This document shows positions 1 to 64,000 of a stretch of DNA of 64,000 nucleotides, piece after piece. Origin of the DNA: a virus; the IMG/VR virus record IMGVR_UViG_3300014325_000011, positions 32,001 through 96,000 of that record. One strand, written 5' to 3'. The notes under the pieces are model-generated. The model saw only the letters and a list, made by a program, of their open reading frames with translations, made no database searches and was not told the origin of the DNA. Position 1 is the stretch's first letter, and the number at the start of each line of letters is the position of its first letter. Made by a program: the position numbers and the translations under genes.

Positions 1-17
1 CGGTCACCACGGTCGGG

Positions 18-1721
18 TTGGTAACGGCCCGGCGGGGTGTGGCCACAGGGCTCCGCCGGGAACTCGTCACCGCCGCGGCTGGTGTGGTGACGGTCGCCGT
101 TGCTGCGGCGGCCGGTGTGGTGATCCATCTTGCGATCCCCATCGTCATCCTCACTATCGGGGCAACGGTGCGGATCACCACACACCCGACCACACGGGCT
201 CGCCGTGAAGCCGAGAAGGCCACACAGGCCCGCCAGGCTGAGCTTGTGGCCTACGCCGACGACTGGCCACGCATCGTCCGTCTCGCGAAGCTTCCGAAGG
301 ATGTTCTTCTCAACGGTCCGGTCATCGACCGCGCCCCGCTCGGACGTACCTACCGGGTCTGCACCCGCAAGGAAGACGGCGACATCGGCTTCCTCGCGGG
401 CATGGTGCCCGGTCTGACCGTGGCCCTAGATCAGCCCTGGGGTGCGGTCACTGTCGAGGTGTCGAACAAGTGGCCGCGGGAGGCGTTCGTCCACGTCAAC
501 GACGGCGATCCGCAGGAAGTCGCCCGCGCCACCACCGAGATCCGGCCTGTCGACACGATCGTCGACACGGAACTGTTCGTCGGCGCCTACCGGGCCGACG
601 GGTCACCGTATGCGCTGCGCTGGTTCGACTCGGAGGTTGGCACCCGCCATCAGATGTCGGTTGGCGACATGGGCATGGGCAAGTCGTCGATCAACATTCG
701 TGCGTTTGCCCAGCTCCAGGACGCCAGAGACTGGACGATCGTCTGTATCGACGGCGCCCGACGAGACTTCGGCCCGTGGGCGAAAGCGGGGGCCTTCTTC
801 CGCTACGCCACCGACCCGGCGGACGCCCTGAACATCCTCCTGACCTTGGAGTATGTCCTCGAAGGCCGCGAGCAGTTCATGGACGACAACGGCTGGCGAG
901 TATGGCAGCCATCGGCCCTGCACCCGGTCCTCGTCGTACTCATCGAAGAAATTGCCAAGTATGCGGAGCATCCCGTTGTGGGCCGGAAGATTCAAAGCAT
1001 TTTGGCCCGTTCGTCGAAGCGGATGCGCGCTGCCGGCATCAAGTTTGTGACCTCCACGCAGACAGGCACAGGCGGCGGTGTTGGCGGCTACGAGTTCCGG
1101 CGGATGATGCAGGACCGGCTGCACTTCTACTCAGTCGAGTCGACAGGGTTTCTGGTCCGCTCGAAGCCTGCCTGGCCGGGAGACATTGGCGAGTTCGCCG
1201 GCTACCTGTTCGCCGAGTCGCTTCGCGAGAAGACCGGGATGCTCATCAAGGCGGCGTGGACGCCGGACGAGGACCGGCCGGACATCATCGCGAACATCGC
1301 CGCGCACATCGCCCGTCCGGAGGATGAATGGCTGGCCGCCGAGCAGGCCCGGGTCCGTGCGGAAATGCCCGCCGACGACGCTCCCGCCACTCCGGCATCC
1401 GCCGTTCCCGCCTCTGCGGATACGCAAACTGTCGAGGGCGAGTACACGGTCCTGTCGGTCCACAAGCCGCCCGTGAAGACCCTCCCCCCGAAGGCGCCGG
1501 AGATGACGTGGGACCAGGCCAGGCGGACTTTGAATGCCATGGTCGAGGATGCGAAGGAACGCGGGGTGGTGATGAAGGAGATCGAGGCCGTGACGGGGCG
1601 GAAGCGCACGTGGATTCGAGACAATCTGACGAATCCGGCGATCGAAGCAGGGTCGATTGTGTGTGTCCGCTCGGGTCGGGATCATCGGTATACGGCTGTC
1701 GAGTACGCCTCCGCCGCATGA
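18..1721 (+). CDS. FtsK/SpoIIIE-family (TraB-like) DNA translocase; true start probably upstream of the window
   Basis: N-terminal hydrophobic segments, Walker A GDMGMGKS, Walker B VLVVLIEE, MRAAGI..TSTQ motif, C-terminal wHTH-like segment (MKEIEAVTGRKRTWIRD). Confidence 0.75.
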   Translation: MVTARRGVATGLRRELVTAAAGVVTVAVAAAAGVVIHLAIPIVILTIGATVRITTHPTTRARREAEKATQARQAELVAYADDWPRIVRLAKLPKDVLLNGPVIDRAPLGRTYRVCTRKEDGDIGFLAGMVPGLTVALDQPWGAVTVEVSNKWPREAFVHVNDGDPQEVARATTEIRPVDTIVDTELFVGAYRADGSPYALRWFDSEVGTRHQMSVGDMGMGKSSINIRAFAQLQDARDWTIVCIDGARRDFGPWAKAGAFFRYATDPADALNILLTLEYVLEGREQFMDDNGWRVWQPSALHPVLVVLIEEIAKYAEHPVVGRKIQSILARSSKRMRAAGIKFVTSTQTGTGGGVGGYEFRRMMQDRLHFYSVESTGFLVRSKPAWPGDIGEFAGYLFAESLREKTGMLIKAAWTPDEDRPDIIANIAAHIARPEDEWLAAEQARVRAEMPADDAPATPASAVPASADTQTVEGEYTVLSVHKPPVKTLPPKAPEMTWDQARRTLNAMVEDAKERGVVMKEIEAVTGRKRTWIRDNLTNPAIEAGSIVCVRSGRDHRYTAVEYASAA

Positions 1722-1870
1722 TCGTTAACCCCACTCCCCCACCGGGGGTGGCTGCACGCTGCGTGATGCTGCCGGACCCTGCCGTTGATCTACCGTCTCG
1801 CGCACGCGCGCGCGTAAGGGTGCCTGTGGCAGGGTCCACGGCAGCGGCAGCGGCAGCATCCCAGTAGGGG

Positions 1871-2125
1871 CTATCCGTCACTCTCCGTAGCAGACTCCGG
1901 GGGTTGGTGAGTCTGGTTCCGCGCCGCGTTCGCCGCCGCGACGACCCGCTGAACCGTCTTCCGCGTAATGCTGAGAATGTCCGCGATCTCGTCGTAGTCG
2001 AGCCCGGCGGACACCGCGGCCAGGATCGCGGGGTCCCGCTCCGAGGTGTATTCGCGGTGCAGGTCGGCGAGTCGTCTGAGGTTCGCTCGCGTGGTGTCGG
2101 CGCTGGCCGGTGGGGGAGTGGTCAC
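1871..2125 (-). CDS. Small helix-turn-helix DNA-binding protein (putative repressor), leaderless GTG start
   Basis: AGLDYDEIADILSITRKTVQR HTH; TAGACT -10 lies 7 nt before the GTG at 2125. Confidence 0.7.
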   Translation of the reverse strand: MTTPPPASADTTRANLRRLADLHREYTSERDPAILAAVSAGLDYDEIADILSITRKTVQRVVAAANAARNQTHQPPESATESDG

Positions 2126-2133
2126 AGAGGCGA

Positions 2134-2192
2134 GTCTACCGGGCGGGACCACACATGGGACATGATGTCCCATGTGTGGTATGGTGGAGATG
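2134..2192. promoter_or_regulatory. Divergent leaderless promoters flanking a perfect 33-bp palindromic operator
   Basis: ACCACACATGGGACAT-G-ATGTCCCATGTGTGGT at 2148-2180; -10-like TATGGT (+) before GTG 2192; TAGACT (-) before GTG 2125. Confidence 0.75.
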
Positions 2193-2461
2193 TGAGCGAG
2201 AACCGGCATCCCGAAGGGCTGCTACCCGGCGACCTCATCGAGTCGCCGTTCCGGTGCGGCCTTCGGATGCGGTTCACCCACACCGGTATCGCGCGACTCG
2301 CCGACGCCATCGACAAGCCGAACCCGGAACTGGACCCAAACGAGCCTGTGCGGCTCGTGTTCGGCGAGGACCCGACGCATGGCGGGTTGGACCGGTGGGT
2401 GCTCGATCTGAACGGCACGGTGCGGCTTGTTGAGGCCATGCCGAGAAAGGGGGAACGGTGA
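2192..2461 (+). CDS. Hypothetical early protein (MSENRHPEG...)
   Basis: Leaderless GTG after TATGGT; GTGA overlap with the next gene. Confidence 0.65.
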   Translation: MSENRHPEGLLPGDLIESPFRCGLRMRFTHTGIARLADAIDKPNPELDPNEPVRLVFGEDPTHGGLDRWVLDLNGTVRLVEAMPRKGER

Positions 2462-2712
2462 ACCTGACCGCAGCACGGGAGCAGGTTCTGCGCGCTGTCG
2501 CCCGGGGCGAGGTGACTCGCAACAACCGTGACGACACGCGACCCTGTTGGGATCGAGGCCGCCGGAAGGCGGTCACGGTGCAGGTGAAATGGCTCCGTAA
2601 TGCGGGGATGGTCACCTACAACGTCGACCTTCGTGCAGGGTGGACGCCGGTCACCCTCACGCCTGCCGGCCGCGAGTGGTTGGACGCCAACCCGGAGAAG
2701 GGAGCGGACTGA
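2458..2712 (+). CDS. Small winged-helix-like protein
   Basis: QVLRAVARG...LRNAGMV...VTLTPAGREWL pattern; translational coupling. Confidence 0.6.
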   Translation: MNLTAAREQVLRAVARGEVTRNNRDDTRPCWDRGRRKAVTVQVKWLRNAGMVTYNVDLRAGWTPVTLTPAGREWLDANPEKGAD

Positions 2713-2713
2713 G

Positions 2714-2992
2714 ATGGACACCGTGTTCGTGCTGACGTTCACCGACTGGACGAACTCCAAGAGGTGGGGTGACCGGCCGTTCGCGGCGGCCGTCTCACTG
2801 GACCTGGCGAAAGCCGATGCCGCAGATGTGGCCACGCACAGTCTGGGCGACATGGTCGTGGACGACTGGTCGGAGATCGTCGATGGCGACTGGGAGACGC
2901 CGGTGTGGGTCGCCCCGGTCGTCGAGCCGTTCGTGATGCGACGGCAGGTTGGCGTGTTCGAGATCCGCGCCTTCAAGGTTCGGGAGGGCTGA
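2714..2992 (+). CDS. Hypothetical protein, probable paralog of 3364-3639
   Basis: GGAG RBS; MDTVFVL...DGDW...VGVFEI. Confidence 0.65.
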   Translation: MDTVFVLTFTDWTNSKRWGDRPFAAAVSLDLAKADAADVATHSLGDMVVDDWSEIVDGDWETPVWVAPVVEPFVMRRQVGVFEIRAFKVREG

Positions 2993-2995
2993 ACG

Positions 2996-3364
2996 GTGGC
3001 CGACTTGAACTGGGTCCAGGTGGGCGCGAAGGTCGCCAGCATGGGCCACACCTCGCTGAGCATCACAACCGTTGAGAAGATCACCGCAACGCAGATCGTC
3101 CTGGCGAACGGAAGCCGTTACTCGCGCAACACGGGCCGCAAGGTAGGCGCCACCGCCTACGACACGCACGAGCTGCTTCCGGTCGACCACCCGCGGATCC
3201 GCGATCGTCGAATCCGCGCCCAGATCCGCCAGCTCGGACACAAGGTCGACGAGCTGTGTCTCGGCATTAAAAGCAGCGACGAGGCCGCGTCGGTGCTGGC
3301 CGAGGTTGAGAAGGCGGTTGCGGCGACCCGTAAGCGAATCACTGAACTTGGAGGGGAGAGCTGA
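2996..3364 (+). CDS. Hypothetical phage protein (beta-rich N-terminus, coiled-coil C-terminus)
   Basis: GGAGGGCTGA-acg-GTG junction; VEKITATQIVLANGSRY. Confidence 0.65.
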   Translation: MADLNWVQVGAKVASMGHTSLSITTVEKITATQIVLANGSRYSRNTGRKVGATAYDTHELLPVDHPRIRDRRIRAQIRQLGHKVDELCLGIKSSDEAASVLAEVEKAVAATRKRITELGGES

Positions 3365-3639
3365 TGGACCCGCTGTTCGTGCTGTCCCATGTGGCCTACA
3401 CCGGGTACACGGTCGGATCGGTCTACCCGTTTCGCTCGCTCGCCGGCGCGCAGAAAGCGGCTGACAACTGGGCTGAGGACGTGTCTGGCACGCCGACAGG
3501 TGAGTTCGACGCCTGGCGCGGCTGGGAGCACATCGACGGCGACGACTGGGACCGCACGATGTGGCGCCGCCCGCTGTTCTACAAGGGTGCCGAAGTGGGC
3601 GCGCTGGAGATCGTCCAGTTCGACGAGATCGGCGACTAG
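3364..3639 (+). CDS. Hypothetical protein, probable paralog of 2714-2992
   Basis: TGATG coupling; MDPLFVL...DGDDW...VGALEI. Confidence 0.65.
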   Translation: MDPLFVLSHVAYTGYTVGSVYPFRSLAGAQKAADNWAEDVSGTPTGEFDAWRGWEHIDGDDWDRTMWRRPLFYKGAEVGALEIVQFDEIGD

Positions 3640-3641
3640 CC

Positions 3642-3929
3642 ATGCAGCGCGGCGGCCGTACCGGCGGCGTGTCCGACTGGTCGGCCGGCCGGATACACGG
3701 ACGGTCGGCCAGCCGCGCCGCATGGAGACAACAGGCAGTCGACGACCAGATGGGGGAGGGCATGTTCTTCGCCGGTGACGAGTATGCGGGCGACGAGGTC
3801 ACCTCGGGGCCGTACAGCGGTCTGGATGACCCGGACGCCGACGACTACCAGTACGACGATCTTGACGCCGATGTGGCCGACGGCTGGGACTACGACCGCG
3901 AGTACGACGACAACGAGGGGGACGACTGA
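3642..3929 (+). CDS. Hypothetical protein with highly acidic C-terminus
   Basis: Asp/Tyr-rich tail; TGATG coupling to the next gene; start uncertain. Confidence 0.55.
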   Translation: MQRGGRTGGVSDWSAGRIHGRSASRAAWRQQAVDDQMGEGMFFAGDEYAGDEVTSGPYSGLDDPDADDYQYDDLDADVADGWDYDREYDDNEGDD

Positions 3930-4225
3930 TGGGACTCGACATGGCGAAGGTTCGCGAACTCGCGGACGCGGCTGGTGACAGCGGCGACGCCGTGTTCCAA
4001 CTTGGCCAGGAGTTGCTGGGCGCCGAGTACCGGATCGACCGGTCGCTTCACCAGATCCGCGCCGCCTTGGACGAGATCGACAGGGAGCGCGCCCGCGGCC
4101 GGGAGACCGGCGGCATCAACGGCCTGTCGGGAGGCGAACTGGTCGAGCTGTTGACGTCGTTGGGTGAGCGGAACGCGCTGATCCGGGCTGCGAAGCGGCT
4201 CGGCGTCGACGTGACGGCGCTCTGA
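3929..4225 (+). CDS. Hypothetical protein
   Basis: Coupled ORF with typical high-GC codon use. Confidence 0.6.
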   Translation: MGLDMAKVRELADAAGDSGDAVFQLGQELLGAEYRIDRSLHQIRAALDEIDRERARGRETGGINGLSGGELVELLTSLGERNALIRAAKRLGVDVTAL

Positions 4226-4233
4226 GGGCTGAC

Positions 4234-4644
4234 ATGGACGCACAGGCGGCGGCTGTCGCCCGGGTTGCGGCGAAGAGTCGCCAGTTCTGGGAGGACCTGG
4301 AGACGGCCGCGGTCGGTCTCGGCCCGGACGAGGACCGGCCGACACCCATGGGCCACATCCCGCATCCGGGGGACAGTTGCCGCGCGGTGGGCTGTCCGGG
4401 TGTCGACGGCTACCGGACAGGCGACTGGGGCGACCTGTACGGCGATGTGGGCGACGACGAAGACAACGGGCCCTGCGATTTCGCCTGGGAGGGCGAATGG
4501 CCCGGTGTTGACGGCCCGGTGCTCGTCTGCCAAACCCACGGACAGAAGTCGCCCTGCGAGCACAGCCCGGAGTTCGACGCGTACGAGCGGGAGTGGCCTC
4601 ACCGTCCGTTCGACGTGAGCGACTACCCGCCGAAGAGGGTCTGA
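4234..4644 (+). CDS. Hypothetical Cys/His-containing acidic protein
   Basis: ORF in operon; CxxxxC, CxxH and CxH motifs. Confidence 0.6.
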   Translation: MDAQAAAVARVAAKSRQFWEDLETAAVGLGPDEDRPTPMGHIPHPGDSCRAVGCPGVDGYRTGDWGDLYGDVGDDEDNGPCDFAWEGEWPGVDGPVLVCQTHGQKSPCEHSPEFDAYEREWPHRPFDVSDYPPKRV

Positions 4645-4651
4645 GTAAGGA

Positions 4652-4696
4652 GCCTTCGCCCCGCCGTGAGCGTGGGGTGTGAAACCCGGCGAAGGC
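4652..4696 (+). ncRNA. Candidate structured intergenic RNA (three-way junction)
   Basis: Closing stem GCCTTCGCC/GGCGAAGGC enclosing two hairpins, including GGGT-GTGAA-ACCC. Confidence 0.4.
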
Positions 4697-4727
4697 GCGC
4701 GGACAGACACAGGACTGAGGAGGAAAA

Positions 4728-5018
4728 GTGTTCGAAGATCCATCGGGCAGCCTTCGGGACGCCATCAGCGCCATCAGCCTAGGTCCACATCCGGGCGACC
4801 CCGAGTGGCTGGCCGACTGTGTGGGGAACGACCGCCAAGCTGACATCAAAGTCGGGTCGGCGGTCACGCCGAACCTTCGGCCGGGAGTGGATGCGCGTCG
4901 CGCGCCGGTCGGGGTTGTGCTGTGGCGGGAGGTGAAGTTCGGCGTCGGGTACTGCGGCGTGCGCTGGGGCGACGGCCGCGAAGGTCAGGCGCCTGCCTGG
5001 TCGCTGCGGATCGCCTGA
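4728..5018 (+). CDS. Hypothetical protein (SH3-like C-terminus)
   Basis: GAGGAGG RBS; IKVGSAV...GVV...VRWGDG...SLRIA. Confidence 0.6.
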   Translation: MFEDPSGSLRDAISAISLGPHPGDPEWLADCVGNDRQADIKVGSAVTPNLRPGVDARRAPVGVVLWREVKFGVGYCGVRWGDGREGQAPAWSLRIA

Positions 5019-5029
5019 CGAGCGCAGAA

Positions 5030-5078
5030 CCTCTGGCGCGCTGATTCAAAGCGCCGCCGGGTGGACCCGGGGCAGAGG
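5030..5078 (+). ncRNA. Second candidate three-way-junction RNA
   Basis: CCTCTG/CAGAGG stem enclosing GCGCT-GATTCAA-AGCGC and CCGGG-TGGA-CCCGG. Confidence 0.4.
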
Positions 5079-5111
5079 CACGTAGACAACAGGAACGATC
5101 AAGGGGGAGTA

Positions 5112-5303
5112 ATGAAGGTCAAGCTGACGGCATCGTCGCCGGCTTCGGTCCGGTTCTCGGCGACCCGCACCGTGGATCTCCACATCGACCGCGAGGACTG
5201 GGACGACATGTCCGACGACGAGCGGCACGCGGAGATCGACGCGGCTGTTGAGGCGTACCGCCGGGAGATCGTCGACATCGACACCGAAATCGTGGAGGGC
5301 TGA
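5112..5303 (+). CDS. Small acidic hypothetical protein
   Basis: GGGGGAG RBS; MKVKLTAS...IDREDWDDMSDDER. Confidence 0.65.
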   Translation: MKVKLTASSPASVRFSATRTVDLHIDREDWDDMSDDERHAEIDAAVEAYRREIVDIDTEIVEG

Positions 5304-5306
5304 CCG

Positions 5307-5663
5307 GTGCCGGACCGAGCAGATAGCGCCCTGTTGGACGCCAAGAAGATTCCCGCCGGAACGACGCATGTTCTCGTGTTCCTTCCGCCGTCGCTCTACG
5401 GGAACGTGAAGGATCGGCTGACCCGGCCGGGCTGGTGGGAACTGCTGACCGTCGACATGTTCCGCGCGGGCAGTTCGGCGCCGAACGGGTGGGATTGGGA
5501 TGGCAGCCGGCACACCGCGGCTAAGGTCCTCGCCGAGCGGGCGGCCGGGATGCTCGGAAGGCCGGTGCGGCTGTCTCGGGGCCGCTGGTCGGTGTCGAGG
5601 GGCGGCCTGCTGTCGATTTCGCACAGCGAACCGCTGTTCTGGGTCCGACCAGCGGAGGACTGA
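5307..5663 (+). CDS. Hypothetical protein, paralog of 8248-8562
   Basis: THVLVFLPP...PGWWELLT...SEPLFWV. Confidence 0.65.
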   Translation: MPDRADSALLDAKKIPAGTTHVLVFLPPSLYGNVKDRLTRPGWWELLTVDMFRAGSSAPNGWDWDGSRHTAAKVLAERAAGMLGRPVRLSRGRWSVSRGGLLSISHSEPLFWVRPAED

Positions 5664-5666
5664 CCT

Positions 5667-6029
5667 GTGGCCGATTCGATGCTCGACATCCTGACCGGCG
5701 CCCGAGCTGGTGTTGGCGACCCGGACATGGTCGGCGAGGAACTGGCCAAGGCCCGTGCCGAACTGCGCGCACTGTACGCCACCTGGGCTGAGGCGGCGAA
5801 GCGCGACCCGATCACCCCGGAGTTCGACTGGCTGGCGCTGCGTGCTGTCGGCGCCGTACCCGCCCTACTCGACACGATCGAGTTCCTACGGGACACGCTG
5901 GCCCGGATCGCCCGTGGCCAGGACCCGACGCGGGCCGAACGGGACGCCTCCGAATGGTGGGGGACAACGGACTACGAGCCGGTCGAGGCGATCGCGTCGA
6001 TGGCCCGACGACTCACCGGGGAGGTGTGA
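5667..6029 (+). CDS. Hypothetical protein
   Basis: GGAGGACTGA-cct-GTG junction; AVPALLDTIEFLR. Confidence 0.6.
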   Translation: MADSMLDILTGARAGVGDPDMVGEELAKARAELRALYATWAEAAKRDPITPEFDWLALRAVGAVPALLDTIEFLRDTLARIARGQDPTRAERDASEWWGTTDYEPVEAIASMARRLTGEV

Positions 6030-6032
6030 GCG

Positions 6033-6212
6033 GTGGCCGACGACTTGATCCGGGCTGTTATTGCGGATTCGCGAGACGCTGCACAGCGCCGCGCACTCAT
6101 CGCGGTACTTGACCTTGTCGGCACCTGGAAGACGTCGAAGGACAGGTTGGCGGCAGCGGCCGAGGTTCGCAGCGTCATCGTCGATGCGCTCGCACCAAGA
6201 CGGGAGGGCTGA
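6033..6212 (+). CDS. Small hypothetical protein (59 aa, absent from the ORF track): MADDLIRAVIADSRD...PRREG
   Basis: Fills the gap exactly between two junction motifs. Confidence 0.6.
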   Translation: MADDLIRAVIADSRDAAQRRALIAVLDLVGTWKTSKDRLAAAAEVRSVIVDALAPRREG

Positions 6213-6215
6213 CCG

Positions 6216-6482
6216 GTGGCCGACTCGACGACACCGACGGACCACGCCGGGTTGCAGGCCCTTGCCCGTGAGAACGGCTGGCGAGTCACTACGTCGATCG
6301 TCAACCCGCGCAAATGGTGGGCGAGTCGCGACACCGTCGATGACGTGGAAGAAATCGAGGTGGTCCACACGGTGGATGGCTCTGTCGCCGTCGGTTCAAT
6401 GTGGTGGCCGTCGGCGGCTGGTAGCGGCGAACAACTACCCACGGCTGCCGATGTGCGGGCCGCACTCGAATGGAAGGAGTGA
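6216..6482 (+). CDS. Hypothetical protein
   Basis: Junction-motif start; coupled operon. Confidence 0.6.
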   Translation: MADSTTPTDHAGLQALARENGWRVTTSIVNPRKWWASRDTVDDVEEIEVVHTVDGSVAVGSMWWPSAAGSGEQLPTAADVRAALEWKE

Positions 6483-6485
6483 GCG

Positions 6486-6707
6486 GTGGCTGCCCCCACG
6501 ATCGAAGCGCTCACGGCAGCCCCGTCTCGTGACGCCGCCGCCGACATGCTGTCCGGTCTGACTGTCGCGCAGCTCCGCAACTGCGCCGCCGAATGCCGAG
6601 TGACGTTGCTGAGCCGGGACACCAAGGCCGAGATGATCCGGCGGATCGTCAACGGCACTGTCGGTGTCCGCCTCACCGTTGAGGCGTTCAGAGGGGCCAC
6701 GCGATGA
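6486..6707 (+). CDS. Small protein with SAP/Rho-N-like helix-extension-helix
   Basis: LSGLTVAQLRNCAAECRVTL...TKAEMIRRI. Confidence 0.55.
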   Translation: MAAPTIEALTAAPSRDAAADMLSGLTVAQLRNCAAECRVTLLSRDTKAEMIRRIVNGTVGVRLTVEAFRGATR

Positions 6708-6997
6708 CCGTTTCCGATGTCGACGCCCAGCGGGCCGCCGACCGGTGGGCCGAGATCGAGTCCGGCGAGGCGGCGCTGTGCCGTCTGCCGGGCTTCATGG
6801 CCAGGATGGTCATCCGCGAGGACCTCGAAGCCGTCCATCTTCTGGGTGCAGACGACTCGTTCCCCGAGGCGTTGTACCGGCAGATCTGCGATGAGCTGCT
6901 ACCCCGCGACGGAACCGAGATGGACTCGTGGGGTGCCACCGAGTGGAAGCCGGTCCTCGCGCGGGCCCGTGAACTGTCAGGAGGGATGGTCCGGTGA
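6704..6997 (+). CDS. Hypothetical protein
   Basis: ATGA coupling. Confidence 0.6.
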   Translation: MTVSDVDAQRAADRWAEIESGEAALCRLPGFMARMVIREDLEAVHLLGADDSFPEALYRQICDELLPRDGTEMDSWGATEWKPVLARARELSGGMVR

Positions 6998-7401
6998 GGG
7001 CCGACCGTGTGAAGTCCGGCATGCTCGTCAAGGACGACGAAGGCGTCTGGCAGGTCGTCGTTGACCGCCGCGGCCCTGCCTGCCTTGTCTACGCCAACGG
7101 GCATGAGGAGTGGGGCCAGCCCGATGACGACGTTGAGGCTGTCCGGCTGACCGCCCCACAGGTCGAAGCTTTGCGTCGTGCCGCAACTGGCAACCTGTGG
7201 CGCCTTCAGCGGGCCAAGGATGACCGGTGGACGTGGAAGTTCGGCGGCCTGATCCACACCACCATTCCGCAGGGACCATCAACCCACTGCGTCGACCTCG
7301 GCCTGATCGAGATCAGCGGAACTGAGCCGCGCCACGAGTTCTACCGACTGACCCCGTCCGGCCGTGCCCTGCTCGACCTGCTCGACAAGGAGACGGTGTG
7401 A
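6994..7401 (+). CDS. Hypothetical protein with C-terminal wHTH-like domain
   Basis: LTAPQVEALRRAA...LGLIEI...YRLTPSGRALL. Confidence 0.6.
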   Translation: MRADRVKSGMLVKDDEGVWQVVVDRRGPACLVYANGHEEWGQPDDDVEAVRLTAPQVEALRRAATGNLWRLQRAKDDRWTWKFGGLIHTTIPQGPSTHCVDLGLIEISGTEPRHEFYRLTPSGRALLDLLDKETV

Positions 7402-7685
7402 CCGCCACACGACGAGACCTCGAACGAGAGCACCGGATGCTCATCGTTGCGGACAAGGTCGAACGGCGCCTTCTCGCTGGCGGCAGGATTCGCGGTGCCG
7501 ACGCGGAGTTCATCGCCGCCGACATGGCGGTCAGGGCGATGAAGGAGTTGGTCCGCTGCGATGGGGACGTGTCGTGGCTGTTGCCGCTGGACCTTGCAGC
7601 TCTGCGGTGGGCCGGTGTGGACCCGGCCGACCGCGCGACGTGGTTTCTCGAAAGCGCCACCACCAATCCGGAGTCGACACCATGA
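7398..7685 (+). CDS. Hypothetical protein
   Basis: GTGA coupling, AAGGAG RBS. Confidence 0.6.
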   Translation: MTATRRDLEREHRMLIVADKVERRLLAGGRIRGADAEFIAADMAVRAMKELVRCDGDVSWLLPLDLAALRWAGVDPADRATWFLESATTNPESTP

Positions 7686-8251
7686 CCCGCCCCCGGCCGC
7701 GTGTCCTCGACTGGACGACGGCAACCAGCCTCGCCGACCTCGGAGAGTTGACCGCTCGCTACCTCTCCGGCGAGGCCGACGCGTCACCCACCTACGGCGG
7801 CCCGCCGAACGCGGAGACCGCCGAAATCCTCGAACCGTTGCTCGCGTTGAACCATGCCGGTCTGGTCACCCACTGGTCCCAGCCGGGCGTGCCGACCGAA
7901 GGCTGGCAGCAACGCGCCAGCGTGGTCGGCTACTGCACACCTGACCTTGCCATTCGGCTCGCCGAATCCTGCCGCACGGCAGGATTGGACACCACCGTGA
8001 TCGCCCCATCGGACCGCCCCCGATGGCGGACCAGTTTCGCCCGGCGGGTGCCTGTAAGCCTGCGGAACGGCGAAGAGTTCACATGGCTTGGCGCGGTCGA
8101 ATCGACCCATGCGCTTCGCCGCGACTGGGGCTGGGCCCTTGCGCCGACAGGTCTGGCCGCCTTGCTCGACGCCTGCGAGTTCACCGTCCACGACCCGGAG
8201 TGGGGCCGCAAAGACCTGCTCTGGGACACGCTCACCAGGGAGATCCATTGA
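7682..8251 (+). CDS. Conserved-looking actinobacterial hypothetical protein (DUF6919-like)
   Basis: LADLGELTARYL...LNHAGLVTHWSQPG...WQQRASVVG...DPEWGRKDLLW. Confidence 0.55.
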   Translation: MTRPRPRVLDWTTATSLADLGELTARYLSGEADASPTYGGPPNAETAEILEPLLALNHAGLVTHWSQPGVPTEGWQQRASVVGYCTPDLAIRLAESCRTAGLDTTVIAPSDRPRWRTSFARRVPVSLRNGEEFTWLGAVESTHALRRDWGWALAPTGLAALLDACEFTVHDPEWGRKDLLWDTLTREIH

Positions 8252-8562
8252 CCACCCGTCAACAGGCAGTCGCCGCCGCCACGCATGTGCTGGTGTTCAC
8301 TCCGCCGCGGATGTACGAGAAGATCCGCGACCGGGTCACCAAGCCCGGTTCCTGGGAACTGGTCACCATGGCCGACTTCAACGATGGGACCTCCGCGCCC
8401 GACGCCTGGGCGATGGAGACCGGACGGGACACGCCGATCGCGGCACTCAAGGCGTGGGCGGGTGCCCTTCTCCGCTATCCGGTGACCTTGACGAAAGGAT
8501 CGGCCCAGGTGGGTCGGCGTTCGGAGCCCCTGTACTGGGTGCAGCGGGAGGAGACCCCATGA
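8248..8562 (+). CDS. Hypothetical protein, paralog of 5307-5663
   Basis: TTGA coupling; THVLVFTPP...PGSWELVT...SEPLYWV. Confidence 0.65.
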   Translation: MTTRQQAVAAATHVLVFTPPRMYEKIRDRVTKPGSWELVTMADFNDGTSAPDAWAMETGRDTPIAALKAWAGALLRYPVTLTKGSAQVGRRSEPLYWVQREETP

Positions 8563-8678
8563 CCATCCGCCGCGTCCTGTCGGCGACCAGCTACCACGCC
8601 GTCGCTGTGGCGCTCGCCGCGCTGATCGTTGCCGCGGTCGCTTCCGAAGCCGAACGGACGATAGGAGCCCGGCAGTGA
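8559..8678 (+). CDS. Tiny membrane protein
   Basis: GGAGGAG RBS, ATGA coupling, one hydrophobic stretch. Confidence 0.5.
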   Translation: MTIRRVLSATSYHAVAVALAALIVAAVASEAERTIGARQ

Positions 8679-8959
8679 GTTGCGCCGAAGCCGTCGAAAC
8701 CCGCTTCTACGTCGAGCGGCCCGACGCCGACGGCTGGATACGGTACATGCCAGCCGTCATCGAAGTCCGCGTCGAGCAGACCGGCGAGGACACGCCGTTC
8801 GACGAACGCTGGCACACGGTCGCACCGCGCGAAATCGCCGACCAGTGGATGACGATCGTCCGCCACCGTATGGTCCGCGTCGACGGTCCAGCACGGTTGC
8901 TCACCGAAGACGAGCATCGGGCACTACTCGCTTCGACGGATCGGGCTCACGCATCGTAG
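8675..8959 (+). CDS. Hypothetical protein
   Basis: GTGA coupling; last gene of the + operon. Confidence 0.55.
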   Translation: MSCAEAVETRFYVERPDADGWIRYMPAVIEVRVEQTGEDTPFDERWHTVAPREIADQWMTIVRHRMVRVDGPARLLTEDEHRALLASTDRAHAS

Positions 8960-9180
8960 GGCGGTCCCTCGATCGCCTCCGCTTCGGCCGCGGTGAGGTG
9001 GCGCGCGGCCAAGGCCCGCACACGCAGTTCAGCCTCTACGAGCGCATCGACTGGCACGTCGAGCGGCGAGTCTCCCGGCCTGCGGTTCGGGTCGGCTGCC
9101 ATCTCGGCGAGGGTACGGCGAACATCGGCTTCGATCTGGGCGCGAACCTCGGCCGGCACGTCAGCAGTGTTGTCAGACAT
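8947..9180 (-). CDS. Small hypothetical protein (MSDNTADV...)
   Basis: ATG 9180 after a CAGACT -10-like hexamer. Confidence 0.5.
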   Translation of the reverse strand: MSDNTADVPAEVRAQIEADVRRTLAEMAADPNRRPGDSPLDVPVDALVEAELRVRALAARHLTAAEAEAIEGPPYDA

Positions 9181-9236
9181 GGTCCGGCAGTCTGGACCAA
9201 GATTGCTGCCCAGACCAGCAGGGTAGATCACCCAGC

Positions 9237-9380
9237 ATGTTCGCTGTTTTCGCTGCTGTCTGCTTCCTACTCGCCGCCCTCAACGTCCACGCCGGGGATG
9301 TGAACCTGGTCTGGCTGGGTCTGGCCTTCTGGGCCGCCGACTTCGCCTTCCCATACCGGCCCGGCATGCTGAACCGTTGA
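9237..9380 (+). CDS. 47-aa hydrophobic membrane peptide (absent from the ORF track)
   Basis: MFAVFAAVCFLLAALNVHAGDVNLVWLGLAFWAADFAFPYRPGMLNR; followed by a terminator. Confidence 0.55.
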   Translation: MFAVFAAVCFLLAALNVHAGDVNLVWLGLAFWAADFAFPYRPGMLNR

Positions 9381-9404
9381 CACCTGTTTCCAGGCATGCC
9401 GAAG

Positions 9405-9443
9405 ACGGCCCGGCTGCCTCCACCAGGGAGACAGCCGGGCCGT
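9405..9443. terminator. Hairpin terminator between convergent genes (end of late operon)
   Basis: ACGGCCCGGCTG...CAGCCGGGCCGT 12-bp stem. Confidence 0.7.
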
Positions 9444-9470
9444 TGTGTGAGTTGATCCGCGAGGCGGAGC

Positions 9471-9824
9471 TTACGGGATCGACGCCGTGTTCGGGTTGCC
9501 GACCTTCTTCGCCACAGCACCCTTCGCCAACGCCAGAACGGCGGCGATCAGGGGTACGTAGGCGTCGGGCACGCCCCACAGGGTGACAGGCAGAGCAGCC
9601 AGTGCGACCTGCAACGCCGTCCACCCAGCTTTCTCGACTGCGGCGGCGAGCGAACCGAACCCGGTGACGCTCGTCAGTAGCCCGCCGAGCAGCGACAGGA
9701 CGGCGGCGATCGGCAAAGCCCACCACACATGTGAGCCGTTGAATGCGGTGACGGCCACGCCGATCGCGGAGAACAGGGCGGTTGCGAACACCCGCCAGGA
9801 CAGATCCTTGCCGAACGCGGACAT
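9471..9824 (-). CDS. Holin (r1t-like, about 4 TM, internally duplicated)
   Basis: Hydrophobic helices; AAVLSLL and AAVLALAK repeats; C-terminal GNPNTASIP; last gene of the lysis cassette. Confidence 0.75.
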   Translation of the reverse strand: MSAFGKDLSWRVFATALFSAIGVAVTAFNGSHVWWALPIAAVLSLLGGLLTSVTGFGSLAAAVEKAGWTALQVALAALPVTLWGVPDAYVPLIAAVLALAKGAVAKKVGNPNTASIP

Positions 9825-9854
9825 GCGCGGTCTTCTTTCCGGGGTGGGGTCGGG

Positions 9855-10133
9855 TCAGCCGGCGGCCGGCGGATTGACCGCCCCGTCGGCCTCGGTGGTG
9901 AGGTCTTCGAGCGCCGACGTGTCGACACCGACCGCGGTGTGGACGTCGGCGAGGCCGGAGACGGCGGCGTCGATCGCAGCCTGCGCGGCGGGCGGGATCG
10001 ACTGGCCGGCGGTCTGGAGTGCGGCGACGAGGGCTTGGACGGCGGCGGTGAGCTGGCCGATGACCGCGGCTTCGGCGGATTCGTCGGCGGCGGCTTGGGT
10101 CACGGCGGCGGTCAGGTCGTCGATGCTGGCCAT
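9855..10133 (-). CDS. Ala-rich coiled-coil protein in the lysis cassette
   Basis: MASIDDLTAAV...; AAGGA RBS. Confidence 0.6.
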   Translation of the reverse strand: MASIDDLTAAVTQAAADESAEAAVIGQLTAAVQALVAALQTAGQSIPPAAQAAIDAAVSGLADVHTAVGVDTSALEDLTTEADGAVNPPAAG

Positions 10134-10244
10134 GAGCGGACCGATCCTTTCGGAGAGGGTGTGAACCGCCTCGGCGAGGACGGCGACTGGAGATCGGCGG
10201 CGGCAGAGGCGCATCCGCACCTCCCGGATTGAGGGCGAGACGGG

Positions 10245-11489
10245 CTAGGAGGCGGCGCGGAACGTCCACACCGCCGGGTTGCTGGACGTGCCGACCTGCG
10301 GCAGGTTGGCGCCGCCAATCGAGATCCCCTTGGCGCCCATCCACGCGGCGAACGCCCCCTGGTAGACGGCGAACGCCTTCGCCAACTCCACGTCGGCCGG
10401 GTCGGGCTGCGCCGACGGCACCGGGCTCGGCGGCGGAGTCGGAGTCTGCGTGAGGAGGCTGGCGAGGGCTGTTCCGACGGGCACGCCAAGCCCCGAGTCG
10501 GCATCCCAGCCGACAGACGGCGGGTAGACGTCCCTGCCCCCACCGGAGACGATGTCGACGAACGCCTTCGGGTTGGCGTACAGCAACTCGGCCGCGTTCC
10601 GGATCGGCCCGCCGTTGAGCTGGCACAGCCGGGCCCAAAGCCCGGCCATCAGCGGTGCGACCGCGGAAGTTCCGCCGACCGTGGCCCACTGGCCGCCGGT
10701 CACCATCTGATAGCCCGAGTTCGGATCGGCGTTCCCTGCCAGGTCGGGCAGGCCGCGGTGGGAACCGACTGTGGACGGCTGCCAGGCGGGCCGCGCGAAC
10801 ACCTTGGAGTAGCCGCCACCGGTCGCCGAGTCGGCCGAGTCATCCCAGGGTGTCTCCGACAGCCGCGCCCCCGACGAGTCGAGGACAAGCCGGGTACCGC
10901 CGCAGGCAAACACGTTCGGCGACGACGCTGGGAAGTCGGCGACCTTCCGGCCCGTGCCGTCCAGGTCGCCGCTGTCCCCGGCCGCGCAGAACACGGCAAC
11001 CCCAGCGGCGGCCGCCTTCGCGAACACCGCGTCGTAGGCGCGCATCGTCGCCGCCGTCCACGACGACTCCGGGCCACCCCACGAGCACGACACCGCGCAG
11101 GCGCCCGACGCGATCGCAGCCTCAAACGCGTCCAGAAAGCCCGCATCCGAGTTCTCGCCGAAGAAGACGAGCTGCTTGGCGCCCGGAGCCGCGGCGGCGA
11201 CCACCTCGACGTCGAGCATCACCTCGACATCGGCCCCGCCCGGGTCGGCGACGATCGACGCCCCACCGACCGCGGTTGCGGTCACCGATGGAACGGCGAT
11301 GCCCGAGCCCTTGCAGAACATGGCCAGGTCCGTCGGGCTGTAGGCGCCGCCGAGTTCGACGATCGCCACCGTCTGCCCGGTGCCGTCCGCCGTGGTGGGG
11401 AACTGGTAGGCGCCGGTGATCTGTGTGACGGTGAGGGCCTTCGGGCTGCTGCCCGCGCGAGGAAGGGTAAGGCGGGGGGTTGCTCGCAT
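10245..11489 (-). CDS. Peptidase S53 (sedolisin/kumamolisin-like), mature domain only
   Basis: EVMLD (E-x3-D), SCSWG, AAGDSG, FPASSP, RGLPD, GGTSAVAP, GWDADSGLG; GGAGG RBS. Confidence 0.9.
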   Translation of the reverse strand: MRATPRLTLPRAGSSPKALTVTQITGAYQFPTTADGTGQTVAIVELGGAYSPTDLAMFCKGSGIAVPSVTATAVGGASIVADPGGADVEVMLDVEVVAAAAPGAKQLVFFGENSDAGFLDAFEAAIASGACAVSCSWGGPESSWTAATMRAYDAVFAKAAAAGVAVFCAAGDSGDLDGTGRKVADFPASSPNVFACGGTRLVLDSSGARLSETPWDDSADSATGGGYSKVFARPAWQPSTVGSHRGLPDLAGNADPNSGYQMVTGGQWATVGGTSAVAPLMAGLWARLCQLNGGPIRNAAELLYANPKAFVDIVSGGGRDVYPPSVGWDADSGLGVPVGTALASLLTQTPTPPPSPVPSAQPDPADVELAKAFAVYQGAFAAWMGAKGISIGGANLPQVGTSSNPAVWTFRAAS

Positions 11490-11503
11490 GTGCGGCCTCC
11501 AGA

Positions 11504-11541
11504 GGGCATGCGAAAAAGCCCCCGGCCGGAGACCGAGGGCT
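11504..11541 (-). terminator. Hairpin plus U-tract followed by CGCATGCCC
   Basis: AGCCCTCGG...CCGGGGGCT-TTTT-CGCATGCCC on the minus strand. Confidence 0.55.
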
Positions 11542-11553
11542 GAAAGAGACGGG

Positions 11554-12654
11554 TCAGACCTGCGGCCGAACTAGCGCTGTCGCGGTCGCGGGTGGCAGCA
11601 CCGCGCGCAGAGTCAGCCCGGTCAGCGCCGCTGTCAGCGCATCCAGCCGTGACAGCACAGGCGTCAGATCAGCCCCACCCGCGGTCGACACGGGCAACGC
11701 TTTGATGGCGGTGAGAACGGCGACAAGCTGCTGGGAGAGTGCGTTCAGCGCGGCTACGACTTCGCCAGTCGGCCCGAGGTAGTTGACGATCTGCCCGACC
11801 TCGGACGAAATCGCATCTGACCGGGCGGCAATAGACAGGTCGCCCTTGTTCCAGCCGAGCGCGGCAATGATCGCGTTGACACCGTTGTAGACGGTCTGCT
11901 CCAGCGACAGGATCGCCTTCTCGGTGGCCGCCCACGCAGGCTGGCCTGCGCCAGTGCCCTCGTTGAGGACGGCGCGGACGATGCCTGCCATCTGCTGGGC
12001 CGTGGGGTCGTCGAGCACGAGACCTCCAAGAGTGGGGAGCCATTCGCGCAGGACGCGGGAACTGTCCGACTTGCCGGGGATACCGGGCTGGACGGCCTGG
12101 TTGGTGTACTGGCGGGCGACGACCTGTGTCCGGTCCCAGCCGGCGGGCAGCGGCATCGCCGAGTCGGCGACGGCGGCGTTGTAGGTCGCGAGGTGCAGAC
12201 GGCGCCAGCCCGGCGGCAGGATGCCCGCGGTCAGGCCGACTGGTGTGGCGTACCAGATGCCGCTGTAGATCACGCCGGTTGGGTAGCCGTACTGGACGAG
12301 CCGGTTGGCGAAGTCGGCGGCATGCCGGCCGCCAAGGTTGGCATGGTCGTTCGGGTCTTCGGCATCCAGACACACCCAGTCGCGGGGACCGGCACCACCA
12401 GCCGCTTCGAGGGCAGCGACGAAATGATCGGCTTCGGCGATGCCGCTGGACTGGGACGGCCGCGCGAAATGGTAGGCACCGCGGGCCAGACCCAACGCGT
12501 TGGTGTGCTGCCACCAGGTGGCGAACAGCGGGTTGGTGTAGCCGACACCTTCGGTGGCTTTCATCATGAGCCGGTCGCGGCCCGAGCGGGCGTAGGTGGT
12601 GAGGTCGAGGCCGGCTTGGTAGGGGTAGGAGACGTCACTGAACTCGGGAGGCAT
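11554..12654 (-). CDS. Endolysin, glycoside hydrolase family 25
   Basis: SDVS..YQ, MKATEG, RGAYHFARP, CLDAED, RQYT motifs; helical C-terminal domain. Confidence 0.88.
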   Translation of the reverse strand: MPPEFSDVSYPYQAGLDLTTYARSGRDRLMMKATEGVGYTNPLFATWWQHTNALGLARGAYHFARPSQSSGIAEADHFVAALEAAGGAGPRDWVCLDAEDPNDHANLGGRHAADFANRLVQYGYPTGVIYSGIWYATPVGLTAGILPPGWRRLHLATYNAAVADSAMPLPAGWDRTQVVARQYTNQAVQPGIPGKSDSSRVLREWLPTLGGLVLDDPTAQQMAGIVRAVLNEGTGAGQPAWAATEKAILSLEQTVYNGVNAIIAALGWNKGDLSIAARSDAISSEVGQIVNYLGPTGEVVAALNALSQQLVAVLTAIKALPVSTAGGADLTPVLSRLDALTAALTGLTLRAVLPPATATALVRPQV

Positions 12655-12751
12655 GGAGTCTCCCGTAATCGACAGGTGGTTAGCGGCCACATTTCGTGCT
12701 AGGCTTAGCTAGCAGCGGACGCGTTCCGAGCGGCAGCCACAGGGGGACCAC

Positions 12752-13171
12752 ATGCTCACCGAAATCGACAGCAGCACCGACCTCGCGACGATCCTCAACG
12801 CGCCGCCGGCCACCGAGCAGGACGCCGCCGAGACGCCAGCCGACTGGCCCGGGATCGGCCTCATCGGACGCGATGGGGTCATCCACACCTACGACCTCGA
12901 CAAGGCCATCACCACGGCCACCTTCGCCGCACTCGCCGATGGCACGGCCGCCGCCCGCCTCGAAGCAGGCCGGTGGGTTCCCGACCGCGACGAGTGGATC
13001 GACAGTGACCTTGACGCCGCTGTCGTCCGCGACTTCCGCCGGGTCGAAACGTCACAGGGCTCATTCCGCGAGGAAACCGTCCACGACACAATCGAGCAGG
13101 CGAACGCCGCCTACCTCTCGGAGATCGCCGAGATGGAGAAGCTGCGCGACCTGCCCGAGTACCAGCAGTGA
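12752..13171 (+). CDS. Hypothetical acidic protein (first gene of antisense moron cassette)
   Basis: AGGGGG RBS; coupled to the next gene. Confidence 0.6.
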   Translation: MLTEIDSSTDLATILNAPPATEQDAAETPADWPGIGLIGRDGVIHTYDLDKAITTATFAALADGTAAARLEAGRWVPDRDEWIDSDLDAAVVRDFRRVETSQGSFREETVHDTIEQANAAYLSEIAEMEKLRDLPEYQQ

Positions 13172-13455
13172 CATCAGTCCGGACGAACCGCTTGCTCGCC
13201 CAGTTCGCACTGTCGACCCGGCAGGCGGCGGCGGATAGGCGGGCACTTCTCGCCGAGGCCCTGCACACGGAACTCGGCACTGACGAGGCTGTTGCCGAGG
13301 CGGTTTCAGCACACCAAGGGCGGTCGGTGTCGCGCCCGGCTATCGAGCAGGTGCGGCGCCGCGCAGTCGAGGTGAAAGCCGATCCTGTCCGCTACGCCGC
13401 TGCGCTCGCACTCGGCGGCCCCATCCCAACTGCCAGCACCGCCAGGAGAGCATGA
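13168..13455 (+). CDS. Hypothetical, possibly HTH DNA-binding
   Basis: TDEAVAEAV...VSRPAIEQVRRR; GTGA coupling. Confidence 0.5.
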   Translation: MTSVRTNRLLAQFALSTRQAAADRRALLAEALHTELGTDEAVAEAVSAHQGRSVSRPAIEQVRRRAVEVKADPVRYAAALALGGPIPTASTARRA

Positions 13456-13829
13456 TGACCATCAGCACGCTGATCATTCGGCCAACGGTCGCAGACGTGG
13501 CCCCCGGCCAGGACATCGCCAGCGGCATGCTGCGGGTTGGCTGGGATGACCTGCCCGAGCGCGCCCAGCAGTGGGCCACCGAGCACGGCTACGGCCAGCC
13601 CGGCGTCATCCTGAACCTCGCGACTGGCGACCGTACCGCCACCGGCCGGCGGACGCTCAGCGATGGCCGAGTCGTTCCCGTCGGCGTGCCCTACAACATC
13701 CAACACCTGCCGATGCTCGCGATCGACCTGTATGTCCCGCCGACCCCGTACGAGGTCAGGCGAGAGCCATCAGACGCGGAACTTGCTCAGTCGCTTCGCC
13801 GGATCGACCGGATCGAACAGCACCGCTGA
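13452..13829 (+). CDS. Hypothetical protein
   Basis: AGGAG RBS, ATGA coupling. Confidence 0.55.
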   Translation: MMTISTLIIRPTVADVAPGQDIASGMLRVGWDDLPERAQQWATEHGYGQPGVILNLATGDRTATGRRTLSDGRVVPVGVPYNIQHLPMLAIDLYVPPTPYEVRREPSDAELAQSLRRIDRIEQHR

Positions 13830-13838
13830 CCTGCCGCG

Positions 13839-13866
13839 AGCCCCCGAGCCAATCCGGCCGGGGGCT
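13839..13866. terminator. Hairpin between convergent genes
   Basis: AGCCCCCG...CGGGGGCT. Confidence 0.55.
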
Positions 13867-13884
13867 GGTGGCATTCGAGCCCAC

Positions 13885-15372
13885 TCAGGCAGCCAGCATC
13901 TGAGGACCGGCTTTCACCTTCGGAATCGTCACCCCGGTGAGCCCACTGGCCACCGTGTTCCCGCTGATCGTGTTGTTCCCGGACCCTCCGGACCATGTGC
14001 CGGTGAGCTGTCCGGGCGCGACGTCGCACCAGTTGCCGGTGATGGTGTTGAACATCGACCGCCGCGCGTCCGACCTGTCGCCGCCGTTCTGGTCCATGTA
14101 GATCGTCACGCTAGCCGGGTTGCCCCACACGTAGTTACCCGTCGCACTGTCGTGGTTGCTGGACTGGATGACGAGGCCGGCAGCGCGCCACGGGTCCAAC
14201 CTGGCACCTTTGCCGTTGCCGGCGATCAGGTTCCCGGTGAAGACGTTGTTCCCGCCGGTCTCGTCACACAGGCCCGAGCCATAGTTCGAGTAGATCAGGT
14301 TCCCGGTGAACGTGTTCCCGCTACTCGGGGACGCCGACACATGGTCGCCGGTCAGCCCGCAGCTCACGTCCATCCACAGCCCCGGGCCGCCGATACCGCC
14401 GTAGGCGATTCCGGCCGGGTTCGCCTTGTGGATCAGATTGCCGACCCACGTCGCGCCGGTCATCAGCGCCATTTTGATCCCGCCATTGTCACCAGGCCCG
14501 GTGTCGACCGCGGTCGACGTGAAGTTGGCGTAAAGCTGGTTGTAGCGAACCGTCGACCCTGCGCCGCCGCCCATGATCCCGTGAGCCTGGTTGTGATGCA
14601 CTGTCGAGTTCTCGATCAGCGACCGGTCGCCCAGCCCGAAACCGGTGTAGCTCCCGGTCAGCTCACAGTTGGCGACATGCCAACCGGAAGCGCCCGGACG
14701 GGCACCGCGGCCATTGCTCTCGATCGCCGAGTAGTAGTAGCCGACCGGGGACTTTCCGCTACACCCCTGGACAGTCATGTTGAAGATCCCGACACCTGTG
14801 GCCGACGAGTCCGAGTTCGTCCACCACACGTTGTTCGTGATCGTCGCGCCCGCACCCTGGCCGTAGAACTGCTGGCCGGCCTTCGGGTACACGACAGACG
14901 GGCCCGTGTAGGTCCCTGCGGCCAAGGCGAACACAGTCCCCGCAGGGTTGGCCTGCGCAAAGCTGTTGATGTTCGCCCCGGCGGGGATCGGCACAGCGCC
15001 TGACGGGATCGCCAGCGGGGCAGGCATCAGCACCCGGTCCGGCCATGCCGACGTGTCCGCCAGGTTCGTCGTGCCACCCCAGTAGACGCCATCCGCCGGA
15101 GGCGGAGTCGAACCACCGGAGCCACCCGAGCCGCCCGGATCGGTGGTACCACCCGACCCCCCCGAACCGCCAGACCCGCCAGGGTTGGTCGACGCCGGCT
15201 GAGGTGCTGGCAGCCACGACACCGACGTGCCGTCCATCAGCACCCACACCGTGTCGCCCACCGACGGGGCAGCCACACCCGCAGCAGCCGAAACGGCGAC
15301 CTGCGCGGCGATCTGCACCGACGGACGGCCCTGCGAGTCAACCGAAACAACAGTGCCCTGAAAGACGGCCAT
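13885..15372 (-). CDS. Right-handed parallel beta-helix protein (putative tailspike/depolymerase)
   Basis: Short N-terminal beta domain, Gly/Ser linker, Asn/Gly beta-helix repeats (IENSTVHHN, GNLIYSNYGSG). Confidence 0.75.
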   Translation of the reverse strand: MAVFQGTVVSVDSQGRPSVQIAAQVAVSAAAGVAAPSVGDTVWVLMDGTSVSWLPAPQPASTNPGGSGGSGGSGGTTDPGGSGGSGGSTPPPADGVYWGGTTNLADTSAWPDRVLMPAPLAIPSGAVPIPAGANINSFAQANPAGTVFALAAGTYTGPSVVYPKAGQQFYGQGAGATITNNVWWTNSDSSATGVGIFNMTVQGCSGKSPVGYYYSAIESNGRGARPGASGWHVANCELTGSYTGFGLGDRSLIENSTVHHNQAHGIMGGGAGSTVRYNQLYANFTSTAVDTGPGDNGGIKMALMTGATWVGNLIHKANPAGIAYGGIGGPGLWMDVSCGLTGDHVSASPSSGNTFTGNLIYSNYGSGLCDETGGNNVFTGNLIAGNGKGARLDPWRAAGLVIQSSNHDSATGNYVWGNPASVTIYMDQNGGDRSDARRSMFNTITGNWCDVAPGQLTGTWSGGSGNNTISGNTVASGLTGVTIPKVKAGPQMLAA

Positions 15373-15440
15373 GGCGGTCTCCGTTCGAGCGCACGAAGAA
15401 GACCGAACACCGCGGAGGCATCCGGCCGAGGGAAGGGGGG

Positions 15441-16046
15441 TTAGCGTTGCGGCACGGTGCAGGTCAGCGGGGCCGCCGGGTAGCCGCGCAGAAACATCTG
15501 CTCGGCGCTGATCCGCCCGTCGAACACGGTGTGCGCGAACGCTTTCGTCGCATCCGACGCCCTCGGACCCGTCAGCAGCGCCAGCGATGCCTGATCGGCT
15601 GCCAGCTCGCCGCGGACGAACGCAACCTCCGTTGCCGTCCGCACCTGCGACACCTGGCAGTTCGCAGCCCGCTCCTGCGCCAACTGGTCAAACTGGGTCC
15701 GGGTTGCCGCCAGATCGCGGGACCGCATCACCAGCACAAGGCCAGTCGAGGCCACCCCACCCAGAATCGTCAGCAACAGCAGGGCGGCGACGACAATGCG
15801 CCGGCGGGTACCCCGCACCTGCGAGGCGACCTCCACCCGCGGTGCCGCATCCTCGGCGACCTGTTCGGTACGGGCCTTCGCCTCGGCAAGCCGATGGTCG
15901 TATTCGACCCGGTCCGCCTCGACCTGCCGCGTCAGCTCCTGGGTTGCCGACAGCAGCCCGTTGAGCGCACCCGTGATGTCCTCGCGACCGTCGGCCAGCC
16001 GGTTCGCCGCATCGGCCAACTGTCGGAGGGCCTCGCTATTCGGCAT
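15441..16046 (-). CDS. Single-TM coiled-coil membrane protein
   Basis: RRRIVVAALLLLTILGG TM; two Cys in the C-terminal region. Confidence 0.6.
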   Translation of the reverse strand: MPNSEALRQLADAANRLADGREDITGALNGLLSATQELTRQVEADRVEYDHRLAEAKARTEQVAEDAAPRVEVASQVRGTRRRIVVAALLLLTILGGVASTGLVLVMRSRDLAATRTQFDQLAQERAANCQVSQVRTATEVAFVRGELAADQASLALLTGPRASDATKAFAHTVFDGRISAEQMFLRGYPAAPLTCTVPQR

Positions 16047-16227
16047 CGGGGTCCTCCGGGAGACGGGCCACAAGCTCCGCGATCACCACGTCGTGAAGCG
16101 CAAGCTGGTCGAGGAGGTCCTCGTAAACCTCCCCGGCGTCCGACAAAAGCGTTGAAATCGCCCTCAAACGGCGAGCGGAAGCGGGCGGCAGCACGGCTGT
16201 CGGCATCCGTACCGCCTCATCGCTCAC
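16036..16227 (-). CDS. Small hypothetical protein
   Basis: Coupled between two membrane genes. Confidence 0.5.
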   Translation of the reverse strand: MSDEAVRMPTAVLPPASARRLRAISTLLSDAGEVYEDLLDQLALHDVVIAELVARLPEDPDAE

Positions 16228-16625
16228 GGTGCGCCCGCCCGCCTCGCCAGTTCGTGCAGATGCTCGCGGGCGAGATCATTCGACCGGACCAGCGCATCCG
16301 TCGACCGGGTCAATGCCGGTACCACCTGATCGCGGGTGAACGCGAACGACGTGTCCAACCCGGTTCGCAGCGCGGCGATCTCCCCGTCCTGCTGGGCGAT
16401 CGTCTGCTGCAAAGCGGCAACCTCACGCTGATGGGCCGTCTCCCGGGCGTCCAACTCGTCCCGGTGGGCGGAATCCTGCCTGGACACCACCCATCCGGGG
16501 ACCAGCATCCGCGTCAGCAGAAGAACGACCACGATCCCTAGAACGCCGTAGCCCAAAATCTGGGACAGCACATCCGCGGGAGGACTGTCCGCAGCCACAG
16601 CCGCAGCGGCGAGGACGGCAATCAT
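16224..16625 (-). CDS. Membrane protein with coiled coil (holin-like accessory)
   Basis: QILGYGVLGIVVVLLL..LVPGW TM followed by heptad repeats. Confidence 0.6.
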   Translation of the reverse strand: MIAVLAAAAVAADSPPADVLSQILGYGVLGIVVVLLLTRMLVPGWVVSRQDSAHRDELDARETAHQREVAALQQTIAQQDGEIAALRTGLDTSFAFTRDQVVPALTRSTDALVRSNDLAREHLHELARRAGAP

Positions 16626-16643
16626 CGGCAGCCGATCCGGACG

Positions 16644-19600
16644 CTAGTCGGGTAGGACAGGGGACAGTTGGCAGGTGACCTTCCACGACTGGCCGTCCGG
16701 CTCCACGCTGATGGAATGCGAAAGCGCGTCCACATAGCCGTTGAACGTCCACGAAGGCGCACCCACGGGCCGCAGCACAACCTGGTTCAGATCGGAAATG
16801 TCCATCGACAGCGCCGGGACGAACAGGTCGTCCGGGTTCGCCGACGGCTCGAACGTGAACGCGGACAGCCGAGTCCGCGGCGACGAATACTGGCGGAGCA
16901 GCAGTTGGGCACGTTGCGCCGCGTCCTCATCAAAACCGGTTCTGATCGTCTGCGTGAAGGTCCGCGGAAAGTACTTCGTCATCGACGCCGAGTCGGAAAC
17001 ACTCGCCAACGCCCCACCATCGCGGGTCACCGAAACCTGGTTGTACACATAGGTCGGGTCGGTGTCCGTTTCCAACCCGTCCAGCTCGTAGGGCAGACCA
17101 GTAGCCGGGTCGAACACGTTCACCGGAGTGGCCTGCGACGGCCGGTAGGAACGGTCCTCGAAGCAGGGCGCCCCGTCGGCCAAGCTGTACACTTGGCCTT
17201 TGTCGGCGTCGCCCTGATCTTGGATCGAATCCAACGCAGACTGGCCGCCCAGACCCGACAGGCCGAACGTCCCCGCCGAACCGGCATAGGTCCGGCCAGG
17301 CATGACCGACCTGAGGTTCTTCGGCCATCCCCAATAGTTCAGAACCCGGTCGACACGTTCCCCGGTAGTTTCAGGAACATAGCCGGCCGCCGGGCCATAG
17401 CCGCCGTACACACCGACGACCCAGTGAGCGTTGACCCGCGTTTCGGTGAGTTCCTTGTTGTAGAATGCGACATGGGAGACGAATCCGTTGTACTGGTTGG
17501 CGGTCGCTGTCGTCCCGATCCAGTCGCCGCCGATAACCGTGTGGGCCACCGGGTTGCCGAAACTCGCCGTCCCCTGCCACAGATACTCGTGGGTCCCATC
17601 GGTCAGCCAACCGGCATAGTTGCCCGCATACAAGGTGATCACACCCGTGTAGCTGACGGTCACAGCCGCATAGTTGCCAAAGCCGCCTCCCAACAGAATG
17701 CCGCCCGACGACTCGTAGACCTTCGTCCCGCCGACATACAGGGTGAGCTGCTGGGCGACAGTCCGACCCACCATGATCTCGATGCCTGTTTTGTTACCGG
17801 AGCCGTCGAGATGGCAGAAAATCGGCGCCGAGGTTGGGGTCGTCGTTCCGTCCTGGCCGAAGAACAGGTCCATCGACCACGGGCCGCCCATAAAGTTCGC
17901 GTCGTTCCCCGCAGACAGGTCCAACACATCTGCCTGATAGGGGAAGCTCGTCGACGCGGACGGGTTGAGCCGCAGCGCAGCCCCCCCGTCGAAAATGATC
18001 GTCTGGCCGCCGAACGTCGACTTGCCGCCGCCCGCCGACGCGGACACCAGCTTCGCCAGCGACCCGGCGGCCGCCACATCCCCAGCGCCACCGGTCGACG
18101 CCGATTCGGCCAGCGGGTAGAACGCCACCGGCCCGTCGAGCAGCACTTCCTGCTCGTAGGTGGTCCGCATCGTGCCCTGGCTGAGTGCGGCCAGGGAATC
18201 CACACAGGTGATCTCCGGAAGGGACAGTGATGGTGTGACCCATGTCTGCGGCCACCGCTCGACAAACCCGGCCCACAGCGGGTAACGCAAACCCCGCCAG
18301 ATCGCAGTCACCCGGATCGGGACCAGCGGCACAAGATCCGGCGAATACGGCCCGGCAGTGTTGGTCGGGTCGAACCGGCCGCCCGAGTTGTCGACAATGA
18401 TCGACGCGGTGCCAGCCTCGAACCTGTCCAACTCGTACTGTCGGGACGCCCGGTTCAACTCCAAGCCGCGGACATAGCGGGAGATGTCCGTCCACGGGAC
18501 CGCCGACGTACATTCGATGCCAGCGATGACGTGCTGCTCACCTGCGGCGAGCCCCACCCAGCCGACGACCAGGTTCAGCCGGGACGCCCCAGCTGCGGGT
18601 GTCGAGGTGATGGTGACGGTTGTCCACCCGGTCGCCGAGTCGGCGAACGTCTCCACATCCTGGTTGGTGGAGGTCGCATTGGCTGCGTCTGCCCACTCGG
18701 CGGTCACACCACCGAACCGCGGCGACAGCCCGGCGCGAACCCGCAGGGTGATCGTGTACTCGACGCCGGGGATGATGGTCCCCGCGTCGGTGATCAGTAG
18801 CACCCCCGCAGCACCGTCGGTCAGGGCGGTGACCAGCAGGCAGTTACGCCACGGCGCGGGGGCGAAGTTCTGCCCCCACAGCAGGCTGGAGTTACCCGAA
18901 GTGCCCCACCGTCCGATCGACCGTGAGAACGTCGCCGAGTCGCCAACGATCGGCGGGTAGGCCAACGGCGACGCCGGATCCAACCCGAATCCAGCCTCGA
19001 CAACCACCTGGGGCCACAGCGTTGACCCGACAGTGCCGATCCCGCCGCCGCCAACACCCCCACCTCCGCCACCGCCACCACCTCCGCCGCCACCTGTGGG
19101 GGCTGCGGGGACGATCTCGAAGACGATCCACGACAGATCCCCGAAGGGCGCCGTGGTCGCGATCTCCATCGTCGTCCCGGCGGACACCGGTGAGGTGTAG
19201 GACAAGACGGCGCCGGTCATCGACCCGGTGATCGACGAATAGCGGCTGCCAGGTGAGACGGTGGGTGCGCCGGAGCCCGACAGGTCGGCGTAGATCGCCC
19301 ACAGTTGGGAGCCGGTGCGGGTGCAGGTCATCGACTGGGCCATGAGCGACGACGGACCCGACGGGGTGCCACCCCCACCGCCGGTACCTGTGCCGGTGGT
19401 TGCCTGCGGACCGGCGAGCAGGGTCGGAACGGTGACTCCGGAGAATCCGCCGACGACCGTGTTCCCGGAGATCGTGTTGTTTCCCGAGCCGCCGGACCAG
19501 TTACCGGTGATCTGCGCGGGGGCAACGTCTAGATGGTTACCGATGACAGAGTTGTTCTTCGACCGGTTGGCGTCGGCCCGGTCGCCACCCGTCTGATCCA

Positions 19601-21038
19601 TGTAGATGATGACCGAGTTGCCGCCGTTGTTCCAGATGAAGTTGTTCTGCACGGTGTCGTGGTTACTGGACTGGATGGCGATTCCGCATCTGCGGAAGCC
19701 GTCAAGGCCGCTGCCGTACGCATTGCCGACGATCAGGTTATTCTTGAAGACGTTGTTTCCGCCGGTTTCGTCGCAGATGCCACCCGAATAGTTCGAGTAG
19801 ATGATGTTACTATCGTAGACGTTCCCGAACGCCGGATAGTTCCCAGTCCTGTCGGCCAGGTTGATACCGCAGGAGACATCCTGCCAGACACCGTGGCCGC
19901 CAATGCCACCGTAAGACCCGCCGTTTCCATTGCCCTTGTGGATCAGATTGCCGATCCACGTGGCACCGGTCTGCAACGCCATTTTGACGTTCGAGTCGTC
20001 CGCGCCCGAATCGTAATAATTATTCTGGCCGGGGGTCAGGTTGAAAAAGAACTGGTTGTACCGGATGATCGAGCCCTGCTCGCCGTCACCGATAGCCTTG
20101 CCACCGTTGTGATGCAGCGTGCAGTTCTCCAGGATGAAGTTCGGCCCGAGCTGAATGCCAATGTAACAGTTGGTGATCTCGCAGTTGGCCACATGCCAAC
20201 CGCTGGCGGTCTGGTTCTCCGAGAAACACGAGTCGATCGCACCGCGCTGCGAGGTGTTCGGACCCACATCGCGCAACGTCAGATTGAAAATGCCAATGTT
20301 CGTGGTGGCCGAGCTTCCCCGGTGAATCTGAATGTTCGACAGGATCGTTTTACCGGCGCCCTGGCCGTAGAACTGCTGACCTGGGTTAGGAACGATCGTG
20401 TAGCCGCCGCTGTAGGTTCCAGCGTCGAGGACGAACACAGTCCCCGCGCCGTGGCTCGACGCGGCCGACGCGATATTCGATCCGAGCGGAATACGCACCG
20501 CACCCGACGGGATCGGCAGCGCCGATGGCATGATGACCGAGTTCGGGTAGGCGGTCGTGTCATTGACGTTCGTCGACCCGCCGTAGTAGTTGCCGGTGCT
20601 GCTACTTCCGCCGCCCGACGAGCCGCTGGAGCCCGACCCCGAACCGGACGATGGGTTCCCAACACCAGTCACATGCTGCGGGAACGTCGCCGCCAGATCA
20701 GCGCCTGTAAACACCAGCACTTGGACAAACTTCGCACGACTGTTATCGGACGCGCCGACAACTGTCACCGTCCGCGGCGCCGCCGCCGTCGCGATCGTCG
20801 CCCAAAAATCGACCTCGGCGGTTGTCGACGTCGGCGCCCGCCAATCCCAGCGGGGCCAGTCCAACCTGCCCGAGTCGAACGCGAACGCGCCAACCGTGGT
20901 CCCATCGGCGCGGGGCGCCATCGCCGCGAGAATGACGATGACCGACCCGGCGGGGGCCGTGAACGAAGCTGTCGTCGCGTTGCCGGTGGCGACGTAGACC
21001 GCGGGCGGGGACGACGGGTCGACAGCGAGAGTCATCAC
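16644..21038 (-). CDS. Large minor tail / tail-tip protein with beta-helix, CBM-like and LamG-like domains
   Basis: Follows the tape measure gene; WTDISRYVR..FEAGTASIIVDNSGGRFDP hub motif; PVAFYPLAE...FVSHVAFYNKEL LamG motif. Confidence 0.8.
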   Translation of the reverse strand: MMTLAVDPSSPPAVYVATGNATTASFTAPAGSVIVILAAMAPRADGTTVGAFAFDSGRLDWPRWDWRAPTSTTAEVDFWATIATAAAPRTVTVVGASDNSRAKFVQVLVFTGADLAATFPQHVTGVGNPSSGSGSGSSGSSGGGSSSTGNYYGGSTNVNDTTAYPNSVIMPSALPIPSGAVRIPLGSNIASAASSHGAGTVFVLDAGTYSGGYTIVPNPGQQFYGQGAGKTILSNIQIHRGSSATTNIGIFNLTLRDVGPNTSQRGAIDSCFSENQTASGWHVANCEITNCYIGIQLGPNFILENCTLHHNGGKAIGDGEQGSIIRYNQFFFNLTPGQNNYYDSGADDSNVKMALQTGATWIGNLIHKGNGNGGSYGGIGGHGVWQDVSCGINLADRTGNYPAFGNVYDSNIIYSNYSGGICDETGGNNVFKNNLIVGNAYGSGLDGFRRCGIAIQSSNHDTVQNNFIWNNGGNSVIIYMDQTGGDRADANRSKNNSVIGNHLDVAPAQITGNWSGGSGNNTISGNTVVGGFSGVTVPTLLAGPQATTGTGTGGGGGTPSGPSSLMAQSMTCTRTGSQLWAIYADLSGSGAPTVSPGSRYSSITGSMTGAVLSYTSPVSAGTTMEIATTAPFGDLSWIVFEIVPAAPTGGGGGGGGGGGGGVGGGGIGTVGSTLWPQVVVEAGFGLDPASPLAYPPIVGDSATFSRSIGRWGTSGNSSLLWGQNFAPAPWRNCLLVTALTDGAAGVLLITDAGTIIPGVEYTITLRVRAGLSPRFGGVTAEWADAANATSTNQDVETFADSATGWTTVTITSTPAAGASRLNLVVGWVGLAAGEQHVIAGIECTSAVPWTDISRYVRGLELNRASRQYELDRFEAGTASIIVDNSGGRFDPTNTAGPYSPDLVPLVPIRVTAIWRGLRYPLWAGFVERWPQTWVTPSLSLPEITCVDSLAALSQGTMRTTYEQEVLLDGPVAFYPLAESASTGGAGDVAAAGSLAKLVSASAGGGKSTFGGQTIIFDGGAALRLNPSASTSFPYQADVLDLSAGNDANFMGGPWSMDLFFGQDGTTTPTSAPIFCHLDGSGNKTGIEIMVGRTVAQQLTLYVGGTKVYESSGGILLGGGFGNYAAVTVSYTGVITLYAGNYAGWLTDGTHEYLWQGTASFGNPVAHTVIGGDWIGTTATANQYNGFVSHVAFYNKELTETRVNAHWVVGVYGGYGPAAGYVPETTGERVDRVLNYWGWPKNLRSVMPGRTYAGSAGTFGLSGLGGQSALDSIQDQGDADKGQVYSLADGAPCFEDRSYRPSQATPVNVFDPATGLPYELDGLETDTDPTYVYNQVSVTRDGGALASVSDSASMTKYFPRTFTQTIRTGFDEDAAQRAQLLLRQYSSPRTRLSAFTFEPSANPDDLFVPALSMDISDLNQVVLRPVGAPSWTFNGYVDALSHSISVEPDGQSWKVTCQLSPVLPD

Positions 21039-21067
21039 ATCTCCCGCTGTCGACGCCGACGTTCAGA

Positions 21068-24000
21068 TCAGACCCCGGCGATACGGGCCAGACCGTTGCT
21101 GGGGTTCCGCCGGTTGTACCGGAGGGATTGCTTCTGGGTGGACTTGAAAACCTTCTGGCCGTCGATGACGACATCGGACGCCTGCACCGTCAGGTTGATC
21201 GTGATGCCGCCTCCGCCGCCCGACGGCTGCATCCCCACCCAGCCGCCGCCAGCCTTCCCGCCGGCCAGAATCGACTTGGTCTCGTTGGCCGGGTGGATGT
21301 AGGCCGGTGCGCCGAACACGGCCAGCTCCGGGCCACGCTCACCGACGAGCACCGCCTGGCCGACGGGCGGGGAACCACCCTCGGCAAACGGGGCAATCTT
21401 GTTCAGGGTGCCGACGAACCCGCCGACCGCCTTGGCGACACCACCGATACCTCCGGTGATGGTGCTGATCGCATGACCGATCGAGTCGAAGATCGGTTTG
21501 AGGACGCCCCAGATCGTGGTAACTGTGGTCTTGATCCCACCCCAGATCGTGTCCCAGGTGATTTTGAGGGCGCGGAGCGCGGCACCGATCGCCGTGTCAA
21601 GCGCCCCGCCAATCGCGTTGAACGTCGGCGACAGGAACGACGTCCACACCGTGGACACGGCAGTGTGGATCGCCCCCCAGATCGTGTTCCACGTGGTCTG
21701 CAAAGCACGCAGCCCAAACCCGATCACAGCGTCGAACGCCGAAGCGATCGCATGGAACGTTGGCGACAGGAAACCATTCCAGATCGCGGAGAGGGCTGTT
21801 TGAATAGCACCCCACACGGCGTTCCATGTCGCCTGGAGCAGACGCAGCCCGAATCCGATGACCGCGTCGAACGCTGTTGCGATCGCGTGGAACGTGGGCA
21901 GCAGCACCGAGTTCCACACAAACGACACGGCGGTGCCAAGCGCCGACCAGATCCCGTTCCAGATCGCCTGAGCTAGGCGAAGGTTACCGATGATGAACGT
22001 TTCGACGCCTGAGACAATCGCATGGAAGGCGGGCAGCAGCACCGAGTTCCACACCCAGTTGACTGCGGTTCCGAGCGCATTCCAAACGGTTCGCCAGGCA
22101 GTTTCCAGCCAGCGGATCGCCGTTCCAATCGTGCCGGTGACGACCGAGGCAACACCCTTGCCGAACGGTTCGAGCACGTTGTGCCAGAACCAGAGGACCG
22201 CCTTGCCGATCGCCCGGTAGGCGATCTCCCAGGCGAGCACCTGCAACCGGATCGGCAGCAGCAGAAGGTTGATCGCCTTCGCGATGGCCTTGAGGATCGG
22301 CTCCAGGAAATGCCAGGTGGCGAGCGCTGCTGTTCTGATCGCACCCCACGTGACCCGGGCCGCGGTCGTCAAAGCGCCTGTGACGGCCCGCCAGGCGGTT
22401 TCAACCCCACCGACGGTCGCCCGAAATGCTGAGACGAACGGGCGAGCGACGGCCGACAGGAACGAGATTGTCGCCCGCCACGCTGTCGACAGTGCCGATC
22501 CGACCGCATGCCAGGCGGTGACGATCCCACCCCACGCCGCCTTGAGGCCGCCGATCATGCCGTTCCAGCCGGCGACGAAAAACCCGGAGACGGCATGCCA
22601 CGCGGTCACCAGCGCGCCGAGGGTCGCCGACCAGGCGATTTTGAGTGCGTCCCAGACCGCGAGCGCGGCGGTTTTCATCGCACCCCAGACGGTCGACCAG
22701 TGCTTGACGAGTTCGTAGATGGCGAAACCGAGCAGCGCCAGAGCCGCGACGATGAGAATCACAATCGCTGTGATCGGTGCGGCGGCGACCTCTGCGCCGA
22801 CCAAGGCAATCCCGAGCGCAACAACAGCCTCAATCACACCGTAGATCCACATGGCGACGGAAAGTGCCATAAGGGCCGCGAACGCTATGACGATGCCCTT
22901 TGTCAGGTTCTGATGGCTCGCGAAAAACTTGGCGATCGCTTCTAGCTTCGGAATCAGCCAGTTGCCAAGCTGGATCATCAGCGCCTTGGCGGACATCTCC
23001 AGTTGCTTCAACTGCTGGGAAAACGAGTTCGCCTGCGTGGACGCGAACGCCTTGTTGATGTCGCCGGTCGCGGAGCCGGCAGCCTTGACCTTCTCCGTGT
23101 AGACCCCGTAGGCGCCGATCATGTCGGAGATCGAGTTGCCGCCCTTGGTCCCGAACATGCTGGTCAGGGCGATCTGCTTCTTCAGATCGGCTTCCTTGCC
23201 CGAGCCGTACAGCTTGTCGAGCGACATCTTGATGTCACCGATAGCCTTCGGCAGGCCGCCTGTCGTAATGTCTTTCGACAGCTTGTCTACGGACAGGCCC
23301 ATCTCGTTGAAGTATTTCGGTGCCGTCGCCGCGGGATGCAGCAGATACTTCATAGTGTTCGTCATCGCCGTGCCGGCAGCGGCGCCGCGAAGGTTCATGT
23401 CACCGAACAGGGCGAGAGACGCCGTCACATCGGTGATCGACAGGCCATAGTTCTTCCAGATCACGACGTTGCCCTTGCCGAAGGCGTCGGACATGTCCTG
23501 CATGGACATGTCACCTTCACCGACAGCAGCAACGAGCTGACCGGCCGCCTTGGAAAGGTTTTCCATCCCGGGCAGGCCGGAGACCATCGCCGCGTCGAGG
23601 GCGTTGGTTACGTCGACCAGGTTCGCCCCGGAGACCGCGGCGGCCTTACCGGCGATCGTCAGGACATCCATCGCCTTCGGGGCGCTGGTCCCCATCGACT
23701 TCGTGGCGGCCTCGACGTGGAGCAGCGCTTCGGCAAGCGAATCCGGGTCTTGGCCGATTTTGCCGGCCAGGGCGAGCACTTGGCCTTTGAGTGCGTTGAC
23801 CTGCGGCATGGTCATGCCCAACTGGGAGTTGAGCTTGACCATCTCCTTGTCAAAGTCGGCGGCCATTTTGACCGACTCGGCTCCGACGGCGATGAATGCG
23901 ACGGCGGACGCTTTGCCGAAGGCGGTGACGGCTTTGCCCATGGAGGCGACGGCCTTCTCACGGGACGCGGCAATCTTCGCGTCCGCGGCGGCCTGCGCGG

Positions 24001-24325
24001 CTACTTGGGCGTCGAGGGCGGCCTTCCACTCGATCGTGCCTACGGTGGCCGCCCGAGTCTGGGCAACCTGCATCGCCAGCGCGTTGCGGTCTGCGGCAAC
24101 AGCCTGCTTCGCCCATTCGGCGTCCCACGCTGCACCCCACTTCGCGGCACCCTCAGCTCCGGACAGGGCCATAGCGTCGCTGGCGGCTTTAACCGCTGCG
24201 GCGCTCGACTCGGCCATCTCCTTGACGGACGCGCCGGCCTCTTTCATGCCAACGGCGAACTCGGCCGCATTGTTGACCAGCTCGATCATGACCGGGGGCA
24301 GAAGGCCCCTCACGGGAGACCCCAT
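21068..24325 (-). CDS. Tail tape measure protein
   Basis: 1085 aa, Ala-rich; TP901-like core (AADFDKEM, LRGAAAGT); W/F periodic repeats; FAEGG..VGERGPEL. Confidence 0.92.
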   Translation of the reverse strand: MGSPVRGLLPPVMIELVNNAAEFAVGMKEAGASVKEMAESSAAAVKAASDAMALSGAEGAAKWGAAWDAEWAKQAVAADRNALAMQVAQTRAATVGTIEWKAALDAQVAAQAAADAKIAASREKAVASMGKAVTAFGKASAVAFIAVGAESVKMAADFDKEMVKLNSQLGMTMPQVNALKGQVLALAGKIGQDPDSLAEALLHVEAATKSMGTSAPKAMDVLTIAGKAAAVSGANLVDVTNALDAAMVSGLPGMENLSKAAGQLVAAVGEGDMSMQDMSDAFGKGNVVIWKNYGLSITDVTASLALFGDMNLRGAAAGTAMTNTMKYLLHPAATAPKYFNEMGLSVDKLSKDITTGGLPKAIGDIKMSLDKLYGSGKEADLKKQIALTSMFGTKGGNSISDMIGAYGVYTEKVKAAGSATGDINKAFASTQANSFSQQLKQLEMSAKALMIQLGNWLIPKLEAIAKFFASHQNLTKGIVIAFAALMALSVAMWIYGVIEAVVALGIALVGAEVAAAPITAIVILIVAALALLGFAIYELVKHWSTVWGAMKTAALAVWDALKIAWSATLGALVTAWHAVSGFFVAGWNGMIGGLKAAWGGIVTAWHAVGSALSTAWRATISFLSAVARPFVSAFRATVGGVETAWRAVTGALTTAARVTWGAIRTAALATWHFLEPILKAIAKAINLLLLPIRLQVLAWEIAYRAIGKAVLWFWHNVLEPFGKGVASVVTGTIGTAIRWLETAWRTVWNALGTAVNWVWNSVLLPAFHAIVSGVETFIIGNLRLAQAIWNGIWSALGTAVSFVWNSVLLPTFHAIATAFDAVIGFGLRLLQATWNAVWGAIQTALSAIWNGFLSPTFHAIASAFDAVIGFGLRALQTTWNTIWGAIHTAVSTVWTSFLSPTFNAIGGALDTAIGAALRALKITWDTIWGGIKTTVTTIWGVLKPIFDSIGHAISTITGGIGGVAKAVGGFVGTLNKIAPFAEGGSPPVGQAVLVGERGPELAVFGAPAYIHPANETKSILAGGKAGGGWVGMQPSGGGGGITINLTVQASDVVIDGQKVFKSTQKQSLRYNRRNPSNGLARIAGV

Positions 24326-24343
24326 GGGGACCTCCCGGGACGT

Positions 24344-24772
24344 TCAGAATCCGAGCGTTCGCCGTATCGCGGTCAGCGCGGCGGTCTGCATTTCGCCGTA
24401 CGCCGTGTTGTAAGCCGGCTGCACGTAAGGCCGAGGTGGCAGTGTTGTGCGATGGTGCCGCCCGGTGGCCCCACCCAGTTCTTGGATGCGGGCGTAGACG
24501 ACTGACGGGCCAACGGCCACATATCCGGGGCGGGTTTCGACCATCACGGAGCGGCGAAGGGTGCCGCTGATGACCGCTGGTGGCGCGTCGGGCGGGGATG
24601 GGGTGGGTGTGCCTCTGCGATGGGAGTAGATCGACAACTGGCGTTTGATCGACGCCTCGGCTACCGCCGCGCCAGCTTTCGCGCCTGCCATCGCGGCAAG
24701 GTCGGCCTTGGCGCCGAGCGCGTTCAGTCCGGCGAGCAACGCCTCCACGTCGACCCGGAGGGCCATCACCAT
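24344..24772 (-). CDS. HK97 gp10-like neck/tail completion protein
   Basis: PPAVISGTLRRS...YARIQELGG...PPRPYVQPA. Confidence 0.75.
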   Translation of the reverse strand: MVMALRVDVEALLAGLNALGAKADLAAMAGAKAGAAVAEASIKRQLSIYSHRRGTPTPSPPDAPPAVISGTLRRSVMVETRPGYVAVGPSVVYARIQELGGATGRHHRTTLPPRPYVQPAYNTAYGEMQTAALTAIRRTLGF

Positions 24773-25038
24773 CAGCGCGACCTCGCGTCCATCTCGGCGC
24801 GGCGCACATCCCGGTCGTGTTTACGCTGCCGGCCTTCGTCGATCGCTCGCATCATCAGCGGCCAGTCGTCGACCAGCGGCAGCGGAAGCGCATCAACCTG
24901 GTCTGGCGTCCACTGCCAGCGTTCCGCGTACCAGGAGTAGAGCTGGGCGTCGTCGATCCAGTCGGGTAGCGGCGCCTGGTTGGGTCGGAGTTCTTCGCCC
25001 TCGGCGAGTTGGCTCAGTCGCGCGAGGGCACGGAAGGG
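24772..25038 (-). CDS. Tail assembly chaperone C-terminal extension (reached by -1 frameshift)
   Basis: WQWTPDQVDALP motif in the -1 frame, overlapping the end of 25014-25451; candidate slip site C-CCT-TCC at 25032-25038. Confidence 0.6.
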   Translation of the reverse strand, partial: PFRALARLSQLAEGEELRPNQAPLPDWIDDAQLYSWYAERWQWTPDQVDALPLPLVDDWPLMMRAIDEGRQRKHDRDVRRAEMDARSR

Positions 25039-25451
25039 GACTGCGGGTCCATGCTCGGCTTGGTGTCCCGCCGTCCGTTGATCTTGTCGAGGACGGGCTT
25101 CAACTCGTCTTCCAAGACGTCGATGATGTCCAGGTCGATGGCAGCAAGCGCCTCGTCGTCGAGATCGAGGGGGATCGGAACCGGCTCGCCGCTCTCCGGG
25201 TCCTTCAGCGACCAGGCGACGACCCAATGCCGGAGCAACGCATCGAACGACGCGACCGACGCCGCCCCGACATTGGTGACCTTGCCGTCATCGTCGAGTT
25301 CCACAACGCTGAACGACGCGACCCGCAGATCATCCCGGTCGCCCTTCGTGACCCGCTTGGGGTTGCGGATCTCGGCCCACTGGCCGGTGCCATAGTCCTC
25401 GGTGGCTGGCAGGTCGACGCGCACGGTCTGCGCGCGAGGGTTGTTGGACAA
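25014..25451 (-). CDS. Tail assembly chaperone
   Basis: Between tail tube and tape measure; VVAWSLKD motif; GGAGA RBS with TTG start. Confidence 0.75.
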   Translation of the reverse strand: MSNNPRAQTVRVDLPATEDYGTGQWAEIRNPKRVTKGDRDDLRVASFSVVELDDDGKVTNVGAASVASFDALLRHWVVAWSLKDPESGEPVPIPLDLDDEALAAIDLDIIDVLEDELKPVLDKINGRRDTKPSMDPQSPSVPSRD

Positions 25452-25480
25452 GGGAGTCTCCTGCGGTCTGCGCGGTCGAG

Positions 25481-25516
25481 CCCACCCCCGGTGCGACCGC
25501 CTGCACCGGGGGTGGG
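25481..25516 (-). terminator. Hairpin after the major tail gene
   Basis: CCCACCCCCGGTGC/GCACCGGGGGTGGG 14-bp stem. Confidence 0.65.
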
Positions 25517-25528
25517 AGAACGGGGGAT

Positions 25529-26752
25529 CTACTGGAAAGTCGAACTGGAGATCGCCGACTTGGTGACGATCGTGCAGGCCCCGAAGCCGCCGGAGGCGCC
25601 CACGTTGGTCGTGTTCCCGATCGCCGAAAAGTCGGTTTCGACGGTCGTGTAGTCCTGGCCGCGGCCGACCTTCGCACCCCGATAGGACACCGACTGCATG
25701 GCAATGTCGATGCCTACCAGCGACGCCCCGCTACCGGCTTCGAAGTTGACCGTCAGGGCCGGGTTGGTGGCGTTCAGATAGCGAAGGAACTCGGTTTCGT
25801 CCGCGGCGATGAACGTCAACTTGCCAGTGGCGGCGAGCGGCCCGAGCCACACGGCATAGGGGCCCTGAACGCCGTCAACGGTGTTCAGCACCTTCACGTC
25901 GCGTTTGAGCTGCAACTCGCCGGACTGGACGTAGAGAACCGGGCTACCGCCGATCGACGTCACACCCCGCCACGCGGGAAGCGGCGGACTGATACCCGAC
26001 CACGACGAGGTCGGCTTGGGGATGACACCGGACGGCCAGCCGGTGAGCTTCGCCGACCAAGTCAGCAGAGCTTCCGACGACCAGGTGATCGTCAGTTCGG
26101 ATACGACGCTTCCCGGGTAGGCACGGGCCTTGTTCGACGAGGCACCGGTCAGACCAGAGAAGTCCGCGATGGTCAGCGATTCGGGCTGGCCGCCGCCGTA
26201 CACACCAATGTTGTTCTTGATGTTGAAGGTGTGGCTGTACGGGGCCGACCCTCCGGTGACGGCATAGTCGCCGAGCAGGGCGCCGAGAAAATAGCCGATG
26301 CTCTCCGGGTACACGTCACCGGAGGTGCTGTACTCCGAATGGATGACACCGGGAATCGCCCCGAACAGGCCCACCTCGGAGCCGCGGTAGCCCATGTCCT
26401 CAAGAATGGTCAAGTTGTCGACGGGCTCAAACGTCTTGACCGGGATGTACGCGGTCGGGGCGGCGTTCGCGGCGGTGACGACGACAAGGTTCCCGGCACT
26501 GTGCGCTGCGACGGTCGCCGCACAGGTCACCGTGGTCCCCGACACCGACGTATAGGCGACCGTCTCAACGGTTGTGCCACCAGACGTCGGATCGTAGATG
26601 GTGAGGTTGCCGGAGTTCGGCCAGTTGGTGGTGTCCGAAACCGACAGCGACGTCGCCGACTGGTTCGCGCTCGCGGTCAGGAACGCCCGGTACTTGTCGA
26701 GGGACACGCCTAGGTAGGAGAGATTGGTTGCCTGTGCCGGAGCCGCGCTCAC
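25529..26752 (-). CDS. Major tail (tube) protein
   Basis: Position; APYSHTF, SLTIADF, YPGSVVSELTITW motifs. Confidence 0.8.
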   Translation of the reverse strand: MSAAPAQATNLSYLGVSLDKYRAFLTASANQSATSLSVSDTTNWPNSGNLTIYDPTSGGTTVETVAYTSVSGTTVTCAATVAAHSAGNLVVVTAANAAPTAYIPVKTFEPVDNLTILEDMGYRGSEVGLFGAIPGVIHSEYSTSGDVYPESIGYFLGALLGDYAVTGGSAPYSHTFNIKNNIGVYGGGQPESLTIADFSGLTGASSNKARAYPGSVVSELTITWSSEALLTWSAKLTGWPSGVIPKPTSSWSGISPPLPAWRGVTSIGGSPVLYVQSGELQLKRDVKVLNTVDGVQGPYAVWLGPLAATGKLTFIAADETEFLRYLNATNPALTVNFEAGSGASLVGIDIAMQSVSYRGAKVGRGQDYTTVETDFSAIGNTTNVGASGGFGACTIVTKSAISSSTFQ

Positions 26753-26934
26753 TTCCCACCGCCTTTCTTGGGCGTCGAGGCCGGCTCGACGGCGATGGGA
26801 GAGGTATCGGGCGCCGACCAGTGGGGGTCGGGTGGTTCGGGCCAGTCGGCTATCTCGCCGGGCTGAAACCAGCTACCCCGGTCGGAGTAGTAGCGGGCCT
26901 GCCCATCGGCCGGGGCGAACGTGAATGCGGGCAT
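26749..26934 (-). CDS. Small hypothetical protein
   Basis: GTGA coupling with the tail tube gene. Confidence 0.55.
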   Translation of the reverse strand: MPAFTFAPADGQARYYSDRGSWFQPGEIADWPEPPDPHWSAPDTSPIAVEPASTPKKGGGK

Positions 26935-26964
26935 GCGAAAACCCCCAGCCGAAAGGCGGGTAGA

Positions 26965-27507
26965 CTATGAAATGATGAATTCGGTGACGGTCGTGATGAC
27001 GGCGACTTCAACGTGAAGCCGGTTGTCTTTCAGTTCCGGCTCGCCCGGGTTGATTTCAATGTCTTCGCCGGCCTGCCAGATGACGCCGAAGTCTCGACCA
27101 CCGGTTCCCCAGGTGCGGTCTGCGCGCGCTCGTTCGGCGAGTGCGTCGAGGAATGCGTCGAAGTCATCGATCGCGTCCTCAACACGCGGCTGCCGGGACC
27201 GGAAGTAGGTTTCGAGGTAGACCGTGCGGTCGATCCGCTTTTCGCCGGCTGGCGTGATGCCGTTGGTGCCGCCTCCGCCGATCGACTCTCGCTTCTCCAG
27301 GTGGTTGACGAGGTGAACCGTGCAGACAGCGCCGGAAACCTGGCCGGGCAGGGGGCAATAGTCGTCGTCCTGTGCCTCACGCGGGCCGCTGGTCCAAAGG
27401 GTGCCCAAGAACTTGACGGGGCCATCGCGGTACATCGACGGTCGGGAGGGTTGCGGTCTTCCCCCGAACCAGGCTGCGGTGGCGGCGCGGATTGTGGCCC
27501 GAGACAT
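26965..27507 (-). CDS. Tail terminator-like protein
   Basis: Position upstream of the tube gene; GGAGG RBS; LAERARADRTWG. Confidence 0.6.
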   Translation of the reverse strand: MSRATIRAATAAWFGGRPQPSRPSMYRDGPVKFLGTLWTSGPREAQDDDYCPLPGQVSGAVCTVHLVNHLEKRESIGGGGTNGITPAGEKRIDRTVYLETYFRSRQPRVEDAIDDFDAFLDALAERARADRTWGTGGRDFGVIWQAGEDIEINPGEPELKDNRLHVEVAVITTVTEFIIS

Positions 27508-27525
27508 GACGCCTCCGGGCTGGGT

Positions 27526-28680
27526 TCAGACTGCGATCCGCTTGTACCGGTCGAGGATCATCCGTGCGGCTTTTTGGAAGACGTCCATGTCGGTGCCCAC
27601 CGACTTGTCTACCGACGGCGCCCCGGTGTCCGACGACCGGCGGATGAGCACCACGGCCATCTGGCCGACCGCGGTCTTGATGTCTTCGGGCATCGCGCCG
27701 ATGGAGGTACCTGCCGGGTGGGCGTAGGCCGCCGTGCCGACGAGGGGAAGGGTTGCCGGGCCGGTTGTCGGGGTCCACGAGGTGGCGACGCTGACAGCTT
27801 CTTCCGAGCCTGGGTGGTGGATGTTGAGCGTCTGGCCGGGTTGGATGCCGGTGGCGTCCTGTATGGCCAGCGTCGTGGCGGCAGCAGCCGAGGCCGCGGT
27901 GAGAATCGAGATGGGGAAGCCGGCGATGTAGTCGTACTCAACCCACATCCGCTGGCCCGGTGGAGGTCCGCCGAACTGCAACGGTACCGTTCCACCGCCG
28001 CCCGTGAACGGGACGACGATCAGCCCATCCGCGGGCCAGTAGACGGCCGGGGTGGAGTCAGTCATCTGCCCAGGGCTGCCGTAGGCCAACCTGGACAGCG
28101 ACACTGCGGGTACGGTGCCGGAGGTGTGCCGGGGCGACAGGGTGATGGTGCCGTCGCCCGCGACCCGCACCGACTGCCGCTCCGACAGCACTCGGTGCGC
28201 GCCGAGTTGCACAGCGCAGTAGTTGTCGCACCATCTGGACGCCCTCAACAAGATGTTGCCCAGCTCGGCATCGTTCGCTGCCAGCGAGCCGTTGGCGATC
28301 AGGTCGTCAACGTTGGTGCCCGTCGGCATCGCCCTGAACTCGGCGATCGTCACATAGGAGCCGGGCCAGCCGAACACCTGCCCGGAATCGGCATACGCAC
28401 CCGACGGCAGGGCGGTGAACTCGCCGTCGAGGCCGCCGTTCGGTGCGGTTGCCCTGTACCAGTAGGCATACCGGCCCTCGTTCGGCGGCGTGTACACATA
28501 CTCGTACGAGCCGACGCCCAACCGGGTCAGATCGACCAGGTTGGCGGTGACGGTCGACCCGTCGGGCAGCCTGATCGTCAGCGACAGCGTTTCCGGATCG
28601 ACCGGCGTACCGCTGACCGGGTCGACAAGCTGGCAGGGCAGACGAACAGCCTGCCCCGCCGCGTAGGGGGTCGTCGACAT
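27526..28680 (-). CDS. Head-tail adaptor with extra N-terminal Ig/BppU-like domain
   Basis: YVTIAEFR, LLRASRWCDNYC, MPEDIKTAV, ILDRYKRI. Confidence 0.7.
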   Translation of the reverse strand: MSTTPYAAGQAVRLPCQLVDPVSGTPVDPETLSLTIRLPDGSTVTANLVDLTRLGVGSYEYVYTPPNEGRYAYWYRATAPNGGLDGEFTALPSGAYADSGQVFGWPGSYVTIAEFRAMPTGTNVDDLIANGSLAANDAELGNILLRASRWCDNYCAVQLGAHRVLSERQSVRVAGDGTITLSPRHTSGTVPAVSLSRLAYGSPGQMTDSTPAVYWPADGLIVVPFTGGGGTVPLQFGGPPPGQRMWVEYDYIAGFPISILTAASAAAATTLAIQDATGIQPGQTLNIHHPGSEEAVSVATSWTPTTGPATLPLVGTAAYAHPAGTSIGAMPEDIKTAVGQMAVVLIRRSSDTGAPSVDKSVGTDMDVFQKAARMILDRYKRIAV

Positions 28681-28695
28681 GACACCCCCACAGGG

Positions 28696-31308
28696 TCAGA
28701 TCGTCGGACTGCCGGTGAGGACCACGGCGGGTTCGTCGCCGCCGGCCGGCGCTGTCGCCGCGCTTGGGGTGCCGGTGAGGATTGCTCCGCCGAGCATTCC
28801 TCCGTAGTCGCCGCCGCCGTAGCCGACATCCCCGTAGCCGACCGCATCGCCCGGTCCGGATGGGACATCGAGGCCGGTGAGGATCGCAGTCACAATGCGG
28901 GCGAGCGCGTCGGAGTCATCGAGCACGACCGTGTCGACGCCGCCGTTGACCGCCGCGTCGATGTGCGCTTGGTCAACTGCCCGCGAGGATTCGGAGGCGG
29001 TAACCGTGGCCGACATCGGGCCGAACGTGTCGGCACCTGTAATCCCGTCAACACTGAACGCGGTGACGGCAAGTCCGGTCTGGTCGGCCGCAGAGCCAGC
29101 GTCTGTGCTGGCCATACCGACTGCCGGGGTCTGCTCGCCAGCAGCGGCCTGGTCAAGCCCGGCGACGTTGGCGGACAGCGATCCGACCGCCTCCGCCAGC
29201 CCACCCTGATCGGGTGTGGCTGCGGTGACGCCGATCGCGACTGCCACACCCCCGTAGGGGTCGACACCGTAGCCGGCCTCGCCGTAGCCGTCGCCGGCCA
29301 TCAGCGCGGACACGGTGTCAACGTCGGCGACCTGCGCGGACAGGGCTGCGAGGGTGTCGACGGCGACATGGTTGTCACGCGAGGTCAGCGTGACCTGCGG
29401 GGCACCCTCAGCGACCGAGGCTGTATCCGTGTCGGACAGGCCGACGAGCGCCACCTCGGCTACCGCACCGCTGTCACTGGCGGTCAGGCTGGCTGCGACT
29501 GCCGGGGTTTCGCCCGCAGTCGCCCCATCCCCCCCGGCCACCGTGGCATTCAGCGACACCACCGAGTCGGCCGCGGTGATGCTGTCCATGCCGAACACGG
29601 TGGGGGACAGAACAGTCGCATCGGCGGCGGTAGCACTGTCCGAGCTGACCAGCAGGTAGGTCAGCGCACTACTGTCCGCTGCCGTGGCCGCATCAACACC
29701 GGCAACACCGATGGTCGGTGTCGCCTCAACGAACGCCGCCGTGTCCGAACTGGCGATCGACGGGGTGAGTGTCGCGCCGTCGATGGCTGTGATGCCATCA
29801 ACGGCGGCCAGCGAGATGAGGGGAACATCGCCGCCGTAGGAGCCGCCGCCGTAGCCACCTGCGCCGTAGCCATCCCCGGACCCGGTCGCGGCGACCACAT
29901 CAACATCGGCAACCGAGGCGGTCAACGAAACCAGCACATCGGTAGCGGTGACCGTGTCGCTGTCCGATTTGACAACTGCGGTGGCCGTCGTTTCGGAGGC
30001 GGTCGCACTATCCGAACTCGTAGCCGTGCCGGTGACCGCGCCCAAGTCGACGGCCGTACTACTGTCCGAATCGGCCGGCGTGGCCGTGATGGCCGCAGCG
30101 TCGGTAGCCGTCGCCGTGTCTGTCGACGTCGGTCCGACGGCAGGGATGCTTCCCGTGTCGGCGGCGCTGCCGGCGTCCACCGAGGTCAGCGAGGCGGCGA
30201 CCTGGCCAACATCAGCCAACGTCGCGGAATCGACAGGACCAGTCAGGGAGATCGCCGGGGCGGCCTCGCCGAACGTCGCCAGGTCGACGATCGAGGTCAG
30301 GCTGATCGCCAGTGCGGCCCCGTCGGCGAGGCTGGCCGTGTCCGAACCGGTGAACGTGGCGGTGAGCGCTGTCAGGTCCGCCGCGGAGGCCGCATCCGAC
30401 CCGGCCACAGACGCCGACAGGGCGGTGACATCGGCAGCCGTAGCGGTGTCCGCCGAGGACAACACGGTGGTGATGCCCGCGGTTTCAGTACCAGTCGCAG
30501 TGTCCGCCGCCGCCGGAGTGACAGCGATCGAGACGGGGCTTCCTATCCCGCCGCCGTAGCCACCCTCGCCGTACAGACCCGCTCCGTAGCCGCCGGAGCT
30601 GGCGTCCATCTGCGCCGTGTCCGACGCGGTCACCGTCGCCGTGATGCTGGCGGTCGCTGTGGCGGTCGCACTGTCCGAGGAGAGCAGCGTGACGGTCGCC
30701 GTCTCGGTGGCAGTACCACTGTCTGTCGACGTTTTGGCAACCAGCGCCTGCACTGCGGAGGCGACGGTGAACGCCGAGAACACGACGTCGCCGGACGAGT
30801 TGTACGTGTCCAGACCGGCCTTGCTGCCGCCCGTGATCGACGAGTCCGTACCCGACCAGATCGCCGACCCGTTTAGATCAACCTCAAGGGCGGTGCCATA
30901 CACCGAAAGAGTGGTCGTGCAGGGAAACGACGGCGCGGTGAACGCGACCGACGTCAACACGCTGACCGAGCCGGACACGCATTTCAGAACATACATGGTG
31001 CCGGTGTCAAAATGAAAATCGGCCGCGTAAAACGACTGGGAACTCAGCAGCGTGCCCGAGTTCGACATGCGGGCGGCGACACCAGCCGACCGGCCCGACG
31101 GTGCGGCGTTGACCGTGACCGTGACCGCCATGTCCGCCGACGGCACCGACGTGTTGTCACACCGGGCGTAGGCCACCGCGCTGCCCAGCGTCACCGTCGC
31201 AGTGTTACTGCCAGCATTAACCCAGTTGCCGGTGATCTCCGTCCACGACTGGTCGCCGCCAAACGCCGGACTCGCCGACGGAAACGTCTCGGTGTAGTAG
31301 GTGGTCAC
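28696..31308 (-). CDS. Large repetitive virion surface protein (lectin-like N-terminus, A/T/S/D repeats, GYG motifs)
   Basis: ~18-aa SDTATATD-type repeats; four GYGxGxYG.GxYGG motifs. Confidence 0.65.
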   Translation of the reverse strand: MTTYYTETFPSASPAFGGDQSWTEITGNWVNAGSNTATVTLGSAVAYARCDNTSVPSADMAVTVTVNAAPSGRSAGVAARMSNSGTLLSSQSFYAADFHFDTGTMYVLKCVSGSVSVLTSVAFTAPSFPCTTTLSVYGTALEVDLNGSAIWSGTDSSITGGSKAGLDTYNSSGDVVFSAFTVASAVQALVAKTSTDSGTATETATVTLLSSDSATATATASITATVTASDTAQMDASSGGYGAGLYGEGGYGGGIGSPVSIAVTPAAADTATGTETAGITTVLSSADTATAADVTALSASVAGSDAASAADLTALTATFTGSDTASLADGAALAISLTSIVDLATFGEAAPAISLTGPVDSATLADVGQVAASLTSVDAGSAADTGSIPAVGPTSTDTATATDAAAITATPADSDSSTAVDLGAVTGTATSSDSATASETTATAVVKSDSDTVTATDVLVSLTASVADVDVVAATGSGDGYGAGGYGGGSYGGDVPLISLAAVDGITAIDGATLTPSIASSDTAAFVEATPTIGVAGVDAATAADSSALTYLLVSSDSATAADATVLSPTVFGMDSITAADSVVSLNATVAGGDGATAGETPAVAASLTASDSGAVAEVALVGLSDTDTASVAEGAPQVTLTSRDNHVAVDTLAALSAQVADVDTVSALMAGDGYGEAGYGVDPYGGVAVAIGVTAATPDQGGLAEAVGSLSANVAGLDQAAAGEQTPAVGMASTDAGSAADQTGLAVTAFSVDGITGADTFGPMSATVTASESSRAVDQAHIDAAVNGGVDTVVLDDSDALARIVTAILTGLDVPSGPGDAVGYGDVGYGGGDYGGMLGGAILTGTPSAATAPAGGDEPAVVLTGSPTI

Positions 31309-31340
31309 CGACGCCCCCGTCCAGGCTCACCTTCCGCCGG

Positions 31341-32891
31341 TCAGATCGCCTGCCAAGAGGTCCCATCCCAGACGAACGTGATGCCGGTCGTCGCAGAGGC
31401 CGTTGTCGAAAACGACTTTCCGTTCAGCTTGAACACCGCGTTCAGGGTCACCGTCCGGCCGCCAGTGCCGTCCTGCGTGAGCAGCAACGTGAGTTTCTGG
31501 CCCACCACCAGGTAGATCCCGGTGCCCGTGTTCGTACCCGTCAGCGCCGGGGCGCCGACCGTCGTGTTCCCGGTCAGCGTCATCGCGTACGTTTCGGACA
31601 GGAACGGGTCAGGTGTCCAGCTCGACGAGTAGGATAGGGCGTTGAACCCGCCGCCCTGCACACCCATCTGCACCTTGTTCGACCCGATCACACTTGACGC
31701 CTGAAGGGGCGGCATGTTGGTGCTGTTGTCGTTCAACTTGCCGTAGAAGATCAGCTCGACGCGGTTCCCTGTGGCACTTGACGTGATATTCAGCCCGGAG
31801 GCCTGATGGTTCAGGTTCGCCGCCCGATCCCAGGTCAGGCCGGTGACCGTACAGTTGCTGCTACCGCCCAGATCCACCCCGGCGAAGGAGCCGACCGGCG
31901 TGCCCGTGGACGTGCCGTCCGAGGTGCCATTGTGGCTGTTGCTGTCCGCCTCGATGCCGACCAGCGTCTGTCGGCCGCCGCGCACATAGAAGCCCGCGCG
32001 CGCGTTGTCCTGCGCGCAACAGCCGGTGGATTCGCCGCCGTTAAAGTTCCCGGCCGCCGAGCTGCCGCCAATGTTGTAGTAGAGGAATCCGTTGCCGAAC
32101 CCGTTGGCCAGGCTGTAGGTCAGACCGCCGGTGATGTTGCCTCCGTCCCACGAGTTCGCAGGAGCGGAAACGCTGACCGCCGTGCTCGTCCCGAAACGGT
32201 TGGTCATCAACGAGTAGCCCGAATACCAGGCCTTGCAGTTGGACAGCATGTTGTTGCCCTGGACCAGGAACCCGTCCAGCCCGTTGCCGCCCGAATCGCA
32301 GTTGGTGTACATGGAGTCGATCGACAGGTTGAAGCCGAAGCCGTTGCAGGTCCACACCTGGATGTTGGCGCCCTGGACGACACCGCGGCCCGTCTGCACG
32401 AAGCCGTCGCCAGTGAAGTTCTGAATCAGAACATTGGAGACCTGGTGGCGTGCGTCCGTGTACTCGTAGGAACCCGACGGGGTCGAGTTCTGAAACACTA
32501 TTCCGCAGTTCCAGTTGCTGCCGGAAACGGAACCCTTGTTGCCCTCCAAGCGCATCTTGTGAACACCACAGGCCTGCGCATCGTTGACGCCCGAGTAGTT
32601 CTGGACGTTCATGATCAGGTTTTCGAGAGTGGTCGCCGACGCCCGCAACGTCAACTGGGTGGCGAGCCCAACACCCTCCAGAGTGACCCGTTCCGGCAGG
32701 TTGATCTGGCCGGTGATGTAGTTCCCCGCCGGGAAAAACACGGTCCCCGACTGGGCGTAGATCGACACCGGAGCGACCGACGCAACCGCAGTGGCAATCG
32801 CATTCGTATCGTCGGTGCTGCCATCACCCTTGGCGCCGAAGTCCTTGACGTTTACGTAGATCCCACGCGGAGGGTAGAAAACATCGCTCAC
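31341..32891 (-). CDS. Pectate-lyase-3-like beta-helix spike protein
   Basis: VNVKDFGAKGDGSTDDTNAI...TVFFPAGNY; C-terminal LTQDGTGGRTVT module. Confidence 0.8.
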   Translation of the reverse strand: MSDVFYPPRGIYVNVKDFGAKGDGSTDDTNAIATAVASVAPVSIYAQSGTVFFPAGNYITGQINLPERVTLEGVGLATQLTLRASATTLENLIMNVQNYSGVNDAQACGVHKMRLEGNKGSVSGSNWNCGIVFQNSTPSGSYEYTDARHQVSNVLIQNFTGDGFVQTGRGVVQGANIQVWTCNGFGFNLSIDSMYTNCDSGGNGLDGFLVQGNNMLSNCKAWYSGYSLMTNRFGTSTAVSVSAPANSWDGGNITGGLTYSLANGFGNGFLYYNIGGSSAAGNFNGGESTGCCAQDNARAGFYVRGGRQTLVGIEADSNSHNGTSDGTSTGTPVGSFAGVDLGGSSNCTVTGLTWDRAANLNHQASGLNITSSATGNRVELIFYGKLNDNSTNMPPLQASSVIGSNKVQMGVQGGGFNALSYSSSWTPDPFLSETYAMTLTGNTTVGAPALTGTNTGTGIYLVVGQKLTLLLTQDGTGGRTVTLNAVFKLNGKSFSTTASATTGITFVWDGTSWQAI

Positions 32892-34507
32892 AGTGCGCTC
32901 CAGGTGAGGCGACCCAGCCGCAGTGCGCGGGCAGAAGAGGCAAGAGTTCGCAGCCGCGCCGTGTAGCCCAGCGCCGCCGAGCTCGATGGCAGGTTGGTCG
33001 TGTGCGTCGCGGCCAACGTCCCGTTGACCCAGAACCGGACCTGCGACACGGCGCTGTTGATCTCAATCAGCAGCTCGTACGCACTGTCCAGCACAATCGC
33101 CGACGTCGTGGTTGTGACTGTCGCCGTCGTCCCCGAGCTGGTGACTGTCCGCCAGACCGCCGTCCCGTCAACCCCGGTGTCATATCTGAGCCATGCACCC
33201 TGCGCGGTGCTGTACGAGCCGGTCGTCGCCGGACCGGCGTTGCCCGCAATGTCGGCGGAGACGAGACCCACCGCGAGCCGCGTCGAGGTGATCGCCGAAG
33301 GGTCGGTACGGATCCGGGCGTAGACGTAGGGCGCCCACCTGGGTTGGATCACCCCGAACGGGGAGATCAGCCCGGCGTCAACCGACGAAGCCGCTGTGGT
33401 CGTGTACCGGACCAGCGGCCCTTCCGCCTGGTCGTCGGAGGTCGGCGTGATGTTGACGGTCGCGACGGTTGGTGGCGAGACCCCGTCGAGGATCAGCGTT
33501 GTATCGCCGCCCGGTGCGGCAACAGACGCCGTCCGCCGGGTCACAGGGGCCAGCAGCTCATCCTCATGACCGACAGACGAGCGTGCCCGAGGGCGGCCGT
33601 TGCGCACCCAGATGACCGAACCCTCGGCAGTGGTGAACGACCCTTCCGCCTGGTGCGACCCGTCCGGGTTACCGGTCGGCGGGGTCGACGAGTTGCCGAG
33701 CGCGAGCACGTCCACGCCGCCGGCGGGGTCACCGGCCGCACCCCGGATACCGCCGCCAGCGGTGATGACAGATGCCCGGGTGGTGACTGTCGGCGCGGTA
33801 CCGATCGCATCGGAGGGCTGCCCCGAATACATGGTCGCTCCGCCGACCTGGCCGACGCCGAAGACCGGGGCGCCGGCATAGTCGCGGGCGAGGATCAGGT
33901 TTTTCGTCGACGATTCTCTGCCGCGTACGACCAGCCCGTCATGGGAGGCGTCGGGTAGGAGGAGATTCCAAACGCCTTCGTTGGTGGAGCCGGTGCCACC
34001 GAAGTTCCGCTGAACGGTGCCACCGGACGTGTAGCTACCAGAGCCGGTCGTCGATTGGAGAGTGAACTGGGTGGGCGCAACCTTGGTGATCGTCTTGACG
34101 CCGTTGACGCCTGTGATGCCGCCGACGTTCGCGATCGTCACCACGTCGCCCGTGCCGTAGCCATGGGATGCGCTGGTGGTGACCGTGACCGTTGTCGTAC
34201 CGGTCACGTTGGAGATCGTCAGCGGCGCGTCACCGGTTTGGATCGTCCCGTCGGCGAGCAGACCCACCCGGGCCAACAGGTCTGCGGCCTGCTTGACCGC
34301 GAGCACCACCGCGGACGTGGAAGCGGCCGTGGTCTGGGTGGCTACAGCGCCGATGTCGGAGGGGGCGATCGCGTCGCCGCCGCCTGTGAGGTGCTGGTCG
34401 GCGTGGGTGTTGACCCGGTTGACGATGGTCGTCAGGGCCGTGTTGAGGGTGGTGTCCCAGGCTGCCTGGTCGTGCGTTGGCAGCGTGGGGTTGATAGGTC
34501 CAGTCAC
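32888..34507 (-). CDS. Fibre-like structural protein
   Basis: N-terminus shared with 36193-38661; HGYGTGDVVTI (FCCH-like) module; C-terminal beta-sandwich. Confidence 0.65.
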   Translation of the reverse strand: MTGPINPTLPTHDQAAWDTTLNTALTTIVNRVNTHADQHLTGGGDAIAPSDIGAVATQTTAASTSAVVLAVKQAADLLARVGLLADGTIQTGDAPLTISNVTGTTTVTVTTSASHGYGTGDVVTIANVGGITGVNGVKTITKVAPTQFTLQSTTGSGSYTSGGTVQRNFGGTGSTNEGVWNLLLPDASHDGLVVRGRESSTKNLILARDYAGAPVFGVGQVGGATMYSGQPSDAIGTAPTVTTRASVITAGGGIRGAAGDPAGGVDVLALGNSSTPPTGNPDGSHQAEGSFTTAEGSVIWVRNGRPRARSSVGHEDELLAPVTRRTASVAAPGGDTTLILDGVSPPTVATVNITPTSDDQAEGPLVRYTTTAASSVDAGLISPFGVIQPRWAPYVYARIRTDPSAITSTRLAVGLVSADIAGNAGPATTGSYSTAQGAWLRYDTGVDGTAVWRTVTSSGTTATVTTTTSAIVLDSAYELLIEINSAVSQVRFWVNGTLAATHTTNLPSSSAALGYTARLRTLASSARALRLGRLTWSAL

Positions 34508-34546
34508 GGGGGCTGCTCACCCCCGTGACTCGACTAGGTCATGCGG

Positions 34547-34855
34547 CTAGGAAGCTTCGGACACGTGCGCGGCGGGGACCTTGCAGATCTTCGGTGCGTG
34601 CGGGCCACGGAGCCTGTGCTGGTCGGCCGGGCCCGGGTCGCCGGTCTTCTTCCATCGGGCATAGTGCATCCCGCACCATGTTCGGCAGTGAACCGGTTGG
34701 TCGCAGCCGGGGACGGTGCAGACCGTCGGACGGCTCGGCCTCGCCGCCCGAGGTGTGCCGTACTTGCGGTGCCACGACCGGTAGTGGTTCTTGCAGCGCC
34801 CCTTGGCGTAGGAGGGGAGTTCACATTCGTCGTTCAGGCAGATAGCCTTGGCCAC
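34547..34855 (-). pseudogene. Tandem zinc-finger N-terminus of an HNH-endonuclease-like gene, with no nuclease domain
   Basis: C-x4-C...CKNHY and CTVPGC...[14 protein letters not shown]; a third repeat breaks off at ICKVP. Confidence 0.5.
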
Positions 34856-34927
34856 GTCGGGCCACCTCTCGTTGCGGTGTAGGTGGTGCGGCAGACGGCG
34901 GGGAGGTGCAACTCTCCGCCGTCACCT

Positions 34928-34979
34928 ATTCTAAAGCCCAGTGTCGCCCTAGTCTCCCACTGTTCGAACAACTGTTCCG
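34928..34979 (-). promoter_or_regulatory. TAGAAT -10 with an upstream LexA-box-like site
   Basis: TAGAAT (minus, 34928-34933); TCGAAC-AACT-GTTCCG at 34964-34979. Confidence 0.45.
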
Positions 34980-35003
34980 TGCGGCGCTGTACACAAAGCG
35001 AAA

Positions 35004-35564
35004 CTAGGAGAGCGATATGCTAACTTGTAGCTGCCAACTCGCCGCGCTCGTTTTCGTGCCCAAGGCCACGACTTTTCTATTCAGAAGGCGCCCCCCACTG
35101 GACGCATTCGCGAGTCCCCATTCGGCCCATTGAAAATTCCCGACGCCGGTGCCGAACGTCGCCGTCCACGTCGCTGTGGCCGATCCGGAGGAGGTTCCAT
35201 CGGTGTGGGACACAGTCGCAGCGGCCCGCACCTTGTTGGAGCTGGCCTGGAGATCCGTTTGAGTCGCCGCTTCAGCCGTGGAGCTATCTCCTACAGCCAA
35301 GTAGGAGTTGCTCGAATTGAAGTAGGTGAGCGTCTGCCCACTTGTGGCCGTCCCGTTTCCGATCAGGCACTCCCAGATACAGCTCGCCCCGCCGTACATC
35401 AGCAAGTTGCCCGCACCCTCAACCACCTCGTACGGGTCGACCGACTGATCGTCACCCCACCGCTTCGTAACCGTCCACGTGCAGCGCCACCGGGCCGGTT
35501 CGTGGTCGGCCACGGCCACACCGAGCCGGGCTGTTTCGGCCACACCGGCCGCATCCTTGTGCAT
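35004..35564 (-). CDS. Virion structural protein
   Basis: GNLL..GG...LAVGDSSTA..ATQTDL...EWGL.NASSGG.LLNRKV pattern seen in phage structural proteins. Confidence 0.6.
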   Translation of the reverse strand: MHKDAAGVAETARLGVAVADHEPARWRCTWTVTKRWGDDQSVDPYEVVEGAGNLLMYGGASCIWECLIGNGTATSGQTLTYFNSSNSYLAVGDSSTAEAATQTDLQASSNKVRAAATVSHTDGTSSGSATATWTATFGTGVGNFQWAEWGLANASSGGRLLNRKVVALGTKTSAASWQLQVSISLS

Positions 35565-35655
35565 GGGGGAGCCCCTTTCAGCGGGCATGGGAAAAGACCC
35601 GCATGAGGGCGGGTGGGAACGTTCGGATGTGCTGCCGGTCAGGTCGGCGGAACGG

Positions 35656-36006
35656 TCATGTTCCGCTCGTCGAGTCGAGCTGGCCGAGCAGCAGCCGGAT
35701 GAGCGCGGAGCATTCGCGGGTGAGCCGGCCGACCTGGGTGGCTACCTGCGCGGCAGTCGGAGTGCCGATCGCCAGGTAGGTGGCGTTGGCGTCCAGTGCG
35801 GCCGACGCCAGTGCGCGCAGGGTGGCCGCGTTGACGTCAGCCAGCGGCGGGCTGGGCCAGGTGTAGCCGCCGGCCTGCGCCGCCGCCAGGGTGAGCAGCT
35901 GGGTGCCGGCGGGCGGGGTGTAGGGGCTGGTGCCGTCCCAGGTCACCGGACCGCCCTTGATGGTGAGGTCCGCTGTGTCTACTGACACGACCACGTAGGC
36001 CGCCAT
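35656..36006 (-). CDS. Hypothetical protein (possible fibre chaperone)
   Basis: MAAYVVV...; follows the fibre gene. Confidence 0.55.
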
Positions 36007-36007
36007 A

Positions 36008-36178
36008 TCAGCTGCTGGAGATCGCTTGGTTGAGAGCCTGGGCGAACACGTTGTCGAGGGCGTCCTCGGTCTCGTCCGGCAATTCCGACGCAGGCTTGCG
36101 CCAAAAAATGTAGGAACCCCAATAGGCCACGGCATCACCCGTGCCGGATTCGAGGAAAACCTGCAACTTGTCCGACAT
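36008..36178 (-). CDS. Small hypothetical protein (56 aa, absent from the ORF track)
   Basis: GAGGA RBS; [15 protein letters not shown]...; fills the gap. Confidence 0.5.
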
Positions 36179-36192
36179 TCCGCTTCCTCACT

Positions 36193-38661
36193 TCAGATGG
36201 AAATTGCAACAACGAGACCGCCGCCGCCCACGCCACCGGCACCCGAGTTGTTGCCGTTCAGCGACGCCCCGCCGCCGCCACTTCCGCCGCCATAACCGCC
36301 GACACCTCCCGCGCCGGCTGCCGCAGACGTGGATGATCCGCCGCCGCCACCACCCGATCCGGGAACCGGGACACCTGTACCCGCATTGTTGCCCGGATTT
36401 CCCGCGCCACCGGCGGAGCCACCGGTACCGCCCGCGAGGCCGCTCGCAGAGGAAACGGAGCCGCCCGGCCCGCCGCTCGATGTCGCGTCACCACTGGTGA
36501 TGCCGCCACCAGAGCCGCCGCCGCCGCCGCCGATGCCCACGTTGCCACCAGCGCCACCGCCACCAGTCCCGGATGCGGCCCCGCCGGTAGCGCCACCGAA
36601 CATGGCCGAGCTGCCGCCAGTGCCCGCGGTACCGGCAGCGTTGGTGCCACCGCCGCCGCCATTACCGCCAGTCGAGGTGCAAAATGAGGTCGATTTGAAC
36701 GTCGACGCCCCACCAGCGCCACCACTCTGGCCATCGGTGTCATCCGTGGTCCGCGCAGCGCCAGCTGTGCCGCCTGCGCCGACCGTGACCGATTCCGTGG
36801 CGCTGAGCGCCGACGCGGGCAGTAGTCGATAGGTCATCGTGCCCGACCCGCCACCGCCGCCACCGCAGCGCACAGTGCCAGCAGCGCCACGCCGACCCGA
36901 CCCGCCGCCGCCACCCGCACCGATACAGGCGACGTAGACCATCGTCGCCCCCGCCGGCTTGGTCCAGGTGCCCGAGGATGTGAATGTCTGGACATCGGCC
37001 GTCGCCGCCCACGCGAGCCCGGTCGACTGCCCGGACGCCGCCTTGAGCAGCTGGCCATCGGTGCCGACACCGAGCCGGGCGAGAGTCGCCGACGCCGTCG
37101 CAGCGAGCAGATCCCCCTTCGTGGTGACCGTCGACGCCTGCACCGCGCCCGTGATCCGCGAGTCGTCACCGGCGGCCAACGTCCCCGACGAGGTGCCCAC
37201 GTTGGCGGAGATCGTCCGGTTCGCCGACAGGTCCCCGCCGCCCGTCAGTCCAGTGCCGGCGCTGACCGTCCGCGAGGCCGGCACTCCGGCATGCACATGG
37301 TCATCCCGCGCCGACGCAGTACCAGTGCCGACCGCTCCGGACGCCGCGATGGCCGCTGGCGTGTTGCTGGTGAGCTGCGGGGAGGCATGCACATGGTCCG
37401 AGCGGGCCGTATCTGTCGCGGTCCCCACCGTCCCCGACGCAGCCGTAGCTGCCGGGGTACTGGCCGTGAGCTGCGGCGACGCATGGGCATGGTCGGAACG
37501 CGACACGGTCGTCGACGTGCCGGCCGCACCGGACGCCGCCGTCGCTGCCGGAGTCGACGACGACAACGCCGACCCCTGAAGAGCAGTGCCCGCCGTCGAC
37601 CCGTACGAGACCGCCAACGTCCGATCAGCCGAAAGGTCGCCGCCGCCTGTCAGACCTGTCCCCGCGAGCACCTGGCGGGACTGCTGTACGGACGTCGGCC
37701 CCGGGGCCGCTTGCTGAGACCCGGTCCCCAACGTCCGGAGCGAAGCCGTACCCGCGTCCTGGTCGGCCGGTAGCGTTGCCGCCAACTGCGTCGGCGTACG
37801 CGCGGCCCACGCCCCGCCCGACTCCTGGATCACCGCCGAACCGGACGCGGTCAGACCGGCGATCGTCGTCAGGTCGCTATCCAGCGGCTGCTTTCCGTCC
37901 AACGCCGACTGAGTCGCCGTGGAAATGGGCTTGGCCGCGTCGGAAGTGTTGTCAACCGAACCGAGGCCGACATCGCCCTTGACGAGCGTGACCACACCGG
38001 TCTTGCCCGCGACGCTCGAAACCGCGCCGGAACCGCCTGACGACCATTGGAGGCCCGTTGACTGGCCGGACGCCGCAGTAAGAACCTGCCCGTCGGTTCC
38101 GACAGGCAGCCGGGTCACCGTGTTGTCGGCCGTGGCTACATACAGATCACCCTTTGCGTCGACCGCGGAAAGCTGGACGTAGCGACCATCAAGGCTGCCG
38201 ACGGTTTTCTGCCCGCCGGAGATCCACCAGTGCCCGGCGCCGTCCGACGTGAGCGTGATGACCTGGTCCTGAAGCTGCACCTGCGTCGACGTCGACGCAC
38301 TGTTGATGACGTCCGAGCCCGCACGGGCCACTGACACGACAACCGACGCGGCCAGGTTCTTCACCGCGACCATCTGACCAGCCACGTTCGCCGCCGGCAG
38401 GGTCACCGTGAACGTGCCGCCCGTCGGATCACACAGGACCAGCTCCCACGGGGCGGCCGTGTAGGCGCTCTCCGTCGCGGTGACCGTGAACCGAGACTGC
38501 GCGCCGATCGCGGACGGAGCGATAGGGTCCGCGCCGCCGGTCACATGCTGATCCGCATGGGCGTTCAGCCGGGAGACGACCGTTCCAAGACTGGCGTTAA
38601 GGTCCGAGTCCCAGTTTTTCTCCCCATGCGTCGGCCACGTCGGATTGATCGGACCAGGCAT
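36193..38661 (-). CDS. Gly-rich fibre protein
   Basis: KGDL...RLxVGTDGQ.L, AGTGLTGGGDLSADRT and three ARSDHVH repeats; VQTFTSSGTWTKP Gly-rich domain. Confidence 0.8.
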   Translation of the reverse strand: MPGPINPTWPTHGEKNWDSDLNASLGTVVSRLNAHADQHVTGGADPIAPSAIGAQSRFTVTATESAYTAAPWELVLCDPTGGTFTVTLPAANVAGQMVAVKNLAASVVVSVARAGSDVINSASTSTQVQLQDQVITLTSDGAGHWWISGGQKTVGSLDGRYVQLSAVDAKGDLYVATADNTVTRLPVGTDGQVLTAASGQSTGLQWSSGGSGAVSSVAGKTGVVTLVKGDVGLGSVDNTSDAAKPISTATQSALDGKQPLDSDLTTIAGLTASGSAVIQESGGAWAARTPTQLAATLPADQDAGTASLRTLGTGSQQAAPGPTSVQQSRQVLAGTGLTGGGDLSADRTLAVSYGSTAGTALQGSALSSSTPAATAASGAAGTSTTVSRSDHAHASPQLTASTPAATAASGTVGTATDTARSDHVHASPQLTSNTPAAIAASGAVGTGTASARDDHVHAGVPASRTVSAGTGLTGGGDLSANRTISANVGTSSGTLAAGDDSRITGAVQASTVTTKGDLLAATASATLARLGVGTDGQLLKAASGQSTGLAWAATADVQTFTSSGTWTKPAGATMVYVACIGAGGGGGSGRRGAAGTVRCGGGGGGSGTMTYRLLPASALSATESVTVGAGGTAGAARTTDDTDGQSGGAGGASTFKSTSFCTSTGGNGGGGGTNAAGTAGTGGSSAMFGGATGGAASGTGGGGAGGNVGIGGGGGGSGGGITSGDATSSGGPGGSVSSASGLAGGTGGSAGGAGNPGNNAGTGVPVPGSGGGGGGSSTSAAAGAGGVGGYGGGSGGGGASLNGNNSGAGGVGGGGLVVAISI

Positions 38662-38690
38662 CGGAAATCACCCCCCGATGCCTTTCGCGG

Positions 38691-38999
38691 TCAGCCCAAC
38701 AGTTCGACGATGCAGTCGGTTTCGGGGTCGAGCAGCACGGAGAAGGTGCGGCCATCCGGCCAGCCGATCCCCGCCGACGTGTAACCCGAATGGGGAAACA
38801 GGAAGCCCACGTACTGGCCGGGCAGTGGATTGTCCGGGTCGAACGGAGGCGGCTCGACCGGCACGTCGGGCGCGGTCTCCGGTTCGGGCTCGACAGGTGC
38901 CGGGGTCTCCGGGGGAACGTCGACGACCGGTGGTGTGACCTGCGCGGCCCGCGGCGGTGAGGGGCGCGGGCCGGAGGTGCGACGAGTCTGACCGGCCAT
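38691..38999 (-). CDS. Pro-rich hypothetical protein
   Basis: ORF in the late operon. Confidence 0.5.
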   Translation of the reverse strand: MAGQTRRTSGPRPSPPRAAQVTPPVVDVPPETPAPVEPEPETAPDVPVEPPPFDPDNPLPGQYVGFLFPHSGYTSAGIGWPDGRTFSVLLDPETDCIVELLG

Positions 39000-39000
39000 C

Positions 39001-39870
39001 TCAGGTCACGATGACCAGGGGGATCTTGCCGGACGCGGTCGAACTGGTGATCGTCGCCGGGGGAGTGCCGTTCAGAGACGACCCGGACGTCTGCGAGATC
39101 TGCTTGTTCCCGGTGATGACCGCCTTCGACGCGCCCGCACCCGCCCGCCCGAGTCCGACGAGTGACGGCATCGTCGTACCGTCAGTGATCGACAGGGCGG
39201 CGTAGTACACACCCGACGTCGTGACCGTGTACGGGCTCGACATCGCATAGGTGTAGGCCGTCTCCGCCGCCCACACAACAGTGTTCGTCGCATCCGCCGA
39301 GTTGGCGAGCAGTGCCGGAGTCGACGCCGTCGAGTAGAGCGCGGCGAACGAATGCGTCGGCCCAGCCGCCGCGGTCGCCCCGGTGACGAACGTCAGGTTC
39401 GTGACGACCGCACCCGCGGGAAGCCAGATCGCCGTCGACAGCATCGTGTTCGACGTGAACGCAGCCAGGTCGGTGCCTGCCAGATGCCGCGGCATGTTCT
39501 CGAAGTACACACCCGTCGGGCTGCCGTTCAGCGCATACGTCGCCTGGCCGGTGTAGGCCGACGACAGGCCACCCGAGGCGTTGAGCGGTGCGCTGACCGG
39601 CAGGAACACCTGTAGTGGCACGTTCGACTCGATGAGGGTCGACCCGTTGTAGATGTCGACCGCGGCGATACCGGAGGTGCAGAACTCGGCGAAACCGTTG
39701 CCGTCGGTCGTGAACGACCCTGAGCCGGACAGAGCCGACGTCAGTGTCGGATCGGTGTACAGCGTCGCCGCTGTACTCGTTCCGACGAGCTTCGCGGTCA
39801 GCGTCGTGGACCGGGTCGGGTTGACCCCATCGGGCGCGACGATGCGGGCGAACTGGAAGGCGGTGGCCAT
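39001..39870 (-). CDS. Putative head decoration/fibre protein
   Basis: GAGGAG RBS; ATLYTDPT...FTTDGNG N-terminal module; Thr/Ser-rich beta domain. Confidence 0.55.
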   Translation of the reverse strand: MATAFQFARIVAPDGVNPTRSTTLTAKLVGTSTAATLYTDPTLTSALSGSGSFTTDGNGFAEFCTSGIAAVDIYNGSTLIESNVPLQVFLPVSAPLNASGGLSSAYTGQATYALNGSPTGVYFENMPRHLAGTDLAAFTSNTMLSTAIWLPAGAVVTNLTFVTGATAAAGPTHSFAALYSTASTPALLANSADATNTVVWAAETAYTYAMSSPYTVTTSGVYYAALSITDGTTMPSLVGLGRAGAGASKAVITGNKQISQTSGSSLNGTPPATITSSTASGKIPLVIVT

Positions 39871-39876
39871 GTGCGG

Positions 39877-40128
39877 CTACTCCTCGGTACGGGGGTTGTC
39901 GGTGCCGCAGCGGGAACACCTGACAAACAGTGATCGGAAACCGCACCCGCACGGGTAGCCGGAGGTGCGAGGGGCGCCGCCGAGGTTGACCGGAAAGGCG
40001 CCCTGGTCGCGGAGCATGCGAAGGTGCCGCGGATTGTCGACGTCGAAGATCCGGCCGTTGTAGGCCGTCTTTCCGTGTTCGGTGCGCACGTCGAGGCCGA
40101 CGCAGGCACCGTCAGGACTGGCCATGCG
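39877..40128 (-). CDS. Small zinc-ribbon protein
   Basis: CGCG...CSRCG. Confidence 0.6.
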   Translation of the reverse strand, partial: RMASPDGACVGLDVRTEHGKTAYNGRIFDVDNPRHLRMLRDQGAFPVNLGGAPRTSGYPCGCGFRSLFVRCSRCGTDNPRTEE

Positions 40129-40134
40129 CATTGG

Positions 40135-40407
40135 TCAGCCTCCGTTGGTCGCGTAGGCGTAGGACACGGCCGGGCTGGTGCCGGTCACGGTCAGCCGGAC
40201 GCCGCCGAGAACCCAGCGGACCGTCGCCCCGGCGGGCAGTACGAATCCGGCGACACAGCCTGGGGCGGTCAGCGTGGCCGCGTTCGACGCGGAAGCGTTG
40301 GTGATCGTGACGGCGCCGAGTTCGCCGGGCGCCTGGCCGATGGCCTCCGCGGGAAGCAGCGCACCCGAACTGGTCACCTGCCCGGTGATGAACTTCGGCG
40401 CCGACAT
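40135..40407 (-). CDS. Hypothetical protein
   Basis: TGATG coupling. Confidence 0.55.
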   Translation of the reverse strand: MSAPKFITGQVTSSGALLPAEAIGQAPGELGAVTITNASASNAATLTAPGCVAGFVLPAGATVRWVLGGVRLTVTGTSPAVSYAYATNGG

Positions 40408-40727
40408 CAGACAGTCACATCCGCGGCGGTCTGCACGATGCTCGTCAGCGCGGTCACCTGTGCGGCCACATCGGCGGTCAGCACCGGGTAGGAGCAGTGC
40501 GACACGTCAAGGTGGACGTTCACGCCGACCTGGGCTGCGGACAGACGCAGAATCGACGTGCACTTCGATGACGACAGGTAGGTGTTGATCTGGTTGAGCA
40601 CGGCGGCGAAACCGGGGCCGTTGAGGTTGAAGTTGTCGCGGGCGACGAGGGTCAGGGTGACGACGCCGTTCGGGCCGCCGGTCGTTTCGATCTGGAACGG
40701 GCTGCCCGTGATCGCGTACATGCGCAT
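40407..40727 (-). CDS. Hypothetical protein
   Basis: AAGGAGG RBS. Confidence 0.6.
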   Translation of the reverse strand: MRMYAITGSPFQIETTGGPNGVVTLTLVARDNFNLNGPGFAAVLNQINTYLSSSKCTSILRLSAAQVGVNVHLDVSHCSYPVLTADVAAQVTALTSIVQTAADVTV

Positions 40728-40809
40728 GGCGCCCCTCCTTTCTCTGGGGACGCCGACGGCCGCCCGCCGGAGTAGAGGCGAGCGGCCGTCGGGGATGAGA
40801 AGGGGAGGG

Positions 40810-42573
40810 TCAGCTCGTCGGCTGAATGCCGACGATCATCGAGCTGCGGTCCGGGGCGTGCGCGGCCACCGTCGACGTCCAGTAGACCGAGGTGTCATAC
40901 GACATCTGGGTCACCGGCCAATCTATGCTCATGTAATCCTGCGGGCCGCGGACCTCCCAGCAGTTCGGCACGGTAATGCCCGGCTGGGTGATCGAGTCCT
41001 GCAAGATGACCGCGTTGCCCTGCGGCATCCACGGGTGGACCATGATGCCGACCGACTTGCCGGTCGTCTGGTTCACGATGCCGTTGACAACCGCGCCGAG
41101 CTTGACGCCCATCAGCTGGTCTTCGGAGATTTCCAGCCGGTAGTTCGACGCCGACTGGCCGCGCAGAGCGTTGGAGATCTGGTTGCGGTCCTGGCCCGCC
41201 ATCCAGATTTCCTCCGGGTCGGCCTTGGTGTTCGTCCAGGTCTGCGCGAACGCGGCCTGGAATTCGGCACCCGGGCTGGCCGTGGAAAACGGGGCGTTGA
41301 GGCGGCCCACGTAGCCGGTGGTGCCGGCGACGCTGTGGATCCACGGGATGACACCGTCGTAGTTGTCCGCGCGGGCGGACACGCCGTCGACGGAGGCCAG
41401 GTTGACGGTGCCGCCGGCCTGGATCGGGAACGCGGCGACGGACGCCCCGGAGGTCGGCAGCGCACCCTGAAGCGTCAGCGTGAGCGTCGGAGTGCGACCA
41501 GCGGACTGGCCGTTCGGGAACGCCGCGCCGGTGTACAGCCAGCGCGAGGCGTCCCCTGGGTCGGAGGCGCCCGTGGAGACGAACACCTTGTAGCCGGTCG
41601 CGCCGGACACGAAGTTCGGGATGGTGATGTCGACGACCTGGCCCGAAGACACGGCAATACCGGCGGACGCGGACGAGGCGGCGGACACGCCGAAGTCGCC
41701 CGACTCGGCGACGATCTTGACGTAGACGTTGGTGGTGAAGCCGGTCAGCGCGGTCTCGCCGGTCGCCGCGGTACGCGCCGCGCCGGTCGGGGTGCCCGAC
41801 GGGGCGGACAGGGTGCCCGAGTAGCCACTGAGGGTGCCGCGGCCGTAGAGCAGAACCCGCTCCTCGGCGAGCATCGACGCGTACAGGGTCGCCTGCCGGG
41901 AAAGCTGCCGGGTGTCCTGGAAACCGACCGCGGAGAAGTAGGTCCAGAACGACTGCTCGTCGGAGGCACCCATCTGGACGTACGACAGGTTGGTGTCATC
42001 ACCCGCGTAGGTGATCTTCGGCGGGCGGTTCAGGTAGTAGCCGTTCGCCGACCCCGGGTTCGCGAAGTTCGTCTGCGTCGGGTCGGTGAAACCCGGATTG
42101 AACGCACCCACACCGCCGGTACCGGAACCGGAAATACCGGTGATCCGCTTGTACCGGAACGACGTGCCCTGACCCTGTGTGCGGGGAAACTTGTTCCGCC
42201 ACGGGGTGAGGATCGGGGCGAGCAGCATCGCCGGGGCGCGCAGGTCGAACGCGACCAGACCGCCGGCGACAGGACTCGTCGGGGTGATGTCCTTCGCGAG
42301 GAACTCGGTTCCGAGGGCCTGCGCGGCAGCGGCCTCGATCGCGGCCATCACGTCGGGCGTGACACCCATGTCGGAGTACGCCTTGGTCAGGACGTCCCTC
42401 GCCGAACCGCGGGTCGTCTTCGTCAGCGTCCGGGAGGTGATGTCGACCTCGACGTCACCGCGGACGGTGGATGGCGCCGCTTCGACGGCCATCCGATAGT
42501 CGGCGGCGGCCTTGACGAGGTCGGCGTCGGAGAGTTGCGCGCCGAACAGCTCGCGCAGCAGCTTCGCGCTCAT
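40810..42573 (-). CDS. Major capsid protein with inserted Ig-like domain
   Basis: Follows protease/scaffold; FDLRAPA..L.P.LTP.RN..PR, EERVLLYG, VHPWMPQG; insertion containing GATGYKVFVST. Confidence 0.8.
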   Translation of the reverse strand: MSAKLLRELFGAQLSDADLVKAAADYRMAVEAAPSTVRGDVEVDITSRTLTKTTRGSARDVLTKAYSDMGVTPDVMAAIEAAAAQALGTEFLAKDITPTSPVAGGLVAFDLRAPAMLLAPILTPWRNKFPRTQGQGTSFRYKRITGISGSGTGGVGAFNPGFTDPTQTNFANPGSANGYYLNRPPKITYAGDDTNLSYVQMGASDEQSFWTYFSAVGFQDTRQLSRQATLYASMLAEERVLLYGRGTLSGYSGTLSAPSGTPTGAARTAATGETALTGFTTNVYVKIVAESGDFGVSAASSASAGIAVSSGQVVDITIPNFVSGATGYKVFVSTGASDPGDASRWLYTGAAFPNGQSAGRTPTLTLTLQGALPTSGASVAAFPIQAGGTVNLASVDGVSARADNYDGVIPWIHSVAGTTGYVGRLNAPFSTASPGAEFQAAFAQTWTNTKADPEEIWMAGQDRNQISNALRGQSASNYRLEISEDQLMGVKLGAVVNGIVNQTTGKSVGIMVHPWMPQGNAVILQDSITQPGITVPNCWEVRGPQDYMSIDWPVTQMSYDTSVYWTSTVAAHAPDRSSMIVGIQPTS

Positions 42574-42600
42574 GGGGTTGCCTCTTTCGGGCATGGAAAA

Positions 42601-42626
42601 GGCCCGCCACCGTGGGGTGACGGGCC
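42601..42626 (-). terminator. Hairpin plus TTTTCCATGCCC upstream of the capsid gene
   Basis: GGCCCG...CGGGCC stem. Confidence 0.5.
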
Positions 42627-42653
42627 CTGGGAGTTGTCTGGGGTGGGTGGGGA

Positions 42654-44411
42654 TCAGGCGGCGTCGAGCTGTTCGATCTGCCGGTTGATCTCCGCGCGCA
42701 GGTCGGGTGCCGCGCCGGGCAGCATGGCCCGCAGCGCCGCCTTACGCATGTCCGCCTCGGCGTTCTTCGCCATCTGGGCGGGGGACACCGGAGGCTGAAC
42801 TCGCGTCACCGCAGGTCCGCCCGGCCTCGGGGTGCTCTTGAGCAGCGTCTCCACCTCTGCCACCCGATCAACGATCGGGCCCATGGCCTTCGTGAGGACG
42901 TCGCCGAGTTGCACGGTGAGGTCGGCGGTCACCTTGTCGGCGACAGCCTTTGTCAGCGTCTCGGTGTCAGTGGTGCTGGCCGCCGCAGGGGCGGGGGTCT
43001 CAGAGGCGGCGGCCTTGAGCGCGGTGTTCTTGCGGGCCTTCTTCATCGCCTTCTCCAGCCGGCGGGAAAGCTCGTCCGACAGGCTGGGGGCGGCAGGCGC
43101 AGCCGGCTCGGTGGGCTCGGCAGCCTTCTCGACGTCCGGGGTTGCGGCGAGCTGCATCACGGTCGGAGCCGGGGTGGTGTCGCCGCCGGCAGCAGTGTTC
43201 TCCGCCATGGCGGCGGCCTCCAATTCGTAGGTCTCGCGCTCCACAAAGCACGTCAGGGTCGCCATGACGCTGACAAGCATGTCCATGTCGGCGACCTCAC
43301 CGGCGCCGCCGCCGGAGAGGAAGCCCGCAGCCTCGGACTGCACGAGCGCAGCCAAGTCCGCGAGGACGCGCTTGGCGCGGGCGATGTCGTCCAGCTCGTC
43401 GTCGACCGACTTGACAATGTCCGGATCGGTGGTCTTCTCGACAGGCTCGGGCTTGGCTGCTGGCTCGTCGGCAGGTGTCTGCTGCTTGGCGAGTTCGGCG
43501 AGAACCGCTTTCACGATCGCGTCGACATCAGGCCCGGCGGCCTTGGACGCAGTGGCAGGCTTCGGCTTGTTCGACGGGTGGTCGGCGTCGTCCTCGTCTT
43601 CGGTGCCGTCCCCGTCGTCGTCCGCGTCGTCACGGTTGTGCTTGCCGTCGCCGTCAGGGTCCGAACCGCCCTTGCCGCCGTCTTCGGAGGTGAAGGGCTT
43701 GGCCTTCCGCTTCTCCAGCGTCTCCGGGTCGGCTGCGTCCGGGTCGTCCGGGTTCACGACGACCAAGGGGGCGGTGAGTTCGTCCACCAGGGCGGCGGTC
43801 ATCGGACGCACCTGCCCGTCTGCGGTCTTGAGCAGCATCTGCGGGCGGGTGATGATGTCGCCTTCGGCCGTCTTCTCGATGGCGTCGGTGTCCTCTTCGA
43901 GGTGCTGGTCTTCGACGACTTCGAGCGTGCCAGCGGCCTTGTTCAGGGTCGCCATCCGAAGAACGGCAGTCGGGAGCGAGGGGCGGTCGACGGCACTTAC
44001 CTCAGTGACGTCCCCACGGCACACCATTCCGTTCGGGGCGTTGGTGGCCTTGGCCAGACCATAGTTCGCCACGCCGATTGAGAAGCCGGACAGAATGCCA
44101 TGCTCAATCTTCTTTTCGGCGACCGGGTCAACGATCTTCGCGCGCATGTGCCACGAATGGTCGTCGGTCTCCCAGACCTCGACGGCCTTACCGATCGGCC
44201 GCTGGGCCGAGTGACCCTCACGGACGTTCCCACCTGATGGCCCGTGCATGTACGCCGGAATCGCGGATTTGAGCCACGTCGGGTCCATCCGCTGGCCGTC
44301 CGAGTCGAGGTCTGGGCCGGTGAACTTGCCCTCGACCCACAGAACGCCATCGGCGTCCCGCTCCTTGCGTAGGAACGGGGTGTAGATGTCCAGCCGCTCA
44401 GCGACAGGCAT
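42654..44411 (-). CDS. Prohead (capsid maturation) protease fused to scaffold
   Basis: DSDGQRMD, NVREGH, ILSGFSIG, EVSAVDRPS (HK97/S78-like); long acidic and coiled C-terminus. Confidence 0.85.
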   Translation of the reverse strand: MPVAERLDIYTPFLRKERDADGVLWVEGKFTGPDLDSDGQRMDPTWLKSAIPAYMHGPSGGNVREGHSAQRPIGKAVEVWETDDHSWHMRAKIVDPVAEKKIEHGILSGFSIGVANYGLAKATNAPNGMVCRGDVTEVSAVDRPSLPTAVLRMATLNKAAGTLEVVEDQHLEEDTDAIEKTAEGDIITRPQMLLKTADGQVRPMTAALVDELTAPLVVVNPDDPDAADPETLEKRKAKPFTSEDGGKGGSDPDGDGKHNRDDADDDGDGTEDEDDADHPSNKPKPATASKAAGPDVDAIVKAVLAELAKQQTPADEPAAKPEPVEKTTDPDIVKSVDDELDDIARAKRVLADLAALVQSEAAGFLSGGGAGEVADMDMLVSVMATLTCFVERETYELEAAAMAENTAAGGDTTPAPTVMQLAATPDVEKAAEPTEPAAPAAPSLSDELSRRLEKAMKKARKNTALKAAASETPAPAAASTTDTETLTKAVADKVTADLTVQLGDVLTKAMGPIVDRVAEVETLLKSTPRPGGPAVTRVQPPVSPAQMAKNAEADMRKAALRAMLPGAAPDLRAEINRQIEQLDAA

Positions 44412-44467
44412 GGTGAGACCACCTCGCGAGGTGAGACCAGCCGCGCGAGGGCTGGGAGAATGAAGGA

Positions 44468-44770
44468 ATGAGCGACGAGACGCCGCGTGAGCCGCGGGTT
44501 GTGGTGGTCGAGGTCGACGAGAACGGCTACGGCCGCGTCGACCCGCCGGTCACGGTCAGCGCCGAAGACCCGGTCCAGTTCGCGGTGAGAATGCCCAGCG
44601 ATCTGGCGTCACGGGTCGCACCCTGCTTGCTGCACGGCCTGTCGATCGGCACGCCCGCCACTGAGGGTGGACAGGATGCGGACCGGCTGATCCCCTACTG
44701 GGATCGGACCAACATGGCCATTGATGCGCCTGTCATGCCGCGATCATCCGGCGAGGGTGAGCAGTCCTAG
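44468..44770 (+). CDS. Hypothetical antisense moron gene
   Basis: GAGAAT -10 lies 6 nt before the ATG (leaderless). Confidence 0.45.
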   Translation: MSDETPREPRVVVVEVDENGYGRVDPPVTVSAEDPVQFAVRMPSDLASRVAPCLLHGLSIGTPATEGGQDADRLIPYWDRTNMAIDAPVMPRSSGEGEQS

Positions 44771-44965
44771 CGCCGTCTCACACCGCAGAACGGTCCGGCC
44801 CAGCCCGGTCAGCCGCTGGTAGTCGACCGGTTCGGCGTTGAGCACGTCCAGGGCGTGGTCGAGCAGTACATCGGCCAGCAGTGCGGCGTGGGGCGACGGG
44901 TCGCAGAGCAGGGCCAGGCGGATGGCGTGGACACGGGCGGCAAGGTCATCCGGATCAGCCCGCAT
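44744..44965 (-). CDS. Small hypothetical protein
   Basis: MRADPDDL...; overlaps the upstream stop. Confidence 0.45.
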   Translation of the reverse strand: MRADPDDLAARVHAIRLALLCDPSPHAALLADVLLDHALDVLNAEPVDYQRLTGLGRTVLRCETALGLLTLAG

Positions 44966-45353
44966 CGCCATCCCCATCGCTCGTGGTCTGGGTGTGCATG
45001 GCCTCGTGGAACTGGGCCAGCCGCAGGTAGACGTCTCGTTCCTGTTTCCACCCGTCGGAGAGGAACGCGCGGGCGGGCACCGACTCATCTCCGAGCCGCA
45101 TGGCTGCCTCAAGACGGTGCTGTCCGTCGACCGAAAGGAGAGATCCGCTCTTGCGTACGCCGATCAGTACCGGGTGGGCTTCGCGGGCCTCCGGGTTGTT
45201 CATCAGCGCGAGAACCTTCTCTTCCGACCTCGGACGCTGATAGTGGACCCGGTCGACCTGGACAAGTTGGGGGTCGACGTCGATCGAGGTCAGTTCGTCG
45301 TCAAGGCCGAGGTCTTCGGCGGTGTAGGGCCGATGGGCGGGCTGGTCGGCCAC
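44955..45353 (-). CDS. ParB/Sulfiredoxin-like protein with DGQHR motif
   Basis: YQRP...PVLIGVR..GSLLSVDGQHRLEAA. Confidence 0.7.
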   Translation of the reverse strand: MADQPAHRPYTAEDLGLDDELTSIDVDPQLVQVDRVHYQRPRSEEKVLALMNNPEAREAHPVLIGVRKSGSLLSVDGQHRLEAAMRLGDESVPARAFLSDGWKQERDVYLRLAQFHEAMHTQTTSDGDGDAG

Positions 45354-45643
45354 TACAACCCCCCCGGGCCGTTGCGGCGGTCGAGGCGCAACAGCCGCTC
45401 CCGGAGATCGTCGCCTATGGCGTCTAGGCGTTCGGTTTCTGCCCGCACCAGGTCGTTGAGCTTCGTGTGCAGGATGTGGATCTGGTTCTCGTGGTAGTCG
45501 TGCCGGCGGTGCAGCCGTTCGAGATGCACCCGCGTCCGCCAGACTGCGACCGCAGCGGCGGGGGTGGCCCAGAGCAGCGAGGCGATCAGGTTGGTCAGCA
45601 CCGAGCCGTTCGGGAATCCCATGAGAAGCCACAGGGTGTGCAT
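45353..45643 (-). CDS. Small membrane protein
   Basis: NLIASLLWATPAAAVAVW TM; His-rich coil. Confidence 0.55.
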   Translation of the reverse strand: MHTLWLLMGFPNGSVLTNLIASLLWATPAAAVAVWRTRVHLERLHRRHDYHENQIHILHTKLNDLVRAETERLDAIGDDLRERLLRLDRRNGPGGL

Positions 45644-45645
45644 GG

Positions 45646-46470
45646 CTACCCCTTGCCCGCGGCCTTGTTGCCGTGTTTCCGGCGCTGTCCGGGATCGGGT
45701 GGGAGTTCGGTGATCTGTTCGGCGAGGTCGTCTTCGGACAGGTCGTCGGTCTCGGGAACTGTGCCGGGGGTTTGCCGTTCGGCTCGTTGCTGGGCTGCGA
45801 GTGCGGCCAGGGCGGCAGCGGTAGCGAGAGGGGAGGCCGACGGTGCGACCTCACGGGTAGAGCCTGCGGTCGGATGGGCAGGTACGTCAGGGATGGTGGG
45901 CAGCAGCGGGTTGGTGTCCGATGCGGCCGGCGCGTCGGTGGGGAGAATCAGCTCAGGCAGTACACAGCATCGGCAGCGACCGTGCTGTGGTGGGCCGTCG
46001 TCGCCTGTCGGGAACGGAGCGTCGAGGGGGATCGGCCCGGCCGCTTCGTTGTCGTTGCATGGGTCACAGACCATGTCGTCCGACGATGTGAGCCAGCTTT
46101 TGCCTTCGATGCCCGCATCGGCGTAGCTCGCGAGGCTGGCGGCGGTCATGGCCCGGTTCATCTCGGTTGTGGCGACCAGCTCCGCCCAGCGGGAGTCGTC
46201 CAACACGCCTTGCAGGACCTGCGCGAGCTGGTCTACCGAGTCGCCGCGGGCTACCGCATCGGCCACAGCGGAGGCGAGACGGTCCAACCGGTGGTCTTCG
46301 ATGGAGGCGAGCAGCGAGCCGCGTTGTGCTGCCCGGTCGGACCAGCCGGGGTTGCGGCCGACGGCGGTGGCGATCAGCTCGTCCAACTTGGATGCTTGAC
46401 GGGCAGCGGGGATGGAGCCCGGGGTCCACGCATCCCAGTTGATCGAGGCATCTACGACCGGTGTGGCCAC
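45646..46470 (-). CDS. Mu gpF-like minor head protein (C-terminal domain)
   Basis: ATTEMNRAM, KSWLT..D..VC..C, FPTGDDGPPQHGRCRC. Confidence 0.8.
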   Translation of the reverse strand: MATPVVDASINWDAWTPGSIPAARQASKLDELIATAVGRNPGWSDRAAQRGSLLASIEDHRLDRLASAVADAVARGDSVDQLAQVLQGVLDDSRWAELVATTEMNRAMTAASLASYADAGIEGKSWLTSSDDMVCDPCNDNEAAGPIPLDAPFPTGDDGPPQHGRCRCCVLPELILPTDAPAASDTNPLLPTIPDVPAHPTAGSTREVAPSASPLATAAALAALAAQQRAERQTPGTVPETDDLSEDDLAEQITELPPDPGQRRKHGNKAAGKG

Positions 46471-46525
46471 AGGTCACCCACCAAGGTCACATGATCGAGC
46501 CTGTTCCCGCAGGTAGAATGGTGAC

Positions 46526-47209
46526 GTGGCCGACGATCGGCGCAAGCGGCGCAACCTCGAACGCGCATTGCGAACGACCAGTGGCAGATGCTGGAGCTGC
46601 GGCGCCCGCCTATCCATCAACGGCCTCACGTCCGGCACGGTTGCCGCTGTCGCCGAACTCATCACACCACCGAGCGCAGGTGGCACCTACCAAGCCCTCA
46701 ACATCCGGCCAAGTTGTGCGCCATGCAACCAAGCGCGCGCCACCCGCGTTGAAGCCGGGACCGCGACCGTCCACATGCCCACGTCGAACTCAAACCGAAT
46801 TCTGGCGTGGATCTTGGAGCGCGACGGGCCGGCCTGCTGCCACTGTGGAGTTCCGCTGTCGATCGAGGGTACTGCGCCGGGAACCGCCGCCGCCACCTTC
46901 GAACATGTACGCCCCGCCAGCAGAAAAGGTGCGCGCGTACTTCCCAATGGTCGTGCGGCCTGTCAGCCATGCAATAGCGCTCGCGGGTCGACAATCGGGA
47001 TTCTCGACGGGGACCACAGGCATGTGTACACGTCCCACGAGGATGGCGCTGAATGTGTGTTCTGCGGTAGGCCGATGTCCAGCAGGTCGCAGTATCGACA
47101 TCGACAGGAGGGTTGCCGATGCGAGGATCGCGCCCGGATGCTCGTGGAGGACCCGGAGGCCCTTTTGGCGCTGGCTTTCCCGCCGGACCGCTACCCCCTT
47201 CCGCGTTGA
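46526..47209 (+). CDS. Tandem HNH-domain endonuclease, leaderless
   Basis: Two CxxC...CxxCN units; the second has TFEHVRP; TAGAAT at 46514-46519. Confidence 0.75.
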   Translation: MADDRRKRRNLERALRTTSGRCWSCGARLSINGLTSGTVAAVAELITPPSAGGTYQALNIRPSCAPCNQARATRVEAGTATVHMPTSNSNRILAWILERDGPACCHCGVPLSIEGTAPGTAAATFEHVRPASRKGARVLPNGRAACQPCNSARGSTIGILDGDHRHVYTSHEDGAECVFCGRPMSSRSQYRHRQEGCRCEDRARMLVEDPEALLALAFPPDRYPLPR

Positions 47210-47285
47210 GGAAGGGGGTAGCCAGGTTGTGCGTGCTGGCGTCGTGGCCGCCTCAAGGTCGCGACGCCAGCACGGTCTCAGAGGG

Positions 47286-47627
47286 TCAGGTGCCGACCTT
47301 CTCAACGTGCTCGGACGGCGCATGGTTGTCATGCCAGTAGAACTCACCGCCCGGACCGACGGGTCGATGCTGACCGCAGGCCACGCAGTAGGTCGACCCG
47401 TAGAACACAGGATCGCGCGCATAAGTCTCGGCGATCGCGACACCCATTGTGGTTGTCGTCCCGCAGGTCTCATGCCAGTAGGTGCGCCGGACCGGTCGGA
47501 CGAACCCTCGGGCGCGTTCTTCGTCGCTCAGCACAAGGTAGACGGGCGCCTGCGGCTCGGGCTCCGAGTCAGCCGGGTCGGCACCGTGGGTGAGCCGTGG
47601 ATCGCTTGGGTCGGACGTTGTGGTCAT
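47286..47627 (-). CDS. Zn-binding hypothetical protein
   Basis: GAGGAGG RBS; HxxC...CxxC (YWHETCG, YCVACG). Confidence 0.65.
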   Translation of the reverse strand: MTTTSDPSDPRLTHGADPADSEPEPQAPVYLVLSDEERARGFVRPVRRTYWHETCGTTTTMGVAIAETYARDPVFYGSTYCVACGQHRPVGPGGEFYWHDNHAPSEHVEKVGT

Positions 47628-47637
47628 CAGGCCCTCC

Positions 47638-47877
47638 TCATCGACGGATGGGAACCAGCCAGTCGCCATCGCTGAGACTGACCGAACCGTCCGAACGCTG
47701 GTTGCAGGTCGCACAAGGCTGGCCCGCGCCACCACAGCCGCAGCAGCGATGGGACGGATCGGAACCGTCACGGACGACCGGCTGGCAGCAGTAGCCAGCC
47801 CACGGCTTGTCGGGATGTCTCTCGCAGACCCATTCGAGCCCGTCACAGGTGGGGCAGGGCCCTACGCGGGTATCCAT
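47638..47877 (-). CDS. Cys-rich small protein
   Basis: CPTC..WVCERHP..W...CGGAGQPCATCN. Confidence 0.6.
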   Translation of the reverse strand: MDTRVGPCPTCDGLEWVCERHPDKPWAGYCCQPVVRDGSDPSHRCCGCGGAGQPCATCNQRSDGSVSLSDGDWLVPIRR

Positions 47878-48104
47878 CGGCCCTCCCGCACGAACCCATG
47901 ATCGCCGCAGGCCGTACATAGCACCGACGGCGAGATGGTGGATGGCTGCTCGGACTCCAGCGTCCACCCTGCAGGTTCGCCGAAGTAGATCCAGCCATAC
48001 CGGCAGGGCTCGCCGTCTCTGCCCGGGTGGTCGATCTGCGCGCCGTGTAGCTCACCGTCGATCCGCCGATAGGTGAGCGTGTGACCGTGGCCCAGGTCAA
48101 TCAT
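47862..48104 (-). CDS. DUF6527-like small protein
   Basis: WTL....TISPSVLCTACGDHGFVREGRW. Confidence 0.6.
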   Translation of the reverse strand: MIDLGHGHTLTYRRIDGELHGAQIDHPGRDGEPCRYGWIYFGEPAGWTLESEQPSTISPSVLCTACGDHGFVREGRWIPA

Positions 48105-48288
48105 CGGCACAGTAGCCACAGACTGCTGACACCGTGCCGAACATGGTGGATGCGAAGCGCCATCCGACAGCCTCCAACGCGCGCCGGCCGTCAACCTCCG
48201 AAGCGATTGGGCCGAACTTGGCTGCGTCCTCGTCGTCGCCACACAGGTCACAGGTTGCGCGGACATCAAGGTGGACGTCGAGCGTCAT
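48097..48288 (-). CDS. Small zinc-ribbon protein
   Basis: CDLCG...GW...CGYC. Confidence 0.55.
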   Translation of the reverse strand: MTLDVHLDVRATCDLCGDDEDAAKFGPIASEVDGRRALEAVGWRFASTMFGTVSAVCGYCADD

Positions 48289-48303
48289 CTCCCAGCGCCC
48301 CCT

Positions 48304-48804
48304 TCAGAAGATGCTGCGCCCACCGCGCGGGGCTCCGGGTGCTTCCCGCATGAGCCGGTCGAGGTCGCGCAGTTCACGTTTCCGACCGGAGTCGTCAGGC
48401 TTCGCGGTCTTGAACTGGGGTGTCGGCCGGTGGTGGAGCGGCACGGCGACTGTCGGTGGCACTGACGGTTTCACCCGCACCACTGCGTCCTCTGCCGCTA
48501 CCTCGCCCGCTTTCCACCCTGCCCGGTAGACCTCGGTCAGCGCCGGGCCGAGCACACCCTTACGGGCATGCTGGCCGAGGATCATCCGTATCTCAGCCCG
48601 CAGAATCGTCGGGTCGGTGGTCGTCCCCGACGGCCAGCGGGACGCGAGGATCCCCGCCACTGCTTCGGCATCAATAAGCCGGTTCGCAGCCTGGGAGACG
48701 TGCCCCGCCATCCGTGGCCCTAGCTGGTCGTGGGCTTGGAAGCCCAGCCATGCCGCCCGCTCCCGTTGCCGGTTGCGGGCTTTCGGCTCGCCCCCCGCCA
48801 CCAC
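48304..48804 (-). CDS. Helical protein overlapping the portal 3' end; possible N-terminal part of MuF or frameshifted portal extension
   Basis: GGEPKA...WLGFQAHD...LTEVYRAGWKAG; start uncertain. Confidence 0.45.
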   Translation of the reverse strand: MVAGGEPKARNRQRERAAWLGFQAHDQLGPRMAGHVSQAANRLIDAEAVAGILASRWPSGTTTDPTILRAEIRMILGQHARKGVLGPALTEVYRAGWKAGEVAAEDAVVRVKPSVPPTVAVPLHHRPTPQFKTAKPDDSGRKRELRDLDRLMREAPGAPRGGRSIF

Positions 48805-50803
48805 CCGCCTTGCGGAGTTCGGCGGCGGTCGCCTTCGCGAGGCTTGCGGCGTCGGCGGGGGAGTCGTCCAACACCATGTGGTTGAGCGTCCGGGCCGTGT
48901 CGTCGTCCACCGTCGTGAAGGTGAACGGCCGGGCGGGTGTCTTCCCAGTCTTGGCGAGCCTTGCCGCCCAGGTGGCGAACGCGGACAGTTCGGCGGCACT
49001 GGCGGACTTCTCCGCACCCTTCACGGGCTTCTGTGTGTCGCCAGACTTCGCGTTGCCCTTGGCCGGGGGCTTCGAGCCAGCATCCGGGCTGCCCTCGTCG
49101 GGGGTCTGCTCGTCGCCGTCCTCCCGCTCGCTGGCGGGAGTGTTCAGTGGCTTCCCGGAGGGCAGGTTGCCTGCTTGCAGGTTCTGCTTCGCCGCTTCCG
49201 CACCGGCCTTGACCGCCTCACCCTGGGCTTCCTGCTGCTCCTGCAAGCCGCGGATGAACTGGGGGCCCATCCTCGACAGGATGTAGGGTTCGTCGGCTTC
49301 GGGCATGTCGGCGTAGGGGGCCATGCCCATTTCGTCGCGGGCTTCGTTCAGCGTCATCCGGCCCGACTCGACACGGGCCAGCAGGACGGCGTCGGCGGCG
49401 GCCTCGTCTTCCTCTTCCAGGCCAAGGAACCGGAACTCGATCGCCGGGTCGAGGCCGAGGTACCGGCGGTTGACCATGTTGAAGATGCCGGACAGCCACT
49501 TCGCCCACGGCAGGATCATCTTCCGGTACTGGATGTTCTCCTGACCCTCATGGTAGCTCGCCCCACCCAGTCCGCCGGTTTCGATGAACCCGATCTCCGC
49601 CGGGGTAACCTGGAACGACGCACAGATCAACTTGACGATGTAGGTGTCATACTCGGGCTTGTACAGTTCCGAGTTGTCGGCGAACTTCGCGAGCTTCCCA
49701 CCTGGCAGGCCGATCTGAATCCGCTGCCGCTCGGCAAGATCCCCGGCAAGCTGGGTGTTGATCGACCGCCGCCAGCGTTGCATCTCGTCCGGTGTCATCC
49801 GGACGCTCTCCGGCAACTCCATCAGCGCCAGGGGCAGCGCGTTCGAGTCGAACTGGCGGGTCATCCACTCGGCGCGCTTCATCCACAGATTGATCCGCAC
49901 CAGGGCGTTCTCCACCGGGCCGAAGCCGTAAGGGGACGACACCCGCTTGTTCCGCACCGAGTAGATCAGCTCGTCGGCTGACCTGCCACCATCAACCGTG
50001 CCATCCTTGCCGATGGGTGCGGTGAACTCGCCGCGGGGGAAGCCATACAGGATCTCTTGGAACGCAGGGTCCGGAGGCTTCGGCCTACGCCCACGATGAT
50101 CCAACAGCGGCTTGACAACGTCACCTGACATGTTCCACAGCGCGTAGAGATCATTGCCGTAGGTCAGATTCGCGTGCAGTGGCCAGGCGTCAAGGACCAG
50201 CACCTCTTCGAGGCCCACCCACAGCCAGTCGGCGAACTCCAAACCCTCGTCACGGTCCGGGGTCTGCCAGAAGTCCATCGCCTTGGCGATCTGCGGGGCC
50301 AGCTTCTCGCGAAGCTTCTGCTTCGCCTCCGTCTGCCGCAGACCTTCCAGTTCGGCCGCCGCGGCGATCGCCTTTTCGGAGACGACGATCGACCAGTCCA
50401 AACCGCAGACCTCGGTGCGGATCACCCGCATGCAGTCCTGGACAATGTCCGTCCGCGCTGCGGCCCGTAGCGTGTCGAACGGGATGAGCCTGTGTTCGCC
50501 GCCGGGGATGTTCCAGCCGACCGGATATTCCCAGGCCCTCGGATCGCTGCGACCATCCGGCCGCACCGGGTCGATGCCGTACGGCGGCAGGGGGGTCAGC
50601 GGGCCGAACGGCACCGTGTACGGCAACTCACGGGGAAGCGGCTCATACGAGCCGACCGGCATCCCGGACTGCATCGTCGCAAGGGCGTTGGCCTGCGCGG
50701 ACATGTCCCGGGTCTGCGCACCAGCCGCACGGGCGCCGGCCGCATAGCTGGCCTTGTCGAGGCGGCGGCGCTGCTGGGCGCGGCGACGGCTACGGGAGGA
50801 CAT
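48671..50803 (-). CDS. Portal protein
   Basis: YGFGPVE, ICASFQVTPAEIG, GRMTLNEARDEMG; follows the terminase. Confidence 0.9.
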   Translation of the reverse strand: MSSRSRRRAQQRRRLDKASYAAGARAAGAQTRDMSAQANALATMQSGMPVGSYEPLPRELPYTVPFGPLTPLPPYGIDPVRPDGRSDPRAWEYPVGWNIPGGEHRLIPFDTLRAAARTDIVQDCMRVIRTEVCGLDWSIVVSEKAIAAAAELEGLRQTEAKQKLREKLAPQIAKAMDFWQTPDRDEGLEFADWLWVGLEEVLVLDAWPLHANLTYGNDLYALWNMSGDVVKPLLDHRGRRPKPPDPAFQEILYGFPRGEFTAPIGKDGTVDGGRSADELIYSVRNKRVSSPYGFGPVENALVRINLWMKRAEWMTRQFDSNALPLALMELPESVRMTPDEMQRWRRSINTQLAGDLAERQRIQIGLPGGKLAKFADNSELYKPEYDTYIVKLICASFQVTPAEIGFIETGGLGGASYHEGQENIQYRKMILPWAKWLSGIFNMVNRRYLGLDPAIEFRFLGLEEEDEAAADAVLLARVESGRMTLNEARDEMGMAPYADMPEADEPYILSRMGPQFIRGLQEQQEAQGEAVKAGAEAAKQNLQAGNLPSGKPLNTPASEREDGDEQTPDEGSPDAGSKPPAKGNAKSGDTQKPVKGAEKSASAAELSAFATWAARLAKTGKTPARPFTFTTVDDDTARTLNHMVLDDSPADAASLAKATAAELRKAGGGGGRAESPQPATGAGGMAGLPSPRPARATDGGARLPGCEPAY

Positions 50804-50824
50804 CGGCCCTCCGCGGCGTTCAGG

Positions 50825-51106
50825 TCAGTTCCGGGCCTGCTCGGCTATCTCACGCCAGCGTCGGGCGTTCTCGGCAAGGGCGGCTGTCAGTGCATCCCGC
50901 AGCCGGGCGGCGTCCTGTTCGGACAGCTCGACGTACACCTCTGGGTCGGCGGCGGTATCCACGGTGGCGATCCGCACCGCATAGCCGGACGGTTCCGCGG
51001 CTGGGTGCATCCCGGTGCGGGCCACGTCGAGTTCGCGGCCGTCACAGTCGCGGATCGGCTCTGGCAGGTCGAGGGAACTCCAGATGCTCACAGCGGCCTC
51101 CGCCAA
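50825..51106 (-). CDS. Small hypothetical protein
   Basis: VELSEQDAARLRDAL; start probably GTG 51091. Confidence 0.5.
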   Translation of the reverse strand: MAEAAVSIWSSLDLPEPIRDCDGRELDVARTGMHPAAEPSGYAVRIATVDTAADPEVYVELSEQDAARLRDALTAALAENARRWREIAEQARN

Positions 51107-53561
51107 CCCTCCTGTGAGGTCTGGCCGGGGAACAGGTCGTCGATGCCCAACGGGGCTGGTGTCTCGTCGGGCGGAAGCTGGGGCTGTGACCCGGCGGCGT
51201 CCTCTTTGGCGAAGACGTGGTTCATGTAGAACTGCATCCCACCGATGTCGGCAAGATCAGTTATCGCCCAGACGCAGTTGTGGACCAGCACACCGTTCGC
51301 CACGAACTCGTGGACGTCGGCGACCTGTAGGTCATACACGTCCCGCAGCTCGGGCTCGGCGTAGAGCTGCACCACACGTCCGGCCGCAGGTCTCGGGCTT
51401 GACCCGGTACTTGTTCTGCCAGAACTCTGTTCCGCAGAGAGGACACGGCACGCGGACCTTGTAGGTGTTGGCGTCTCGGTGATCTTTTTCGATGCACTGT
51501 TTCGAGCAGTGCTTGGCTCCCCGGGGGTTGCGGCTGAGGAACTTCGTGCCGCAAGTGACACAGGTGTACTCGACGTGCTCACGGTCTTCCCAAGTCCGGG
51601 CGCCGTGTTCCCGGTGCCACGCTCGCCCCTCGTCGCTTCGGTGCCACTCGGAAGCCAAATGCCGGACATCGGCGAGATGAGCCTGTTGTCTTGGCCCTCG
51701 GTTCCGCTCCAAGACCTCGTCGGCGTGTTCGGCGAAGTGCTCCGGCGGACTGAGCGCGACAAGGTTCGAGGGGTCGTTGTTGAACGGGTCGTCGTCCTTG
51801 TGGTGGACGTGGTAGCCGTCGGGAATTGGACCGTGATGGCGCTTGTAGATCTCACGGTGGTACTGCTCAAGGCCGGAGCCACGAGGAGGCGAGTAGTAGA
51901 CCCGGTTGGCGCGCTGCCGGCCTTTCGGGTTCCGGGTATAACGCACGCCGTCGAGGTAGACGGAGATAGGCGATTCCATACCACGATTGTATCTGCCCAA
52001 ACCAGAGAATCGAGACGAGCCCATCCGCGATTCTCGGTCCAGACAAGGTGATCGGGAGTACCCGTAATCCGTCGCCCGTCAGCCGTAACTGCGGTCATCA
52101 CCCGGGCTTCGCGGCGCGTACAGCGCGTCGCTTCGACCAGACGCCATCCCGCGCGGGTCCACACCAGTTCGCCCGGCTGGACATCTTCAATCGGGACGTC
52201 ACCCCGACGCGCGAGAACCGTGGTACCCGCGATCAGGCAGGCGTCGAGCCTGTTCGGCGACCAGTCCGCGTCCGGCGTCCACGAGATCATCTCGTCCTCA
52301 AGGTCAGGTAGCCCGCCGACATGGTGCGCCCGGCCCTGCTCGTAGATCGCCGAGATCGGTTCGGCGCGGATCTTCTTACCGCGGCTGGCCGTGACCTTCG
52401 TGTAAGCCACGTTGTGATCCACATGGCGGATCGTCGACTCGACCATGTCCGCCCCGAAGTTGACCTCGGCGACGATCCTGTCCGCCTTGTACCGGTGGTA
52501 GGCGTCGACCGCGGCCCGAGCCCAACCATCCGGGCTCGCCTTCAACGTCAGGTCTTCCAACACCCAGAAGTGCTCCTGCGCGTCGACACCGGCTACGACG
52601 ATGCCCGTGTGGTCCGACTCGTCGTTGGCCGTACCTGCCGGGTCGATCGCGACCACGATCCGGACCAGAGTGGGTAGGTCTGTGAGCGCACGACGGTGCT
52701 CGTCGATGTTGCCCCGGGTCCACAGGGCGCCCGGGTTGTCGTCCAGGTATTCGCCGTACAGCTCCTGGCGGCCAAGACGGGTGCCCTCGTAGCGCTTGCG
52801 CAGTTCCGACAGGGCGGCAGCGGACAGGTTCGCCGCGTTGTCGAATGTCGAGCCGCGGGTGACGACTACCGAGCCGTCATCGCGGCCCATCCAGTCCTTG
52901 AGCAGGATCGATGGCTTCGGTGTGGTCGTGACGATGACCTGCGGGCGGCCGATGCGTAGCGCCGGGGCTAGGCCCTCAGTCCAGGACGCGCGGGCGTAAC
53001 GCCACTTGGCAATTTCATCGAACCAACCGCCGGACAGGTTCAGGCCACGGCCTACGTCGGCGTCATCCGCACCCAGCATGTGGATGATCTGGCCTGTGCT
53101 CAGCCTGATCTGCCAGAGCGACCGGTTATACACGTAGTCGACGTGGCGGTTGTTGAGCACGGTGCGAACACCGGCCGGACCTTCGACGCAGACCAGCCGA
53201 GCGTCGGAGAACGTTTCGGCGACGATCGCCCATTCGGTGGGAGAGCCGTCGGGAGCGGTTGGGGTGTCGAGGACGCGCTGAACCAGCGTCTCGGCACCCG
53301 TTCGACTTTTCCCCAACCACGTCCCGCCAGGATCAGCCAGACGAGCCAGTCGCCGTCAGGTGCCCGCTGGGCGGTCCGTGCATGCTTCCACGTAAACGTG
53401 CCGTGGGGTTCGCCGTCACAGTCGTCGAGGCCGCACGCCCACGGCTTGTCTGCCGTAACGGTGACGGCTTCGAGTTGCTGGCGCAGTTCGAGCTCCCGCC
53501 GAAGGAGGGCGAGGCGTCGTTCAGCTAGGGTCGCCGGTTTCGGCAAGGTCGCGGTGGACAA
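51088..53561 (-). CDS. terL: Terminase large subunit, intein-containing, with a -1 frame break in Walker A at 53307-53313
   Basis: WLILAGRGWGK|SRTGAE across two frames; WFDEIA, VTTTPKP, GRQELYG, VAIDPA, IVAEVNFG, SPNRLDA...CVWA. Confidence 0.9.
51332..51979 (-). CDS. HNH homing endonuclease with C-terminal zinc fingers, overprinted in the -1 frame inside the intein
   Basis: HREIY..HHGPIPDGYHVHHKDDDPFNNDPSNLVAL...EH; CxxC/CxxxC pairs; TACAAT lies 6 nt before the ATG. Confidence 0.9.
   Translation of the reverse strand: MESPISVYLDGVRYTRNPKGRQRANRVYYSPPRGSGLEQYHREIYKRHHGPIPDGYHVHHKDDDPFNNDPSNLVALSPPEHFAEHADEVLERNRGPRQQAHLADVRHLASEWHRSDEGRAWHREHGARTWEDREHVEYTCVTCGTKFLSRNPRGAKHCSKQCIEKDHRDANTYKVRVPCPLCGTEFWQNKYRVKPETCGRTCGAALRRARAAGRV
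51986..51991 (-). promoter_or_regulatory. Intein-internal -10 element (TACAAT) for leaderless HNH expression
   Basis: TACAAT-cgtggt-ATG; same spacing as other leaderless genes in this window. Confidence 0.6.
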
Positions 53562-54015
53562 GGCGGCGCTCCAACTCGGCGATCTCCGCTTCGATCTGGC
53601 CGACGGTTCGGACCTCAACCTTGGTCGGGGCGTCAAGGCCGAGGAGCTTCGCCCGACGGTCTTGGATCTTCAACAGCCGGTCGATGGCGGCGAGGATGGG
53701 TGCGTCGTCTTCCAACGGTTTGCCGTCGTGCCAGATGACGCCGTCTTTCTGGACGGTGTAGTGCTTGGCTTCGAGTACCTGCATGCCGGCCTGGTAAAGC
53801 CGGTCGAGGCGTTCGAGTTCGAGGGCGCGTAGTTCGTCGGCGGTTTCGCGGACGTCGGCGGCGATGATCCGCTGGACGGCGCGGTAGGCGACGCCGCGGT
53901 TCGGGTAGCGGAGTTCGGTGGCGATCTGCTCGTAGGTCTTGCCTGCGATCCGCATGCGGGCGGCGTCGGCGTCCCGGGCGGCGGTGGCAGGGTTGTTGCG
54001 GGCGCGGGGCGGCAT
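53521..54015 (-). CDS. terS: Terminase small subunit
   Basis: HTH (GKTYEQIATEL), LERLDRL, AIDRLLKIQDRRAKLLGLDAP; directly upstream of terL. Confidence 0.8.
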   Translation of the reverse strand: MPPRARNNPATAARDADAARMRIAGKTYEQIATELRYPNRGVAYRAVQRIIAADVRETADELRALELERLDRLYQAGMQVLEAKHYTVQKDGVIWHDGKPLEDDAPILAAIDRLLKIQDRRAKLLGLDAPTKVEVRTVGQIEAEIAELERRLVHRDLAETGDPS

Positions 54016-54123
54016 GTGTCACTCCCCGCGTTTCTGAAACGCGCCTAGTCATCGGCTTGCGTTTGGCTTACACTTGTCTTTCATGGGACGTAAACGTGCT
54101 GGTCAGCGGGTCGGGTCGTCGTC

Positions 54124-54342
54124 GTGGCCCGGGTAGCGCGGGTATCCGTCACGTTCCGGATGGCGCCGACGGCACGGGACCGGTTCGACCGGATCGCCGA
54201 GGTGACTACTGTCGACCGTTCGGACGTGATCCGCGACGCGCTCGGCCAGTGGCTCGGGCAGCGCGACAAGGACTGCGCCTACAAGCACAAAGGCCCGATC
54301 GTCGACGGTGCCTGTGGGCACTGTGGGAAGGAGTTGGGATGA
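54124..54342 (+). CDS. Ribbon-helix-helix (CopG-like) protein with Cys tail
   Basis: VSVTFRM....RFDRIA....RSDVIRDAL. Confidence 0.65.
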   Translation: MARVARVSVTFRMAPTARDRFDRIAEVTTVDRSDVIRDALGQWLGQRDKDCAYKHKGPIVDGACGHCGKELG

Positions 54343-54547
54343 CCGCGACCAGACGACCAGTCTCACCCGTCGGTGTTGCCGAGGTGAAGGCCCTTGAGAC
54401 CAGCAACCCGCGGTTGCAGTGCATGAGCCTCGGGCCGCCGCTCGGGCTGACCGGCATGGCCGGGGTGTACTGCCAGTCCCGTTCAACCAGCACGGCCACG
54501 ACTACGTCATTGACTGGGATGACGACAGCGCCGAGGGGGAGAAGTGA
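54339..54547 (+). pseudogene. Small Cys/His protein apparently frameshifted near 54478
   Basis: MTATRR...C..YCQ continues in another frame as PFNQHGHDYVIDW...EK, whose stop overlaps GTG 54544. Confidence 0.35.
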
Positions 54548-54918
54548 ACAGCCCGCCGGAGACCAAGCTCGACGTTGACCAGCTCCGCGTCCTCGCCGCC
54601 GTGGACCGGGGCTGGGTGGATTACCTGCCTGAGTACACGATCGGTTGGGGCAGCCGGCAGAGGACCATCATCGAGACCTACGAGATCAACAGTAGCGCCG
54701 GGGTGCTTCGCAAAGACGGTCAGACGTTCATGCGCGGCGAGCAGAAGACCGTGCGTGGCCGGGCGCTTCGCCGTCTCGGGTTCATCGAGATCGGCGACTC
54801 GGATGGCCGTCGCAAGCCGGTGACGGTCACCGAGAAGGGTCGACAGTACCTTGCGAAGGACCCGAGGTCGACGACCGTTCTCGACGCGGAATCAGCCAGT
54901 TCCCGCCACCGAGGCTGA
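54544..54918 (+). CDS. Winged-helix-like hypothetical protein
   Basis: QLRVLAAVDRG...ALRRLGFIEI...VTVTEKGRQYL. Confidence 0.6.
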   Translation: MNSPPETKLDVDQLRVLAAVDRGWVDYLPEYTIGWGSRQRTIIETYEINSSAGVLRKDGQTFMRGEQKTVRGRALRRLGFIEIGDSDGRRKPVTVTEKGRQYLAKDPRSTTVLDAESASSRHRG

Positions 54919-54997
54919 CAGAACCGTGATCAGCGTGACGACGTACACGCAGGGACTGAGCCTCAGCCGTTCCGGTGGTCTTCGAGGTCGTCGCAGG

Positions 54998-55204
54998 TCA
55001 GTAGCGTCGACTCGTGGGGACAGGAACGCCCGGGGCGGCCTCGGTGTGGAGCCGGTGTCCGAGGTCGTGGCCGCAGACGCAGTTCCCCGCACCTGAGTGG
55101 ACGTCTCGGGCGTAGACGTGCGGACGTCCGTACTGGCCCTTGAACGGGCCGACGGTGCCCTCGAAGCCGGGAACGTCGACAGTTGCGGCGGCAGCGAGGC
55201 TCAT
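54998..55204 (-). CDS. Small His/Cys protein
   Basis: PHVYARD..SGAGNCVCG...LH. Confidence 0.55.
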   Translation of the reverse strand: MSLAAAATVDVPGFEGTVGPFKGQYGRPHVYARDVHSGAGNCVCGHDLGHRLHTEAAPGVPVPTSRRY

Positions 55205-55533
55205 CCCTGATCTTCCCTTGCTGTAGCAGTCGGGCCTTGCAGGAACGCGGTCAGCTTCCCGGTTGCGACGTCTTCGTCGAGGTCGTCGAGGTTGACCAGT
55301 AGCCCTGACCACGTCTCGGCAGGGTCGGAAGCACTAGAGGGGAGTTCCCTCCACTGGTCGGAGGGCCCCATGTCGCCGTGCTGACCGGTGTAGCCGTCGA
55401 ACCGCCACTGCCGGCCGCAGATGTCGCACTGCCAGACCGAGTTCCGGTCGAACGCGGTTCCTTTGCCCGAGTCAGGCTTCTTGCACGCACGCGCAGTGTG
55501 AGCAGGCAGGTTGTTCTTGGTGATCCACGGCAT
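55201..55533 (-). CDS. Small zinc-ribbon protein
   Basis: H...C...SVWQCDICGRQW. Confidence 0.55.
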   Translation of the reverse strand: MPWITKNNLPAHTARACKKPDSGKGTAFDRNSVWQCDICGRQWRFDGYTGQHGDMGPSDQWRELPSSASDPAETWSGLLVNLDDLDEDVATGKLTAFLQGPTATAREDQG

Positions 55534-55548
55534 GTCAGACCCCCACGC

Positions 55549-55734
55549 CTAGTAGCACTGCCAACGGGCGCCGCAGTCGCAGCGCATCCCAGACCAGCGG
55601 ACCTTCAGCCGGCGGGAACAGCCCTTGGCGTGCTTTCGGTGCCCATTGGGGAGCCGTTCGCCAACCCGGTCCACCACGGACACCGTATTGGGGTCACGCT
55701 CATCGACGATGACCTGATACCGAGCTTCTTCCAC
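55549..55734 (-). CDS. Small Cys/His protein
   Basis: HAKGC...CDCG; TAGAAT lies 6 nt upstream of the GTG. Confidence 0.45.
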   Translation of the reverse strand: MEEARYQVIVDERDPNTVSVVDRVGERLPNGHRKHAKGCSRRLKVRWSGMRCDCGARWQCY

Positions 55735-55984
55735 CTGCCCATTCTACCGCGTTTCCGCTGGTAGGGTGGTGTGTAGGTGCCGCCCATCCGACCGGGTGAT
55801 CGCGACGAACAAACCCATCGGGCGGCGCCCCTCAAGCGGAACCGCGATGGTTCCTTGGGGCGGGAGGCGAGGGAACCACCGGGCGTCGCGCCGTAGCCGC
55901 GACACCCCCGTAAGGGGCTGACATCTCGGCCCGGCCTCCCGCCCAACCTACCCGGTGCGCGGTGAAAGCCCATTCACTGCGATC

Positions 55985-56176
55985 ATGGATCGCATGAACG
56001 TTTCAGTTGATGTAGATGTGGGGGCGATTGTCGACGCCCGGGTAGCAGCCCGGATTGAACGGGTCCGCCGGCGGCGTGCAGCGCTAGCCGCCTTCCAGAA
56101 AGCGCACGTTCAGCGCCGCGAGTACGGCAACCGTGCGCGCCATGCGGCGAAACTCGCCCGTCAGGCAGACGGGTGA
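55985..56176 (+). CDS. Small basic protein
   Basis: Arg-rich helix; start uncertain. Confidence 0.4.
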   Translation: MDRMNVSVDVDVGAIVDARVAARIERVRRRRAALAAFQKAHVQRREYGNRARHAAKLARQADG

Positions 56177-56333
56177 ACCTCAACCGCCGGTTCGGTCGCC
56201 ACCACGGCGTGCATGGCCCCGCAGGGTTCCGCGTCCCACGGCTGGTCACACTGGCCACAGACGGGGCGGGAACGGGCTGTACGAAGCGCCTCAGCCCACG
56301 CCGCGGCGAACGAGCCAAGCTCGGCAGTCTCAG

Positions 56334-56561
56334 TCACGCCGCCTCCCATTCGTCGTCGTAGCTGGCACTGGGGGCGCGATGCCTGAGCGGTTCGAGGTCT
56401 GCGAAACGCCACAGCAACGGGCGGTGTCCGGTGGTGAGCTGGGCCGCAGGCTGGATGCCGTGCCGGGCCAACAGTTTCCGGGTCGCCATGTAGTCGCGTT
56501 GGGGGTTGTGGCGGAAGAAGGTGCAGGCGTCGCGCAACAGCAAGAAGCCCGGAGGTGGCAT
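56334..56561 (-). CDS. Small hypothetical protein, possibly DNA-binding
   Basis: GGAGG RBS; downstream of a TTGACC/TAGGAT promoter. Confidence 0.5.
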   Translation of the reverse strand: MPPPGFLLLRDACTFFRHNPQRDYMATRKLLARHGIQPAAQLTTGHRPLLWRFADLEPLRHRAPSASYDDEWEAA

Positions 56562-56597
56562 CGGCAACCTCCGGGCACACTTCTGGACGCATCTCCG

Positions 56598-56625
56598 ATC
56601 CTATACATCTCGGCGGCGGGGTCAA
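56598..56625 (-). promoter_or_regulatory. Sigma70-type promoter
   Basis: TTGACC-N16-TAGGAT. Confidence 0.45.
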
Positions 56626-56651
56626 CAGCGGGGTCCGCACAACACGTCGTG

Positions 56652-56775
56652 TCGGGGTGGCCGGACTCGAACCGGCGACCGGGCCGCCTGCCACACGTCG
56701 ACCATCTCGCGCGCGCTCCAGTCGACGTCGGGATTCGAACCCTGGCGCTCCACCCAGCCTTTGCCTTTCACCCCA
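56652..56775 (-). ncRNA. Atypical tRNA-like RNA with two T-arms
   Basis: TGGGGTG/CACCCCG-A acceptor-like stem; GCCGG-TTCGAGT-CCGGC and GGG-TTCGAAT-CCC; ACGTCGAC/GTCGACGT stem. Confidence 0.55.
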
Positions 56776-57010
56776 TGTCCGATTCTGCCAGCCAGATCTC
56801 CGCCTTGTGATGCTCACAGTCGCAGCGAGTGTCGCAGGTCCGCCACCATGCCTGGCCGAAGTGTCGTTGACCAGTCGGGTAGTAGCGCCACTCGTAGCAG
56901 TCCAGGCAGGTTCCGTCGTCGGGCGGGAGGATGCCGCGCTCGCGCTCCACAGCGGTCTCGTTCCGCTCGACCGCTCGGGCGGCCATCCGGGCTTCCCAGG
57001 TGTCAGGCAT
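56768..57010 (-). CDS. Small Cys-rich protein
   Basis: CLDC...CDTRCDCEHH. Confidence 0.55.
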   Translation of the reverse strand: MPDTWEARMAARAVERNETAVERERGILPPDDGTCLDCYEWRYYPTGQRHFGQAWWRTCDTRCDCEHHKAEIWLAESDMG

Positions 57011-57251
57011 CCTCGCCGGTCTCCCCGTGGATCGCATCCCACATACCCATGACGACGTCCCACCGCCGCTCGATCGTGCCGGGAACATGCTGCGGGTTCG
57101 AGCAGCGCCAGTCGACGTACGGAACACCGTCCTCGCCAACCCCAGTGAACGACTCCCGGGGGGCACCGCAGCCCACGCAGAAGCCGTACAGGGTGATGTT
57201 CCGCCAGTCGGCGGCGGTCCAGGTCGACCGGTCGGCGCTAGCCACAACCAA
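57003..57251 (-). CDS. Small zinc-ribbon protein
   Basis: CVGCGAPR...CSNPQH. Confidence 0.55.
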   Translation of the reverse strand: MVVASADRSTWTAADWRNITLYGFCVGCGAPRESFTGVGEDGVPYVDWRCSNPQHVPGTIERRWDVVMGMWDAIHGETGEDA

Positions 57252-57459
57252 CCTCCCGCCGGCAGCGTGAACACAGATGCCGCGCCCGCCGTCGCACCAT
57301 CACCGCCTTGTCGTCGAACTGTGCGCCGCACACGGTGACCACGGGGCCGCTGGGAATCGTGTTCCAGCCGGCCGGTTCGGGTGGCGGGTCGGCGATCAGG
57401 CTGAGGTGTAGCTGCTGTTCGAGACGGCCGCGGAGCACGGCCCGAAGCTGGTCAGGCAT
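57238..57459 (-). CDS. Small zinc-finger protein
   Basis: H...TVCG...LCSRC. Confidence 0.55.
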   Translation of the reverse strand: MPDQLRAVLRGRLEQQLHLSLIADPPPEPAGWNTIPSGPVVTVCGAQFDDKAVMVRRRARHLCSRCRREVGCG

Positions 57460-57763
57460 CGTCGCCCAGCAGCCCGGCGAGCTTTCCGTGGGCCTCGGCT
57501 ATCCAGTCGCGCCTGTACCAAGCGGTCGAGTAGGGCTCCAGGGTGCCGTCGTCGAGCGCTTCGGGATCGGTCGCGGCAGCCAGTTCCTTCGCCGCAGCTT
57601 CGATGGCCAGTAGCCGGCCGATCGGACCGTACTCGACTCCGACCTTGTGGCCGCCACCCGTACAGGGACTGTCATCGTCGTCGGGCACTATCAGGTCGTC
57701 GTAGTGGTCGACAGCGAACCAGTCGCCGCAGTGCTCGCACCAGTGGCGGTCGTCGACTGTCAT
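57452..57763 (-). CDS. Hypothetical protein
   Basis: HWCEHCG; coupled. Confidence 0.55.
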   Translation of the reverse strand: MTVDDRHWCEHCGDWFAVDHYDDLIVPDDDDSPCTGGGHKVGVEYGPIGRLLAIEAAAKELAAATDPEALDDGTLEPYSTAWYRRDWIAEAHGKLAGLLGDDA

Positions 57764-58062
57764 GGCCGACCTGGGATCGCCGAGACGAGAAACGACTTCA
57801 CTCCACCCGCGCCCACCAGCCGCCGGCCGCCTGACAGATGTAGCGGCCCCTCATACTCGCCTGGCGGCAGGTAGACGGTCACACCCTCTGGGGTGCTGTC
57901 GACGAACTCTTGGAGCGACATGCCGGGGCGGATGACGGCCGGCGTCTCGGTGAACCGCGGTCGCGTCGATCGCGGTTGGCCGGCTCCAGCCCACATTGCA
58001 GTGGTCCAGTCGAGCACCTCGGCGCGGGTGTGTTCGTAGAGCTGGCGCAGGTCGTCAGTCAT
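57760..58062 (-). CDS. Hypothetical protein with a beta-helix N-cap-like fragment
   Basis: SLQEFVDSTPEGVTVYLPPGEY. Confidence 0.5.
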   Translation of the reverse strand: MTDDLRQLYEHTRAEVLDWTTAMWAGAGQPRSTRPRFTETPAVIRPGMSLQEFVDSTPEGVTVYLPPGEYEGPLHLSGGRRLVGAGGVKSFLVSAIPGRP

Positions 58063-58251
58063 CGTGGGTATCCCTTCGCTGCTCTCGGCGCCACGCCTAG
58101 CCCTCCCGACGTCGGGTTACACGGCAGGCCATCCTGCCCCACTGGCGGGCGTTGCGCTTCCCATGATGGGTGCCGTGGTTCGGGACGCCCGGGGGAGTCT
58201 CGCCATATGGGTCGAACATCGACTGGTGGGAGCGGGACAGCATCGGACCTT

Positions 58252-58437
58252 TCACCATTGCTCCGCCTTCCAGAACCTGTCTTCCCGTCGCCGTGCCCAC
58301 CGTCGCCAGAACCGGCCGTCAGCCGCTCGAACCTGCGGCTTGCAACGCCGGCCATGAGACCGGGGGTGGTGGATGTGCTCGTCGCCGGGGTCGTCCGTAG
58401 TCAGCTTCGACCGGGCGAGCATCGGACCGTCAGTCAT
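58252..58437 (-). CDS. Small basic protein
   Basis: MTDGPMLAR...RRREDRFWK. Confidence 0.45.
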   Translation of the reverse strand: MTDGPMLARSKLTTDDPGDEHIHHPRSHGRRCKPQVRAADGRFWRRWARRREDRFWKAEQW

Positions 58438-58702
58438 CGGATCGGAACGTGACGTGCTGCGGCTTGTTTCTCTCCACCGACAGGACCAGTACGCCTCCGA
58501 AGCCCGGCGGCTGATTGAGGACGGCGTGGGTGCCTTCCACGCCAGCCCGGCGAATCGGCCGCAAGAACTGCGGGCGGGCGGGTGCCCCGCTGTCCTCGCG
58601 GAGAACGGCGACGATCGGCGTGTCCGGCCCCCACGTGTCGAGCAGGACGCTGGTGGCCTCGGCAAGGTCTCCGAGAGTCAGTGGTGCGCCATTCTCAGCC
58701 AT
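58430..58702 (-). CDS. Hypothetical protein
   Basis: GAGGGAG RBS; LTLGDL...PDTPIV. Confidence 0.55.
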   Translation of the reverse strand: MAENGAPLTLGDLAEATSVLLDTWGPDTPIVAVLREDSGAPARPQFLRPIRRAGVEGTHAVLNQPPGFGGVLVLSVERNKPQHVTFRSDD

Positions 58703-59003
58703 CGTTTCTCCCTCGGTAGCGGACCGCGAACCCGGGCAAGCCCAGTCCGAAATCCGGGTCGGACGATGCGGGCCGCAGTGGGGCGCGTAGCTCGGTCTCG
58801 TCAGGCGAGCACATCGGCCGACCCTGCGACAGGCCAGCTTGGACGCCGACCCAGCGGAACGGCTCGTCGCACTGTGCGCAGGACACCCGGATGTCGGCGG
58901 CATACCCGGTCACCGGGCCGCCATCGGTGGCGGTCAGACGGTTGACGTCAACGAAGGCGTTGAAGTCCTCATGCGGGCAGGGAAGGTCAGCATTGGCGGT
59001 CAT
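58695..59003 (-). CDS. Zn-binding hypothetical protein
   Basis: CPHEDF...VSCAQCDEPFRW. Confidence 0.6.
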   Translation of the reverse strand: MTANADLPCPHEDFNAFVDVNRLTATDGGPVTGYAADIRVSCAQCDEPFRWVGVQAGLSQGRPMCSPDETELRAPLRPASSDPDFGLGLPGFAVRYRGRNDG

Positions 59004-59135
59004 GGGTTCCTTCCTTCGCTACCGCGCGGTGCGCCTTGTGGCGTTCGATCGCCGCAGCGAGCAGGTCGACCAGCGCCGGGTCCAGTTCGTCCGCGTCCAG
59101 GCGGACACAGACCGCATTGACGAGCTGATGGGGTG

Positions 59136-59504
59136 TCACGAGTCCTCCCAGTGCGATCCGACGATGGTTCGCGGTTGGCCGTCGGGGGCGACCAGGTCGA
59201 CATGCTGGCCGGTGCCGTCGGACATGGTGATGACCAGCGTGAAGGCGCCCATGGCCGCCCGTTCCAAATGGACCATGGTGATCGTCGTCGAATCGGACGG
59301 GCGGACGACGATCTCGTCGAGGCCGCCGCCGTCCTCCCCGATGTGACCCCACGGCAGGTCTCGGCTGACGAACGCGGCCGACCCTTTGCAGACGCCGTCT
59401 GGGGGTGGCGGTCCGGGCTGGCCGTAGGCCGTGTCCGTGGCGGCACAGTCCAGGCAGTGCCAGGTTTCGTCGTCCTCATCCCAGTGCCAGCGGTGGCCGG
59501 TCAC
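59136..59504 (-). CDS. Hypothetical protein
   Basis: HRW...CLDC; DEIVV...VHLER. Confidence 0.55.
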   Translation of the reverse strand: MTGHRWHWDEDDETWHCLDCAATDTAYGQPGPPPPDGVCKGSAAFVSRDLPWGHIGEDGGGLDEIVVRPSDSTTITMVHLERAAMGAFTLVITMSDGTGQHVDLVAPDGQPRTIVGSHWEDS

Positions 59505-59932
59505 GGCAGCGCCTCCCGAAGCGCGTCAACCAGCCAGTAGGCGCCCTCTGTGGTCGTCAACGCACTCCACACGGCGGCCATCACCTCATGGTCGGTGTCC
59601 CGCCGGGCGTACTCGACTTCCCGCTGGGCGGGGGAACTGAACGGGTTGCAGCCCGCGTCGTAGTGGCCGAGACAGCGCTCACAGACGTAGCCGACCCCCT
59701 TCGACTTCGCGAAGCACAGCGGCAACTCGCAGCATTCACAGTGGAAGCGGGCGATCGGCGGGCGGATGCCCCGCGGGCGACCCTCAACTGGGCCGATCAG
59801 GCGCTGCACGTCAACCGGATGCTCATGGGCGAACGCGACCCGCTCGTCCATGGTCCAGCCGACGCCGCTACGGGTGGAGAGGATGCCGCAGACGTCGCAG
59901 CACAACTGCCACACCTTCTCGTCGGGATTCAT
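59501..59932 (-). CDS. Cys-rich hypothetical protein
   Basis: CDVC, CECC, CERC. Confidence 0.55.
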   Translation of the reverse strand: MNPDEKVWQLCCDVCGILSTRSGVGWTMDERVAFAHEHPVDVQRLIGPVEGRPRGIRPPIARFHCECCELPLCFAKSKGVGYVCERCLGHYDAGCNPFSSPAQREVEYARRDTDHEVMAAVWSALTTTEGAYWLVDALREALP

Positions 59933-60204
59933 CGCGCATCCTCGGTTTCGACCGCACGCCCGGACGGCCCCAACTGGAAGGTGCTCAGCACCGGGTCTCC
60001 GTCCATCAGCCGACGCTGATGTGGAATCTGTGCCTCGCAGAACCGTTCGGCCTCGGCTCGGTCGCGGAACAGGTCGACGGACACGTAGTACGGGTCTCGG
60101 CCGGTACAGACCGTGTAGACGGTCACGGTCTGGTTGCGGCGGGCTGCACGCCAGCCGAGCGCGAACCCGAAGACGACGAAGACCGCGGCGATGGTGGCAG
60201 TCAT
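59929..60204 (-). CDS. Small membrane-anchored protein
   Basis: N-terminal TM IAAVFVVFGFALGW. Confidence 0.5.
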   Translation of the reverse strand: MTATIAAVFVVFGFALGWRAARRNQTVTVYTVCTGRDPYYVSVDLFRDRAEAERFCEAQIPHQRRLMDGDPVLSTFQLGPSGRAVETEDAR

Positions 60205-60779
60205 TCGCGCACTCCAGCGGGTGGTGGGACAGCGCGAAGTGACCCGGACACCCTGCGCCCGTCGGGCCACCATGAGCGGAATGTGCCCTCCCAGAGAAAC
60301 GGGGGCACCATCGCGGCGTCCGCATCAAACACAGGATCGGGCTTACGTCCACACCACGCCACAGCGTCCTCTGCGTACTCGTCACGTGTCGTCATCGACC
60401 CGTGAGACCAGTAGGTCACCCGATCGGGTTCGGCGGACACCCGCCAGCCACCCGAACAGCCGCAGGTGCAGCCGTCGAGCAGCCAGCGACGGTCGAGGCG
60501 GGCGGCTTTCGCCAACACGACCTTCTCGGGGACTTCGATATCGCCGCCACGGTCACGGATCATCCAGTTGAGGACGCGGCCAACCTCGAACCGGGACACT
60601 GACCATCCGCCGCGCGGGGGAGCCGAGAAGAAGTCGGTCTGCACGCTACTGGCGCCCATCTGGGCGAAGAACGGGCGGAGCTGGTCGACGGGGTTGCCCT
60701 GGGCAAGCTGGGCGATTCTGACCGCGTCGACGAACACCACGTCCGGGATGTGCTTGGCCTGCACCCGACCGGTGCTCAC
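60201..60779 (-). CDS. Hypothetical phage protein
   Basis: QAKHIPD...PEKVVLAK...LLDGCTCGC. Confidence 0.6.
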   Translation of the reverse strand: MSTGRVQAKHIPDVVFVDAVRIAQLAQGNPVDQLRPFFAQMGASSVQTDFFSAPPRGGWSVSRFEVGRVLNWMIRDRGGDIEVPEKVVLAKAARLDRRWLLDGCTCGCSGGWRVSAEPDRVTYWSHGSMTTRDEYAEDAVAWCGRKPDPVFDADAAMVPPFLWEGTFRSWWPDGRRVSGSLRAVPPPAGVRE

Positions 60780-61060
60780 CGGTCCGGCTCCAGTGCATCG
60801 GCGTAGTAGGCAGCGCGAAGCGAGGCACCCTCGGCGGTATTGCTGTCGAATGGCACCCGCCACCTGACCCGGCGACCGTGCCCGCAGAACACCTGCACCG
60901 TGCCCCCATCGCCGTCGGGGTAGCCAGACAGTGACGAGCCCACCCCCGGGCAGGTACGCAAATGGGCGGCTGCGCGCCGAGCGGTCTCCGACAACGCCCC
61001 CGGATTGGGTTCTTCGCCCCGACAGAATCGGGCCTCGATCTCCAGCAGGTCGGCGCTCAC
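60776..61060 (-). CDS. Hypothetical protein
   Basis: Coupled ORF. Confidence 0.45.
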   Translation of the reverse strand: MSADLLEIEARFCRGEEPNPGALSETARRAAAHLRTCPGVGSSLSGYPDGDGGTVQVFCGHGRRVRWRVPFDSNTAEGASLRAAYYADALEPDR

Positions 61061-61319
61061 GCTGCGACCACCTTCGGCTCGTCGGCGTACCGCCACAGCA
61101 CACCGCGCGGATCACGCTAGATCTCAACGGGTCGCAGCCGGCCGACCGCGGCAAGAAGCTGTTCGACATGCGTGACCACCTCGAACCGCGGGCCGTGGCG
61201 GGGAAAGTCGTGGTCGCGGACACACGGGTCGAACCAGCCTTCACCGTTCGGTGCTACACCCGCGCTCTGCGCAGGGGGCGGATCGGCTGGGATCGGAGGC
61301 CGCCCGCCATACCAGCCGA

Positions 61320-62069
61320 TCATGCAGCCCTCCCCGGGGTCAGCTCGTGCAGACGGTCATGCCCAACCCGCCACGCATGGCGCATCGACCGTTCCGACCG
61401 GCGACACAGCACCAAAGGCAACTGGCCCCAGCAGACAGGGCAGGCAGGGTCCCGCCGGTCCGCGCAGCCGGAACAGAGGGCACGGCAGGACGGATACTGC
61501 TCATCGTCGTGGCACCCCTCCGGGCCGCCCATCGAGCAGTAGACATCCCCCGACTTCGGGTCCTGGACCAGTGTCCGATTCCCACACACCCCGCAGCGGG
61601 CACCGGGGGAGCGGATCGCAACAGGAGCACGCTCAAACCGCAACATGATCAGTGCTTGGGCGCGTAGCGACCGGAAATCGGCCAGCACCTCTTCGCCGAA
61701 CGGATGACCCACCGTCAGGTCGGCAAGGTTCTCCAACGCCCATACGAAGGTTGGCTCCGTCTTGCCGAAGCCCTGCACCGGATGCAGCTTGCCAGCCCAG
61801 TAGATGACCTCTTCGCGGACCTTCTCCGCCAACGACAGCGCCGGGATGTCACCGGGAGCCTGCGAGTGCGGCTTCGCCTTCCGGATCGCCACATCGTCGC
61901 CCTGTAGCGGCGTGCCGAACTGGTGGTGCAGGCGGAACGCGAGCGGCGTGTCCTCACCGTCGTCGTTGTCGCCGGTCGGCTTGTAGGAGCGGTAAAAGTC
62001 CCACATCAGACCGCGAATCTCTTCCGCAATAGGGTCGAGGACCGTCACAAACTCATCATATCGCCGCAT
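61320..62069 (-). CDS. Cys-rich protein, possible late transcriptional regulator
   Basis: Helical N-terminus, then CGVCG...C...C and further CxxC pairs; first gene of the leftward unit. Confidence 0.5.
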   Translation of the reverse strand: MRRYDEFVTVLDPIAEEIRGLMWDFYRSYKPTGDNDDGEDTPLAFRLHHQFGTPLQGDDVAIRKAKPHSQAPGDIPALSLAEKVREEVIYWAGKLHPVQGFGKTEPTFVWALENLADLTVGHPFGEEVLADFRSLRAQALIMLRFERAPVAIRSPGARCGVCGNRTLVQDPKSGDVYCSMGGPEGCHDDEQYPSCRALCSGCADRRDPACPVCWGQLPLVLCRRSERSMRHAWRVGHDRLHELTPGRAA

Positions 62070-62138
62070 CCCCGCAGGTCAGACACGGCGGGCCGTCGCC
62101 GACCTTATCGATAGTCGGCCCCGACCGCGCCCGCACAA

Positions 62139-62154
62139 TCGAACAGTCGTTCGC
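62139..62154. promoter_or_regulatory. LexA (SOS) box-like site
   Basis: TCGAAC-AGTC-GTTCGC versus actinobacterial consensus TCGAAC-N4-GTTCGA; TAGAAT at 62165-62170. Confidence 0.55.
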
Positions 62155-62236
62155 GCTATTCCTGTAGAATTAGGGGCATAGGTTGCCCCCGCGACGCGCG
62201 AACGTCCGGGGGCGTGGCCGACTGGTTGGAGTCGAC

Positions 62237-62776
62237 ATGGAAGAGGATAAGGGCGAAGGCCCTGGCACGCCTACGACGCTGTACCGGATGTACGACGATG
62301 CGGGGACCTTGCTCTACGTCGGCATCTCGGGCACGACCGCTACGCGACTGTCCCAGCACCGCGCTGGCAAGGACTGGTGGCACCGGGTGTCGTTCATCCG
62401 GTGCGAACACTTCGCGACCCGGTCCGACGCCGCGAAGGCCGAACTGCGGGCTATCGCTGCGGAACAGCCGGAGTTCAACAAGACCGGCGCTGTCGCCGTG
62501 CCCCACCCGCCCACGGCAGAGCAGTACGCCGCCGTCCTCGCAAGGTACGAGGAGGCGCGTCGCGAACAGGAACGGCTGGAGGAACTCAAACGGCAGGCGC
62601 AGGCGCGGCGCGAGGCTGAGGAGGCGGCGCTGCGCGTCGAATACGCGGCGTTCGTGCATGACTGGGTAGCGGCTGGGATGCCGGAGTTCTTCCGGAACGA
62701 GCAGATGCGCGACAACCCCATCTTCAAGGGCTTCCTCGACCACCCCGTCGTGCTCGCTGTCCTTGCGGGCCAGTAG
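62237..62776 (+). CDS. GIY-YIG nuclease-domain protein
   Basis: TLYRMYD..GTLLYVGIS....RLSQH...KDWW...AELRAI..EQPEFN. Confidence 0.8.
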   Translation: MEEDKGEGPGTPTTLYRMYDDAGTLLYVGISGTTATRLSQHRAGKDWWHRVSFIRCEHFATRSDAAKAELRAIAAEQPEFNKTGAVAVPHPPTAEQYAAVLARYEEARREQERLEELKRQAQARREAEEAALRVEYAAFVHDWVAAGMPEFFRNEQMRDNPIFKGFLDHPVVLAVLAGQ

Positions 62777-63826
62777 CTAGAGGCCCAGACGTCGAGCGGG
62801 GTTGGTCGCGTCGAGCGCCCGACCCCGCTGCACGTAATTGCGGGCGATCTTGACCGACTTCCACCGCCCCTGTCGCATGATCTCTCGCTCTTCGACGCCC
62901 GCCCTCGCGGCAGTCGTCGCGAAGCCAGAGCGCAACGAGTGACCCGCGAAGTCGTCGGCATCTAGCCCCGCCGCCGTCGCGCGCCGCTTCACGATGAGGG
63001 CCACACTCTGCGGCGACAGGCGACGGGGGAGGATCTGCCCCGAGCGGGCGACGGGCCGGAACGCTGGACTGACATCGTGGCCAGAGTCGGCAAGCAGGGC
63101 ACACCATGCCTGCCACGCATGTACCGGGCTGGTTGCCTCCCGGTCGCCGGGCGGCAGACCGATGATGTCGCCGTCGGAACGCTGGTCGGTCTTCGACGTG
63201 GCGATCAGCACTTCTAGCCCTTCGCCTGTGTCGACGATGTTGGCCAGGTCGAGTGCGGCCAGTTCGCTGCGCCGCATTGCTCCGGCAAGGCCGAACAGCA
63301 AGATTGCGCGGTCGCGGACATCGGCCGGCTTGTCAGGGTCGAGCCCGGCCACGAGGCGAACGACGGTGGCGGTGGTGGCCGCGGTCTTTGGCGCCGAAGA
63401 GAACTCCGGGCCACGGCGCGCGATGCCTTCAAGGACGAACTGCACGGCTGCGTCGCCCGTAGGGGAGTTGTGGCCGTGGGCCTTGTGCATGACGGAGATG
63501 GAGGAGACGCGACGGAGGATCGTCGACGTCTTCGCGGGCCTACCGCCAGTCGCCTCAGTGCCGTTGTTCGCGAGGTCGGTGACGTAGCGCCAGACGGCAT
63601 CGGGGGTGGCCGGTAGAGGATCGGACTCGTGACGCGCACACCAGCCGACGAAGTGCGCCCAGTCGGTTTCGTAGGCGCGACGCGTGTTCGGGGCCATCGA
63701 CCGGTCGGCGTACTCGCGGGCCTGTGCGTCCAGCGCGGCATTGATCTCAGCGACCGAGCCGGGGACGGGGACGAGCACGCCAGCCGACACCGTTTCCAAG
63801 GTCATTACCGACCACTCTCCCGCCAT
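62777..63826 (-). CDS. Tyrosine recombinase (Cre-like)
   Basis: NTRRAY..DW..F; RDRAILL..AMRRSEL; SKTDQ; GHSLRSGF; GRWKS...Y. Confidence 0.92.
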   Translation of the reverse strand: MAGEWSVMTLETVSAGVLVPVPGSVAEINAALDAQAREYADRSMAPNTRRAYETDWAHFVGWCARHESDPLPATPDAVWRYVTDLANNGTEATGGRPAKTSTILRRVSSISVMHKAHGHNSPTGDAAVQFVLEGIARRGPEFSSAPKTAATTATVVRLVAGLDPDKPADVRDRAILLFGLAGAMRRSELAALDLANIVDTGEGLEVLIATSKTDQRSDGDIIGLPPGDREATSPVHAWQAWCALLADSGHDVSPAFRPVARSGQILPRRLSPQSVALIVKRRATAAGLDADDFAGHSLRSGFATTAARAGVEEREIMRQGRWKSVKIARNYVQRGRALDATNPARRLGL

Positions 63827-64000
63827 TGATAATGGTGCGATATCGCTAGTCGATGTTGATTAGGGGGGGAGGCTCAGTCCTGCGAGCCGAGCCGTCGCAT
63901 CGCCCGTTCGATGTCCCCGCTGACCCGTTCCCAGTCGCCGCGGATCGCGGCGGCATCCCGCTCGTGAAGTTCGCGGAGACTGGGTTGGGCCAGACGGCGT

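Follow-up and report, generated by a model that had tools for sequence, protein, structure and literature searches.

Introduction

Out-of-frame homing endonucleases have already been described (Arsenault et al., 2025; Gosselin et al., 2025; Phillips et al., bioRxiv 10.64898/2026.09.14.751524). Gosselin et al. reported an EndoVII-like nuclease in frame 3 of the TerL inteins of actinophages, e.g., gp2 of Gordonia phage Sedona (Gosselin et al., 2025). In the ShiLan case, a "hidden" HNH nuclease with flanking zinc fingers occupies the third frame of an insertion in mycobacteriophage DNA methylases; the host frame reads through without stops, the HNH stop codon falls right where the insertion ends, and leaderless initiation has been discussed (Arsenault et al., 2025; PMC11855218). 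In the cyanobacterial dnaX intein, whose out-of-frame LAGLIDADG endonuclease is credited by citation to Gorbalenya (1998), splicing and homing likewise reside in separate overlapping frames, the endonuclease frame is under purifying selection, and secondary invasion of a mini-intein has been proposed (Phillips et al.). Fractured genes present a related arrangement, in which the halves of a split intein flank an endonuclease gene of the free-standing type, the 3′ portion of this gene runs into the C-terminal intein part, and endonuclease genes are modelled as invading inteins (Dassa et al., 2009; PMC2677866). Finally, the canonical HNH intein (1997, as cited) carries its nuclease between the splicing blocks, and I-HmuI (PDB 1U3E), an HNH_3 enzyme, is encoded by a Bacillus phage group I intron and is not nested in an intein.

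Here, we analyzed a terL intein in a 64,000-nt stretch of viral DNA (positions 32,001 to 96,000 of IMG/VR record IMGVR_UViG_3300014325_000011), referred to as the window, which is high in GC. This locus resembles the inteins of Gosselin et al. in having a same-strand endonuclease ORF in "frame 3" of a contiguous TerL intein linker, in an intein frame that is open yet unstructured, in a proposed origin from a free-standing endonuclease gene invading an intein, and in a nuclease that annotation pipelines are expected to miss. However, the motifs in the Sedona ORF, CxxC...DHDH...CNxxLG, are those of Endonuclease_7, whereas the window has HNH_3 and zinc ribbons. Likewise, the inteins of Gosselin et al. 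are inserted before TRWHEDDL in the ATPase domain, are 265 aa long and occur in actinophages only, whereas those described here lie in the nuclease-domain motif D-H/A ↓ x-D-A-L-R-Y, measure about 322 aa and occur in phages with a GC content of 0.28-0.69 and three TerL Pfam types. A search of the window HNH for Endonuclease_7 (IPR004211/PF02945) gave no match even at E≤10, and a predicted HNH model aligned with T4 EndoVII at only Z 2.1, a value of little weight by itself, vs. 7.5 with I-HmuI. The lack of an Endonuclease_7 match, the different motifs and the different TerL site rule out membership in the "OOF ENDO VII" TerL intein family.

The other systems differ as well. The host-frame read-through in the window lies in an intact class-1 terL intein, whereas splicing domains of an intein are not detectable in the ShiLan insertion, and the dnaX case involves a LAGLIDADG enzyme, a cellular host gene and a single phylum. 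Unlike fractured genes, whose endonucleases are GIY-YIG or Vsr-like, the window combines an HNH with an open host frame and a contiguous, predicted cis-splicing intein that has no stop in the overlap. In contrast to the canonical HNH intein, the nuclease is out of the intein frame, at an offset of +2, in 77 of 77 loci. The C-terminal DNA-binding modules also differ from those of I-HmuI, consisting here of a WH helix pair and two zinc ribbons. Literature searches on phage TJE1 and on overlapping ORFs in terL inteins turned up no account specific to the present family. What is new is thus a different nuclease, a different TerL site and a far wider spread than in Gosselin et al. (2025). We propose that the mobile element in the TerL nuclease-domain motif probably consists of two overlapping genes on the same strand, an intein and a separate HNH nuclease.

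Results

Anatomy of the terL Intein

The features of the locus, all on the minus strand, are as follows.

53316→51088, minus: TerL main ORF, 742 aa as listed, with a TTG start
52240..53316, minus: N-extein, with the ATPase and the greater part of the RNase H-like nuclease domain, ending ...SPNRLDA
52239→51277, minus: class-1 intein, 963 nt and 321 aa, with the Cys1 codon at 52239-52237 and the terminal His-Asn at 51282-51277
51980..52239, minus: N-terminal splicing region, with blocks A and B followed by ...WADTIVVW
52239-52213, minus: block A, CLIAGTTVL
52062-52036, minus: block B, GTPDHLVWT
51991-51986, minus: TACAAT, a -10-like hexamer within the intein codons GAT ACA ATC, exactly 6 nt before the HNH ATG
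51332..51979, minus: gene for an HNH_3 homing endonuclease of 215 aa, closed by TGA and read in the +2 (= -1) frame relative to TerL
51340..51975, minus: linker, the intein-frame reading of the overlap, unconserved, low in complexity and stop-free
51339-51277, minus: blocks F and G, VYDLQVADVHEFVANGVLVHN, ending ...VLVHN
51091..51276, minus: C-extein, beginning with the +1 Cys (51276-51274), CVWAITDL...

The host ORF matched the Pfam families Terminase_6N, Terminase_6C, Intein_splicing (41.6 bits, cut-off 35.8) and Hint_2, the last at 21.9 bits and thus under its cut-off of 28.4. The class-1 hallmarks are present, namely Cys at positions 1 and +1, the T-x-x-H of block B and the C-terminal His-Asn, and the insertion interrupts the TerL nuclease domain at ...NRLDA ↓ CVWAITDL. 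Between blocks B and F, the intein frame consists of 74% Ser/Thr/Arg/Pro/Ala/Gly, vs. 44% in the N-extein. Because the blocks are intact and the role of TerL is essential, the intein presumably splices itself out, linker included.

The true N-terminus of TerL, with the Walker A motif, lies upstream of the listed ORF in another frame. The apparent 1-nt frame break falls in a G4A4 run at Walker A (53307-53313), where the heptamer G_GGA_AAA also occurs; given this break, the terL copy of the window could be defective, or the assembly could contain indels. A megablast search of terL against 50,697 phage records gave no match.

An HNH_3 Nuclease in the -1 Frame

The overprinted ORF runs from an ATG at 51979-51977 to a TGA at 51334-51332, which arises within the Tyr-Asp codons of block F (GTG TAT GAC). 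Its product matched Pfam HNH_3 (E=1e-13, 50.8 bits vs. a cut-off of 24.8) and PHROG 15471 (E=7e-29). The protein has an N-terminal beta-hairpin, an HVHHKD..NN..EH core, a WH-x-S-x-x-G-x-x-WH helix and two zinc ribbons formed by eight Cys in four pairs. When 30 HNH sequences were aligned, H59, H60, N68, N72, H81, H85 and the eight Cys were invariant, and the window HNH is full length with every one of these catalytic and zinc-binding residues. In the ORF listing the gene begins further upstream, with the ATG at 52024, and is 230 aa long; the start at 51979 is the one that homologs support.

An AlphaFold model built from an alignment reached a pLDDT of 94; the model from the single sequence was poor (pLDDT 48). 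The best PDB match of the former, by VIA-align, was I-HmuI (1u3e), through the hairpin and HNH core, with a middling Z of 7.5 (rmsd 3.0 Å over 77 residues); the next match had Z 4.6. Foldseek of the model against the PDB found nothing under E=0.4, and a profile search of PDB sequences with the HNH gave no match. The predicted fold supports, rather than proves, membership in the HNH_3/I-HmuI-like nucleases.

The first-pass annotation had read this locus as an intein with intact blocks A/B and F/G around a low-complexity centre, overprinted by a complete -1-frame HNH with C-terminal zinc fingers, a TGA inside the intein codons and TACAAT 6 nt before its ATG; every one of these coordinates checked out.

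The Same Nesting in Other Phages

The same HNH was found nested in a TerL intein, and in the same relative frame, at 76 further phage loci with a GC content of 0.28-0.69; none was in frame with the intein and none in the third frame. These loci, with both frames open, answer the proposal of the first-pass annotation to search for homologous TerL inteins, and their in-frame count of zero goes against the case in which all homologs would carry an in-frame HNH. The nesting occurs in GenBank phages, viz. Tetrasphaera TJE1, Acinetobacter Highwayman, Rhodobacteraceae MD07 and C. difficile phiCDHM19, as well as in three IMG/VR contigs besides these. A survey of the best 80 of at least 372 IMG/VR loci showed 69 nested copies, all in the same relative frame, with none in another frame and none in frame. 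Blocks F and G directly follow every nested copy in the 68 IMG/VR loci checked, L094 being left out as its locus ends with its contig. Sampled host ORFs were TerL in 10 of 10 cases, of the Terminase_6, Terminase_3 or GpA_ATPase type, with Intein_splicing/Hint_2. Alignment of 70 loci showed a conserved junction (..D-H/A ↓ C..AGT ... HN ↓ C-D-A-L-R-Y or C-V-W), in which the Cys1 and +1 residues of the window recur; the median intein length in nested loci was 322 aa. As had been anticipated, gene callers miss this layout: only terL is annotated in these phages.

In a tree of HNH sequences, nested copies were intermingled with free-standing copies, and two relatives, L074 and L076, appear to be exactly in the fractured-gene state, with the host gene split into two ORFs on either side of the endonuclease gene. 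Among 4035 HNH homologs, the best 150 were all 150-307 aa long and included no in-frame HNH-intein form, and a search of longer proteins with the HNH found none at E≤1e-10. A search of genome contigs with a single protein gave no relative, and tblastn with the window HNH gave no Gordonia, Mycobacterium, Arthrobacter or Microbacterium phage. The nearest HNH to that of the window is 54% identical.

Selection on the Two Frames

As the phage collection offered no close relative of the window, differences by codon position were used instead of pairwise dN/dS. Across HNH codon positions 1/2/3, nucleotide differences were 0.51/0.46/0.66 where copies are nested and 0.44/0.42/0.66 where they are free-standing. 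Amino-acid identity was 36% in the HNH frame, vs. 20% when these columns are translated in the TerL frame, and tblastn with the intein-frame protein gave matches at the splicing ends only. Judged from these comparisons, selection tracks the HNH frame at the level of the family, and the earlier suggestion that conservation follows the -1 frame is borne out by both the excess at position 3 and the difference in identity.

The intein frame of the window indeed lacks a stop over the whole overlap, as had been noted from the sequence. In the window alone, however, zero stops are unremarkable, with P=0.13 by synonymous permutation and P=0.14 when the protein was back-translated using the codon usage of the phage itself. 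The significance of the open frame therefore comes from the family, since the window alone gives P≈0.14. Across 67 nested IMG/VR loci, 0 host-frame stops were observed against about 156 expected, and for low-GC members the probability of zero stops was 0.0004-0.01 each; the frame held open in nested copies contains 1-12 stops in free-standing homologs. Chance could thus account for the open frame of the window taken alone, but it is untenable for the family. The first-pass annotation had also pointed to avoidance of CTG and GTG codons before an A. The four cases cited are real (L76 and L148, CTC before A; V141 and V193, GTC before A), but the avoidance is not significant in the window by itself, and the four codons restate that the intein frame is open.

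Start Signals of the HNH Gene

A TANNNT hexamer lies exactly 6 nt upstream of the HNH start in 32 of 77 loci, vs. a background of 0.87%, the loci sharing ancestry so that the counts are not independent. The spacing is sharply peaked, accounting for 32 of 40 hexamer occurrences, and TG is present at -15/-14 in 17 of the 32 hexamer loci. Where GC-rich loci have an Asp codon under the first base of the hexamer, this codon is GAT in 17 of 17 cases, vs. 27% GAT overall, and it is followed by rare AGA and ATA codons; the GAT preference and the rare codons point to selection at the nucleotide level. Conservation of the hexamer is nevertheless partly protein-level, because T-A-n-n-n-T overlaps the conserved intein residues Gly-Asp-x-Ile/Leu. 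With this comparative support, TACAAT is a candidate promoter of a leaderless HNH mRNA, and we lean slightly toward transcription from the internal -10. Expression of the HNH may then be decoupled from late terL expression.

Alternatively, the overprinted HNH may have no promoter of its own and arise by internal initiation on late terL mRNA, TACAAT being a by-product of the Gly-Asp-x-Ile codons. In keeping with this, the hexamer overlaps a conserved intein motif, a sigma-70 consensus scan of the window found no -35, no TG extension and no full promoter, and many nested members have a Shine-Dalgarno sequence without a -10-like hexamer; Shine-Dalgarno sites occur in several loci, such as AAGGAG in phiCDHM19 and GGAGG in MD07. 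However, no Shine-Dalgarno-like sequence was found before the window ATG, the 6-nt spacing is almost invariant, and codon choice under the hexamer in GC-rich loci runs to GAT and then to rare codons. We therefore regard internal initiation as rather unlikely.

Discussion

In the present study, sequence comparison across phages demonstrated a shared layout, in which the anatomy is the same, both frames stay open, the HNH frame is under selection and the signals at the start are conserved. The finding of 76 loci in the same frame, with no in-frame form and with starts of their own, agrees with the original reading of the nuclease as a separate overprinted gene, and supports the view that the HNH is a distinct gene in the -1 frame and not a domain read in frame, a relic left by frameshift or a mistake of assembly. 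We propose that frame 0 encodes a class-1 intein whose splicing halves are joined by ~210 codons without conserved protein sequence, the sole demand on this linker being the absence of stops, which would let TerL be translated through and the intein excise. Read in the -1 (+2) frame, the linker DNA encodes a complete I-HmuI-like HNH_3/zinc-ribbon enzyme with its own start and its own stop, the latter arising within the Tyr-Asp/Asn codons of block F, and a separate 215-aa HNH protein would be made. In the phage of the window, expression would likely proceed from a leaderless mRNA beginning at the ATG at 51979, with the -10 TACAAT lying in Asp-Thr-Ile codons. During co-infection, the HNH would presumably nick or cut intein-less terL at ...DA ↓ C-V-W-A..., and repair would then copy the whole intein-plus-HNH unit into the cut allele. 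The nuclease activity of the HNH, its target and its timing relative to late genes are thus presumed here. The only hint of homing is indirect, namely the presence of this element in three TerL Pfam types and the mixing of nested with free-standing copies on the tree.

A broader formulation can be offered tentatively. It is possible that these elements form a large, multi-phylum family of terL inteins in which the HNH is never an intein domain and always a -1-frame gene. About 40% of members would carry a -10 or extended -10 in Gly-Asp-x-Ile/Leu codons, giving a leaderless mRNA and a timing of its own, and free-standing endonuclease genes, contiguous dual-coding inteins and fractured genes with split inteins would all be extant as states of one proposed route. 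The regular choice of frame 3 would be simply explained, this being the host frame with the fewest nuclease-imposed stops.

Homing endonuclease genes commonly decay after fixation. It is conceivable on this basis that the window HNH is an inactive relic, and the element a mini-intein with a long junk linker that has lost homing. The nearest HNH, at 54% identity, allows no recent dN/dS estimate, and a frame break interrupts this terL copy at another position, both of which leave room for a relic. On the other hand, the ORF is full length, all invariant catalytic and zinc-binding residues are kept, the start context is intact, the fold is confidently predicted (pLDDT 94), and selection acts on the HNH frame at the family level. 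We consider a relic improbable.

Programmed -1 ribosomal frameshifting, which would yield a fusion of TerL-N, intein-N and HNH and no free protein, is more doubtful still. The nuclease does lie in the -1 frame, and the heptamer at Walker A belongs to the same gene. Window stops do not exclude upstream entry, because the HNH frame of the window is open for 33 codons above its ATG. However, most of the 77 loci, and 6 of the first 8, have HNH-frame stops a few codons before the start. Neither the window nor its relatives have an X_XXY_YYZ heptamer in the permissive stretch, and the start codons, which lie 4-18 codons upstream of the conserved hairpin across nested loci, are conserved with Shine-Dalgarno or -10 signals. 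Frameshifting is therefore very improbable.

Lastly, an assembly artefact, in which two compensating indels mask an ordinary in-frame HNH intein, can hardly be entertained even though the record is a metagenome-derived viral contig with one apparent 1-nt break in the G4A4 run of terL, given that 76 loci, including isolate genomes, share one frame offset and agree in where the HNH starts and stops, that neither the 150 best of 4035 homologs nor a search of longer proteins yielded an in-frame form, and that a stop-free intein frame is not expected from two random indels in low-GC relatives.

We therefore favor two overlapping genes, an intein and a separately encoded HNH. Inteins are usually taught as one polypeptide with both splicing and homing functions. 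In this family, splicing and homing would be the work of two overlapping genes, an arrangement that holds generally for one nuclease family in phages of very different kinds. Since gene callers annotate terL only, a nuclease gene predicted to be active goes unlisted in many phage genomes, including those of Acinetobacter and Clostridioides phage isolates. The ~210-residue unconstrained linker, predicted to be spliceable, may interest intein engineers, and the family offers a way to study a frame kept open without protein-level constraint. With free-standing, nested and fractured states extant, it would also be a natural test bed for endonuclease genes entering and leaving inteins, and it lends itself to the question of whether the timing of a selfish nuclease can be set apart from that of the late gene hosting it.

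Organization of the terL intein in the window

Re-examination of the window confirmed a dual-coding arrangement in which the intein of the terminase large-subunit gene (terL) is overlapped by a nuclease ORF, and all coordinates assigned to it by the first-pass annotation proved correct:

53316→51088, minus strand: TerL large-subunit ORF (Pfam Terminase_6N, Terminase_6C, Intein_splicing and Hint_2)
Cys1 at 52239-52237 to His-Asn at 51282-51277, minus strand: intein of 963 nt and 321 aa, inserted after ...SPNRLDA
ATG at 51979 to TGA at 51334-51332, minus strand: HNH ORF of 215 aa in the +2 (= -1) frame (Pfam HNH_3, PHROG 15471)
51991-51986, minus strand: TACAAT hexamer, 6 nt 5' of the HNH ATG

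The splicing motifs comprise block B (GTPDHLVWT) and blocks F/G (VYDLQVADVHEFVANGVLVHN), and the +1 Cys, the first residue of CVWAITDL, lies directly 3' of the intein, which would presumably be removed from TerL by protein splicing. Between the splicing halves, Ser, Thr, Arg, Pro, Ala and Gly make up 74% of the intein frame vs. 44% of the N-extein. The HNH ORF matches Pfam HNH_3 above the cut-off (E=1e-13) and PHROG 15471, 'HNH endonuclease' (E=7e-29), and its TGA sits within GTG TAT GAC of block F. The N-terminus of terL, including Walker A, is in another frame (window 53300-53640, minus strand), joined at TGG GGA AAA G (53307-53313); the TerL of a related locus, L019, aligns across both, in one frame as far as AGRGWGK and in the -1 frame beginning at GKSRTGAE. 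The break reflects either programmed -1 frameshifting at G_GGA_AAA or a single-base assembly error in the G4A4 run.

Chance or constraint in the open intein frame

Taken alone, the open intein frame of the window is no more than expected by chance. The probability of zero stops was 0.13 by synonymous permutation and 0.14 in back-translations that followed codon usage in the portal gene and TerL N-extein of the phage. At the 63-66% GC seen here, +1-shifted coding frames are often stop-free. The first-pass annotation had pointed to the use of CTC or GTC before codons starting with A; the four cases are genuine, but they only restate that the frame is open. The case against chance rests on comparison across the family and not on the window.

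A tblastn search of GenBank phages with the HNH protein gave terL matches in four phages, namely Tetrasphaera phage TJE1, Acinetobacter phage Highwayman, a Rhodobacteraceae phage and C. difficile phage phiCDHM19 (31% GC). In all four, the match lay in the +2 frame relative to the terL CDS as annotated, and both frames were open; three IMG/VR loci showed the same pattern. With a profile of 30 HNH homologs, we retrieved the best 80 of at least 372 viral loci; in 69 of these 80, the HNH lay inside an ORF 385-1184 aa long, always in the same relative frame, and none of the best 80 had it nested in another frame or in frame with the host. The third frame of nested loci carried 2-41 stops. The host ORF was TerL in all 10 sampled (Terminase_6, Terminase_3 or GpA_ATPase), with intein splicing domains flanking the HNH on both sides. 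Blocks F/G overlapped or directly succeeded the HNH stop (TGA in 43 loci, TAA in 23 and TAG in 2) in every nested locus except L094, which ends at a contig end. The median intein length was 322 aa, and the junction was kept across loci (...D-H/A, then C-x-x-A-G-T ... H-N, then C-D-A-L-R-Y or C-V-W). Two loci (L035:239-3790 and L075:926-3820) have two inteins per terL, the upstream one with an in-frame LAGLIDADG and the downstream one with an out-of-frame HNH.

The comparison of homologous TerL inteins suggested by the first-pass annotation bore out its expectation: both frames are open, with 0 host-frame stops observed across 67 nested loci vs. ~156 expected under synonymous codon permutation, and conservation tracks the HNH frame. 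The median probability of zero stops was 0.009 in nested loci below 50% GC. Free-standing homologs serve as a natural control and have 1-12 stops in the frame that nested copies keep open.

A separate nuclease under selection

The proposal that the HNH is a separate gene overprinted in the -1 frame is supported by the nesting across the family, by its own starts and by short stand-alone homologs. Production by frameshifting is disfavored, since HNH-frame stops occur a few codons farther upstream of the start in most nested loci and no slippery heptamer was found in the permissive stretch upstream of the start in the loci inspected. Each nested HNH has an ATG or GTG 4-18 codons 5' of a conserved N-terminal hairpin. 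A domain of the intein is likewise contradicted by the lack of any in-frame copy among the best 80 loci and by the size of the homologs: phmmer against 1.84 billion representatives gave 4035 homologs, of which the best 150 were all 150-307 aa. A length-restricted search found none of 378-2000 aa at E≤1e-10, a weak indication consistent with a stand-alone protein.

In a codon alignment guided by the HNH protein, nucleotide differences were 0.51/0.46/0.66 in nested and 0.44/0.42/0.66 in free-standing copies (HNH codon positions 1/2/3). Amino-acid identity was 36% in the HNH frame vs. 20% for the same columns in the TerL frame, and the intein-frame protein as query matched relatives only over its N-terminal splicing region (residues 1 to ~117). 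The window HNH retains every invariant catalytic His/Asn and eight zinc-ribbon Cys. Its structure, predicted with an alignment (pLDDT 94), had I-HmuI as top PDB match (Z 7.5, rmsd 3.0 Å, 77 residues), and T4 endonuclease VII scored only Z 2.1. The nuclease frame is therefore the one under protein-level constraint; in the overlap, the intein frame is constrained only to lack stops. Such a nuclease would be predicted to cleave the intein-less terL allele.

Start signals and a candidate promoter

Start signals in nested loci are of two kinds: Shine-Dalgarno sites, such as AAGGAG in the C. difficile phage and GGAGG in the Rhodobacteraceae phage, or a -10-like hexamer at fixed spacing. TANNNT lies exactly 6 nt 5' of the HNH start in 32 of 77 loci, which are homologous and hence not independent counts, vs. 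a background of 0.87% at ATG/GTG triplets of the same ORFs; every other spacing occurs 1-3 times. The variants include TATAAT (7), TAGAAT (4), TAGACT (4) and TACAAT (3), and 17 of the 32 have TG at -15/-14. The hexamer is encoded by intein codons Asp-x-Ile/Leu and overlaps a conserved intein motif. In loci of at least 60% GC in which the codon beneath its first base specifies Asp, that codon is GAT in 17/17 cases, vs. 27% of Asp codons in the same ORFs, and is often followed by the rare codons AGA or ATA. This bias argues for nucleotide-level selection on the hexamer and is compatible with a leaderless mRNA from the ATG.

Starts of the hexamer type are present in the window (TACAAT-N6-ATG) and in the related locus L005 (TAGAAT-N6-ATG); a promoter scan found neither a -35 nor a TG element with the window hexamer. 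Three TANAAT-N6-RTG matches were counted in the window vs. 0.25 expected, each coinciding with the first possible start of an ORF, a hint that leaderless initiation with this geometry is used by the phage. The other two matches are:

46514-46528, plus strand: match at ORF 46526..47209
55732-55746, minus strand: match at ORF 55734..55549

The first-pass interpretation of a separate, overprinted nuclease gene is supported, and its internal promoter, which would yield a leaderless HNH mRNA beginning at ATG 51979, is slightly more likely than not. Expression of the HNH might then be timed independently.

Relation to known inteins and to free-standing copies

Out-of-frame intein nucleases have already been described. 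Gosselin, Arsenault and Gogarten (bioRxiv 10.1101/2025.01.02.630785) reported that Endonuclease VII-like nucleases lie 'in frame 3 relative to the intein' in actinophages, described antisense LAGLIDADG and Vsr-like cases as well, and predicted that more such inteins exist than have been noticed, since annotation pipelines miss overlapping ORFs. A hidden third-frame HNH is also known from a methylase insertion without an intein (PMC11855218), and a dnaX intein is treated in a 2026 preprint (bioRxiv 10.64898/2026.09.14.751524). When we examined gp2 of Gordonia phage Sedona, the out-of-frame ORF carried Endonuclease_7 motifs, and the 265-aa intein interrupted the ATPase domain ahead of TRWHEDDL. 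In contrast, the present nuclease is HNH_3/I-HmuI-like with zinc ribbons, and its intein lies in a nuclease-domain motif. The present family also spans 0.28-0.69 GC, three TerL types and isolates from Actinobacteria, Proteobacteria and Firmicutes hosts. It is distinct in nuclease, site and distribution, and a search of literature outside subscription journals found no paper on an HNH_3 terL intein family.

The same nuclease family is also free-standing beside terminase genes: upstream of terS in Acinetobacter phage BP10, and between terL and the next gene in Exiguobacterium, Pseudomonas PAE1/FBPa53 and Lactobacillus CL2 phages. In eight of nine IMG/VR loci with a free-standing HNH, it directly follows an intein-less terL ending ...D-H-x-x-D-A-x-R-Y (among them L016, L024, L028, L043, L044, L047 and L065, at ~2900-3650); in L040 (141-815) the contig start is too near to show the upstream gene. 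A short D-A-x-R-Y-A-like stretch resembling the terL target motif lies just 5' of the HNH start in L040, L047 and L065, and could be left over from the C-extein or the homing site. In two further loci (L074:1385-3700 and L076:1494-3760), both intein halves are intact around the HNH, although the host frame is interrupted: the overlap of L074 contains 12 stops, and in L076 the intein halves occupy different frames. Both resemble fractured terL genes with split inteins, a state described by Dassa et al. (2009; PMC2677866).

In a tree of 91 HNH sequences, nested and free copies were intermingled, and the window HNH clustered with one nested and two free copies. At least nine changes of state are needed, four of them forced by well-supported branches. 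The nuclease gene has thus entered or left inteins repeatedly. The +1 frame of free-standing copies is far poorer in stops than the +2 frame, and this scarcity may be a simple reason why the HNH terL family, Sedona, ShiLan and dnaX all use 'frame 3'. The Acinetobacter phages BP10 and Highwayman carry sister HNH genes in different states, with 12 stops in the +1 frame of the free-standing BP10 copy and 0 in that of the nested Highwayman copy, and this pair would be well suited to studying the transition between the free-standing and nested states.
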